From NCBI RefSeq assembly GCF_006345805.1, contig NC_043001.1, positions 114,886,001 to 114,950,000 of the forward strand: DNA of 64,000 bases, written 5' to 3'. Each line of letters starts with the position of its first letter. Positions within the stretch are counted from its first letter, which is position 1. Of the stretch, positions 1 through 64,000 are shown piece after piece. A model generated the notes under the pieces. It saw nothing but the letters and a program-made list of their open reading frames with translations. It was not told where the DNA came from and ran no database searches. Position numbers and translations under genes: made by a program. Origin of the DNA: Octopus sinensis (taxonomy: Eukaryota).

Positions 1-1245
1 GCAGCCGACGCTCTGGAGCAGGAGTGAAGAACAGCTCTTTCGAGAGGTTACACTTCCGCTTATGATGTTGTGGGCGAGAATGAGATCACCACGGCGGCGG
101 CGTTTTTCAAGAGAATAAAGGTCGAGCGTCCTCAGCCTTTCTTCGTAGGACAAATTTTTGAGACCATGAACCATGCGGGTAGCCAGCTTCTGGACTCTTT
201 CGAGATGCTGTATGTCTTTGAGGAGATAAGGAGAAGAGGCTTGAATCCCGTACTCCAATATGGGTCTCACCAGCGTGACATAGAGTGGTAGGAATATGGC
301 TGCTGTGAGCATTCCGAATGACCGTCGAATCAAGAACAGAATTCCACGTGCTTTGTTGGCAGCATGGACGCACTGGGCCGAAGGCGAAAAGGAGGAATCC
401 ACCAAGATACCCAGGTCCTTTACCTGATCGGTCCTCTCCAGCAGCAGACGACCCGGCTCGAAATCAAGTTGAATTGTAGGAGTAGAGCCGACAGGCAGAT
501 GACAGCACTTTGACACGTTCAGACACAGGTCCCAATCGTTAGACCACTTCCAAATTTGGTGGAGGCATCGACGAAGATCCTCTATATTACCGCGAGGAGC
601 GACCAGTTTGGTATCGTCAGCAAATAGAAGGGTGTGTTGCGTGAGGTCGTCGGGCAAGTCATTTATGAAGACTAAGAACAACAAGGGCCAAAGCACTGAA
701 CCTTGAGGCACGCCACTGCTCGCACTGGAGACGTCAGACCGCGAACCATTAACTTGGACTTGGAAGGAGCGATCTGAGAGGAAGGCACCAACCCATCGTA
801 CAATATCCGGATGGAAACTATATGCTTGAAGCTTGACAAGTAATAGGCGGTGGTTTACCGAGTCAAAATCTTTGGCAAAGTCCAATTAAACGATGTCAAC
901 AGCATCACTATCATCGAGGATGCGCGTCACCAATTCTTCCATTACTAGTAAGTTGGTCAAGCATGATCTCTTCGGCACGAAGCCGTGTTGGGAATCGGAG
1001 ATAGAGGCTGTGTTTAGGAGGTGGAGCATCATACTTTTCTTAAGGATGGTTTCGAACATCTTGCTGATTATTGATGTAAGGGAAACCGGTCGGTAGCTCC
1101 GCGGCTCCCTTTCTTGAAAATTGGGCAGATTATCGCTGTTCTCCAGTCTGCAGGTATAACACCCGTCGCCAATGACATATTGAATAGTCGTGTTAAGGGC
1201 TCGCAGATGACTGGAGCCAACGCTTTGATAACCTTACGAGGCACC
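1..1245 (-). mobile_element. CR1/L2-group LINE ORF2 reverse transcriptase remnant, 5'-truncated, runs off window start
   Basis: Minus-strand translation gives PLTRLFNMSLATGVIPADWRTAIICPIFKKG, YRPVSLTS, QHGFVPKRSCLTNLL, DFAKDFDSVNH, GVPQGSVLWPLLFLVFINDL, LFADDTKL, KDLGILVD, LVRPILEYG, LERVQKLATR. There is a frameshift near 1100 and an in-frame TAA near 887. Confidence 0.93.
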
Positions 1246-1749
1246 TCGTAAGGTCGGTATAATGTACACACGCAACAATATTATGTAAATGTAGACTATA
1301 TTACAGTAGTAACGACAGAAGGGTACTTCTGTAGTGCATGCAGACAATTTGACCCAGCTGAGAATATAATCCTCTCGTTAAATATACAGTCCATAGTATA
1401 CTTCATAATTTGCGAAGAGCATGTTCCGAGATAAGTGAATAAAATATAAATAATTATTTCGGTATATATCCATTCTGTCAACTGAAATAGTTGCAGAATC
1501 TTTGAAAATGTTTTGCCACATAGATTTTAAAATATGTTAAATCATTTGGAATGTCCTTGAACGTAAAACTCATGTATTCATCTGAAGAAAACGGTTTCTT
1601 TATAATGATATAATGTACTTGTTAATCAATTAAAGGAGGTGTTAGAAACGACCAAAATGAATTGACACATGTTCTTCAATAGTTATATACATACATACAT
1701 ACATACATACATACTACATACATACATACATACATACATGCATATAATT

Positions 1750-1990
1750 ACAGCAGCTCCAGCGAAATTTGTCGAACCATCTGGTTATTGTACTGTGATT
1801 AATTGTGCGTTCCCCTTTCGGACAGTAATAGATTTTGTTTGCGTCCACGGATTTATAACCCAGTTCGAACTCGTAAAGCGTAAGTTCTCGAATTAGACTA
1901 CGTTGCACGATCATCTGCAGGGCTTTCAAATCACACATGGAGTGAAGCAATGCACGCCATGTCAGAGCACCAACCACCATGATACTACAA
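1750..1990 (-). mobile_element. mariner transposase N-terminal (HTH) fragment
   Basis: IRELTLYEFELGYKSVDANKIYYCPKGERTINHSTITRWFDKFR matches the mariner N-terminal pattern (LYEFKLG..A......GE.......RWF.KFR). Confidence 0.75.
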
Positions 1991-2132
1991 ACCTCAGAGG
2001 GTTCCGTCCGTAGCTTGAACTGTTTTAGTCACATGATATTAAAGCAAAATAGCACATATGCAAATATTGCAAAATGTTTTTCTCGTTTTGTATGTACATA
2101 CATACATACATTCATACATGCATACATACATA

Positions 2133-2173
<41 letters not shown>

Positions 2174-2824
2174 TTCTATATATGTATCATGTATCATGTA
2201 CATGTATGAGTGTTTATATATATATGGTAATCTGTTAATGTACGGATTACACTATATATAAAGAACATGAGCACTAATTTTAATCCTGTGTTACGTTTTC
2301 TATGCTGTCTGAGTAGCTATTGTTTGATTTGAGGGACATTTGTATTCATGTTGTATATGATATTAAAATAATAACTAATTTACATAAGAATTGAAAATCA
2401 ACATCAACTATGTACATCGTCAACAATTATCTTACTTAAAATTCTTTCTCTTTTACAAGTTAGTTACTAACGAGGATTCGATAGATAAAGACAACTGACA
2501 TCTCTGAAACACATTATTTTCTCAGTAGTCAAGCCGGAGAAAATATAGTATAGATGAACGTTTTCTTTGTGTTAAAAGCAACAGTTGTACTAAATGAAGA
2601 GTTGATATGAAATACTTACTATATTTGAGAGCTAATTATATGGTACTACTGATTCTAAACACCTGCATTTGTTGGGGTAATAAAAATGTTATATATTTTA
2701 TCGTATAATTCAGTGTAAGTACAGCTAACAGCAATATAATATGCAGCCACTTACTAATATATATTATATATTTGTATAATGCATATTATATACTATGCCT
2801 TTTATATATACATACATGCATGCA

Positions 2825-2906
<82 letters not shown>

Positions 2907-3049
2907 CATACACACACATATTCGCGCGCGAGTGTGTTTTATATAATGAATTTCATTGGCTTACAGTTGTTTCTGCAATAAGATGTGAGTATCAAGATAT
3001 CATACTACAGCTGCATCAGAGCCTTGTATATGATGTGCACTTTATTTGG

Positions 3050-3285
3050 GAAAGTTACATTTTTAGAATATCGAGCGTCATGAATGAGAACAGTATACAA
3101 ATATTCTTTAAAAAAAACTTTTCTGTTAATTTTTCTAAATTTAATTGTTTTCTATACTTACAGTTGAAAAAGTCTCAATGACTGGAACCGGTACTGAAAT
3201 GTTTTTTATAAAATTATTTTAGCATTTTCTATCTTGACTTTTTTCTATATATATCAACTCGTGTGTTCCTTTTCAACCTTCTATA
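3050..3285 (+). mobile_element. short PLE-type terminal repeat (family U3A8), diverged copy of the 37662-38281 arms
   Basis: Shares CAGTTGAAAAAGTC..ACCGGTACT, AAAATTATTTTAGCATTTTCT and terminal ATATCAACTCGTGTG..TCAACCTTCTA with the 37.7-38.3 kb arms. Ends in (TA)n. Confidence 0.65.
3161..3196 (+). ncRNA. hammerhead-ribozyme-like motif, U3/A8 core variant (mutated copy)
   Basis: CAG-UUGAAAA-A-GUC(ucaau)GAC-U-GGAA-CCGG-UA-CUG: stem I CAG/CUG, stem II GUC/GAC, palindromic ACCGGU. Confidence 0.55.
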
Positions 3286-3347
3286 TATATATATATATGA
3301 ACATCGACAAAGCGTTGGATTTCAATATCGTTGGGAATAGGAGACCT

Positions 3348-3815
3348 CCGTAAATCCTCGAGTATAGTCCGCCCTTGAGTATAATACGCACCCCTTCTCT
3401 AACTTCAGTCGTGCGTAATTAATCCAGCAGCATCTAGTCGAACAAACACTTCCGTGCATGCGTAATACAATAATGGTGATGTTCTTAACTGTTATATGGG
3501 AATATAAATATGCTTGCAAATTGTTTTTGTTACATATTACTCTGTGTTCTGAATATTTTTATTTTAATAAATTTTGCCTACTGCAAGATATGGATGATTC
3601 TTTTATATGACTTCAATGCTTTCAGGCTTAGCTTAAGGTATTTTCCTGCCCGACATCACAAAATGCATCTGAATAAACATTGCCGGACAGCAAATAGAGA
3701 CCCGAACATTGCTTAGAAAATATTTTTCACTTTTAACCTCGTATATAGTACGCACTATGGATTTTGACATTTAAATTTTGGGGACAAAATGCAGATTATA
3801 CTCGAGGATTTACGG
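3348..3815. mobile_element. Tc2/pogo-type MITE
   Basis: Perfect 19-bp TIR CCGTAAATCCTCGAGTATA (3348-3366 / 3797-3815), TA on the right flank, internal subterminal copies of the TIR motif. Confidence 0.85.
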
Positions 3816-3944
3816 TATATTCATTGAATCATACAGGTTTGAAGAGTTACATTCATGACTTGAAGTTTCAGTGTCAATAACTAGATGATCAAAAACAAAA
3901 CAAATTACATTTTACTTTTAGAAAATTATCTGTACTGTTTGCGT

Positions 3945-4121
3945 TTATATAAATGTTTCGCAAGATTTCTGATGTGAAATTGGTGTATTGAAATAGATAT
4001 TGTTATATTTAGGATGTTTTTTTTTTTGCGTATTAACCGCATGCACTATATGCTTGGTTTTTACTTCAGCTTAATAATTATTATTCTTACTTTAGTGTCT
4101 TTTGTCTAAAGTCTTTCGTCA
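3945..4121 (-). mobile_element. diverged partial copy of the 24788-25283 repeat family
   Basis: GCAAGATTT..ATGTGAA..TTGAAATAGATATTGTTATATTT..GCACTATAT..CTTCAG..AAAGTCTTTCGTCA aligns to 24807-24983. Truncated in (TA)n inside the ribozyme-like stem II. Confidence 0.6.
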
Positions 4122-4534
4122 TATATATAGAAATGCATTTGTATATAATTTATAACATAAATATATATAGATGTGTGCTTTGATGTCTACATATGAATAT
4201 ATATATATACACAACAGTGAATAGATGAATGGATGTACACATAGATAGAGCTCGTGTGCTGAAACCGGATAAAAAAAATATATATATACATATCATGTAT
4301 AGTTCAATACAAATGCATATATATATGTATATATACATATATATTTATATATGTGTGTGTATTTATATATATAAAACGAAATATCTGGACAAAGACGATT
4401 AAAACTCTTATTACAAACTGAGTGAAATTTATTTGCACAACGAAGAGAACAAATTTCTCACATACATAAACACACACACAGAAACACATACATTTATACA
4501 TATGTGATAGGCTAATGTGTATGCGTGTATAAGC

Positions 4535-4614
<80 letters not shown>

Positions 4615-5585
4615 ATATATATATATATATGAAGGTGTGTGTGTGTGTGTGTGTGGTGTGTGTGTGTAGGTAAGAATGTGTAGTTAAACTTAGCAATATG
4701 CAAACAGACATCAGATAGATAACGCACCCTGTCCACAAATAGCATGGCCAAGCTATTTCCTGGTAACTAAGAGAAATCTGTCAGGGAAAAAAGCCTTATC
4801 AGACATCAAAGCTTATTCATGGACCTGTTTCGAATGATATAAAGACAAGTGTGTATGTGTGAGTGTGTGTGTGTGTGGTGTGTGTGTGTGTGTGAGTGTG
4901 TGTGTGTGTGTGTGTGTTGTGTGTGTGTGTGTGTTGTGTGTGTGTGTGTATTTGTACACAGTGAAATTACTGATGCTGGAATGTGAAGAAAATCAGTGAA
5001 GGTTTCTCATTGCAGTTGATAGTAAGCTGCTCTGTCTCTGTCTCTCTCCCTCTCTCTCTCTCATTCTGTCTCACTTTATCTCTTTCTCTTCCTCTCGCAC
5101 TTTGTATCCCCAGCACCCTCTCCTATTATTGTTCTGTCTCTCTTTGCCTTTCACATTCTCACTCTTTCTTTCTTACTCTTTCCTTATCACACTTTTCTCT
5201 ATCTTTCTCTCTCTCTTTCTTTCTCGTTGTATCACCTCGCAGTTTACGCACACGGCAAGCGTCCATTAACAAAGCAAAACTCGTCGAGTTGTTCGTTTGT
5301 GAGCTTTGCAGAGTAAAGGAAACTTTCAACAAGTGTCGATGAGCACAGCAAGGCAAAATACATTAAGTTTTTGTTTATAAGTCTATTAACACGCCGCTTC
5401 AATAGTTTTGTTGCTAGATAGCACCTACTAAAGACTACAGTGATTTTTATATGCATAACATGTATGAATACCACTCATAGCATTTTCATTGACTCCTTGT
5501 AAACTAACTTATGTCTCTGCACAACAAATTCATTAGAGATGTCTTATCGAGCTATTCCCCGGAAGGTTAGGACATGTTGCACAGT

Positions 5586-5719
5586 TCGATATTGAACTGT
5601 GCAACATGTCCTAACCTGCTAGAAGGATCAGAATTCCTCTTTAAAGAGGGACTCGATATCGAACTGCGCAACATGTCGTAACCTGCTAGAAGGATCAGAA
5701 TTCCTCTTTAAAGAGGGAC
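5586..5719 (+). repeat. 67-bp tandem duplication (2 copies)
   Basis: 5586-5652 and 5653-5719 differ by about 3 substitutions. Confidence 0.95.
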
Positions 5720-5880
5720 AGAAATTCAAGATCAAATCTAACTTTACTTGTGCCTCTGAAAACATAATTTATGTCATAAAATGCTCGGGCTGCCACCAAG
5801 ACTACGTGGGTTCCACGGGACTATCACTCAGACGTAGATGCACACTGCATCGACAACAGATTGCATTCCCAGAATATAGA
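5594..5880 (+). mobile_element. Penelope-like element GIY-YIG endonuclease fragment with Cys-rich linker (Neptune-like)
   Basis: Combining the two tandem copies gives NCATCPNLLEGSEFLFKEG, then QKFKIKSNFTCASENIIYVIKCSGCHQDYVGSTGLSLRRRCTLHRQQI. This is the C..C linker plus the NIIY..C..C...YVG GIY-YIG signature. Confidence 0.88.
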
Positions 5881-6701
5881 ATGAAAAGCAAAAACCAATC
5901 AGAATTTGAAAGACTGTTGGCGGTAATCTATAATGTATCTAGACTCTGTATCTTAGACAGCTTAGACGATTATATATATATATATATATCATACATTAAT
6001 TGAAGGAAATTTATAACGAGTTGACTAATCCATAAGGGAAACAAATGTATAGTCATAGGTTTTTAAATATGAAATTGGTAAAAGTTATTGAAAGTCTGAG
6101 TTTATAAAGTCTTGGTATAGGTCTTGTTTGTATAATACTTATGATAGCGTTTTTGATGGGAGGAAGAGGGAAGTGATACGGAAGGGGAATGTGGGCGTGG
6201 AAAGAAGTATGCCGAGAAGAGAAAAGAAGTGGTAGAGAAAAAGAAAACGAAAATATGAAAAAGAAGAAATTGTATCACATAACCCAATTTTTTTACAGAC
6301 ACTAGAATGAATATGAATATTCCAAAGGTGCATTTCTTTGTTTTTATCTCTTTCTTTTTCTGTGGTAATAGAATGACATTTTGTAATTTATCAAGAAAAT
6401 ATTAATATAAACGGCTAGACAATACTAACTCTATTGGCTTTAACAGCCTGTTGAATATCCTACTGTAAATGACCAATTAACATACATCAAATAGATATTC
6501 TCAGACTACTTTGACAAGTATATTCTTCCTTTTGCAAACCTCCAGTTTGAACCTGTCAATGCCACTTTTGTTTAGCTGATTTCACCAAATTAACACTATC
6601 CTAGGTATTAGAATATGTAATTTGGTTATCTGATAGAATAGAAGACCCTAAACTAAAACCGGCCAAGAAACCATATTTATATATAACAGTATATATATTC
6701 T

Positions 6702-7115
6702 GCCCCGAAACTGCCGGCCTTCTGCTAAATTTTGAAACCAGCATATAAGGTGGCGAGCTGGCAGAGACGTTAGCACGCTTTGCGGTATTTTGTTTGCCGT
6801 TACGTTCTGAGTTCAAATTCCGCCGAGGTCGACTTTGCCTTTCATCCTTTCGGGGTCGATTAAATAAGTACCAGTTACGCAATGGGGGTCGATATAATCG
6901 ACTTAATCCGTTTGTCTGTCCTTGTTTGTCCTCTCTGTGTTTAGCCCCTTGTGGGTAGTAAAGAAATAGGTATTTCGCCCGTCTTCACCTTTTGAGGTTG
7001 ACTTTGCCTTTCGTTCTTTCAAGGTCGATATAGCAAGTATCAGTTGAGCACTGATGACGATGTAGTCGACGTGTGCTCTCCACTGAAACTGCTGGCATTG
7101 TGCTTACATTTGGGA
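6702..7115 (+). mobile_element. tRNA-derived SINE family A cluster (tail fragment, near-full copy 6749-6970, partial copy)
   Basis: A-box-like GGCGAGCTGGCAGA, B-box GAGTTCAAATTCC, and central GACTTTGCCTTTCATCCTTTCGGGGTCGATTAAATAAGTACCAG, which recurs elsewhere in the window. Confidence 0.85.
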
Positions 7116-7389
7116 GTAATATATACATCAACAGTTTGTAATCCGAGAAAGGACTGTCTAAGTTATCTCTGCACAAGGCAAATGAGTTCAAATGTGATCA
7201 AGAAGCATAGTTGCATTCCAGGCATTTCGCTGGTATCTTAAAGAGGGTAGGCGAGCGTGTATCGAAACCTTATTTGACTGATATATTTAGTTATACTGCA
7301 AAGGATTAAGGCAAAACGTAAATGGTTGGTTCTACTTATTTTGGATTTAATTGGTTATAAAAATAGCAAAAACAACAATAACAGACCAT

Positions 7390-9600
7390 GTAAACGTGCT
7401 TCTATATAATTCCCATCTATAACTTCTAGGTTGGTGTCTTTCGGATACTTTTCGTTTTTTCTAATTCATTTTGCAGTAAACGAGAAATAAAGACATTAAG
7501 AGGTAGTGGCGCTGAACCTCTTCTATCAACAACAAAAATAATACGGTTAGATGTTTAATATGATTTTTTAAAATCGGCCCAAACTTTTAAAAATTTGTGG
7601 AAATAGTAAAATGAATTAGCCTATTGAACCACGTTGAAATTACATCATCCGGAAACTGACGCATAATAAACTTATGGGCTCTGAAAAAATAAATAGAATC
7701 TGAAAGTAAAGACGGTTGGTGGTAATTTATAATGTATCTACATTTTGTGTCTAGGCAGCTTAAGAGAAATGGAAAATATAAAAAATAAAACGAAACTTAG
7801 TGCATGTGAAGAAATAACGTAACATGTTCTTTAATCCATACATGGAAGGCACAAATGTATTAATTTATTTTATAGAAAACTAGTATGGGATATTCATGGC
7901 AGAGTGTTTGATAGGTAGAAGCTTACAAGGATAAGGAGGGGGAGAACAGAGTGGAGTGCAGTGGCAGGAGATGGAATGGAGTGTTGTTAGTGCAGAAGGA
8001 TGAAAATATAATCAGACAGAAGAAAAAAAATCCTAAATAATTTCGACGAGTCTTTTAAGTTTCCAGATATCCCAATGGTCAGATTATGTGAAAAGCGAGA
8101 ACTGGACAACCCTAATCTAAAACCATCCAAGATAATTGTGGCAAGCATCAAGCACTGCTGGACATAATCTTAGCGAAGGCCGATTAATGTGCAATGCGAA
8201 AGCAAAACCAGTTAGTTTATAGTTACAAATCTTACTGGATGTGGCTTGAGGAAATTTGTTACAATTAAGACGAACATGCGAGCGCATAACCACTCCTACG
8301 TTGGTCAGCATCGTATATCTTCAACGTACACAGTTTTAAGAGAATGGTCCCAGTTTACTCAGCACATATAGCGCTACAATGTTAGCCATTTAAACGTGCT
8401 TGTATTTAATTAAATCAATAACCGCTATGTTAACGTTTACGTTACATTTTTTACCACTCTTCTCATTTGATTTGCTGTCAACGAGATATAAAAATATTGA
8501 AAGGAGTGCCAAAATTCTTTAAGTAACAACGTGATACACAAAAATTGGCTCAAAGTAAAACATACATACTTACATACATATATACATACATATGTGGAAA
8601 CATTAAAAAAAAATTTAGCCAGTTGAACAAAGTTGAAATTACATCATCGTAAACTTAATACGTAATGTGTATATGTGTGCTGAAAAAAATAAATAGAATA
8701 AGAGCTGTCGGTTGGTGGTAATCTATAATGTAGCTACATTTATGTCTAGACAGCTTAGGAGAAATGGAAAATATTAAAAAATAAAGAATGAAACTTACAG
8801 CAACGGAAGAAAGAACATAACACGTTTTACAATCCTACATGGAAAAACACAAATGTATTATTTTTTATGGAAAACTAGCATAATATTGAATTTCAGAATT
8901 GGATGTGATACTTATGTCAGAGGGTAAAAACGAGTAGAAGAAACTTATTTCATTGGGATAGTTGTTTTTTTTTCATCCTTATCCTGTTGAGAATAGTTGA
9001 GACTCAACGCCCACCTTTCTAAAACTACCCAAGGCAGTTTTGATGAATACTCAGCAATGTGAACGTAACCTTCGCTTAATCAATGTTGGACTGGGTGTAA
9101 ATAACATATACAACAACAACAACCAAATTATTAATTATACGGGCTTATATATTTAATTCATGACAATAACTTCTAACACATCTTTTTTTTTGACATTTTT
9201 ACTCTCTCTTTTCTAATCTGTCTTTTAATGTGAGATATGAAGTCATTGCAAATAAATGGTGCCAAAATTCTGCAACTAAAACCCAAAATAATACTGTTCA
9301 ATGCTTAATATGATTTTTTGTAAAAAATCGATAGAAAGTTAATAAAAGAATATAGACCCAAATATTGAAAAAAAAGTTAAACTGAATGAACAAAGTTAAG
9401 ATTACATCATGTGGAAACTAATATAATAACATACGCCCAGAAAAGAAAATTGAATCCGAAAGCTAAAACTGTTGAGTTGATCTATAATGTTAATACAAGT
9501 TAGGTCTGGAAAACTCGGGAAAATGCAAATTATAAAAATTTCAATGGAACTTATAGCCATTATCTATAATCCATACATGATAAACACGAAAGTATTATTT
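7390..9600. repeat. degenerate local repeat array, about 0.8-1 kb period (further partial copy at 5885-6080)
   Basis: TAAACGTGCTT at 7391 and 8391; GTTGAAATTACATCAT at about 7632, 8633 and (diverged) 9395; GTTGGTGGTAATCTATAATGTA-like motif at about 5917, 7714, 8711 and 9471. Confidence 0.75.
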
Positions 9601-9604
9601 AGAC

Positions 9605-9990
9605 AAAATCGTTACAGCGTCCGACAAAATGATTCGTGTTAACGGTTCCAGATCTTTAAGACCGGAATTCAGATCAACTTTACTAAACCTGATCTTACAT
9701 CCTTTCAGATTCAATAAAACAAAATACCAGTAAGGTTTTAGAGTAGATCGAATCGGGAGATTTGTAGAATTTAATCTATATAAAAAACAATAGTTTCGAA
9801 TGGTGCATTAGATCGCTGCAAGAGAATGATTTGAAGTATGTTTCCAGATTCCTTATATTCTGATTTTAAATCCAGTTGATGTTATTTCGCCTTTCATCCG
9901 TCCGATCTGTATTAATTAAATTACCACTTAAGTACTGTGATCGATATTATGGACCCACCTTGTTTCAAAAAACATCTGAGATTTCTGACC
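9605..9990 (+). mobile_element. two highly decayed SINE family A copies
   Basis: CATCCTTTCAGATTCAATAAAACAAAATACCAG and CGCCTTTCATCCGTCCGATCTGTATTAATTAAATTACCA resemble the family A core. Confidence 0.5.
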
Positions 9991-10349
9991 ATATGATCAA
10001 ATTAGAAAAAAATTATATTACGGAGCTTTGGTAAATTAATTTTAAAAAGATTTGTCCAAGATTGATGTAATGACGTATTGGTATGGCACATAGTATCTGT
10101 CATAGAGAAACGATGTCGTAAGAAATAAGACAAGAGGAGGAAGGGAGATACAGGGTATGGAAGGGGAAACATTTAGTATGGTAGGTAAAAAATGAAAAAA
10201 ATGATGTATAAGTGTAAAGCATAAAAATGTCTAAGGTTGACCATGATGCTGACGTGGAATAATATATGTGGGCGAAGAAGAAGAATGAATTAAGGTACTA
10301 ATGATGTATTCAATAGAGAAGAAAACAGACGTAGAAATAATTCCGTTAA

Positions 10350-10656
10350 TATGATGATGAGGACGACGTCAACAAGGAAAATGATGATGATGATGGTGAT
10401 GATGATGATGATGATGGTAATGGTGGTGGTAGTGGTGGGTTGGTGTTGGTGGTAGTGATGCGGCTGCTGCTTGTGATACTGGGGGTGATACTGGTGTTTG
10501 TAGTGGTGTTGGTGGCGGTGGTGGTGATCATGATCATGATCGTAGTCATGATGATCATGATACAGACGTCGACAACAATGATGATGATGATGATGATGAT
10601 GATAATGGTGATGACGATGATGACGATGAGGATGACGACGACGACGAAGATGAGGG

Positions 10657-10688
<32 letters not shown>

Positions 10689-11043
10689 CTAGTGGTGGTT
10701 GTGGTGATTGTGGTGGGGGTGAGGGTGGTAATAAGAAACAATCAAAGTAAGCTAAACAGGTTTGATATTTAGAAAGGACATTTCATAAAGGACCAGATTC
10801 AAAGATTGATTAACAGGGGTTGCAGGGTTGTAGTGAGTTCGAAATTGATAGGCTTGAAAATTAAATTTTAAAATTTAAAAAAAAGAAGAGAAAAAAATGT
10901 GTAACACGGCGGGTATGTTGGTTTTTGATTAAAGATTAATTTTGAATGCGGAAACATGAGTGCGATTTGCAGGAGATATCATCATCATCATCATCACCAC
11001 CACCACCACCACCACCACCACCACTACCACCACCACCACCACC

Positions 11044-11077
<34 letters not shown>

Positions 11078-11127
11078 TCACCATCATCAACACCGTCACC
11101 ACCACCACCACCGCCACCACCACCACC

Positions 11128-11190
<63 letters not shown>

Positions 11191-11243
11191 GATAATAATA
11201 ATATAATAATAATAATAATAATAATAGTAATAATAATTATAAT

Positions 11244-11289
<46 letters not shown>

Positions 11290-11290
11290 T
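10350..11290. repeat. compound trinucleotide microsatellites (GAT/GGT; CAT/CAC; ATT/AAT)
   Basis: Seen directly. Explains the poly-H/P/G/D/Y/N/I ORFs in the track. Confidence 0.97.
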
Positions 11291-11740
11291 GGAGCGTTGG
11301 TGTGTTTGTATTGCAATATAACGTGCACCGGTATTCATGTCAGGGTATCAAACAGAAGAGTGGAGAATGAACGAGAAAATCTTTGTTGAAATAATGCGAA
11401 AGCTATAGAGACACGCGGGTAAGTCTGTCACGGAAACCTATACAGACACGCTTTCAAACGAAAGGGGAAAATAGGAGCGAAGAAGGGATAAAAGAAATAT
11501 AAAAGTAGAGTTATTTGTTATCAAAACGTTGATAATTGTAAGTGTGTAGACATTGAGGGGATTTTTAACATTGTTTAGTTTACTTCTCCACCCCTTTTAT
11601 TCATATTTCGGTCGGTGATTGTTATATGTGGTGGTGGTGGAGATTAATAAAAGGCCATAAGTTCACTTAGTACTCATAAAGTAATTAAAAAAAATATGCA
11701 TCATTCAAATATGCATGTATACTTACAGCCGTGCGCGTTT

Positions 11741-12142
<402 letters not shown>

Positions 12143-12602
12143 ATGTGATTTTGTGTAAGGATGAAAGCTGGTGCTTATGTATAAATTTCATGTTTTCCGC
12201 AGTATTTCTGTAAGTGTGCATGTGTATATATGTATCTATGTGTGTATGTATTTATGTATGTGTGAGTGTGTGTTTACAATGAAATAACTGAAAACCGACA
12301 CAAAAAGAAAGAAAGAAAGAAAACAGCAAGGTAGAGTTGTTTAATGATGTGGCTAAGGTTAAAAACACAACCAGCCGCCTCTTTTGATGATAAACTGGAA
12401 TATATCCAAGTTCAAAATACTGTAACACAGGCGCGTCTATACGGTGATGCTGTATTGCAGAGAAAGAACTCTATTTATTGAACGTATTGTAGTTTCATTG
12501 TTGGCAATCAATTTGAACATCAATCAGAAACTTTGATATAATCCGTATTGATTTCTTTTTATTCATTTTCTTATTGATATATTCATTTATTTATTGCTAT
12601 AT

Positions 12603-12722
<120 letters not shown>

Positions 12723-13162
12723 TGTATATATATATGCATGTATATGTAATTGTGTGTGTCTGTGTGTCTGTGAGAATGGTAGGTGATATATTTGTTTAGG
12801 AATATATGAATGTTTGAAAGTGCGCAGATTCTGTTGAATATAGTGTGTAGGCGCTTAGAGGGTGAAGCAGGCGGCAGGGGAAGATCTCGATCAATTTATT
12901 TCTAAATAGTCTATGTGATTATCACAAGGGAATGGTCGCAGGTGATACGTATGAAATGTTTTATGGTTGCAAACCTCTGTTTGTGGAATCTAGGCAATAG
13001 GCTCGATTTCCGCTTGAGACATTTCTTTATAGTTAGCAAGTAAATAGTCGCATAGAACTACAAGCAAACAAAAAAAAGCAGTTGTTGGCGTTGATCTGAT
13101 TAACTAAATCTCTGGCAGAGATACACGTCTCCCCTTGGGAACGTAAGACGTTTATGGGTAGG

Positions 13163-13542
13163 AGCACTCCGTCGGTTACGACGATGAGGGTCCCAGCTGA
13201 TAGGATCAACGGAACAGCTTGCTCGTGGAATTAACGTGCAAGTGGCTGAGCACTCCACAGACACTTGCACTCTTAACGTAGTTCTCGGGGATATTCAGCG
13301 TGGCACAGACAGTGACAAGGCCGGCCCCTTGAAATACATGTACAACAGAAACAGGAAGTAAGAGTGAGAGAAGGTTATGGTGAAAGAGTACAGCAGGGAT
13401 CACCACCATCCCCTGCCGGAGCATCGTGGAGCTTTAGGTGTTTCCGCTCAATAAACACTCACAACGCCCGGTCTGCGAATCGAAACCGCGATCCTACGAA
13501 AGCGAGTCCGCTGCCCTAACCACTGGGCCATTGCGCCTCCAC
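13163..13542 (-). mobile_element. tRNA-derived SINE family B, full length
   Basis: Minus-strand head GGAGGCGCAATGGCCCAGTGGTTAGGGCAGCGGACTCGC..GGTTTCGATTC (A/B boxes). Near-identical to the 25825 and 50408 copies. TSD ACGTTT(A/C)TGGGT at 13148-13159 / 13543-13554. Confidence 0.93.
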
Positions 13543-14389
13543 ACGTTTCTGGGTGCTTATTAGTCCACCGGAATTTTAAACTAATTACAACCAACAAATC
13601 GCAGTTCATGTGCGGAGAAAAAAAGATGGACAGGCGTTTGTCCTTCCCTAGCCTTATCCAAACTTTATGGATTTGAGCTTTTGTAAGAAATCAATTTTAT
13701 TTCATTCAACGTTGAAGTTTTCATTAAATGGCTTCTCTGGCTCTTTCTCACCGGTAACTCAATCCTAAGCACAGCTACCGAGTAGCACGTCTGCATATCA
13801 TATAAATTGATCGTCTTGCAAGGAAGGAGTATTTGGTTACAGTGCTGAAGAAAAGATGATACTAATGATGGGTATTATTTTAGATCTGATGATATGGCTA
13901 AAATATCGATCTAGTGCTGAGGGCAGCTACCAGTGGTTTTAGAACCACAACCTCCAATCCAACCATAGTGTGCCCTATCATGCGATAGTTGGTTGTCTGG
14001 TCACACAATATCCAATTTCCTCTAGCCTGTGTTCCTTTATCATTTTGGTGTTAAATCATTACTTTATTTGGTCCCATACTTCTCTCTTTTCCTAGAAGTC
14101 TCTCAGGTGTTTTGATATTGTTAGTGGTACAGTAATGTTGTTAACAACAGACTAAGGCATTCAGTGAATGTTTTAGAAATGGTGTTCTAATAGGTAATAT
14201 ATTTTAGCCTTACTGATTTCACTGTCGTTGAGAATGAAAACAAAAATAGCAATTGAGATCCATGTCTTGTATATTATAGTTTACTGAGAAGTTTGTGTCC
14301 ATGATCCTTTTACATAGGCTCCAAGACTGAAAGAAAAAGGGAGGAATATATCCGTAAATCGGTAGAACGCTGTGTCAATTTTCCCGCGT

Positions 14390-15470
14390 CCGTGATGTTT
14401 ACCCGAAAGTCGAGCAAGGAGACCTCTTTTCCACTATAAATCGGCTCTCCCTATCAATGCCAAAATGAACTAAAGATGCAGTGACAACAACAGCCGGGAT
14501 GCACATGTTATTCAGTTTCTAAAGATACTTGGGGCTAACGTATATATCCTACATCCCTTTCTAACTCCATACAGAAATGCAGGCCAGCTAAATGTCGCAA
14601 GAGGGATCTCTCTGAATCCTCTTTCCTGAAGCTTCCCTACTTCAATGAGAAGAACGTCTGCGCCATCTGCAAGGCAATCTGCAGGGAAGGACTCAACATT
14701 CGATTGGCCCGTTCAGGACCGCCCCGATGCAAGTATCCATCAATGTTCAGTACAACAACCCTGTACCCAATGAACTGCCCATTCATGACCATTACATATG
14801 ATCACGTACGTACGTCGTATACCAAATACGATGGTCCTAATGCAGCAACCACAACATTGGTAGCACAACACGACCACTCCACGTCCGAATTAAGGAGCAT
14901 CTCACCACCAACGCGTCCTCCTTCTGCAACCACCGGAGCAGAAGTGGCAACACCACCGAGGAGATAGACGCCTGGATACTAGCCTCTGGGAATAACACCG
15001 GCAATTTACTTCTAAAAGAGGCTCTGCTGATCCACCGTTTCAACCCGAAAATTAACAGTCGACTAGAGTTAAGTCAGTGGTTCTTATGACAACATCCAAC
15101 AGATGTTCAATGCCTTGCAACTGCAGTCGACATTTGTTTACACTAACACTCGGACAAGCGACTACTACTACTACTGATGTAACGCCGTCACACTACAAAT
15201 GGTGAGTTGTTTATAGCAACAGCTGCGAGACGTCGATTGCATCTACATTTGGAGAGCGACTGTTGCTCGGGAATTTGAATGGATTAACGGATTCTACATA
15301 ACTGAACTGTTCGTTGACTGTACTTTCTATCTGAAGATGGGCCTTTGCGCCTGAAATATAAATGTTTTATTAAACATTCAGCATTCTCAGAAGCTGTCTA
15401 TTTTCCCTCTTTTTACATTCTTCGATATTACAATGCTTCAATCCAACTGCAGCGCTGTTATATATATATA
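14390..15470 (+). mobile_element. 5'-truncated Penelope-like element (RT thumb, linker, GIY-YIG, 3' terminal repeat), decayed
   Basis: HYKSALPINAKMN, FLKLPYFNEK, and YVVYQIRWS*CSNHNIGSTTRPLHVRIKEH...LLLKEALLIHRFNPKIN* (stop 15087-15089). Hammerhead-like motif downstream; ends in (TA)n. Confidence 0.9.
15331..15360 (+). ncRNA. hammerhead-ribozyme-like motif in PLE 3' repeat
   Basis: CUGAAGA-U-GGGC(cuuugc)GCCU-GAA-AUAU-A: canonical core, 1-nt insertion, palindromic AUAU. Stem I is poorly preserved. Confidence 0.65.
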
Positions 15471-15660
15471 TATATTATATATATATATATACATATATAC
15501 ATATATTCGGTTTAAGTAATTGAGATTCAAGTGAATTCTAATGAATTCACATGAATATGGACCTTAACTAGGATGCACCGGAAATCTATATGGTGTTAAC
15601 CATACGACAAATGGGGTGATTACAAATAGGAAAAAGCAACAAAAATGCATTAAAATCTCG

Positions 15661-15692
15661 GTACAATTGTTTCGTCCGAGGACATCTTTAAT
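15661..15692 (-). ncRNA. hammerhead-like motif with decayed core (element about 15507-15930)
   Basis: Minus strand: UUAAAGA-U-GUCC(uc)GGAC-GAA-ACAAUUGU-A. Perfect stem II and palindromic stem III. Confidence 0.5.
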
Positions 15693-15929
15693 AAGCTACA
15701 AAAAATGCAGTAAATATAGATGTCTCGTACTCGTCAGCCGAAAAAACATCAGAGATTCCCAAACATCAAAAGGGGTAGATACAAATGAGGGTGTAAGTTT
15801 AACTGCATTGAAGAAAGTTCGATTCCTGGAGATCCGATGAAAGGTCTTGAACTTACAGAATTTGTGCACGTCCATATATAGCTCATAGTGAATTGTTAAT
15901 CAAGTTTTGTGAAGAAATTTTGGATACAA

Positions 15930-15960
<31 letters not shown>

Positions 15961-16310
15961 CGTATGATTGTATGTAAATCTCTCTCTCTATATATATATA
16001 TATCTATATATATATATATATATATATATAGTTATGTATATATATTGTTCGATTATTTTACTGTCTTTTAGTTCCCTCAAACTTTCTTCCTCTTTTCTTT
16101 TTCTCGCTCCCCCTCTCTCAGGTTTGTTGGCCCTCTCTTTCTTTAACTCCCACTTTCTTCCTCATTTATCTCCCCTTTAACTTTCCCTTTGTCTCTGATT
16201 TTTTTTCTAATCCTTTAGTCCCGTTGCCCCTGTTCTCCATGTTCTCAGTTTTCACAAAGACGAGAGTGAAACAACAAACATATTATTTTAACGCTCGGGA
16301 AGTGAGAATG

Positions 16311-16349
16311 CCTTTTTACGTTTCGAGCCTACGCTCTTCAACAGAAAGG
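16311..16349 (-). ncRNA. hammerhead-like motif, A6U core variant
   Basis: CCUUU-CUGUUGA-A-GAGC(guag)GCUC-GAA-ACGU-A-AAAAGG. Confidence 0.7.
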
Positions 16350-16727
16350 AACACAGAAATAGAGAAAAGACAAAAGGAAAAATCAGAAATTTCAAACATC
16401 TTTAGAAATGTTCAAACGGTTCAAACGTCGTGGTGTATTGGAGCGATTTCTCATTAAAGGAAAAGTTCAGTTTAATCCATAGGTAGGAGTGTAGGTTAAA
16501 CTGAAGTGTAGGAGTCCAGGTGTAGGAGAGTAGAAGAAAGTCCACCTAGTGAAGGCAGATAGAATAATCCAAGAAAATTTCGAAGTAGAGATGGAGACAT
16601 GATAAAACTGGTGCGACCACGTGAGCGTGTGATATATAGTGAGAATTACAAATGAAAAAAAAAGACGTCGACGGGTGTGTAGACAACAAGCAGATGCATT
16701 AGTTTAACGCTCGAGAAGTGAGAAAGT

Positions 16728-16757
16728 CTTTTACGTTTCGAGCCTACGCTCTTCGAC

Positions 16758-16758
<1 letters not shown>
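16728..16758 (-). ncRNA. hammerhead-like motif, A6U variant, 5'-clipped by (TA)n
   Basis: UGUCGA-A-GAGC(guag)GCUC-GAA-ACGU-A-AAAG. Confidence 0.6.
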
Positions 16759-16788
<30 letters not shown>

Positions 16789-16794
16789 TAGTTA

Positions 16795-17030
<236 letters not shown>

Positions 17031-17236
17031 TTCTTTTATTCATTTATTTGTTTGTCACTTGACTGCGACCATGCTGAAGCACCGCATTTAGTCGAACAAA
17101 TTCACCCCAGGACTTTTGTAAGCCTAATACTTATTCTATCAGTAGCTCTTTTCCGAACAGCTAAGTTACGGGGACATAACCACACCAACATTGGTTGTCA
17201 AACGATGGTGTGGGGACAAACACAGACACACAAACA
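17031..17236 (-). mobile_element. SINE family C, 3' half
   Basis: Reverse complement of TCCCCGTAACTTAGC..GATAGAATAAGTA..GTCCTGGGG..GGTGCT.CAGCATGG, matching 35870-36060. Confidence 0.85.
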
Positions 17237-17290
17237 TCCTATATATATATATATATATATATATATACTACGTTTATATATTTATATATT

Positions 17291-17497
17291 TAGTAAGGAG
17301 AGACACACAAATAAGAAAGAAGAAAGCAAAGGACTACTGATGGGGTCACAGGATTGTGACGAAAGAAATCTGGCCGAAATAAGATTAAGTTTAATGTAAA
17401 AAATAAATAACACTGAAGCAAAGTAACACCAAATATATAGTGCGTCTGTTTTTATTGGCTAAACTGGCAAAATGACCATTCCGAAATACAACAATAT
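17291..17497 (+). mobile_element. single arm of the 24843-25283 family (PLE-type terminal repeat)
   Basis: Colinear with 25084-25283. Contains CUGAUGG-G-GUCACA(ggau)UGUGAC-GAAA at about 17337-17364. (TA)n on both sides. Confidence 0.85.
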
Positions 17498-18990
17498 ATA
17501 TATATATATATAGAAATTCTCCAAACGAAGTCGTATGGTTTTTCGTAGTTTAACGGTGATGCAAAAGATAGTAACAACCACGAATACAGGAATACAGTTC
17601 CTTAAATGTATTGAATATAAAAATTCATTACCAATGCGCGCACACACACACATACTGACGCGCGCGTGAGCACTGTTGTACGTATGATTGTGCATGCGTA
17701 TTTGTGTATGTGTGGATGAATATGTTCAACTGTGTTGATTGATGTATGCGCGCAATCAGAAAATTAAATATGTTTATGCTCAGATATTTGTTTCTCCCTG
17801 TATATGTTTGTGTGCGTCGAATGGCTTTAGGTCCGTATGCTTCTTCTTTGTAAGTGTATCAGTATTTGTGTGTTTGTATGTGTCTATGTTTGTGTGCAGG
17901 CATGGTTGTATGAAATTGATGACGTGATCATGGATGACTTTGTCATATTTCATTTCTATTTTCTCACACCTCATAAAATGTCTTTCTTTCCCGTTTTATA
18001 GTTCGTATATTATATTTTTCCCGCTTGCAATCATCTCGACATTTCTAGAGGCGTTTCATTTTATCTTCACAATGATATATGTTTCACTGTCCGAAATGAT
18101 GTCGCCTTTGACGATATTAACAGAGCTTTTGAAATTCTCAGTTTAAATATGCTGGTTTCTTCAAAATAAATTCAGAATTATTCTTCCTGAATATTTAGCA
18201 ACACAAAATGTGTTCATTCTTCAAGCTGCCGCCATTATCATGCATTTCACCATTAAGTGGGGGGAATATTTGATTCTCTTTAGAATTGATAGGTCGTCAG
18301 TTTTCTGTTGTAAGTCTCTGTTAAAAGCATAAAATGTGAGCGAATTTCGTTCCGTGTTAGGGTGCGATATTCTCCAAAATATAACATCCGATGCGGCGTG
18401 GTGCGTAGCACCATAACCAAAGCTAGAAAATACGACACTGCGAAGTGGAAACAATAGTGAGGAAAGCGAAAGGTGTTCATGAACCTCCACTTCGCTCTTG
18501 CGCTCACGCCATGAGTTATTTTCCGTGTTTGTAAGAAGTTTAGTGCATATTACACCATGTTGATTTTGAAGTATTTCTTCCTAAATCATACTCTCTACAA
18601 TTGCTCTGAAAAAGATTAGTCTTCTTGACTTCGAAATGCTTAATTATCAGACGTTCAAAACACACATAAAATCTGAATGCTGTTTTTCTCCAATCGAAAT
18701 AAAGTCTCTATTAATAAGGGCTTTCTCTTCCTTTATTTCCCCCTCTCTCTCTCCCTCTTTCCCTCCTTCCAACAATCTCTCTCTCTCTCTCCCTCACTCA
18801 TTCCCTCTTTCTCCTTCTTTTCACTTATTCTTTATTATAGCTGTTGTCTTTGAGAGCCGTATCATTTTTGACGTAGCACAGCTAAAATCAAACCTTTCCA
18901 ACCATGGCCATTACGTCATTCTCACGCTCATTCATGTTTCACCTATACTTGAAACTACAACTTTCCTTTATGAGAGTATCCAGACTCTTC

Positions 18991-19082
18991 CAATACTAAA
19001 ACTAATATACTACTGGAACCGTCCATGAACGGACAGTTGTCCGTTCATGGACGGTTCCAGTAGTATATTAGTTTTAGTATTG
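18991..19082. repeat. perfect 45-bp inverted repeat with 2-nt loop
   Basis: CAATACTAAAACTAATATACTACTGGAACCGTCCATGAACGGACA-gt-exact reverse complement. Confidence 0.97.
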
Positions 19083-19864
19083 AAAGAATAGAATGCAAGT
19101 GGAGAAGAGGAAATATAGAATAAAGCATTTGGAGTCGCTATCATATTACGAATCCTCAAGTGGGTGATTTAAGATGTTTCAATGCCATTCATTTAACTCA
19201 TTATTTTTATATAAACCATTTGGTATATTTCTGTTGTTATCGTTACGCCTGACTCATCGTAAACTAAATACCACTGTGACCGATATCCAAACTACAGTGA
19301 AAAAGGCTAGCCACTGGATTTGGTTAAAAAGAGACGATATGCGATGGCTAGAAGAATATTGAGCTTTATTTGATAACCAGTTAATCTAGCAGGGGAAGGT
19401 GCTCATATCATTCAGGGGGACCAGTGTGCATTGATGCCGTCGAGATGTAGGCCCGAAACGGCGCGCATTCTCTCCTGATGGGCCCATACACTTGCTGGCT
19501 TCCAATATGTGGAGTTCTTAACTAGTAGCACTTGCATATGCAAATTGTTTGCAAAACATATATTTACACTGAAGCAGTTTTGATTTTGGCACAAAACAAT
19601 TCAGAAAGCCGGCAGGCTTCAACGTGTTGAGTTGAAATTTTTTCACTTGGCAAAACTTGCTGATGAAGGTTAAAGCTTTTCGCCAGAACTAGACATAATG
19701 ATTGAAGTGTATCAAAATACCAAACTATATAGCATTGGTATATTAAAAATTATTTAACCCATTCGCCTGACTGCTGTTGTTTTTCTGTTGAATTTTTTCA
19801 GTTATTGGAAGTTTAACACGAGGGTTTCACTCCTCTTTCTAGCAGGTAGGTACGTTGTGTGCCC

Positions 19865-20077
19865 TTATTATCGACCGCTAGCGATGATCGACCGCTAGGA
19901 ACTAAAGTTTTTTTTTATCCCCTCTCTGTTTATTTTCTCGTGTTCCTTTCTGTTGAAGAACGTAGGCACGAAACGTAAATGACTTTCTTACCTTCCCGTG
20001 CGTGAAACTGATAGACCTGTTTGTTGTTTATACACCTGCCTTCATCTTTTGTTGTTGTTTTTTTATAACTTCCAACT

Positions 20078-20080
<3 letters not shown>
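19865..20080 (+). mobile_element. PLE-type terminal repeat (family A6U) with decayed hammerhead-like motif at 19946-19981
   Basis: CUUU-CUGUUGA-A-GAAC(guag)GCAC-GAA-ACGU-A. Downstream sequence matches the reverse complement of 16640-16730. Ends in (TA)n. Confidence 0.75.
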
Positions 20081-20113
<33 letters not shown>

Positions 20114-20133
20114 ATATATATATATATATATAG

Positions 20134-20164
<31 letters not shown>

Positions 20165-20616
20165 TATATATACATACATTTATATCCTCTATTTGATATT
20201 CTATATCTATAAGGTATATTATCGTTGTTGTTATTATCAAACCTCTCTTTACTTCCTTCAATATAAAATCTCATAAAATGGCCTCCAACTAGCATACCAA
20301 ATCACTGAAATGGCAAAGACTACTACTTTATCTCTTACGTCCCTTCTCAGTTGTTTCCAGTAATTATTTCCTTATTAATTTCTCTCGTGTTTCCTCTTTT
20401 TTAAAATTTATTTTTGCCATATGTTTTGTCTGATTAGTCCCTGCAGGAGTATTTAAATGAAACAGTAGTCGCCTGTTGTTATAAGGCGTCTCAACAGTAA
20501 ACTGCACAACAGTATATGTATGTCAGTGTGTGTCTTTGCGTGTGCATATGTACATATATATACAAAAGATAGACATACACAATATGTATGTCTATAATGC
20601 GTGATTATATATATAT

Positions 20617-20655
<39 letters not shown>

Positions 20656-20663
20656 TTAGATAT

Positions 20664-20718
<55 letters not shown>

Positions 20719-20836
20719 TATGAGTATATGCATAAATGTCTATACACAAACGCCCACATATTATGTACGTATGTATGTATGTATCTATCTACATCTCTGG
20801 TTATAAAAATATATTCATATACACAATTATATATAT

Positions 20837-20870
<34 letters not shown>

Positions 20871-20953
20871 ATTGTGTGCAATTATATATACCCGTGCTAG
20901 CGCAGAAAACGGACGTTAAACGATGATGATATATATATATAATATATATATAG

Positions 20954-20998
<45 letters not shown>

Positions 20999-21079
20999 AT
21001 AATTGTGCGTATGGGAATATTTTTATAACCAGTGGTGTAGATAGATATTTAGATAGATGGATAGCTAGATAGATAGATG

Positions 21080-21313
21080 CATACATACATACAAACATAC
21101 ATACATGCATACATACCTACCTACATACATACATACATACATACATACATACATACATACATACATGCATGCGTACACACATACATACATACATACATAC
21201 AATACATACGTACATACATACATACATACATGCATGCATACATACATACACACATACATACATACATACATACATACATACATACATACATACATACATA
21301 CATACATACATAC
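21080..21313. repeat. (TACA)n microsatellite
   Basis: Seen directly. Also at 1683-1740 and, as (TATG)n, 47548-47610. Confidence 0.95.
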
Positions 21314-21714
21314 AGGGCGTGAGGGGAAAAGGATTGAAATACTGAAGCCCGTGTTCTCTAGGTGTCGATTGATTGAAATGAAGAGACGGTAACGTTATGG
21401 AAGCGAGGTGAAAATAAAGACTGAATCTAGCCAATTATACGAATGAAAACTTTTTTTTATTGCATTGTTTTATCTTTTTATAATAGCTTCCCAATCTTAC
21501 TTTAAGATAATTAATTTAATTAACTAACTTGTCCAATAAGACATAAATTTTCTTCCAGATCGTGAGACTTATTTAAACATTCCCATAAATCTCATCATAC
21601 GAAATGTCTTTCTTTTCTTGTTCTTCGGTGCGGTGCCAAAGTTTCATTCCGTCTTAATGTGGAGTTATTTTTCTTCCTCGCTCACTTACTCACGCCATCT
21701 CTCTCTCTCATACA

Positions 21715-21752
<38 letters not shown>

Positions 21753-22464
21753 CGTCCTGTCTTTCTCTCTATCTACCTATCTGTCTATCTGACGTTGCTC
21801 GGTTGTTCTCTTTCATTTTCTCTCTAATATCTGCCTTTAGTTCGTTTACACATCTATTTACTTGAATCTCTTTCTCACCGACGCTTGTTATTTGAAGTAT
21901 GGTCTCACACATATACATTCCTACACAAACACACACAAACAAAGACGCATGCATACATGTACAAAGACTCGTCGAGATACAAACACGTATGTGTGTGTGT
22001 ATAAGCTTTACTGTGGGTGTGTGTGAATGTATCAGTGTGTCACTTAACACACTGTGAGTCTTATATTCCACGTTCCTTGTTTTTCAACATTTCAAAACAT
22101 TGATTTTTAGATACAAGTGTAAGTAAGGTGCATCAGTATTTCCACTCGTTTCACCCGAATTTCGTGTGCTCGCCGTTGTGAGGGAGGGAGTGTCGATGAG
22201 AGAGTGTATGTGTGTGTCAGTGTATGCGTTTGTGTGTGACCCACACTAATGATTTTTTAAAGTCTCACACAATTCCATGTATTCACAGACAGGGTATCAC
22301 ACCTGACAATCGAGTAGGCACACGCATATACACATTATACATAAATGTCTCACTTCCATCGAACACTCATTCACACATACTTATGAATACAAACATGCTC
22401 ACACTCACGCATAAACGTGTTATAAAAAACACACGGGCACACATACACACGCATACATACATAC

Positions 22465-22529
<65 letters not shown>

Positions 22530-22551
22530 ATATAAACACACAGAGATAGAT

Positions 22552-22605
<54 letters not shown>

Positions 22606-22627
22606 CAGACAAACGGACAAATAGACG

Positions 22628-22658
<31 letters not shown>

Positions 22659-22728
22659 GATAGATAGACAGACAAACGGACAGATAGACGATAGATAGAT
22701 AGACAGATAAACGGATAGACAGACAGAC

Positions 22729-22903
<175 letters not shown>

Positions 22904-23913
22904 AAGGCAGACAGATAGATATACATATATTCACATACGTACATACACCCAAATTTGGCAACTGTAAAAGCAAGAACCCACCATATAACATTATATAAAG
23001 GATACTGCGAGCGGATGACCTGCCTTGACACGAGCTGCAATGAGGTAGCTTTCATTTGCTTTAACTTGATCGGAAATGCAATGTGTGTGGTTGTTGAGAT
23101 TATGTATTTCCACGCAGCTAATAGATGCCAACTTAACAAGCACTTATGCTAAAAGGTGACATAAATCTAAAATGCTTCAGAGTAATGAAATTCTTTTTTC
23201 TTTTCTTTTTGTTTTTTTTTTTTGTTTCTTTTGCAAAGGAAATGGCGTCAGAACAGTTTCGTTTTCCAATTGATCATCGTAGAGAAAAACTGAAATAAAA
23301 GAAAGTAATTGATCATTTTGGTCTTAAATTTAGATCTGCTGAATGCAAACTGTCGACACCTGCACAAATATACACGCACACACACAAAGACACACACAAA
23401 AACACACACACACATACAAACATACATACATTCATATATATATCCATAAATACGGATGAGTAGACAAACGGAATATATTGGCGTACAACACATTTGTTAT
23501 GTATATTAATTAATAACAGTTTGACAAATCTCCACACAACTTCGCAGCCTCATTGAACGAACCTAACGCGTCAGGCTTGTAGAGACCGACTGAAACAATT
23601 CCAAAATGCTTTCTAGATGTTGGGCTGCTATCGGTCGGCGCAGCTCTCATTACGTTTTAAGTATGACGCCAACATCAATTCCAACTTTATTCCTGGGACC
23701 ACGTGCTAGGAAAGAATGTTGTTGACTGGCGTATCTCTATTTGGGACGTGGTGTATTGTTTATTAGCGACATCAGTTCGTTGGTGTGTTTGACTGTGTTT
23801 CAGTATGTGTATCTGCCACGTGAGCGTGTATGTTTGATACGTAGCTTGTACATGGTGTGTTTTTCTTTCTGTTGAGAGCTACTGATGATAGGTGGAGTGT
23901 GTATGTAAGTATC

Positions 23914-24298
23914 GGATCTTTTCGGTTTGAACAGCAGTTTTTAACATAATTTCTAGGTAACTAAAACATTTTAAACTTCGTATACTGGTAGAATGTGTTT
24001 ATAAAACATCTTTTTCTCTATAGTTTGTAAGATATTTTCTTCAATTTCGGCAATTTCAACCAATCAATTACGTCCATTGACGTAAACAACATTATGTGCC
24101 GTATGAATATGTCCCTCGTTTAAGAAACAGATTGGGTTTATTTACATTTGTGAAGAAAAAAATGTTACCCTTCCCCCACCCCTAACCCTAACCCTAACTA
24201 ACCCTAAATCTAAAATATATTGAAATGCAATAGATCGATACTAGGGTCATAATTATGGGTGACAATTTCATATGACACCGCTAGAAAAAAAGGCCGTT
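23914..24298. mobile_element. probable non-autonomous DNA element carrying an internal (CCCTAA)n motif
   Basis: Left end GGATCTTTTCGGTTTGAACAGCAGTTTTT is partly mirrored by AAAAAAAGGCCGTT on the right. CCCTAA repeats at 24180-24207. Confidence 0.45.
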
Positions 24299-24337
24299 AT
24301 TTTCTATATATAATGCATACATGCATATATATGTGTT

Positions 24338-24338
24338 C

Positions 24339-24371
<33 letters not shown>

Positions 24372-24492
24372 TAGATATATATATCTATATATACATATAG
24401 ATATATGTATATATATATTATGTACATACATATATAATATATATATATGTATGTACATATATATATATTATGCATATATATACGTATATAAT

Positions 24493-24559
<67 letters not shown>

Positions 24560-24589
24560 TATATATATATATATATATATGTACATACA

Positions 24590-24624
<35 letters not shown>

Positions 24625-24710
24625 GTATGTACATATATATATATATTGCATATATATATACGTATATATATATATACATATATATATATAGTACATACAT
24701 ATATATACAT

Positions 24711-24787
<77 letters not shown>
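24338..24787. repeat. long imperfect (TA)n tract
   Basis: Seen directly. Many other (TA)n tracts, e.g. 2827-2906, 4532-4630, 12598-12735, 30471-30572, 36985-37110, 40090-40233, 58893-59052. Confidence 0.97.
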
Positions 24788-24842
24788 CGTTTAAATATTT
24801 TGTTGTGCAAGATTTTTTATGTGAAGTCGTGTGTTGAAACAG

Positions 24843-25283
24843 ATATTGTTATATTTCGGAATGGTCATATTGCCAGTTAGGCCAATAAAAACACACGCAC
24901 TATATATTTGGTGTTATTTTGCTTCAGTGATATTTATTTTTTACATTAATCTTAATCTTATTTCGGCCAAAGTTCTTTCGTCACACTCCTGTGACCGCAT
25001 CAGTGGTCCTTTGTTTTCTTCTCACTTACTTGTGTCTCTCCTTACTACCGTCAGCCATTTTATATATAAAATGGCTGACGGTTAGTAAGGAGAGACACAA
25101 GTAAGTGAGAAGAAAACAAAGGACCACTGATGCGGTCACAGGAGTGTGACGAAAGAACTTGGCCGAAATAAGATAAGATTAATGTAAAAAATAAATATCA
25201 CTGAAGCAAAATAACACCAAATTATAGTGCGTGTGTTTTATTGGCTAAACTGGCAATATGACCATTCCGAAATATAACAATAT
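24843..25283. mobile_element. about 440-bp near-perfect palindrome: two inverted PLE-type terminal repeats, each with a hammerhead-like motif
   Basis: Arms are reverse complements around CAGCCATTT-TATATATA-AAATGGCTG (centre 25064/25065). Each arm has CCA-CUGAUGC-G-GUCACA(ggag)UGUGAC-GAAAGAACUU(U)GG. Confidence 0.9.
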
Positions 25284-25824
25284 ATATATATAGATATATA
25301 TATATATGCATGTATCCATTTATGTATGTATTTGTGTACAATATGTCTACATGTGTAAGAGTGTATTTATATTACTTTTACGCACATATTATCTGCGGGG
25401 TTTACCAGAGTATTACAATCTCCTGAACGTTAATTCTCATATCGAGAAGCCAGTCGATGGATGATTTTCTATATAGGCAGAACACCAATTTAGATCGACA
25501 TTATAATGAAGAAAATCACATGTACAATATGGTCCTGTAGTTGACGGGATTTCAATGAAGCATGTAAGATGATGTAACTAAATACTCACTAGCAAAGGTT
25601 CCATAGAATTTTTTGGTAGTGTATTTGTAAGCATTCTAAATGGATATTCCTGATTCTACGAAGATGCAACTATTTTAAATAAAGCTGTAACTCAAAATCA
25701 TTTATAGCAAAGTTACACAATGATATTATAATTTATCTAAACCTCAAATACTAAAATCTGAGGATTTTGATATGAAACTAAATCTATGACTAGATACTAA
25801 ACATAACATAAACTGGGGGGGGGG

Positions 25825-26189
25825 GCACTCCGTCGGTTATGACGACGAGGGTTCCGGTTGATCCGATCAACGGAACAGCCTGATCGTGAAATTAACGTGT
25901 AAGTGGCTGAGCACTCCACAGACTCGTGTACCCTTAACGTAGTTCTCGGGGATATTCAGCGTGACACAGAGAGCGACAAGGCCGGCCCTTTGAAATACAG
26001 GTACAACAGAAACAGAAAGTAAGAGTGAGAGAAAGTTGTGATGAAAGAGTACAGCAAGGATCACCACCATCCCTGCCGGAACCTCGTGGAGCTTTAGGTG
26101 TTTTCGCTCAATAAACACTCACAACGAATCGAAAACGCGATCCTACGACCGCTAGTCCGCTGTCCTAACCACTGGGCCATTGCGCCTCC
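25825..26189 (-). mobile_element. SINE family B, near full length
   Basis: Matches the 13163-13542 copy. TSD CATAA(C/A)ATAAACT at 25802-25814 / 26190-26202. Confidence 0.93.
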
Positions 26190-27670
26190 CATAAAATAAA
26201 CTAATTCTATATTAAATAATAGTCCATGCCTGAATCTGATATCCCACGTGATCCTGTAATACTCCTCAATTCACACGCAATCTGCACCACAAAGCTAAAT
26301 CCAGAACACGAAATATATCATTCATCTTAATTCAGACAAAACGCAAAGTTGGCTCCAGAAACTAAGCGGAAACCCAGATTTTCTAGGATATAGAATTAAT
26401 TCTAAGAAGAAAGAGATGTGACCATCGTGCAAACTTGCGAGCTGTTAATAAAATAGTTAATGATATCAAAGCGATATTAATCAGCCGCCCGCTAACTAAC
26501 TATATATTTTTAGTACAACTAAATAACTATTATTTCTGAAAGTAAACATCTTAAGCCTTATCTTAAACTGAAACCTATTAATAAATTTAAATTGCTTCTA
26601 GGGACTTAATTAACCTATTTCAAAAACGAGCTATAATTTCTTTACAGCTATAACGCGAAGCACGCAATTAAATCAACGTTCATCAAATGCTTAATTACTA
26701 GATTTTAAAAATAAACATGGTTGTCATTAACCTAGAATTAAACCCCTTTATAAACTAACATTTTGTTTAATTAACGTCAATGAATTGGCAGAATCGTTAG
26801 AATAATAGACTGCTTTGCTCTATGTTCCGGTTTTCTCAATTTGGAATTGTTCCCACTCATTTCATATTTATATTGCTATTCTAAATGGAAAGCTTGTAGA
26901 TTTATTACAGAAGGCAAGGTTATTAGGTCTGGAATTAAAAAAAAAAATTGAATACTCTTTGAAATATGACAATCTCATATAAACTGTTTGGAAACAGCTA
27001 AATTTACAAGCCACACATTACATTTGGGAATTTTCAAAATTGTATATTTAATATTTCGGCAGTATTATTCCTTATCTAGATATCTCTAGACTTCACTGGA
27101 CATCACAAACTATTAATGAGCGATTTTTGTAATAATGGACATTTTCAGGTAAGGATAAGAAGTATTCAGATGCCTATGATTTTATTCTATCCTTTTCATT
27201 GTATTATCAAGAGAAAAAGCGGTGTTTATGAATCTTTCCGCAGTACCTGAGACTAAGGGGAGCAATGAAGACTAATGGGAGAAGGCATTACTAAGCCAGA
27301 AGCCTGTTTTAAATTCTTGCAACACAGAGAAAGGCAGCTAAGGGACCAAGTGGTAATTTTAATCAGGGAGATGAGTTAACTTTCCTGCCAAAGTCATTGG
27401 TATTATTTGAAGTCAGGAATCAAAAATGAATAAGTAAATACACGTAACAAACACCGCTAGGAATTTTTTCCAACGTTCTAAACAGCAGTCAGTCCAGTCC
27501 CACGGACAGATATTATGTAACAGACTCTGAAATGATAACATGCAAATTATCGATATTGGGATTTCAACTCAGAGCTGTAAGAAATGCCGTAACACATTTT
27601 GCCCTTCGCTTCAACATCTCTGGCAATTCACAGACTTATACCCCAAAGTGAAAAGATACCGGATATTGAA

Positions 27671-27867
27671 TTCAAATTTGGCACAAAACCAGCAACTTTG
27701 TGGGTGAGAGTAAGTCCAATGCCAGTGTTCAACTGGTACTTATTTTATTGACCCCGATAGGATGAAAGGTAAAGTAGACCTCCGCAGAATTTGAACTCAG
27801 AACGTGCAGACGGATGAAATGCCGCTAAGTATTTTGCCAGGCGTGCTAACGATTCTGCCGACTCGCC
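27671..27867 (-). mobile_element. SINE family A
   Basis: Reverse complement of the head (GGCGAGTCGGCAGAATCGTTAGCACGCC), B-box GAGTTCAAATTC and central domain. Confidence 0.88.
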
Positions 27868-28189
27868 ATCTCGAAAACATATTCTAATATTAGGAGGATA
27901 ACTCAGCAACATCTAACATTTCATGAAAAGCAATTCCTTGGAGAAACCTTGAAAACCTATGCTTCAAGCATTAGATATCGGCCTTAATAATGTTGTCATT
28001 TAACAAAATGGTCCTGTTCTCTATGGCATATTTGGCATGCATTGTAGTTAATATGGCTGCTGAGTTCTTTTTCAGTCAAATTACTAACAAAAAATTTAAA
28101 ATTAAAATGACTAGTATTAAGTAAACTAGCATTGTATAATTTGGTTGTGATCAAACATACACTTAAAATACGAAGTTTTCTGCAAATTA

Positions 28190-28419
28190 CGAGGCGCTTT
28201 CAAAAGGTATATGACTTTATTTTTTCCTGCCAAATCTAACGGCTCGTGGGCAAAGTTTTTGCGGTGGAAGATGACGTCACCCTTCCTGTGCAGCGGTCCG
28301 ATCATCACTACAAACTTGGCCGACAGACGGATTTGTCCCACACGTGACAGCAGCATTTCAATATAACCCACAAGTCAGCAATGCCCGGACACTGAACGAG
28401 GGCGTGCAGAAGGGCTTTC
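28190..28419 (+). mobile_element. possible mariner 5' end fragment
   Basis: TA-CGAGGCGCTTTCAAAAGGTAT resembles mariner TIRs; it is followed by a decayed start of transposase-like sequence. Confidence 0.4.
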
Positions 28420-28576
28420 CTTTTTGTGCCTTATTATTTAACACACTCACCGCTAAAATTTCCACTTAGTTCTTATTGTTATTTTCCTAAAATTTTTCTT
28501 GCGTCTTGCAAACTTTTCAGTAAGAAATAAGTAGAAATTTTACCGGTGAGTTTGTTAAATTATAAGGCACAAAAAG
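28420..28576. repeat. about 59-bp imperfect inverted repeat enclosing a hammerhead-like motif
   Basis: CTTTTTGTGCCTTAT.ATTTAACA.ACTCACCG.TAAAATTTC.ACTTA.TTCTTA.TG is mirrored at 28518-28576. Confidence 0.85.
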
Positions 28577-28602
28577 AAAATGACTCTCCCCAGACACAAC
28601 AG

Positions 28603-28612
28603 AATAATAAGG

Positions 28613-28671
<59 letters not shown>
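28603..28671. repeat. (AAT)n microsatellite
   Basis: Seen directly. (ATT)n also at 38498-38626. Confidence 0.97.
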
Positions 28672-28673
<2 letters not shown>

Positions 28674-29483
28674 CAAATCAATTCCATATAGCCACAACAG
28701 AAGTTGCTGAAAAAAATAGTTGGGATTGGCTGATGAAAGGAACACTAAAAAGAAGAGACCGAAAGCACTACACTGACTGCACAAGACCAAGCTTTGGCCA
28801 CGAAGTGGAGGATCAACCCTAGGAATGAGCAAGTGTCTCCTCTGTGCCGCATCTGCAATAGGGTGGATGAAACCATTGCCCATACCACGAATGAATGTCC
28901 TACAGTTTCCCGAAACCACTACAAATTGTGACGACACAATCAAATAATGAAAGTTCTACATTGGAAACTGTGAGAAAAGTGGAAGCTAGAGAGAGGCAAG
29001 GTATGGTATGAGCACAAACCACAAAGAGTGGCGGAGTCGGAGACTAGTAGAATCTTCTAGGATGCCCCAGTCCAAACAGATCAGGTGTTAGAGCATAACA
29101 AGCAGCACCTAGTAGTGATGGACAAGGTGCACCACATATACTATATAGTTGATGTTCCCCTTTGACCCACGGATAGTCAAGAAGGAAGTCGAAAAGACAG
29201 ATAAAAACAACCCTTTTAAGAACGAAATAGCCCGGCTATGTAAAATGAAGAAGATGAAGATAGTGCCGATTATTGTTGGGTCTTTGGAAATTAGAATAGA
29301 GTGTCCCGTAGGACTGTTACAAAAGGTTTGCCTCTTTGGTACGGCCAGAATAATCAGGAAAGTATTAACTGAAAAGAACGGATAGCATAACACCGTAGGC
29401 TGCAGGTAGTTAGCCCGCTATGCATGCAAGACTCCAGGAATTCCAACAAAACCTGTGATAATGAGAAATAATCATCATAATAA
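28672..29483 (+). mobile_element. R4/Dong-clade non-LTR retrotransposon 3' end (CCHC finger and restriction-like endonuclease), decayed
   Basis: SWDWLMKGTLK, ETEA..AQDQALAT, CRIC..ETIAH...C, RHNQIMKVLHWKL, WYEHKP, QTDQVLEHNK, IVDV.PFD..IVKKEVEK, VPIIVGSL, LQKVCLFGTARIIRKVL. TAA-rich tail. Confidence 0.9.
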
Positions 29484-30494
29484 TTTTGACAGCCCATTTT
29501 GAAACAGATCCAGTTATATATAAGAGTATATAATGTATTGGGTTAAATATCACTTGGAAAAAAAGGTGCCGAAGATTCTATGCAGAACTGAAACTGCATG
29601 TTCTTCGAGTTATGCATAAAGCATTCGACTTTTTTTTAGTTTTCTATATTTAAAGGTTGCTTAACCCAATATATCCCATAGCATTGCTTATAACAGGGTT
29701 TACTTTAATGCTCACAGTTAGAAGACATTACTTCAAGTTTTCTCAATGTTTCGTATCATCATGGTGTAAAGAATCATCATTTTCTCCTCACAAAACTTTA
29801 CCTTTAATGTTTTTCTGAGAAAAGTCGATCCTGCTAGATTTCACACTTAATTTATTGAATTATCATATAACACTACTTCCTATACGTATTATACAAGAGT
29901 GATGATTTTGTGATCATTAATCTTTCAAGTGCGAGAAATATTATACGCTTCTGAAGAGGACTTAGACAGAAACATATACAAAGTTGTCCCCCGTATTTGC
30001 TAAAATCATATTAGATTCCTAACGGCATAATTATTATAGATAGAAAACCTTTCGCCGCTGTGGTGCTTATATTTTCTTTTCTTCACAAAATGAGTTTTAT
30101 AGATTAAAATTTTGTCATCACTATATTTAAATATGATGACACTGACTTGCAAATTAACGAAAATATGTTACGTAGACGCTTGTTTCCATGGTTACACTAA
30201 AATTAGGTTTTAGAGTTCTTTGCATTCCTAAGATATCTACATATGTATAGTTTGGCTTATTACTACTGCATCTAAGCTTCTAATAGATATTGGCATTGCA
30301 ATATTATTTCAGATATGCTGACAGAGGTTTCCTTATTCTTATTAATGCTTATATATTTGCTTTATATTGATATTGTAAGTTTTTTTCGTTGACGTTTATG
30401 TTGTGGGCGTTGTGATTATCATAGTTATGGCAACTATCTATCTGCTTACTCCCCTTTCTCTCTCTCTCTCATATATATATATTATATATATATA

Positions 30495-30556
<62 letters not shown>

Positions 30557-30756
30557 TATATATTTTATATATAGCCTTTCTATTTCACCCACTCCGCACG
30601 CTCATACACGCAGTGGCTATGTCGATTGACAGACAAAATAATTGGTTAATGTGACAGTGGTGTTAGTGTTACAGAATTATTATATTGATTAGGATAATTA
30701 ATAAGATTGATTACTTCACAAACTGTTTCTTTACAGCAATATCGATATATAGATAT

Positions 30757-30819
<63 letters not shown>

Positions 30820-30854
30820 GACAGACAGACAGGCAGGCAGATAGATAGATTGTG

Positions 30855-30894
<40 letters not shown>

Positions 30895-31485
30895 GGGGGT
30901 GACTGTGCGTTTGTGTGAGTGTGTGTATGCGCGCATTCGTGCGTGCGTGTGCATCTATGGAAATATAAGAAATTATCTCTTACGGTAGGAGTCGGTGAGT
31001 ACCGCGCCTCACTTAATTTAAAGACAGAATAGTAAAAGACTTTTACATATTCATACACGCATATAGCTGTATTTCAGCATATATATTTGCATGTGTGCGT
31101 GTGTTGTTTGTGTGTGCGCTTGTGTGTTTGTTTGAGTGTGTGAGTATGTGCGTGTGCAAGCGTGCATGTATGTATATGTTTATGTTTATGTAAACGTTAA
31201 TATATATATATATATATATATATGACTGTGTTCATGTGTTTGCGCATTTGTAGCTTTTCAAAATGCATATATTCAGTCAATTCTTTCCATAAAAATATCA
31301 CCCTGGATTCCAATGAAATTGCTAAATTACATGAGAGAAATTTCAGTAACTAGAGTAGTGAAGAGTTACATCTTAAAATTAAAATACCTTCCATATATTC
31401 ACAGCTTCACCTATACTTTATGCTTACAAATTCCGAGTTAGAAGAACTTTACATATAGTTATTGGGATGCAAGTGACACAAAATT

Positions 31486-31700
31486 GGTTGCAAATTTTGG
31501 CATAAGGCCAGCAATCTCGGCGCTGGAGTTAAGTCGATTACATCAAACCCCAGTTTTTTAATGGTACTTATTTTATCGACCTCGAAAGAACAAAAGATAA
31601 TATTGACCACGGCAGAATTAGAACTCAGTAGGTAAAGATGGACGAAATGCCGCTAAGCATTTTGTCCGACGCACTAACAATTCTGCCCGCTAGCAGCCTT
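31486..31700 (-). mobile_element. SINE family A, diverged
   Basis: Colinear with 27671-27867. Confidence 0.8.
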
Positions 31701-32856
31701 CCAAGTGGTACAAAATTAAAAACTATTCTTCTATCAAATTATATTATTGTAAAAATGATTACTTACAAACGTAATACATTAATAATGTAGATGTGGACAA
31801 TGCTTTGAATTGGTGTTTACAACTGTGTTTTCGTAATGGATATCTAAAAAGGCTGAATTTATTTAAATATACCGTATGAGTCTCACCGGAAAATATTTCA
31901 ATGATGAAATCTTTGAAAACGCTTCCTTTTGAAGCGAAGCGTAATTTCTATCTGTTACAGTAGTCGTAATGGTGTGTGGCCTCTGATCTAAATGTTTTCT
32001 GCAGTCTCACACTTTGTTATGATGTGTACTTTTACAGACTGCAAACACTTTTCCCCTTACCCCCATTTTTTTTTCTATTTTGAAAAGAAATAAAGCAAAC
32101 TATTCAATCTCAAAATGTATATAAAGCATCACTCGCTACCACATTTTTTCACCTCCACTCTGTATTCTTTGAGTTTTCTCTGACACATTTCACTTGTAAA
32201 GCAAATCATATTCCTTCCCCCATTTTTTTTTTTTTTGGTTTTTCGTTTTGTTTAGTAGTGTTGCTCGTATTATTAGAGGTATAAATATATAGATATTGAT
32301 TTTCCCCTATAATACGAATACAGAATATATCCCATATGTCAATGAAGCGCTGTAGAGTAACACTCTAAAAAAGCAATTATAATAGGAACTTGATTTTAAA
32401 CCTATGTGCGTATGGGGGAGGGAGTTTATACATTTAGGGATTCCTTAAAAATAGAAACGTGTTGCATATTTGTATTTAATGCTGTCCCCGGTGTAAGGTC
32501 CCCTTTCGGCACCAATTGATAAAGTAGACATAAGTTGTAATATAGGACGTACCACTACGATCAGTAAATAAGCTCTCTCTCTCTCTCTCTCGTCCTCCTC
32601 CTCTCTCTCTCCGACTCTCCCTCTCTCTCTCTCTCTCTCCTCTCTCCTCCTATGAAGTACATAGAAACTTAGACACCTAAATTTTATAAAAAATACTCAC
32701 ATATATCTGTGTGTATGTAGTTATATATATATAAAAAAAAAGTGTGTGTGTGTGTGTGTGTGTACGTATGTATGTAATATATACATATATATCATATATA
32801 TATATATTATATATATATATACATACATTATATTATGCATATATATATATATATGC

Positions 32857-32902
<46 letters not shown>

Positions 32903-32905
<3 letters not shown>

Positions 32906-33085
32906 AGGGAGAGTTACGAACAAAACAAAAGACGAAGACAGGTGGTGTACAAAGCAAACAGATGTTTATTATAAACGCTCAGGAATAGGAAAAGTTTTTT
33001 ACGCTTCGAGCCTACGCTTTTCTACAGAAAGACACACAGAAAAAAACAAGGAGAGAAAAAATGTGTGTAGTGGCTAACGATCTAT
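32903..33085 (-). mobile_element. PLE-type terminal repeat (family A6U) with hammerhead-like motif at 32996-33031
   Basis: Minus strand: CUUU-CUGUAGA-A-AAGC(guag)GCUC-GAAGCGU-A-AAA. Flanked by (TA)n. Confidence 0.75.
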
Positions 33086-33161
33086 ATATACAAAGACATT
33101 TTTCAGAACGAGATAAAAAAAAACAAGGCTGTGAAGATTTTAGAACATTTATAATTAGAAG

Positions 33162-33209
33162 GCCTTACAGCTGTTTCCAGGATATCTATTATATCCCTTC
33201 ATCGGAGAC
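33162..33209 (-). ncRNA. well-formed hammerhead-like motif (U4C variant) in an inverted PLE repeat
   Basis: GUCU-CCGAUGA-A-GGGAUAU(aauag)AUAUCCU-G-GAA-ACAGCUGU-A-AGGC: stem I GUCU/AGGC, 7-bp stem II, palindromic stem III, GUA cleavage triplet. Confidence 0.75.
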
Positions 33210-33454
33210 GCTGTGAGAAAATTGTTAAGCAATAGTTAATTTAGATAAGATACGAAATAGAGAGTGAAATGGAGGAATGAAAATATATGTGAGATATGTA
33301 GGGATATTGCATTTGTAGATCCATTATTTAGGCAGAATGGTATACATATAAGATTCCAATACTTTGTGAGTAAATTCCAATAGTATCTAAAATTGTTCAT
33401 TCCAAGTATAAAGTTTGTACACAGTGCTATTGAATCAAGGGTTTTATTTATTCC

Positions 33455-33860
33455 TTCCTACAATTCGACATAAATAATTACTACTCTTCTAATTTTCCTA
33501 AACTTCTTAATCAGGCTCTTCTTCTAGCTAGGGACCTTACTAACCTCAGCCCACTAGAAATTAACATAAAACTTAATGCCCGCAAAACTCTTATTTCTTT
33601 TGAAAGCAAACTCTGGTGCCAGGCCAATAACCACAGCAATAATCATAGCAACCTATTTGACATAACCATGGCATCATCTTATTCAGCTCAGGTCACTGAC
33701 TTACTTGGACTATATATACTACATCACCTCCATATACTTTTTCCTAACATCAAGGGAGGCCTATACAGGGACGACGCTTTGTTAGTTACCAAAAGCATAA
33801 ATAAATCTTAAGAAGAACTTCAAAGGATCTACACAACATACTTTAAGATGATTTGCTAGC
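33455..33860 (+). mobile_element. Penelope-like RT core fragment, Naiad-type motifs
   Basis: Stop-free frame 33455-33811, absent from the ORF track: FLQFDINNYYSS..KLLNQALLLA..NARKTLISFESKLW..LFDITMASSYSAQVTDLLGLYIL..GGLYRDDALL. Confidence 0.85.
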
Positions 33861-33956
33861 CCCATGCACTTCGATATATATATATATCTATGTGTGTGTG
33901 TGGGTGTGTGTGTGTATGTATGTATTTATATATATGTATGTAGATATATATATATA

Positions 33957-33988
<32 letters not shown>

Positions 33989-34009
33989 CACACACACAAA
34001 TACATACAC

Positions 34010-34092
<83 letters not shown>

Positions 34093-34120
34093 TTCTGTGT
34101 GCGTTTATAATTTATATATA

Positions 34121-34177
34121 AATCCTTAAATCCTTAAAAATGTTTTAGCCCGAAGGCCGCGGCCATGCTGGGGCACC
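34121..34177 (-). mobile_element. retroposon 3'-tail fragment (second copy 53662-53718, plus strand)
   Basis: Consensus of the two copies GGTGC(C/T)CCAG(C/T)ATGGCCGC(G/A)GCCTTCGGGCTAAAACATTTT followed by AAGGATTT repeats. Confidence 0.7.
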
Positions 34178-35418
34178 ACTCCATTTTTTCATATTTCTAT
34201 AATCATGCTGGGGCCATGTATTCGCATGTATCTATGCGACCATGTATCCTAGAAGAAATTGGCCCATGTATTCATATTCATTTTTATGGTTAGTGTAGCA
34301 GACATTTATTCTCCCGAAATACAGAGTTACGAGGACGAAAACAAACTGACACCATATATCCGACTGTTGTGGGACAAGCACAGACACATTAATCCGTGCG
34401 TGTATGTGTGTGTGTGTGTGTGTGTTTTGTGTGTGTATAGGTATGAACAAGTCTGTATATATGCGTGTGTGTTTGTATAGGATTGTGTATAATATTTATA
34501 TGCCTATGTTCTGAATATTGTTAGAATAGAATATCCGGCAACAAACATTAGTAATTCCAATAAAAGTATATAGTAACCTAATTATATAGTCGAGGAAATG
34601 AAATATTCATTAGAAAGGAATCACGTCGAAAAGACATCAAAGAATACAGCCAAAGGAAAAGAAGGGGAGAGAGGGAGAGATGGGTAGAGAGAGACGAAGG
34701 TGGAGTGAATGATTGAAAGAGTTATAGACTTGAGGGAGGGACAGGGATTGGGCGAGAGAGTGATTGTCCAAGAGAGGTAAAAATATTTTTGGCATATGTT
34801 TTTTTTTAATGAAATGGCGTCCATCCAGTGTAAACTTGAAGCAAAATTTGAGTGCATTACGTGTAAGAACACGTAGGTCAGACAATAGATCACCCTTCTT
34901 ATCGAATATTCATAAATGAGTGTGCAACCCTCTACATCAAACGTTCTTATTGATGCGTAACAAGTGGTATCGAAGTGCGATGGGCTAGTTTGAAAATGAA
35001 ATTTATGCTCTTATAAAATATGGTGTAATTAATGACTAAGATTCACTAAAATTTTGGTATCTTGGTATTCATGTTGATAGAAGAAACAAATTAAATAATA
35101 GTTTTCAGGTCTCTGTTTAGATTTTCTTTTTTCTCTTTATTTCTAAATTTCTAACCTTGAAGCGAGTTATCTTTTGCTATTGCACCGGTATCTTTTTTAT
35201 TTGGTATTTAGTGCACTACAAATTACACACACACACACACACAGAAACACAAACACACATGCACGCACGCAAGCGGGCATACACTCACACTCACATTTAC
35301 ACGCACATTCACACACACACAAACACAAACACATGCACAGACACAGAGACACACACAAACACACATATATGACAACTGTTTTTCTCTACAGCACACGAAT
35401 TTCACCAAGGGAAGGTTC

Positions 35419-35518
35419 NNNNNNNNNNNNNNNNNNNNNNNNNNNNNNNNNNNNNNNNNNNNNNNNNNNNNNNNNNNNNNNNNNNNNNNNNNNNNNNNNN
35501 NNNNNNNNNNNNNNNNNN
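35419..35518. other. assembly gap (100 N)
   Basis: Run of N. Confidence 1.
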
Positions 35519-35639
35519 TTGATTGATTGATAATTCTGAGTGTTTGTGTGTGTGCGTGTGTGTGTTTGTGTGCGCACGCGTGTATGTGTTTAAAATCTTA
35601 ATTATCTTTATTTGAAAATACCACAGATCCACTCGACTA

Positions 35640-35812
35640 GGCGTAGGAGTGGCTGTGTATTAACTAGCTTGCTTACCAACCACATCGTTCTGGGTTCAGT
35701 CTCACTGCGTGACACCTTGCGCAAGTGTCTTCTAGTATAGCCTCGGGCCAACCAAAGCCTTGTGACTGGATTTGGTAAACGGAAATTGAAAGGAACCCTT
35801 CGTATATATATG

Positions 35813-35855
<43 letters not shown>

Positions 35856-36072
35856 ATGTTTGTGTGTCTGTGTTTGTCCTCCCAACATCACTTGACAACG
35901 ATGCTGGTATGTTTACGTCCCCGTAACTTAGCGGTTCGGCAAAAGAGACCGATAGAATAAGTACTAGGCTCACAAAGAATAAGTCCTGGGGTCGATTTGC
36001 TCGACGACAAGCGGTGTTCCAGCATGGCCACAGTCAAATGACTGAAACAAGTAAAAGAGTAAACAAGTAAAA
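35640..36072 (+). mobile_element. tRNA-derived SINE family C, full length, with internal (TA)/(TG) microsatellite
   Basis: Head GGCGTAGGAGTGGCTGTG..GGGTTCAGTCTCAC, CORE-like ACCTTG.GCAAGT, tail GACTGAAACAAGTAAAAGAGTAA. Matches the 54708 and 17031 copies. Confidence 0.9.
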
Positions 36073-36984
36073 ATGTGTGCCTGAACGGAATTGCACAAAA
36101 AGTCTTCTGTCCTGGAACTGATACCAGTGCAAAGAAGTCGCTTATTGAGATGCTCTCCCCGATAGTTGCTTAACCAAACTGAACAGAATTTGCAATATTT
36201 TCAAAGTAGACAGTTAAATGACACTTTAAACAAAGATTTTTTTTTTATTAAAGCAAAGCATGATTGTCCATAATTCTTATTTATTGTCATTGTTTATTAA
36301 GAAACCTTCATTAATAATTAAAAATTCAATATACTTAATAAAGTAAAATCACTAAAACAAAGGAATGCGCATACGAAAAACCACAGTAAACTAAACAAAC
36401 ACACAGATACTCAAACTCAATACGGAAACAGAAACGCGTAAGCTATCACAGCCAAACATACAAACACACATGCATACGTGTATATATATACGGACATACA
36501 CGGCCATACACTCACAAAATCAAATAATCAAATTAATCAATATCAAGAAAAGAACAATATTAAAATGAATTCAGACATAGTTAACCATTGAATTAATATT
36601 ATTTCATGTCTCTATGAATTCATTATTAACTGGACTATGTGATTTGCTTACAATCTGGTGTTGAGATAAAATCAAAACGTTGTTATCGTTAGCATAATTT
36701 CACAAGTACTTCATAATTAACGCTATTAAAAATGCATAATTTCCCCATTAACCTCTAGGAACGTTGAAAGCAACTTGCACGTATTAATTTGGTAAAATTG
36801 TGGTAAAAGACAATATCCAACGAATAATTAAAATTAATCTGTTTTCAATTATAATTAATAAACACATACAAAAATGTGTGTGTTTGGGAGTGTGGGTGTG
36901 TGTGTGTAAACATACATGAACGAAATTATGCACATAACCGTTTATATAGACACACTTTATACATAGACCAAGATACATACATAC

Positions 36985-37020
<36 letters not shown>

Positions 37021-37048
37021 ATCTCTCTCTCTTATATATATATACACA

Positions 37049-37104
<56 letters not shown>

Positions 37105-37469
37105 TATATACACACGCACGCACACACATTTTTGTATATATTCATTAATTATAATTGAAAGCAGATTATTTTTATATATATGATGAGAGATTGTGTGGGA
37201 GAGATAATCTAGCTGTGGGTATGTGTATGTATTTGTGTGTGTGTGTGTGTGTTCCATATTAATTCAAGCAATTTTCCCTGTATATCATTAAATTATTCAG
37301 TGTATCTATGCCTGATTTCCTACGTGCGAACTCAAATGTAATATATTTTCTTTGGTCCTAATTTTAGTAGCCAAACGTATTATTGCGCAGTAAGGGAAAT
37401 TTATTAGTGATGCACAATTGTGAAAGGATATTATGTGTGTGTTTATGTGAGGGCGTGTGTCTGTGCAAG

Positions 37470-37518
<49 letters not shown>

Positions 37519-37599
37519 GCATATATTTAGGATTTATGTAATCTTGAAAATATTATTTATGTAATTCACGGACACCTTAATTTTTTACTTGTATATATG

Positions 37600-37655
<56 letters not shown>

Positions 37656-37661
37656 TGTGTA

Positions 37662-38281
37662 TAGAATGTTGATAAAATCACACTCGAGTTGATATGTATA
37701 AGGGAAATAAGAAAAGTTAGAAAATGCTAATATAATTATCATGAAATACGCTGTGTAACGGTTAGCACCGGTTTCTGCCTTTTAGACTTTTCCAACTAAG
37801 AGTAAAACAAAGCTGGATATCAATAGAGAAGAAAAACGATTGCATTGAAGAAAAAATAAATGAAATGTTTTAGAAATATTTCTATAGTCTTCAAATAAGT
37901 AGGACGTTTTTTCTGTTTTGTGTCTCACTCACTTTCCGTTTGTGAAGGCTGGTGAGGTAGGCAGTCCCCGATCTGAAAAAATGTGTTAATGTTTGTAGAG
38001 ATATATTTGATTCTACGCACCTTACGGTCGTTCACAAATGAAAATGAGAGAGACAGAAAAAAGGAAAATATCTTATCTATTTGAAGACTATGGAAATATT
38101 TACAAAATATTTCATTCAAATTTTTCTTTAATTTAATTGTTTTTGCTCTCAGTTAATAGCCATCTTTATGTTTACTCTTAGTTGAAAAAGTCGAAAAGGC
38201 AGAACCCGGTACTAACCGTTACACAATGTATTTTTTGATAAAATTATTCTAGCATTTTCTAACTTGTTTTATTTTCCTTGT
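37662..38281. mobile_element. about 600-bp imperfect palindrome: inverted PLE-type terminal repeats (family U3A8)
   Basis: 37700-37945 is the reverse complement of about 38030-38280. Hammerhead-like motifs at 37762-37799 (-) and 38178-38215 (+). Flanked by microsatellites. Confidence 0.85.
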
Positions 38282-38497
38282 ATATATATATATATATATA
38301 TATATTATACGAAATAACATGTTGATCTAATGCAGCTTTCTTACGTTGGTGAGTGTTGCCTCCCTTTTCCGTTGAAATGGAATATGTGACTTTTGATGGC
38401 TAGGGCGTCTTGGCCTCCTATTTCTAGCAATGCCTGGTCTCTTATAGTGACGGTTAATAATGTGGTTTTTTTGTTTTAAATTGCGTCCAGCCACCTA

Positions 38498-38547
<50 letters not shown>

Positions 38548-38560
38548 ATTATTATTATTA

Positions 38561-38627
<67 letters not shown>

Positions 38628-38752
38628 ATATTATATATATACATATATATTGTATATATATACTAATGTTTATACAGTGGCTCTTATCAACGAATGAATC
38701 TCTCGAACTTTGCGTCTCTCTGGCGCTTCTGCTAAATATTAATAAAAATATA

Positions 38753-39946
38753 CGAAGGGTGTTCATTAAAGATTTCCACTGACGCACATCTGATCATTAC
38801 AAGAAACAGAACTTGTACATATAACTATACATCTCTCTACATGTCACATTGTAAGTTGCAGTTTTCCACTAGTATTCGTGTGTCTTTTACGGCTGCTGAA
38901 GTGGAATAGGTGTTATGATGAAGGCAACTGAATGCATATCAGTAATCAGGTTCTTATACTTGAAAGGTCGTACACCAAAAGAGACTTGCAATGACACGAA
39001 AGAAGTTTGGTGACGATGCTCTGTCATACGACGTGGTCAAGCACTGACATCACCATTTCACATGTGGTCTGCAATTGATGATGACACCATCCGTAAAGAG
39101 GAAGCTGCCATTTTGGAGGAATACCGCATAACTATTTGGCAACTAACTCAACAAGTGAAGATAAGTGTAGGGTCCGTGGAAACAAAATTATCTACGACAA
39201 TTTGCACATGCTGAAGTTGTCTGCATGAAAGACTCTCCAGAAGCTCACACCTTTTCAAAAGCAGAGACGAGTCAATTGCTCGCAGGCTCTTTTGGCGGTG
39301 TGGCAAAAAAAAAACCAGAGAACTTTTTCGGAAGACTTATCACAAAGGATAAAACACGTGCTACCACTATGATTCTGAGTCTAAAGTCCAGTCGAAGCAA
39401 TGGAAGCATGATAGCTCACCACCTCCAAAGAGTGCTCGTGTCCAACCATCAGCAGGCAAGGTGATGCTCACAGTCTTTTGGGACCAGCGCGGAGTGGTAG
39501 TAATAGATTTTCTGGCAAAGAGAACTACGATTAATAGGGCATGTTCTGCTTCTCTGTTGCAGAAATTTCGGGACACCATCAAAACGGGGCGGGATGGTGG
39601 TTATGCTGACCAAATGAATCCGCATCCTCCAAGACAACGCCCTTGTTCACAATGCGCATGTTGCCTAGACGAAAGCACAGTCCTGAGTTATGAAATCCTT
39701 CCTCATCCCCGTACTCTCCCGATGGCGCACCATCTGACTTTCACCTCTTTCCAATCATGGTGTCATTTTTGAATAGGAAGCACTTTTCTACAGACTTCTA
39801 CAGACGAGGTCTACACACCTGCATAAAGTGATGGGAGAAGTGTGACGCCATTGTTGGTGGCTATGTAGAGAAGGACAAATAATTACGCCAAGTTTCGTTT
39901 ATGCTTGTGAAGTACGTCAGGGGAAAACTTTAATGAACTCCCCTCA
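38753..39946 (+). mobile_element. mariner DNA transposon (irritans-like), both TIRs present, pseudogenised
   Basis: TIRs CGAAGGGTGTTCATTAAAGATTTCCACTGACG and its imperfect reverse complement, with TA flanks. Motifs VIRFLYLKG, YHYDSESKVQSKQW, SAGKVMLTVFWD, LQDNA, LPHPPYSPD.APSDFHLFP. Confidence 0.95.
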
Positions 39947-40100
39947 TACATATACTTCTATTCTGAGTTCTATTTTTCCTGTTTCCACCTAAATACGTTT
40001 ATATACACCCTCACACACCACACACACATATATATATATATATACATGCTACATACATATATACAATATATACACACATACTACAAACATATATATATAT

Positions 40101-40134
<34 letters not shown>

Positions 40135-40146
40135 TTATTTATATAA

Positions 40147-40224
<78 letters not shown>

Positions 40225-40947
40225 TTATATATATAAAACAAGGATTCAGATAGAATCTTGTAGTTGAAAAGATATGCACTAGGTAGGGTTGGATAAACCT
40301 GTGTTTAGCGCTTAGGTGCTGGTCCAAAGCACATGTTACGTTGATTGTGCGTTGTTGGTATACTCCAGGGTATTCGACGTTTCGTAAATCCCTATAGCGT
40401 ATTATAATCAAATGAATAACAGACGAGGTATCCGGCGTCGAATTTTCATTCATATGTGTGAGTGTGTGTGTATGTGTGTGTGGTGTGTGGTGTGTGTGTG
40501 TGTGGCGTGTGCACGCATATAAGTAGACACTTTCATAAAAATTAATATTTTTATGTATATGTTTGAATGTATATGTATAAACACAGACACACATACACTC
40601 ATATATTCACTAATAATGGTAGAGTGTTTTTATCAATTTGCTGGAAATATATTAACAGTAGTGTATTTTGGTTGTTTTTACACTTATCACTCGTCATTGA
40701 GCATGCCAGCAACAAGTGTTTCCTAAAACGCGTCTTTTTCTTTCTCTATCTGTTTGTATATCTGCCAGTCTGTCTGATTGTTTTCCCCCTTTCTGTCCAT
40801 GAATTTTCATACACATGGTCATTCGCAAATAATATAAATAAATTTTAGTCTACACTCAATGTTAAGATACACTCTCAATAAAGCTGCAGTCGTTTGTAAA
40901 GTTACTATAAAAAGAACACTGCTTAACCTATCATCGCTGCGTACACA

Positions 40948-40994
<47 letters not shown>

Positions 40995-42012
40995 ACACAC
41001 ACACTCGCTCACACGTGCTCCCTTTTTTCTCTCGAAGACAGTGATACTCTGAATTTAGACGGATCTGGCTGTTACTTCTAGCAGTTCGGGAAGAACAAGG
41101 TTCTTAGAAGCCCATCGTTTGTTCATTTATAATAGGTTGACTTTAATAATATACGTTATAAACTGCATCAGAAATGTAGGCAAAGGTTGTATTGATATAT
41201 CATACTTATAATAAATTTAGAAACTATTTGAAATACTGTATGGGTGTACTTTTCTTTAAAGTCGGAAAATGTCAATTTTCCTTCGATTTCTCTTCAGGCA
41301 TGACCTATTTAATCCGATTTTTATCGTCGTTACTCTGGAGAAATTTCAAACTAATAAAATCACGTATCGAATTAAAAAAGTTTGTTTGTATATTTATACA
41401 TGCATACATACATACATAAGCAAACTTGTATGTACACTCACACGTACTATTTATATTATTGGTTTGTTGTCCATAAGTCGGCAGAAAAGCGCATTAAAAG
41501 ATGAATTTGAGCGGTTAGACTTATATATTGTCGTGTAACATATTCCAGTTTATGATATATAACCAGTCAGAATGTTTCTATTGGTTTCGCCTCTACTATA
41601 ACACTTGACTATATTGACGATTCTTCAGACGCTTACCAGAAGTACATAACTCCTTTAATACTGTAGGTGATTATATATTACTTGTTTGAATGGTGATGGT
41701 AAAAGCAGGAACGAAACAATAACACATTTCCGGGAGGGAACGTAGTGTTGCCCCACCAACACCCCACCAGCGTAGGATATCAACTGCGACCGAAGACAGC
41801 CAATTTCCCCTGCATATATGTTTTCATTTCTTTAGTACAACAAAGAGAAACTCAACATTGCTTAACTGAACTTCCTGTCAAGATGGCAGCCTTTAAAAAT
41901 TTCGTCTTCAGGAAGGTACCCGCATCGTTCCATTTTTTAAAATTATTCTCTTACTGCCAAACTTCTAATTTCAAATCTTGCTTTCGTCGGAACTGACAGA
42001 TAGATAGATAGT

Positions 42013-42103
<91 letters not shown>

Positions 42104-42174
42104 ATACGTACATCTATACATATATAAATACATACATACACACATACATACATAGGTAAATAGATAGATAGATA

Positions 42175-42208
<34 letters not shown>

Positions 42209-42639
42209 AACAGATGCATAGCTAGTAAAATAGGTATATATACATATATACAGACACATACATATATACATACATGCATAAATACGTAAGCATTTTCAAC
42301 GTTTATAAATACAGACGCCCTTAGTTTAATATCCGAACACAATATTTTTGAAATTTATTTCCGCAGTGAAATTCTACCCCTAAAAGTGGTTGATTTTCAA
42401 ATTGTTTTGTTCTTAGTATTCGTGTTTGTATCCGCCATGAAATTATAATTTTGCACTTTTAGGCAATTCCTTCTGATGATAAGAATACGCGTTTTTTTTT
42501 TCATACAAGGCTTTTTCACAGAAACTTGGATATGTTCAAAGAGATAATTATATGTATATTATTTTCATATATAAGTATGGATTCATTCTGAGTATTTTTG
42601 AGTTTTGTGCATATATATATATAATATATATATATATAT

Positions 42640-42755
<116 letters not shown>

Positions 42756-43480
42756 TGATAGATAGATAGGTAGATAGATAGATAGATAGATTGATAGATA
42801 GATAGCTAGCTAGCTAGATAGATAGATAGAGGAACGAATAGAAAGACAAAAGAGAAATAGATAAGTGTATTTCTGACGGAAACAGAAATAAATAACTAAA
42901 TACATTTTCGTTTCTGCGTATACTCGCTGTTTGGTGTAGTGAAGTTCGGGGTCAGGTATTTGATTGTTTCTTTGCTGTGTATGTGATAAGTCGAGTTGAA
43001 AGCACGCAGCATGACAACGTTCAAATATACTTAGTCTGGATGAGAGCAAAATGCTCTGTAAGGAATAAGATAGAAAAAAATGCGATATCCATGACTGTAC
43101 GTGCGTGATCTGGCGTGACATACATACACTTAGGTTTGGAAAAAAGACAAAAAGACGCATTTTCTCGACATTCATATATCTACATACATGAGTATACATA
43201 TATGTATATATATATACTTATATGTATGTATGCATAAATGTACTATGAAGCACATCATCCCCCTCTTCCCCATCACTATCATCAGCGTCGTCTTCGTTTT
43301 AAATTGGATGTTCGTGGTGAAAAGCTTTCCTTTCGCCTGTCTAATATAACTTTTTATTGCCGTTTTTAATGTTTTCTCTACTTTCCATCGGTTTCTTTTC
43401 TTTCTTGCATTTTTTTTTCCTATGTAATGTAAGTTCTGTTTAAGTTGTCATACAGAAAACCTGATTTTAATCTCTATCTG

Positions 43481-43511
<31 letters not shown>

Positions 43512-44001
43512 TTTTTGTTCCATTTGTTTTCCAGGAAATGTCAAAAAGGAATGATATATTACAAGAGTTGATGTGTACTCCATCTGTTGGTGTTATTGAA
43601 TAACGCAATTTCAATACAAATAAGACAAATTTGAGGGACTTATACGGTGGACAGATATATAGTTTGAAATATATGTATATATACTTACTTACATACACTG
43701 TGTCATGTGTCTATGTACGCACACATATATATGTATACATATTTAACATATTTATGTGTGTGTACGTACATATACATACTCATACGTATGCATTCATATT
43801 ATGCATACACACGTACACACACACACACTTTATATTAGTTATCTTGGACAAGGAAAAATGCAAAGTACATCAAGGATCTCAATAGTAATATTTGATTTTA
43901 GTATAAATTAATAGAAAGAATGAAATATATGCTTGTGTGGGGCATTTCTGTTTTGTTTTTTATTGTGGCTTCGATGTTTCCGAAAAAAATATTTGTAAGT
44001 A

Positions 44002-44530
44002 TCTATACATAAAAATTTGACACAGGCGATTCTTTTTTGTCTTGGTATTCACGGTGAAACGACTCGGTGGAATTGCACGAAAAATTACACAAACGTGTAA
44101 GAATGATCCGGTGGTTATGGATGGCTTTGTATTTTTTCATAGCTCCCATGGTTACCGAGATAATCTATTATAATAATACTCTTGTGTTTATGAATGAGAA
44201 AGGAAGGAATGATTGATGGATACGGAAGGAAGAAGTGATGTCATATTTTTTCATAGCTCCCATGGTTACCGAGATAATCTACTATAATAAAACTCTTGTC
44301 TTTATGAGTAAGGAAGGGGTGATAGATGAATAGGGAAGGAAGGGCTGATGTCATACATGGTAGTGGGGGGATAAAAATTGTACGCTGAAAAAATAAATCA
44401 AACAACGTTTCAACTCTGTGTGAATAAAAGTTGTGTGTATGTGTAAAAGGGGGTATGTGAATGTGTGTGTGTGTGTTTGTGTTTGTGTATGTGTGTGTGT
44501 GTGTGTGTGTGTATGTGCGTGTGTGCGTAT
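44002..44530 (+). mobile_element. Helitron-like non-autonomous element, 5' part, with 114-bp internal tandem duplication
   Basis: Starts A|TCTATACATAAAA and is colinear with the reverse complement of 58560-58895. TATTTTTTCATAGCTCCCATGGTTACCGAGATAATCTA occurs at 44130 and 44244. Confidence 0.7.
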
Positions 44531-44819
44531 TTTGTTGTTAGGACGTTTTTACCTTATTTGAAGATATTTGTTATGCTGAATCCAAAAATGGAATTTATAT
44601 TTACTATGACGTCTAGATTTCAAGGTACGCCGCCCCCTAATCATCAGTAGGTGATGAATATTGTGGCAATAAAGTGGATACATCAATTATCTATGCTTTT
44701 TATGTATGCAGGACAACAGCATCAGGGTAAAATATTGGGTGGTCAAAGAATGGCTGCAGCGAACGAAAAATCAGCCCGCATCCACTCTACATATTGTGGA
44801 GTAGTCTGTTAAAATTAGG

Positions 44820-45960
44820 AGGCGGTGGTGTCTCAAAAAATTAACCCTAAACAGACCGATCCGCCCCCTAATACCAACGTCCAAGCTCGTCATGCTTCAA
44901 TGATAACAAAGCCAAATACAAACAGGATCCGCCATTACACAGGTCACCTAGGGCCGCGTACGCGAGTGAGCAACCAGGCTAGGTACGAAAAATCATCTAC
45001 AGGTTCAAATCTTCCCGAAGCACGGAAGCTGGTTGTATCCCACAGCCGAAATATTCCAACAGATGGCCATCCATGCTCGTCATCAAATAACCAAAAGGGA
45101 AAGAATGAAAAATGGCCTATTGGAGATAAGAAAGAAGTCCTTAAGGCCTTCTATCATGTCAGGTATTTCCCCCCAAATAAGTCTAATACTGTACAAACCT
45201 ACTTAAAATGGAGACGGAAACACCTTGAAGTAAAACCCTACATAGACAGTAAGAAACTTGCCAACGTCAGAAGATTAGGAAAATGAAATTACTAACTGAA
45301 TTACAGATTGACCAATTTAAACAATCAGTAAGGGATAAAAGGAACGAAACTGCAGCTAAAGATGGTACTAGAGAGGAAATAATTATAGACCAGTCCAGGC
45401 CTGATGAAAATGCAGTAATGATTGAAAGAGTTAATGTAACTGATAAGCAAAGTGAAATACGCTCTGAACTAACCATAAACATTAGGGTTGATGAAAATCA
45501 AATAGATGAAGAAAGTCACACAGAAATGGACCCACAGAACTGAACTACATGTTCTATAAATTTCAAATCGTAATTGAATGGCTGAAAATTAAAGAAACCA
45601 GTATGAGTGAACGTAGCACCATCCCCGAAATTCGCAATTCTAACCAAAAGCTGAAAGTAATTGGTAAAATCCGCCTTGCACTTAAGGATATAATTTCAGC
45701 TTTTGGTGTTGATATTACAGACCTCAGCCATCTGTACTATGCATCGCTGAAACTCTAAACGATTCTATGTGGTGAAAAGATTAGAAAATAACAACATTCC
45801 CACAAAAAGCCTACTTGGTAAGACCGTATTCAACACCAAATTCAGCTACTTAGGTCTGACATAGAATGTTAAAAAATCCGTAAGTTTGACAAGACCATCA
45901 AACCAACAAAAATCTGAAAACCGAGAAAAAAAAATGAAAAGACGGAACTGATTACATTGA
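44820..45960 (+). mobile_element. R4/Dong-like LINE N-terminal region, decayed
   Basis: KWPIGDKKEVLKAFY...WRRKH....IDSKKLANVRR, KLLTELQIDQFK, and KPTW*DRIQHQIQLLRSDI resemble the N-terminal region of R4-clade ORFs. Confidence 0.7.
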
Positions 45961-46735
45961 GAGCTTAGAGTGCAGACGATGGAAAGTCTTCATGGTCTCA
46001 TTTCCTGGAATTTGTACAAGTTTTATGAGAGACGGACCCTAGCTAGGTCGGATACTAATTAATGGCTTCAACCTTGATGGTTTGGAGTACCCACGTTGAT
46101 CCAACATTTGTAATCTATACATAGGAAGTGGCTACATTGAATAAGTATTTAAGTAAAGTATTAATTATATAGTGCAATGTAAAGCGTATGTAAATCGAGC
46201 AGATAATATTCTATCTTTTCTCCCAGAAACACTGCTTATGGAAGTATCATATTACAGGAGAGCATTTGTGGAGTGCTAATTCAAATCTGACAGAGATAGG
46301 TTTGATAAAGTATCGGAAAAAAGAACGGTTGTTCGAGGGGTGGAGGTTATTTACAGGGTCTACAACGAAACGAGGTATCTTTTCATCAGAGACGTTTCTT
46401 GTTACGCGGTATGCGTAAATATCACCCACTTCTAAGAGGAAAGGGTTTTATCTCATGCTCTGCAACCGTCTTTCTTCGCCAGTAATACTATATTGGAGCT
46501 ACCTGCGAAGTATTTGATCGACTGCCACTGACTTGCTATGGTTGAGGGAGAGACGTTACGTGTGTTTGTGCGTGCCTTGATTTATTGATGTATGTGCCTT
46601 TCTGTATTTGTGTTTGTGTGGGAAATGTACCACAGCCGACGATATAATTGTCTATAAGTGATTTACTTGATGAAAATATTTATTAGATTATAAGAATGCA
46701 CATGGCCAAGGCCACACGCAGTCAGACACACACAG

Positions 46736-46791
<56 letters not shown>

Positions 46792-46800
46792 GAGAGAGAG

Positions 46801-46857
<57 letters not shown>

Positions 46858-46899
46858 TAGAAAGATAGATAGTTTAACACAGTAACTTGTAGTGGCAAG

Positions 46900-47047
46900 T
46901 AATGTTTGCCGCCACTTCTGCATGACTGTTCCGATCGAACATCATTAACTAGCAAGAGGAAATATCCTTTGAGTGGGGTGGGGTGGGGGTTTAAAAAATC
47001 ACAGTAACGTCTGTTTCAACGGAACAGTCATGTGGCAACAAACATTA
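46900..47047. repeat. short imperfect inverted repeat (MITE-like)
   Basis: TAATGTTTGCCGCCAC..CATGACTGTTCCG is mirrored by CGGAACAGTCATGTGGCAACAAACATTA. Confidence 0.65.
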
Positions 47048-47049
47048 AT

Positions 47050-47107
<58 letters not shown>

Positions 47108-47238
47108 GCACACATACACTTGTACACACACACACACGCTTACTCACACACACACAAGCACACATATAAGTCTCTGTGTTTCTCTCTCATCCTATCTCTC
47201 CCTATACAAATATATATGTATGTGTGTATATATGTATG

Positions 47239-47272
<34 letters not shown>

Positions 47273-47313
47273 TGTATGTGTATGTATGAATGTAAAGTAC
47301 ATGTGTGAATATT

Positions 47314-47502
47314 CCGTATTTTAACGGCTTATGACATGCACTAGCCTATAGAATGCACCTTAGTTTTGACAAGCTTTTCTTGCAGCACCACTTGTCAGTA
47401 ATCTAAACCCTGACCTTGTGTTTATAAGGCGCCGGCTGATTTTGAGGTCATTTCTCTGGAAAAAATCTGGAAAGAATGAGTTTTTGTAGCCGTCAAACCA
47501 CA
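47314..47502. mobile_element. decayed Tc2-type MITE
   Basis: CCGTATTTTAACGGCTTAT on the left, TGTAGCCGTCAAACCAC on the right, internal TATAAGGCGC motif. Confidence 0.45.
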
Positions 47503-48515
47503 ACCAATGTATTTGTGTGTATATTGTATAGTTTATGTATATATTTATGTATGTATGTATGTATGTATGTATGTATGTATGTATGTATGTATGTATGTAT
47601 GTATGTATGCATGTATGTGTATGTGTGTGTGTACTAATATATTTCGGGAGATTCACTCTTTTGTTGGTTGAGGCGGAAGGGGAGCAGGAAGAGAAATGTA
47701 TGTGTGCACTTAAGAAATGTCATTATTTTGCGTGTACTGGTTGATATGTGACCTTCAGTTTCCATTTTATTTTCGCAGAGAATTTGAGTTTGAACTAAGT
47801 CCACCAAAAGTAATATGAAAAAAAAACAGAAATTATTTTCGTCACGGATACATTCTTTTATGCTATTTCTGAAACTCTGGCTTTCAATTTCAATCCTTGT
47901 TGTACAAGACAAATTGCTGTCCAAGAAGGATTCGTTAAAACACTACATCAAATTTATATATTTATGCTCGCGTAACCTTAATACACACACCAAATAACGT
48001 CAATGCAACAGAAAAGAAAATGGCGTTTTTAATCAAGGTCACGTGTCGCCACGACGGTCACTTGATTATTTAGTTTCTGATTCTGCTTTCTCATGAGTTA
48101 CATATATAAATAGATATGGCTAATTTAATTACAAAAAATATTTTAATACATCTACTTTTAATGATAAAGCAAAAGTATTTTAAATTAATAGAACATTTTG
48201 ATAAGATATTTCATGAGAAAAATATGAAATTAATTTCTTTTTCCAATAGAAAACTAATTAATAAAAAATCTCCATATAATGATCTAATTTGGGAAAAATG
48301 GAACTAACCTTAGTCAGTGTTGGAAACAGCTTTTCCTCGAGTAAATGACATTTTAAAAGCTTTAACTAATTCCCGGTCGAAATATGTCAGCGGCTTATAA
48401 GAGCACCAAGACACACGAACATTCGTTCGCAGGAACACACACACACACACATATATATACATACATACATACATACTACATACATACATACATACATATA
48501 TATATATATATTATA

Positions 48516-48562
<47 letters not shown>

Positions 48563-48803
48563 CGCGTCTTGCGTCTATATATCTGAATATTTCTATAATA
48601 AAGTACAATGCTGATAACATTTCTGAGGTGTCATTAAATAATCATTAATTATAAAATACCTCTCACAGGTCACGGATTAATTAGAGAATGGTGCAATATT
48701 TTATTAATAATAGTTTTAATAACTGCAAGTATAGTCTTACTGGCAGTATAATAACATATACATGGAAATTTTGTGCATCGCTATATTAAGAAAAAATTCC
48801 TTC

Positions 48804-48915
48804 TCAAGGCCAGGAATTTGGTGCGTAGGAGTTAGTAGATTGCATCGACCCTAGTACTCGTCTATTACTTTCGTTATCAGTTCCAAACAGTGGAAGGTAA
48901 AATCGGAGGTTTGCC
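48804..48915 (-). mobile_element. SINE family A 3' fragment, decayed
   Basis: AAGGCCAGGAATTTGG..AGTAGATTGCATCGACCCTAGTACT resembles the 31503-31570 region. Confidence 0.45.
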
Positions 48916-49393
48916 TCAAAACCAGCTAAAGGTATGAGTGTGGAACTGAGCTTCTGGCTAAACCATGGTAACAAACGATATAATATAATAAATAAACACA
49001 TTTCGTATGTAATTCCTTGGAACTATTAATAAAAGATTGACTCAACATGGTATGTGTGTATATAAATATATATATGTGTGTGTGTGTGTGTGTATACACA
49101 CACATAGTTTCGTTCGTATAGTGTGTATTTAAATATAAACATGTACAGTTGTGTTGATGTGCTTGTCTATGTATTCTGTGCACACAAACACACACACATA
49201 ACGTATGTTTACGAGCGTTTGTGCTTCTAAGTATGTGCAGCCAAGTGTATAATTATACACCTGTGCTGGTGCAGATGTGTATTTGTTTATTTATGTGTAT
49301 ATATCTATATATGTATACGTGAGCGTATGTGTTTGTGTTTCCCTTTTTGCTAGTTGTGTATGCGTGTACATATGTATGTGTTTCGTTCAAAAT

Positions 49394-49570
49394 GGGGAAT
49401 TAGCACAGTTGGTTGAGAGTCGGATAAATCCACTTATGCATTTATCCAATCACTTTACGTGCTGAGTTCAAATTCCGTTGTTGTCAATAGTGCTTTTCAA
49501 TCTTCCGAGCTCAATAAATATACAACTCCAAGACAGTGGATTGTTGCAATATGTTCCGGCTCATTGCGTT
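49394..49570 (+). mobile_element. SINE family A, decayed
   Basis: TTTACGTGCTGAGTTCAAATTCCG B-box and a decayed central domain. Confidence 0.6.
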
Positions 49571-50407
49571 CTAAGAGCAAATTCCGACTTGGCGATGATG
49601 TATCTCGTCACGATGAACACCATCCGACTGCTGAATAACATACGCAGGGAGACCTACAGCCAACGTATATAAAAGGGCAGCGATGTAATGAGGATTCATC
49701 CATGAATGGTAGGACTGGAATGAAATGATTATCTTTACATATATAACTGTGTACATATGTGTATACTCATGTGTTCATATGTGTATACTCATGTGTATGT
49801 ATGTGTTCGGAGATGTAATATGCACGCTGGAGATGTATTTATGTATGTTTATGTAAGTATGTATGTATGTATAACATGCATGGGGAATGCAAGAAGATAT
49901 GCATGTATGGAAGAGTACATGCAGTTTTGTATGATGTGTTTGTCTGTGCACATATTTACACGCACAAACACACACATACTATGCACATACGTATTGCACC
50001 TGCCAGCTGGGCAGTAGAATGTAAATCATGTGGAAAGACAAAGTCATTGACTGACGGTTAGATTCAAACACAGGAGGGAAGGAGTGAGAGAAAATACAGG
50101 AGAGGAAAGGAAATATAGAAGGGCTCTCATTCACGTAATATCACTTTGTACCTGAATATCTGAATAGTGTGTTCTATAATTTCGATTTATTTATGTGTTT
50201 GTAAAGACTGAAGATAACAAAGACTTTCACCATGAAAGAACTATTTTAGCGATTTAAGATCATACAAAGATGTTTTATTCACAGGAGAAAGGAGAAAGCA
50301 AGCAAAGCAATGGAATTACAATCAAGGGAAGTCAATAAAACCTTGTGCGAAAGGCAGAACGGAATCGAGAAGAAGCGAGCGGTCTTACAGCGAGAAGGAA
50401 ATGTGGA

Positions 50408-50788
50408 AGCACTCCGTCGGTTACGACGATGAGGGTTCCGGTTGATCCGAATCAACGGAACAGCCTGCTCGTGAAATTAACGTGTAAGTGGCTGAGCACT
50501 CCACAGACACGTGCACCCTTAACGTAGTTTTCGGGGATATTCAGCGTGACACAGAAAGTGACAAGGCCGGCCCTTTGAAATACAGGTACAACAGAAACAG
50601 GAAGTTAGAGTGGAGTGAGAGAAAGTTGAGGCGAAAGAGTACAACAGGGTCGCCCCCCCCCTGCCGGAGCCTCGTGGAGCTTTAGGTGTTTTCGCTCAAT
50701 AAACACACACAACGCCCGGTCTGGGAATCGAAACCGCGATCTTCTGACCGCGAGTCCGCTGCCCTAACCACTGGGCCATTGCGCCTCC
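50408..50788 (-). mobile_element. SINE family B, full length
   Basis: Matches the other two copies. TSD ACAGCG(A/T)GAAGGAAAT at 50387-50402 / 50789-50804. Confidence 0.94.
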
Positions 50789-51289
50789 ACAGCGTGAAGG
50801 AAATAGAGGAGAGAGAACGGGAAACAAAAGAATAGAGGCAGAAAGCTAGAGAATGTGAGTGTGAAAGAGTCAGAAGACGGCATGACTATGGCTAATGGAT
50901 GTTAAGTGATAGGCATGAATATAGAGCAAACAATTTCGCGCTGTTACTATCATACCGAATTAAAAATTAAGCACAGACAATAGATAACATAGACAGGACA
51001 AGATATACACAATGCAACTAGCATTTTCATCCATCTCTTCGCTAACGGTCTAACAATTCGGCATATTATATCTGCGTACGATTGTATACGTACACACACT
51101 AGCGTGTATGCGCACGCTCGTGTGTGTGTGTGAAGGGAGAGAGGAGACAGATAGAGACAAACAGACAAACAGACAGAGACTGACAAGGGAGAGAAAGAGA
51201 AAGAGACCGACGGTTTCACAGTGTCAAACACAGATCTAGATACAGTATATCTATGAGTTTATATAAGTCAATGTCAGTATAGATGTGTA

Positions 51290-51955
51290 CAGTGATCCCT
51301 CGTTGATTGCGGTAGATTGATTCCGAAACCAGCCGCGATAACTGAATTTCCGCGAAGTAGGGACACCATATTTACAGTATTTATTTAACGTGTATTTGGC
51401 TTTTAAATCCTCCCTGTACTGTTAAAAACCCACCCATTAAAGTAGTCTATTAATAACAAAGACAACTGTTAAGCAATAACACTTTAGATTAAAAATGATA
51501 AAGATTGTTACTATACTGAAATTTGAATGATGATTGTGATGAATTTGCTGCGCAGTAGAAATGATGATGATGAAGCTGACGGCGGTGCCCTTTCCTGGGA
51601 CACCACTTCTACTTCTTCCGAAGGTGCAACCGTAGTAGTAACAGCAAGAACTGGCTCTTTTTGCGAGGTGGCAAAAACATTGTGATGAGAGGTTGCTGCT
51701 GCTGCTTTTTTTCCGTTCAAAGAACACCTTGTAGGGATTCATGACTCTCTCCATTGCACCTCGGGATTCGTCGTCTCTCTCCATTGCTCCAATCACAGAC
51801 CGTCTTAAGTTCAAATACTCCTGTACATGCTTTTTTGCTATTTTACGCTTGTTTTGTTGTTCCTAGACTAGGAAATAATATTTATCATTAATATTTTAAT
51901 GGACTTAATGAGAAACTTTTAGGTGTTCATAAATATATATTTTTAAAATCCACGA
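51290..51955 (-). mobile_element. Tigger/pogo-type element remnant
   Basis: TA-CAGTGATCCCTCGTTGATTGCGG terminus. Minus strand MNPYKVF and KKQQQQPLITMFLPPRKK resemble Tigger transposase C-termini. Confidence 0.7.
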
Positions 51956-51964
51956 AACTCGGAA

Positions 51965-52493
51965 AATTTGTGAGCAACCCATTCATCCAATTTGTTAACT
52001 TTTCCGATGGCACGCATGTATCGATATATGGTTGAATGACCAAATCCAAGCATCTCTGCTAGTTCCTCAACAGTTACGATGGGTTTTCTGGACGTCCTCA
52101 TGGAACTCTACAGATCTTCCAGAACGAGGTTCGTCTTCTAGGCTGTAGTTTCTGGTACGGAATTACTGTAACAATCGTTGACACTGTCTTACGCTTATTG
52201 TCCGATTCCCCTTCATTACATTAATATTCCAGGCACTTTCTGTCGCGTTGTTGCCTTTAATGAACTCAGAAAGCAAAATATGCCGAATGTGCTCCTTTGT
52301 AACTTCCATTATAACTTTGAAAAAATAACTGCTAAAATCGAATCGCACTCTTCAAAACTTGCACTAAGAATAAGGACAAGGTAAAATTACTATCTGCTTT
52401 TGTAGCAAATTGATGCAGGTAGTTTATCCCGTTCCCCTCCGACTTTTACTTCATGCAATCGAAAAAGACAGCATTATTTATGGGATGACCCAA
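51965..52493 (-). mobile_element. mariner 5' half (TIR, HTH domains, WVPH-like motif)
   Basis: TA-TTGGGTCATCCCATAAATAATGC TIR; MEVTKEHIRHILLSEFIKGNNATESA..SLEDEPRSGR, TVEELAEMLG, KLDEWVAH. Confidence 0.9.
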
Positions 52494-53720
52494 TATATTG
52501 ACGGCGCCAAAACTGCAATACCAAAACATCTCATAGCCACCAGAGATAGTGCACAATATAATAAAAGCTGAAACCATGTAGAACGATATGAAACCAGGTT
52601 CCAACACACACCTTTGTTCATGTAAACTTTACCTGTTACCTGTGATATTATTAATAAAGAATTGTTGTCAGCGGGAAAAGATTTATATTTCGTGACCGAA
52701 CGATGTAAGAATAAATCATTACTTGTTTCACAGTTGCGCTTACTTTTAGTAGGTTAACTGAAATCATGCAGTTCTCTTTAGCAGGAAATACTGGAAACAT
52801 TAGATTCCTCTTACTGCACGCATAAACACACACATACACACATACGCACAAACACACACGCACAAACACACACACAAGCACGCACTCAAACACAAAAACA
52901 CGTACACAAATGGGCGCGTGCACATATGCGTATATGCATGTCACTGCGTAGTATTGTCTAGTTCACTCTCTAGCTGTATCTGAATGTCTGTTTGAATCGT
53001 TGTGTGTATGTGTGTGTATGCATATATATATGATTCATAAACATATATGTATAAATAATCTATATACATATGCGTATATATACACACACACATGTATATA
53101 CATATGTGTGTGTCTATACACTTATTTTCGTATAGCGTCACGTTAAATACGTTCGAATGCACTTGGATATGAGAAGCCCAACCGCTGCGGCTCTAATCTC
53201 GGTCAGAGAGTTTAGAGCCAAAGGGACACTCTTTACTTGTTATTGAGATGTTCCAAATAGTTAATTCTTACAGGTATTCAGCTGATGAAAACGTCTCTCT
53301 TTTTCTTTCTTGTATAGTGTAACATTTCTATTCCTCAATATAAACACTTCTGGGGCAGTTATAGTCAAGCGCAATCCATCTGTTGTTGTTTATTTACCAT
53401 TCAGAAAATTCGGAACACCAACAATTCGCTTGGATTTGGAGTCTATTAAATGAAGTACAATAATGGGTGCAGTGCTCGTACCAATATGCAACATTGAGTA
53501 GTTGTACATGCAGTCGGCCGTTTTTGATTGTACGCACAACGGGATTATAAATCTGTGTTTAGTAAGTACGTATATATATATATATATATATAACACTGAC
53601 ATCTCAATTTAACAGATATATTTACCAAATTACATTAATAAATAAATATATATATATTTATGGTGCTCCAGTATGGCCGCAGCCTTCGGGCTAAAACATT
53701 TTAAAGGATTTTAAGGATAT

Positions 53721-53792
<72 letters not shown>

Positions 53793-53839
53793 GGACATAC
53801 GTACATTCAAACATACATATATTGGTCATACGTACATTT

Positions 53840-54590
53840 AAACATAATTTATTCAATAAAGTCGCCATTGGCCCCCGGATTGCTTCGGACTCTCCTGCAA
53901 CTCTTCTGGACAGTTTCCTTGTTTAAGTTGTTGAATGCTGCCATAACCTTTGCCTTCAGTTCGTCTTTGCTATTACAAGGAACTCTCCTGGTCTCTCGCT
54001 CAACTGCGCCTCATATATAATAATAATCAAGGCAGTTGCAGTCTGAGGAGTTAGATTGCCAGATGTTAGGAGTGATGTGGTGGCAGAAATTGTCTGACAG
54101 CCATCACTGTGTTCTCCTGTCTGTATGGCATGGTGCAGAGTCCTGTTGAGGGTCTTCCAGCAGCCGCATTCTTGACCCAGGGCAGCACAACCTCCTCCGG
54201 GCACTTGATGTAGGCCTCCGTGTTGAGCGTGTAGGAAGATAAATGGAGGCATTACTTCGCCATCACTAGAGATCACTCCCAACACCGTGTTGTTGACTCG
54301 ATCTTTGGTTTTTGTCACTCTCGGTACATGTTTGGGGGACACGGCATGCCAAAGGTTGTTTTGTGTGTTCACTATCTGTTCGTATTGGAGATTCAGGCGC
54401 AAACAGCAAGCAGTACAGAATGTTGTTTCCAAAGTTTTGGAGGAGTGAATTGTGTGATGGTGCTGTTTTTCGTCACAAACAGTACCCATCTAACTCTACT
54501 ATACTGTATTGTCGACAAAATCATATACAAGTAATGTACATGTGCGAAATTGAAAATATAAAATTGGGGCAATTTACCAATCGCACCCTG
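53840..54590 (-). mobile_element. maT/DD37D-like Tc1-mariner element, internally deleted
   Basis: TA-CAGGGTGCGATTGGTAAATTGCCCC TIR; QNN.W....VPRV.KTK, VLGVISSDGEVMPPFIF, VVLPWVK, QDSAPCHT, IWQSNSSDCNCLDY, GDFIE*. Confidence 0.88.
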
Positions 54591-54621
54591 TATATATATA
54601 TATGTTTGTATTTACGTATGT

Positions 54622-54666
<45 letters not shown>

Positions 54667-54707
54667 CATGTATGTATATATACGTGTGTGTATATGTCTT
54701 CATATAC

Positions 54708-55071
54708 TTTGCCTCCCAACCACATGGTTCCGGGTTCAGTCCCACTGCACGTTATCTCGAGCCGGCCAAATCCTTGTGAGTGGATTTGGTAAAGAGAAAC
54801 TGAAAGAAGCCCGTCGTCGAATATGTATATATTTATGTTTATATGTCTTACTGTCTTTGTTTGTTCCTCACCATCAGCACTTGACAACCGGTGGCAGTGT
54901 GTTTACGTCCCCGTAACTTAGTGGTCCAGCAAATATGTCCAATAGAATATGTACTAATCGTAGAAAAAATAAATCCTGGGGACGATTTGTTCGACTATGA
55001 AAACCCTTTAAGGTGGTGATCCAGCATACCCGGAGTGAAATTACTGAAACAAATAAAAGAATACAAGAATA
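54708..55071 (+). mobile_element. SINE family C, diverged
   Basis: CAACCACATGGTTCCGGGTTCAGTCCCACTGC..GTTTACGTCCCCGTAACTTAG..CTGAAACAAATAAAAGAATA. Confidence 0.88.
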
Positions 55072-55221
55072 CATTTATCATAATGGTGCGAAATTGAGTA
55101 TTACCAATTAGTTGATAACTGGTGAAGAATTAGGGACCTTTTATGTTTCTCTCCCGTCCGATTGTACACTCAGTATACGTTATGTTGTTTGTTTACTTAC
55201 CATATAATTTTTCATATACAT

Positions 55222-55315
55222 ACATTTCTTTCCTGAGCGTCCAATAATACTATATTTGTTCCACGTCCTCGCGTTGTGGTGTTTTTTTTTTGTGCTTTCT
55301 TGTTTGGATTAACTA
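55222..55315 (+). mobile_element. truncated inverted copy of the 58082-58296 repeat
   Basis: TTTCTTTCCTGAGCGTCCAATAATACTATATTTGTTCCACGTCCTCGCGTTGT is the near reverse complement of about 58121-58173. Confidence 0.8.
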
Positions 55316-55352
55316 TATATATATGTATATATTTATATATATATATATATAT

Positions 55353-55414
<62 letters not shown>

Positions 55415-56632
55415 GTGTGGTGTGTGTGTGTGTGTGTTTATATTTATATTTATATAGATATATGAGTAATCTTAAAGTAGTATTGATACCTGTTGTCTTT
55501 CGTAACATACTCATAAACAACCATACAAACCGCACGTATATATCAGGACGTTCACATGTTATATATATATATATCTATTTTCTCATATATGTATATTGAT
55601 AGATAGAGAGGGACAGACAGAGACATAGAAAGATAGAATTAGAGTGTGGGAGAGAAAGGAAAACAGAGGGAAAGGGAAAGGCAGAGAGATAAAAGAAAGT
55701 ATTGTTCTATTGATTCTTTACTTCAGTTAGTATAGCCTGAATAAGGAGTTATGATACACATTATTTTACCAAACATTCCACCATCAAAGAAGAGGAATAC
55801 GATGCTTGTATGTACTGATATGTAATGTAATTGCGTTCATGAGCGCATGTGTGCGTATTTGTGTATAGTATGTGTGTATGGGGTTATGTGTGTGTGAGCA
55901 TGTTTCATACTGGGTTCAGACACATGTGTGTATATTAGAAGCATATTCAAACCTGCGAACAGATAGCTACATTCAATCCTTGACAGGTAAATAGAAGCAG
56001 ACAGAGAAAACTAAAGCCAGCCAGATAAAGGGGGAAATAAAAAGGGAAAGACGGACTAAAATAGGATTGAAACGCTTATAAAAAAGAAAGGAAGAAAGAA
56101 AGAGGGGATAATATAAACATAGAAATATAGAAGTGAAATAAAAGAAAATGGAAGAACCGAAACTAAAAACCGTGCAAATAGATATATATGTGTTGCACTT
56201 GGTTTACACTGAAACCAGAATGTTCTGTTATAAAGAACGAGAAAATATTAACACCTTCCTGTTGTTTGGTTCGTGAAAGAAAGTTACTCACGTTTAAACT
56301 CTTCTTACCAGTCTTGGAAGTCATTCTTTGATAAACAGCTGGCGGTGCGTATCACACCATCCGATATTATTTATTCAGCATGAGGTAATATTATTAGTAA
56401 ACGTCTTGATTTCCTCTCTTCTTATTTATGTGTTTTTTTTTTTGTATTTATAGTTATTTCATTTTGCGTTCTACCCTTGAATGTTGTCTCATGCACCGAT
56501 TGTAAAGTAACGCAAGACTTACACGTGATTCAATCCAGAAATACACGAATTCACACAGAATTAACGTCATATAAACACATACTGATATACATATATATGC
56601 ATATACATATATGCACAAATACGCATAATAAT

Positions 56633-56663
<31 letters not shown>

Positions 56664-56693
56664 GAGAGAGAGACATAATAGACACTCATACAC

Positions 56694-56736
<43 letters not shown>

Positions 56737-56766
56737 GACAGACAGAAATACAACTAACGAGCTAAC

Positions 56767-56851
<85 letters not shown>

Positions 56852-57682
56852 GCATATATAGACAGGAGAGAGTGGGAGACACACTTAGTAGCATACACGT
56901 ACATCTAATAATATGTGGATTACTTTTTAATTCACGGCAAAATGTAAGCCATCACAGTCGTGGTGATAATTGTGTTCTTAGATAGGTACTAATCTAAGAG
57001 CTCTAAAGGTTTGTGGTTAGTATTATTGAACTTAGCACTTAGTAAAACCATTATTGGTGTAGTTTGTTGAATCTAATTTGTTACAACTTGTATCGAATAA
57101 TTAAAGCTTGAAATCCGAAAAATATTTTGAATCCAGCTATTACCTACTTGTGGTACGACGAATGTCGCAGGATAGGGGATATAGAGGTGGTGTTTATTCC
57201 ATTAGTTTGTAATATGTATATACATATATATATATACACACACACACACCACCACACACGCATATATATATATATCAAATATCAAAAGCTCTCACACACA
57301 CTAGAAAAAGAGGTGCTTCCAAAAATGTTAGTAACGTCCTGATAAAATATTTCATATCAATTTTAAAAAGATCCCATATTAATTTTCACAAACACTTATA
57401 TATATATATATATATACATGCATTCATATTCTTTTTAGGGTGAGGCGTCTCGAAGCAGATAAAGTTATAGGTAATATCTTGTAGACATTGGCTTAAAAAG
57501 CCTTTTGTATATCAAAAGTTGTTAGATGGCCGTGAAACTTGAACCCACATCTGGTATAAACATGGCAGTCATTCTACCTTGGAGCCAAAGCACTACTTTT
57601 CATCTTTTTATAGCGGGAATATGAATTCATGAATATGAATTCATGAATTTCTAGGTGATGTTTCTAAATTCTTATATAAAAA

Positions 57683-57721
<39 letters not shown>

Positions 57722-57825
57722 GTGTGTGTGTGTGGTGTGTGTGTGTGTGTGTTGTGTGGTGTGTGTGTGTGTGTGTACATGTGTGTGAATGTGTGTGAAT
57801 GTACATACATATACACATACATACA

Positions 57826-57955
57826 TGTAGAAGAGACTAGTCTCGAAACATCAAGCTACAATTTCCCTTGAGCTTCAATCTAATACTTCCATTTTGTGTC
57901 TCTTTCACCTGTCACTGTTTTTTGATACTGTATATGCTTTGCCCGCGCCCCCGAT
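57826..57955 (+). mobile_element. short repeat beginning with a 5'-clipped hammerhead-like motif (57826-57852)
   Basis: UGUAGA-A-GAGAC(ua)GUCUC-GAA-ACAU-C. Bounded by microsatellites. Confidence 0.5.
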
Positions 57956-58018
57956 ATATGTATGTATGTATATATATATATATATATATATAGATATAAT
58001 ATCTATATCTATATATAA

Positions 58019-58063
<45 letters not shown>

Positions 58064-58081
58064 TATATATATAATATATAT

Positions 58082-58296
58082 AGTTTCCAACCATGAACAT
58101 GAAAACACAAAGAGAAAACACAACAACGCGAGGACGCGGAACAAGTATAGTATTGTTGGACGCCCAGGAAAGAAGGAAAGAAGGGTTTAACGCTTCGAGC
58201 GGAGCTCTTCGTCAGAAACATAGAAAAAGCAAAGATCGAAAGAAGGGAAGACGGAGGGGAAAAATCGCCAACTGTACACACGCGGTCACATTTTGA
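58082..58296 (-). mobile_element. PLE-type terminal repeat with hammerhead-like motif at 58185-58219
   Basis: Minus strand: GUUU-CUGACGA-A-GAGC(ucc)GCUC-GAAGCGU-U-AAAC. (TA)n on both sides. Confidence 0.75.
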
Positions 58297-58313
58297 ATAT
58301 ATATATATATATA

Positions 58314-58890
58314 CTAGCAGCTAAGCCCGGTTTCACCCGGTCGGTTTGGATGATGTGGCTGTAAAACATGCTCTGTGTAAGCATTCGACATGTTTGGGAA
58401 CGCTTACGTTAAAAAACAAATTTAGAATGACTTCTTTTTTCTCTCAAAACGCTAAAAATAACTGAGCAACAAAAATTAAACCAACCAATATTCAACCAAA
58501 TCACAAAATAAACCCAAATACGGAGCGAACAAAAATGAACCATCCCACTTCCATTTTGCGCACACGCGCACACACACATTCACATACCATCACACTTTTA
58601 CATTTATACACATATATTCCCACGGAGTTTAAATGCTGTTTGATTTATTTTTCAGCGTACATTTTTCATCATCCCACTACCAAGTATGGCATCACCCCCT
58701 TCCTTTTTCATTCATAATCACAAGAGTATTATTATAGTAGATTATCGCGGTAACCATGGACTCAATGAAAACGTAAAAAGTTCAGCATCACCACCGGATC
58801 CTTCTACACATCTATGTAATTTTTCATACAATTCCACACAGCCGTTTGACCGTGAACCCCAAGACAAGTATCGCCCATGTCGAATTTATA

Positions 58891-58895
<5 letters not shown>
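58314..58895 (-). mobile_element. Helitron-like non-autonomous element
   Basis: Minus-strand 3' end hairpin CCGGGTGAAACCGGG followed by CTAG|T. Body is shared with 44002-44530. Confidence 0.78.
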
Positions 58896-58933
<38 letters not shown>

Positions 58934-61514
58934 ATGTTTATAATTACATATATATATATACATATACATAAAGATATATATATATGTATATATATGTATG
59001 TATATATATATATTATATATATATATATATATAGATATATATATATATATATTCTAAACAATCATTTCAGCTAATATATAGTATATATTTTACACTTTTA
59101 CATCAACATTTCGTTATTGGTTTTTCTTTGTCTTTTTTCTTTTAATTTTGTTTATCTTTACCTTGCGTATAGTTAATTTTCAGGTTTCTACTTCGTTTCC
59201 TAATAGATAGTGTTATGTTTTCTTTTGTTATTTTATTAATATCCCCGAACCAGACTCCGCGTGATCTCGAAGTAATTTGAAAATTTCTAGTCACACAAAT
59301 AATTGACGCAATTCGGCAACAGACTGATGTTTATAAGGAATGGAATTTGTATTGCCTAAAAGAATCACAATATTTTTGGAAGCTTTGAGTAAATAAGTAA
59401 GACTATGAACCTAGAAAATGAAGGTTATCAGAAAAGAACTTGAATAAAAATGTGCTGTGCGAATGTTACAGGTGCTAGCAGTTTGAAAAATCAAACACCG
59501 AACTTTTAGATAATTCTTCCATAACGTAACCACTATGGAATCTCTATGAACGTTTGTTAACAACGCTCACACATCTGTCATGATGTAAATGGTTTCACAA
59601 TCAGTAGACCCATAAACGAAAGTAACATCCCGTTATTCCCAATCAACGTGAGTTCGGTACAAAACTAATAAACCCAGGAACATTCATGTTACTGTATTAG
59701 CTAAGTAACGCGAAACAGCTCGACACACATTGATGGTTTGTACTAAATAAATGTAACAGTTCAGCGTAGAGCCTTCAGTAATGTAGATGAATCAGGCTTT
59801 CGAGAGGATTTATGACATACAACTTCGGGTTTGCTTAGACGAAATCTTTCCTGTGAGAATATCATTACTGAATATGAAGAAATACCAGTCTCCTTGGAGT
59901 CATGTGTTTACATATGACATAAACATGATTTAATTCATTTTAGTTATTATCTATGCCACGTATGGATTTTCTTATATCTTCTGCAAAAATATCTGCCCGA
60001 CCGTACGGGAGCACAGACTTCAATGACTTTTATTCCATGGATTAATTATTTTCATTTTATTCTGTATTTCGACTTTCTATATTTCTTATCAAATATTTGT
60101 ATTAATTGTATGTCTTGTAGATACTCCATCACTATCGTTCTGTTTTTGAATTTTATATAACCGTTTCTGTTTATTTTAAAGCATGTTTTTATTGGAAATG
60201 TTTCATTCGAGTTTATTTATTTTTTCCTTTTTTCCGATCATTTCTTTTCTTCAAGACTGGAGATTCACCTTTTGAACTCATAATTTTTCATTATTTGCGT
60301 TTCTTTTTCCTTAATTTTCAATCTTTTATATAGCATTGAGACTGTTTATATTCTATATCACTTTGTTGTTACTTCGGATTTAGTTTATCCTTGTATCTGT
60401 TCTTTTATGCTACACCGATTTTGAACGTTTCTAAGCTGCTTGTATTATACGATTTGTTTATTTTATTCTGCGATATCATGACACAACAGCAATTACTATC
60501 CACAATGGAATTTAATCATTTAATCATTTCACACCCATTATAATTTTATCCGTTATTTGCTGTATAATTATTTCTTATGAGCCATTAGCTCCCCTAACCA
60601 GAGCTAATATATTGTATCATAACTTACCGATAGGCCATACGCAATTACAATATATGAATTATATATCTACAAATTTACACGTGTTATATTTCCATTATCG
60701 CACTTTCTAGATGACTGCATTCAAGCGTTTTACGTTTGCACTCATTAATACTTGGCAGTGCTAGGTTTGATATTACGTGTCTCATTGTTTCTGTTGCAAA
60801 ACTTATGTTAATTCTTTTTCGCATGGAATTTATTGCTGTAATCTTCTATTATAATATGGTCAACGCTTTTGTTGTTCTCTTGCAACGTGGATTATATTAT
60901 ATCTTCATTTTCTTTGAGTATTTTTCTCACATATTTCACTATGTTGTTAACGTTACTAGTTCGTTATTTAAAATAACCTGCTTTACTTACCATCATTTTT
61001 ATACTAAACATTTGTAAACCAATACTTGAATTGTCTTTCTGCCTCATTTAGCAAAATATTTAGCCTTGTCTTCCGAAGCGTTTAAACTTCTGATAAAGGA
61101 GTTGTTCACACGAAATCACTAAATACAGTTCTCTGACTCTTAGCCGTGTAAGAAGTTTGGTCATATTAAGTTTTAAATTTTATCGTTTTCGTATCAAAGT
61201 CGAGAGCTCGAGTTGGTTCTCCATACGCAAAAATGGCTGTGGGATTCCCCTCAAATTACACACTACCGACGAAAGAAAGGAAGAGTCAACGAACACATTG
61301 GATGACGTAGTCCTAGATACACAGTGTGATAAAAAGACAGGTTAGACACAACCGAAATGATGTTAATTTTGGTTATGCTTGATCACGAGTGTGAAGGTGA
61401 CAGAAGTACAATCTCGAAGTTGAGGTACATTCATACGTATTTCCCACCAAAAGATTACCTAAAATTGGAGTCGCTCCCACGATTTATTGTCTTTATCGGT
61501 ATTCTTCTTGTTTC

Positions 61515-61735
61515 TACTATTGCTGTTGTTGTTGCTATTGTTGTTGCTGGTGGTAATGTCATTGTTGCTTATGTTGCTGTTGTTGTTTGCTACAGTTTTT
61601 GATGATGATGTGATTGTTGGATGTGATTGTTGCTGTCACTTTTGTTGTTGTTGCTACTACTACAGCTACTACTAGTGTCGTTGGTGCTTGTGCTGTTTAA
61701 AACGTTGTTGTTACCATTGCTGCTATTGTTTTCTT
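61515..61735. repeat. degenerate (GTT/GCT/GAT/ACT)n trinucleotide tract
   Basis: Seen directly. Similar GGT/GAC/GAT low complexity at 62480-62790. Confidence 0.85.
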
Positions 61736-61875
61736 CTCGTGCAAGTTTGTACCCTCACCTTCTCACACTCTATTTTGACTTTCGTCTTGACTCTAAAATA
61801 TCTTGAGGTCGAGGTTCCTCGTTTTTCAGCCCTATGTTTTAATTTCATAGCTAACATCTGACGCTAATAACTATA

Positions 61876-62270
61876 TCTTTATATATAAAAGAGAGGTTGT
61901 GTGTCTGTCTCCTACGATTTAGATTCCTAACTACTCCCACATTTTGCGGTGCAGTTTAACCAAAGCCGGGTATCTTATAGTCGTGATTCATATCGAGCCC
62001 TTCTGGGTATTAGCGCGAGTCTACGATGAGTCAACGATTAAAAAAAAAATTACCATAATTTTTTCCCATTTTAATGCATTTTTTCGCTATTATATAAGGG
62101 AAGTAACTCTCTAAAAATGTCTACGACGAGTCAACGATTTCAAAAAAAAATTACCATCATTTTTTTTCATTTTTAATGCATTTTTTGCTATTTTTTGGCT
62201 ATAACTCTCTAAAAATGCTAATATAATTATTTCCCTTCCAAACCCGAGCAACGCCGGGCGATACTGCTAG
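61876..62270 (+). mobile_element. Helitron-like non-autonomous element, both ends present
   Basis: 5' A|TCTTTATATATAAAA; 3' hairpin CCCGAGCAACGCCGGG then CTAG|T; internal about 100-bp tandem duplication (62020-62119 / 62120-62218). Confidence 0.88.
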
Positions 62271-63605
62271 TCTTTTATATTTAACTTTTTTAGTTTTCCT
62301 ATCAGTATATAGTGACAATGTACAATTAAAAAAGAGCTTCTACCAATGCTTTTAGCCAAGATAATAGGTGCAATTGTTCATTATCACGCTGATTCACATC
62401 CACCCAGCCGAGACTCAAACGTCATTGTGCATGAGTGACAAAACATTAGATAGGATAAGCAATTTAAACAATTGAGAGTGTTAGCGGTGTTGGGGATGCT
62501 GGTGCTGTTTGTGATGGTCTTGTACGTGTGGGTTGTTAGTGGTGGTAGTGGTGGTGGTGATGGGTTTCCTGATGGAGGCGGCGGTGGTTGTGGCGACGAC
62601 GACAATAATAAGAATGAAGAGGAGTATGACGTTGATAATTGGAGTGCGGTGATTACATTCACAGCGACGATTGATGATGGTCCATCAGAGAAAAGAGAAT
62701 TATGAAGGCGTTGTTTACAGTGGAAGCAGATGTTCATGACGATGATGCTCATGAACTGTAGGAGGATGAGGGAGCTAAATGTGGAGATGATGTATGTGTA
62801 GATAGGATTCTATAGCAATCTACATCTCATTATATTTCATACATTAAACAGAACAATGACAGGAATTGTCTTTACACACCTGCGCCTCAAACGGGGTTTA
62901 ATCCCTAAAGAGATGCTATAATCATTTTGTTTGCGTTTTAACCCTCTCATATTATTCTTCAAGTTTATACCATTATAATCAGTTGGTGATCAACTACGAC
63001 TTAGTGGAGATAATCTTTTAGAAATCCGATGCAGCGATGAGATTTCGATTGCCAGTGTTAGAGATTGACTTTCAAGGATGCACCAAGCATCTGTAAATGT
63101 CATCAATATTGCAAAAATCTTATTCATATTACCCTACATATTTGAAATCAGAATAAAAGACGAATTCAATTAATATTCGTTAACTGTAAACATGTTCAAG
63201 TGTGCATATAAGATTCGGAAGAGTATAATTTGAGATGATCGTGCAGTTATGTCATTGAAAGCTACCAGTTCGATATTCTTGTGTCCAAATAGAGTACAAG
63301 AATTTCATTGAACAATTAGATGGTGTGATTGTTTCCCAATCCTTCAAACTTTACGTCTACTGAAATTCAATTTAACCAGGTTCAGGCTGTTATCTGAAAT
63401 ATGTTATGTAATGGTTTGTTCCAAGTATATAGCCAATAACAATGAGAAAACAGAACAGGCCCATATTGGTGGATGACTTTTCATAATGTAAAACAAAATT
63501 GGTAATAATTAACTTTTATGATATATTTTATAATATTTTGTTAATGATACACACAGACATACACACACATACACTAATATATATATATATATATATTCAT
63601 ATTTA

Positions 63606-63839
63606 CAGGGATGGCCAAAAGTCACCTGACAGTAAATCAAAACCATTCAATTCCAAGATTAAAACAAAAAATATTTTTATATGAGATTTATCTAATAAAT
63701 AGACAAATGTTAAAAAAAGGTGATTTTGATTCACATCATTCAATTATTCAACATTCATGATTGAAATTAATAAATAAAATTGAATGTTAAGTATTTATAG
63801 AGTTTTGATTTATTGTCGAGTGATTTTTGGCCAACACTG
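63606..63839. mobile_element. Tc1/mariner-type MITE
   Basis: About 38-bp imperfect TIR CAGGGATGGCCAAAAGTCACCTGACAGTAAATCAAAAC, TA on both flanks. Confidence 0.85.
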
Positions 63840-63851
63840 TATATGTCTATG

Positions 63852-63915
<64 letters not shown>

Positions 63916-64000
63916 CATGCTTTATACACATAAGCATAGATACATATGCTTGTGTGTGTGTGTGTGTGTGTGTACGAAGCGTGGGGATAGACATCACAAA

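Follow-up and report, generated by a model that had tools for sequence, protein, structure and literature searches.

Head-to-head arms of a probable Penelope-like family in octopus DNA: a likely young insertion bearing hammerhead-like motifs

Introduction

A near-perfect palindrome that carries the same hammerhead-like motif on both strands raises the question of whether it is a unit built to deliver ribozyme or double-stranded RNA, or the trace left by an ordinary mobile element. One such palindrome lies in a 64,000-nucleotide stretch of AT-rich, microsatellite-rich animal DNA from Octopus sinensis (referred to as the window, with coordinates counted from its first letter), where it had been picked out in a sequence-only reading. 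Its anatomy, its relatives in the window and in public sequencing runs, and its motif were examined, and are compared here with published systems.

Results

Anatomy of the palindrome

The palindrome was found to be 441 bp long (24843–25283), in agreement with the ~440 bp first claimed, with its centre between 25064 and 25065 and a perfect core of 18 bp on each side. The resulting perfect 36-bp junction palindrome (25047–25082) marks the point where the arms meet head to head, and the central TATATATA, from which the arms were said to diverge, was located at 25061–25068. The left arm (24843–25064, minus strand, running outward from the centre) and the right arm (25065–25283, plus strand) are both pLTR-like units, and share 96.9% identity over 223 columns (E 9e-100). 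They are separated by five single-base gaps and two adjacent mismatches, the latter equivalent to the gain of one base and the loss of another, so the description of the arms as differing mainly by single-base indels holds. Four single-base deletions were found in the right arm relative to both the left arm and a further copy at 17.3 kb.

The range 24788–25283, reported as palindromic, is so for 24843–25283, but its first part, 24788–24842, is an unpaired 55-bp extension that prolongs the left arm (minus strand) at its 3' end. This tail is absent from the right arm and from the arm at 17.3 kb, but is common to a relative at 3942–4014, and classes of loose ends were detected in contigs at 24799 and 24843. 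The right arm and the 17.3-kb copy stop at the identical end base and then run into (TA)n, and contigs with the same class of end were found at 24843. To the left of the palindrome is a (TA)n-rich microsatellite (24318–24787, the start being approximate), which is the probable target, and to the right is a further (TA)n segment (25284–25308) beyond which the two sides are not mirror images, the flanks having only (TA)n in common. As both flanks are (TA)n, a target duplication cannot be delimited. Among the open reading frames (ORFs) of the palindrome copy there was no coding frame within the unit, nor an ORF with reverse transcriptase (RT) and GIY-YIG domains.

Two other assignments were considered and rejected. 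A MITE or fold-back DNA transposon would have equal terminal inverted repeats with fixed ends, whereas here the ends differ by the 55-bp tail and the inner junctions vary. A GTAAGT near the arm start is followed by the next AG after 21 nt, before helix I of the motif and without a pyrimidine tract, and was not taken for an intron.

Related copies and other repeats in the window

A second, tail-less copy of the family (17291–17497, plus strand) lies in (TA)n and is 90.8% identical to the left arm, with 17 mismatches and two gaps. It had been described as a solo arm; the copy is indeed present, but position 9 of its core is G rather than C, and it is not truly solo, as 15 nt just in front of it (17269–17283, minus strand) read as an inverted stub of the end of the tail. 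The stub equals the consensus that loose ends at the end of the tail show in runs X1, X2 and X10, and its first 8-mer occurs three times in the window, twice at elements of the palindrome family. Judged by this match, the stub appears to be a very short inverted partner of the 17.3-kb copy. If so, the palindrome and the 17.3-kb insertion share one plan, in which an inverted arm from the tail end is joined to a tail-less arm from near the 5' end of the unit. As the stub consists of tail sequence that is absent from the long arm at this location, it cannot have been copied from that arm.

The older relative placed at 3945–4121 was also recovered. It extends over 3942–4121 (minus strand), includes the tail and the 3' part of the unit, and is truncated inside the hammerhead motif, of which it retains only the last part; identity is 81% over 3942–4014 (the best 74 nt), with a weaker likeness continuing to ~4121.

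Several other repeats were recorded in the window. An older head-to-head palindrome of a different family at 37700–38279 has arms of ~250 bp (204 matches, 40 mismatches and six gaps), a central spacer and (TA)n at its right end, and no canonical hammerhead core was found within it; this is possibly another PLE-type stub (PLE, Penelope-like element). A near-perfect 102-bp palindrome at 18986–19087 (49 matches and one mismatch), each arm of which contains a palindrome of its own, is located outside (TA)n, and a 165-bp imperfect palindrome at 28416–28580 adjoins an (AAT)n run and the apparent end of a LINE coding region. A 380-bp repeat is present in three copies that are 88–89% identical (13161–13543, 25822–26189 and 50408–50791), the second of which begins ~540 bp to the right of the palindrome.

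Copies and junctions in public sequencing runs

The palindrome stretch was detected in 20 of the 24 runs listed, which belong to 11 studies, in all cases in contigs. When the contigs of four runs were placed on 24790–25110 at 85% likeness, 9744, 7841, 4528 and 4441 fitted. Though depth in these data is no measure of copy number, the thousands of fitting contigs in all four runs indicate a high-copy family. A search with a 24-letter motif gave no match in viral, prokaryote-genome or metagenome contigs.

Of the 15 joints listed, among 39 detected, eleven link a left-arm position (24894–25026) to the arm start (25064–25079), the others being three skips within one arm and one strand change, and five further left-arm-to-arm-start junctions were among the best 12 of 19 rows in a second junction table. 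At least 16 other head-to-head junctions are therefore present, in which inverted arms of different lengths face a nearly complete arm. Three of the 11 joints recur in two runs. The likeness threshold for all joints was 85%, the shorter side has fewer than 30 letters in 10 of the 11, and as only 46 bp of the right arm were included in the placement target, junctions with a nearly complete arm are favoured. A near-symmetric centre was bridged by one contig of run X1 (one of 32 pieces listed), and summed depth at 25043–25064 falls short of that of the arm by a factor of roughly 10 to 500. Conserved loose ends with a shared consensus were found before 25064 in 35–64 contigs per run, a pattern that suggests that some family copies continue upstream of the arm start. 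The joint from 25084 to 24914 in run X1 has a depth of 980, the highest among the rows listed, and may come from a subfamily that has lost the hammerhead motif through an internal deletion.

Head-to-head copies of the family do occur elsewhere, in contigs from four studies, and their inverted arms are of many lengths. Since the junction differs between loci, construction of the mirror at each insertion is expected and copying of the whole palindrome is not, and the palindrome is likely to be rebuilt each time rather than copied as a unit. The proposal of a mobile unit made solely of inverted ribozyme-bearing repeats is not supported, given the many lengths of inverted arm found elsewhere (11 of the 15 joints listed) and the difference between the two ends of this insertion.

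Integrity of the assembled locus

The differences between the arms bear on both the age of the palindrome and its reality. The older palindrome at 37700–38279 has accumulated 40 mismatches and six gaps, against two mismatches and five gaps here, and at least five gaps among seven events has a probability of 2e-4 to 5e-3 if gaps make up a share of 0.1–0.2. At all four deletion sites of the right arm the 17.3-kb copy agrees with the left arm, and the variants listed for the runs at a share of 5% or more include no gap of this kind. The left-arm letters at 24879–24880 are in turn contradicted by more than 99% of the depth in all four runs. The arm differences are therefore probable consensus errors rather than signs of age, and the true arms are likely to be identical.

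These same errors could be taken to mean that the right arm is an assembly artefact derived from a fold-back long read, as the sequence-only reading had allowed. The differences are almost exclusively single-base gaps in short runs, the window has the look of an error-prone assembly, and no run contains more than 0.67 of 49 sequence words, close to the 0.62–0.68 expected if words spanning the differences were absent, though this last point is weak. However, in a fold-back read the tail and the left flank would appear in mirror image as well, while here the tail is one-sided, the flanks share only (TA)n and the right arm stops at the tail-less end of the family. Head-to-head junctions were moreover present in contigs of four studies. 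The indels thus do look like consensus error, but the anatomy argues against a fold-back read, and an artefact of this kind is considered improbable.

The hammerhead-like motif

The letters CUGAUGC-G-GUCACA-GGAG-UGUGAC-GAAA are present at 25127–25154 (plus strand) and 24976–25003 (minus strand), and are shaped like the minimal type I hammerheads that metazoan PLEs carry: helix II has 6 bp and is closed by G-C (G10.1-C11.1), helix I is bulged and has 5 bp, position 9 is followed by an extra base (G), and helix III is vestigial and near-palindromic. In the minus-strand core, the helix I strands are at ~25004–25009 and 24965–24969, and the predicted cut is between 24970 and 24969. The motif is found on both strands because any inverted repeat yields that outcome. 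The claim that it is the same on both applies to the core letters; through helices III and I the two are not identical as assembled, because the right arm lacks one base 3' of GAAA. A relaxed core scan of the whole window returned four matches, namely the two palindrome arms, 17337–17364 and a weak one with a 4-bp stem at 15331, compared with a mean of 0.33 and a maximum of three in 30 block shuffles. The strand order is that of a plain type I, so a permuted hammerhead was rejected.

The core departs from the canonical CUGANGA ... GAAA ... UH at position 9, which is C in the two palindrome arms and G in the copy at 17.3 kb. C is the majority letter of the family at this position, A making up 18, 31, 28 and 15% of the depth in the four runs, values biased towards the C-bearing reference. 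Position 17, which is U in the palindrome, is C in 65–89% of the depth across runs, and no helix II variant is listed at 5% or more of the depth. In the helix III region, AGAACU forms four pairs and two A-A mismatches in the arms, and two pairs in the 17.3-kb copy. A free co-fold did not predict a hammerhead dimer, and the predicted fold energy of the motif is not beyond that of shuffles (z -1.2 to -1.7; 16–22 of 200 shuffles as good). Dimeric PLE hammerhead variants were reportedly the subject of a 2017 paper. In the search of Rfam, the best 150 of 182 matches for the palindrome included no hammerhead family; for the hairpin they included only miRNA families below gathering scores, which are generic hairpin matches. 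Changes to the hammerhead core usually cost much activity, and the available text on core variants, figures aside, does not list a change at position 9 (PMC3088659). No paper naming A9C in hammerheads was found in a search of the text of the papers available.

The depth shows neither a step at the predicted cut site nor a pile-up of ends there, contigs being a blunt measure of both, which is consistent with copying from uncut RNA, as for PAc in vitro. Copies starting at the predicted cut site were likewise rejected as a class, a single junction having been found at 24969. In fold prediction, the helix II pair probability falls from 0.92 for a single arm to 5e-20 in the read-through RNA of the palindrome; the palindrome would then hide both motifs rather than present them.

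A different minimal-hammerhead-like motif at 58185–58215 (minus strand) has the canonical CUGACGA, an extra A, a 4-bp helix II and GAAG instead of GAAA, and downstream of it is an inverted match to 55237–55304.

Search for an autonomous partner

Neither the protein searches with the tail frame nor the comparison with PLE proteins linked an RT or GIY-YIG frame to the palindrome family. The tail contributes to a frame of 40 residues, for which two protein searches each returned one short uncharacterised protein: P0005, from Octopus bimaculoides (E 1.5e-4), and P0006, an unnamed protein of 79 aa (E 6.2e-4). Similar peptides are encoded in the left arm (24794–24913, minus strand), the relative at 3942–4020 (minus strand, with a frameshift), P0005 and P0006. 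The resemblance hints that an ORF may once have started in the tail, as it does in other PLEs, and this stays a hint because P0005 and P0006 are themselves likely to be translated copies.

PLE-type coding fragments are present elsewhere in the window. A GIY-YIG fragment at 5564–5883 is 88% identical to P0001, with a 67-bp tandem duplication (5586–5719) and a 54-bp fold-back at its 5' end; its 5595–5883 portion retrieved four PLE proteins, two of them with a Pfam RT domain, whose matches were confined to this portion and did not include the arms. A frame with a YRDD motif at 33434–33811, which ends near (TA)n, resembles a fragment of a PLE-type reverse transcriptase and has no Pfam match.

Discussion

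Origin of the palindrome

The palindrome is, on balance, probably a single very young insertion of an abundant Penelope-like family, in which two short ends bearing the ribozyme motif lie head to head in a TA repeat. It is likely to be an ordinary PLE footprint rather than a purpose-built ribozyme or double-stranded-RNA device. The sequence-only reading had offered a PLE derivative or fold-back replication product, which was correct in kind. From the anatomy, the tail on one side, the shared tail-less end point, the abundance and the variable lengths of the inverted arms, we infer the following course. The endonuclease/RT of an autonomous partner, acting in trans, would cut both strands of a (TA)n target. 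Each cut end would then prime reverse transcription on element RNA, the two starts lying at the outer end and at the inner boundary of the tail, and both cDNAs would reach the 5' end of the RNA and be joined across the TATA overlap. One cDNA would usually stop early, giving rise to the lopsided forms, and the RNA template would probably not have been cut by the hammerhead.

The mirror arm of the same Penelope-type insertion could instead have arisen by self-priming: the TATATA end of the first cDNA, being self-complementary, would have folded back and primed a copy of that cDNA as far as the tail boundary. Junction palindromes have been interpreted in this way before (PMC3846280), and the perfect 36-bp palindrome at the centre is in keeping with it, as are the minority letters of the family that both arms share (24917, 24930 and 25023–25029) and the fold-back (5564–5617) with which the PLE coding fragment begins. 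However, a cDNA copying itself would have no reason to stop at the fixed inner end of the family, and a PLE protein extends both target strands in vitro (PMC11167929). The inverted stub at 17.3 kb, made of tail sequence that its partner arm does not have, favours double priming, albeit as a single AT-rich case of 15 nt. Self-priming is regarded as unlikely.

A more distant alternative is that the palindrome is itself a mobile non-autonomous unit, whose two-way TATA centre would drive the same ribozyme RNA from both strands, with the whole hairpin being copied. The TATATATA at the centre, the contig of run X1 that bridges a near-symmetric centre and the lack of a coding frame are all compatible with such a unit, and non-autonomous hammerhead-bearing PLE derivatives are known (bioRxiv 10.64898/2026.07.22.740005). 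The different junctions, at least 16 in number, the shortfall of depth at the centre, the unequal ends and the predicted failure of helix II to form in read-through RNA all count against it, and this origin is judged very improbable. A bolder reading would make the unit of ~275 nt a self-sufficient, SINE-like PLE passenger of very high copy number with C at position 9. Either its core would still cut, making it an A9C variant found in nature in which the extra G steps in, or the ribozyme would have become dispensable. Complete head-to-head copies would serve as promoters in both directions, giving rise to new copies and to hairpin RNA. This is a long shot.

Significance

As a locus, the palindrome is one more clean example of a known PLE class and little beyond that. 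The parts of most value are the C9 majority, a natural test of whether PLEs need a working hammerhead, and the test of double priming. As to how PLEs build their inverted ends, a high-copy family that is young and includes both complete and lopsided forms is well suited to deciding between double priming and self-priming. If transcribed, dispersed perfect hairpins could also feed RNA editing or small-RNA pathways.

Comparison with known systems

The available text of PMC9977147 and PMC13282606 contains nothing on the family of the palindrome. The closest parallels are insertions of EN+ (endonuclease-bearing) PLEs. In Pen2a_Av and its relatives, 218-bp pLTRs are accompanied by an inverted pLTR placed head to head; the palindromes at the junctions measure 18 and 38 bp, TATATATA can be read in either direction, and one inverted pLTR carries a tail (PMC3846280). 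An inverted 5'-truncated copy, a tail at one end and a bias for (TA)n targets are general features of PLEs (PMC8557442), and Penelope itself has inverted repeats of varying size (PMC2377424). Four of the six features compared were found here, namely the inverted truncated copy, the tail at one end, the hammerhead motif in the pLTR and the (TA)n target. The head-to-head arms of ~220 bp are of pLTR size, and the junction palindrome, the two-way TATATATA, the tail on one arm and the variable truncation of the inverted copy also correspond to these accounts (PMC3846280; PMC8557442). Unlike those insertions, there is no ORF between the repeats, no readable target duplication and no autonomous partner found, and the tail is 55 bp rather than the 30–40 bp given in the published descriptions.

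The motif resembles the minimal hammerheads of metazoan PLEs (PMC4209133) in that helix II has 6 bp and contains G10.1-C11.1, helix I is short, an additional base lies between positions 9 and 10.1, and helix III is vestigial and near-palindromic. Dual minimal hammerheads on opposite strands are described there at distances of 100–700 bp, and the pair here is ~120 bp apart. Position 9 is C here and the extra base is G, against the >80% consensus CUGANGAH given in the same source.

Metazoan non-LTR retrozymes (PMC7229834; bioRxiv 10.64898/2026.07.22.740005) are, like this unit, short, non-coding, AT-rich, high-copy and PLE-related, with a type I hammerhead. According to the same sources they are head-to-tail tandems, whereas no head-to-tail tandem of two or more hammerhead units was found among the family copies in the window, and the core here is minimal and non-canonical.

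A further parallel is the in vitro reaction of PAc, the Poseidon of Anolis (PMC11167929). In it, both target strands are cut and extended, two RT start sites bound the tail and uncut RNA is the main substrate. The PAc hammerhead overlaps the start of an ORF, whereas the palindrome unit has no long ORF following it. The reaction is nonetheless similar in its two RT starts bounding the tail, its AT-rich target and its extension of both strands, and predicts the anatomy of the palindrome. Head-to-head pLTRs, a one-sided tail, a two-way TATATATA, a (TA)n target and hammerheads on opposite strands have all already been published for PLEs.
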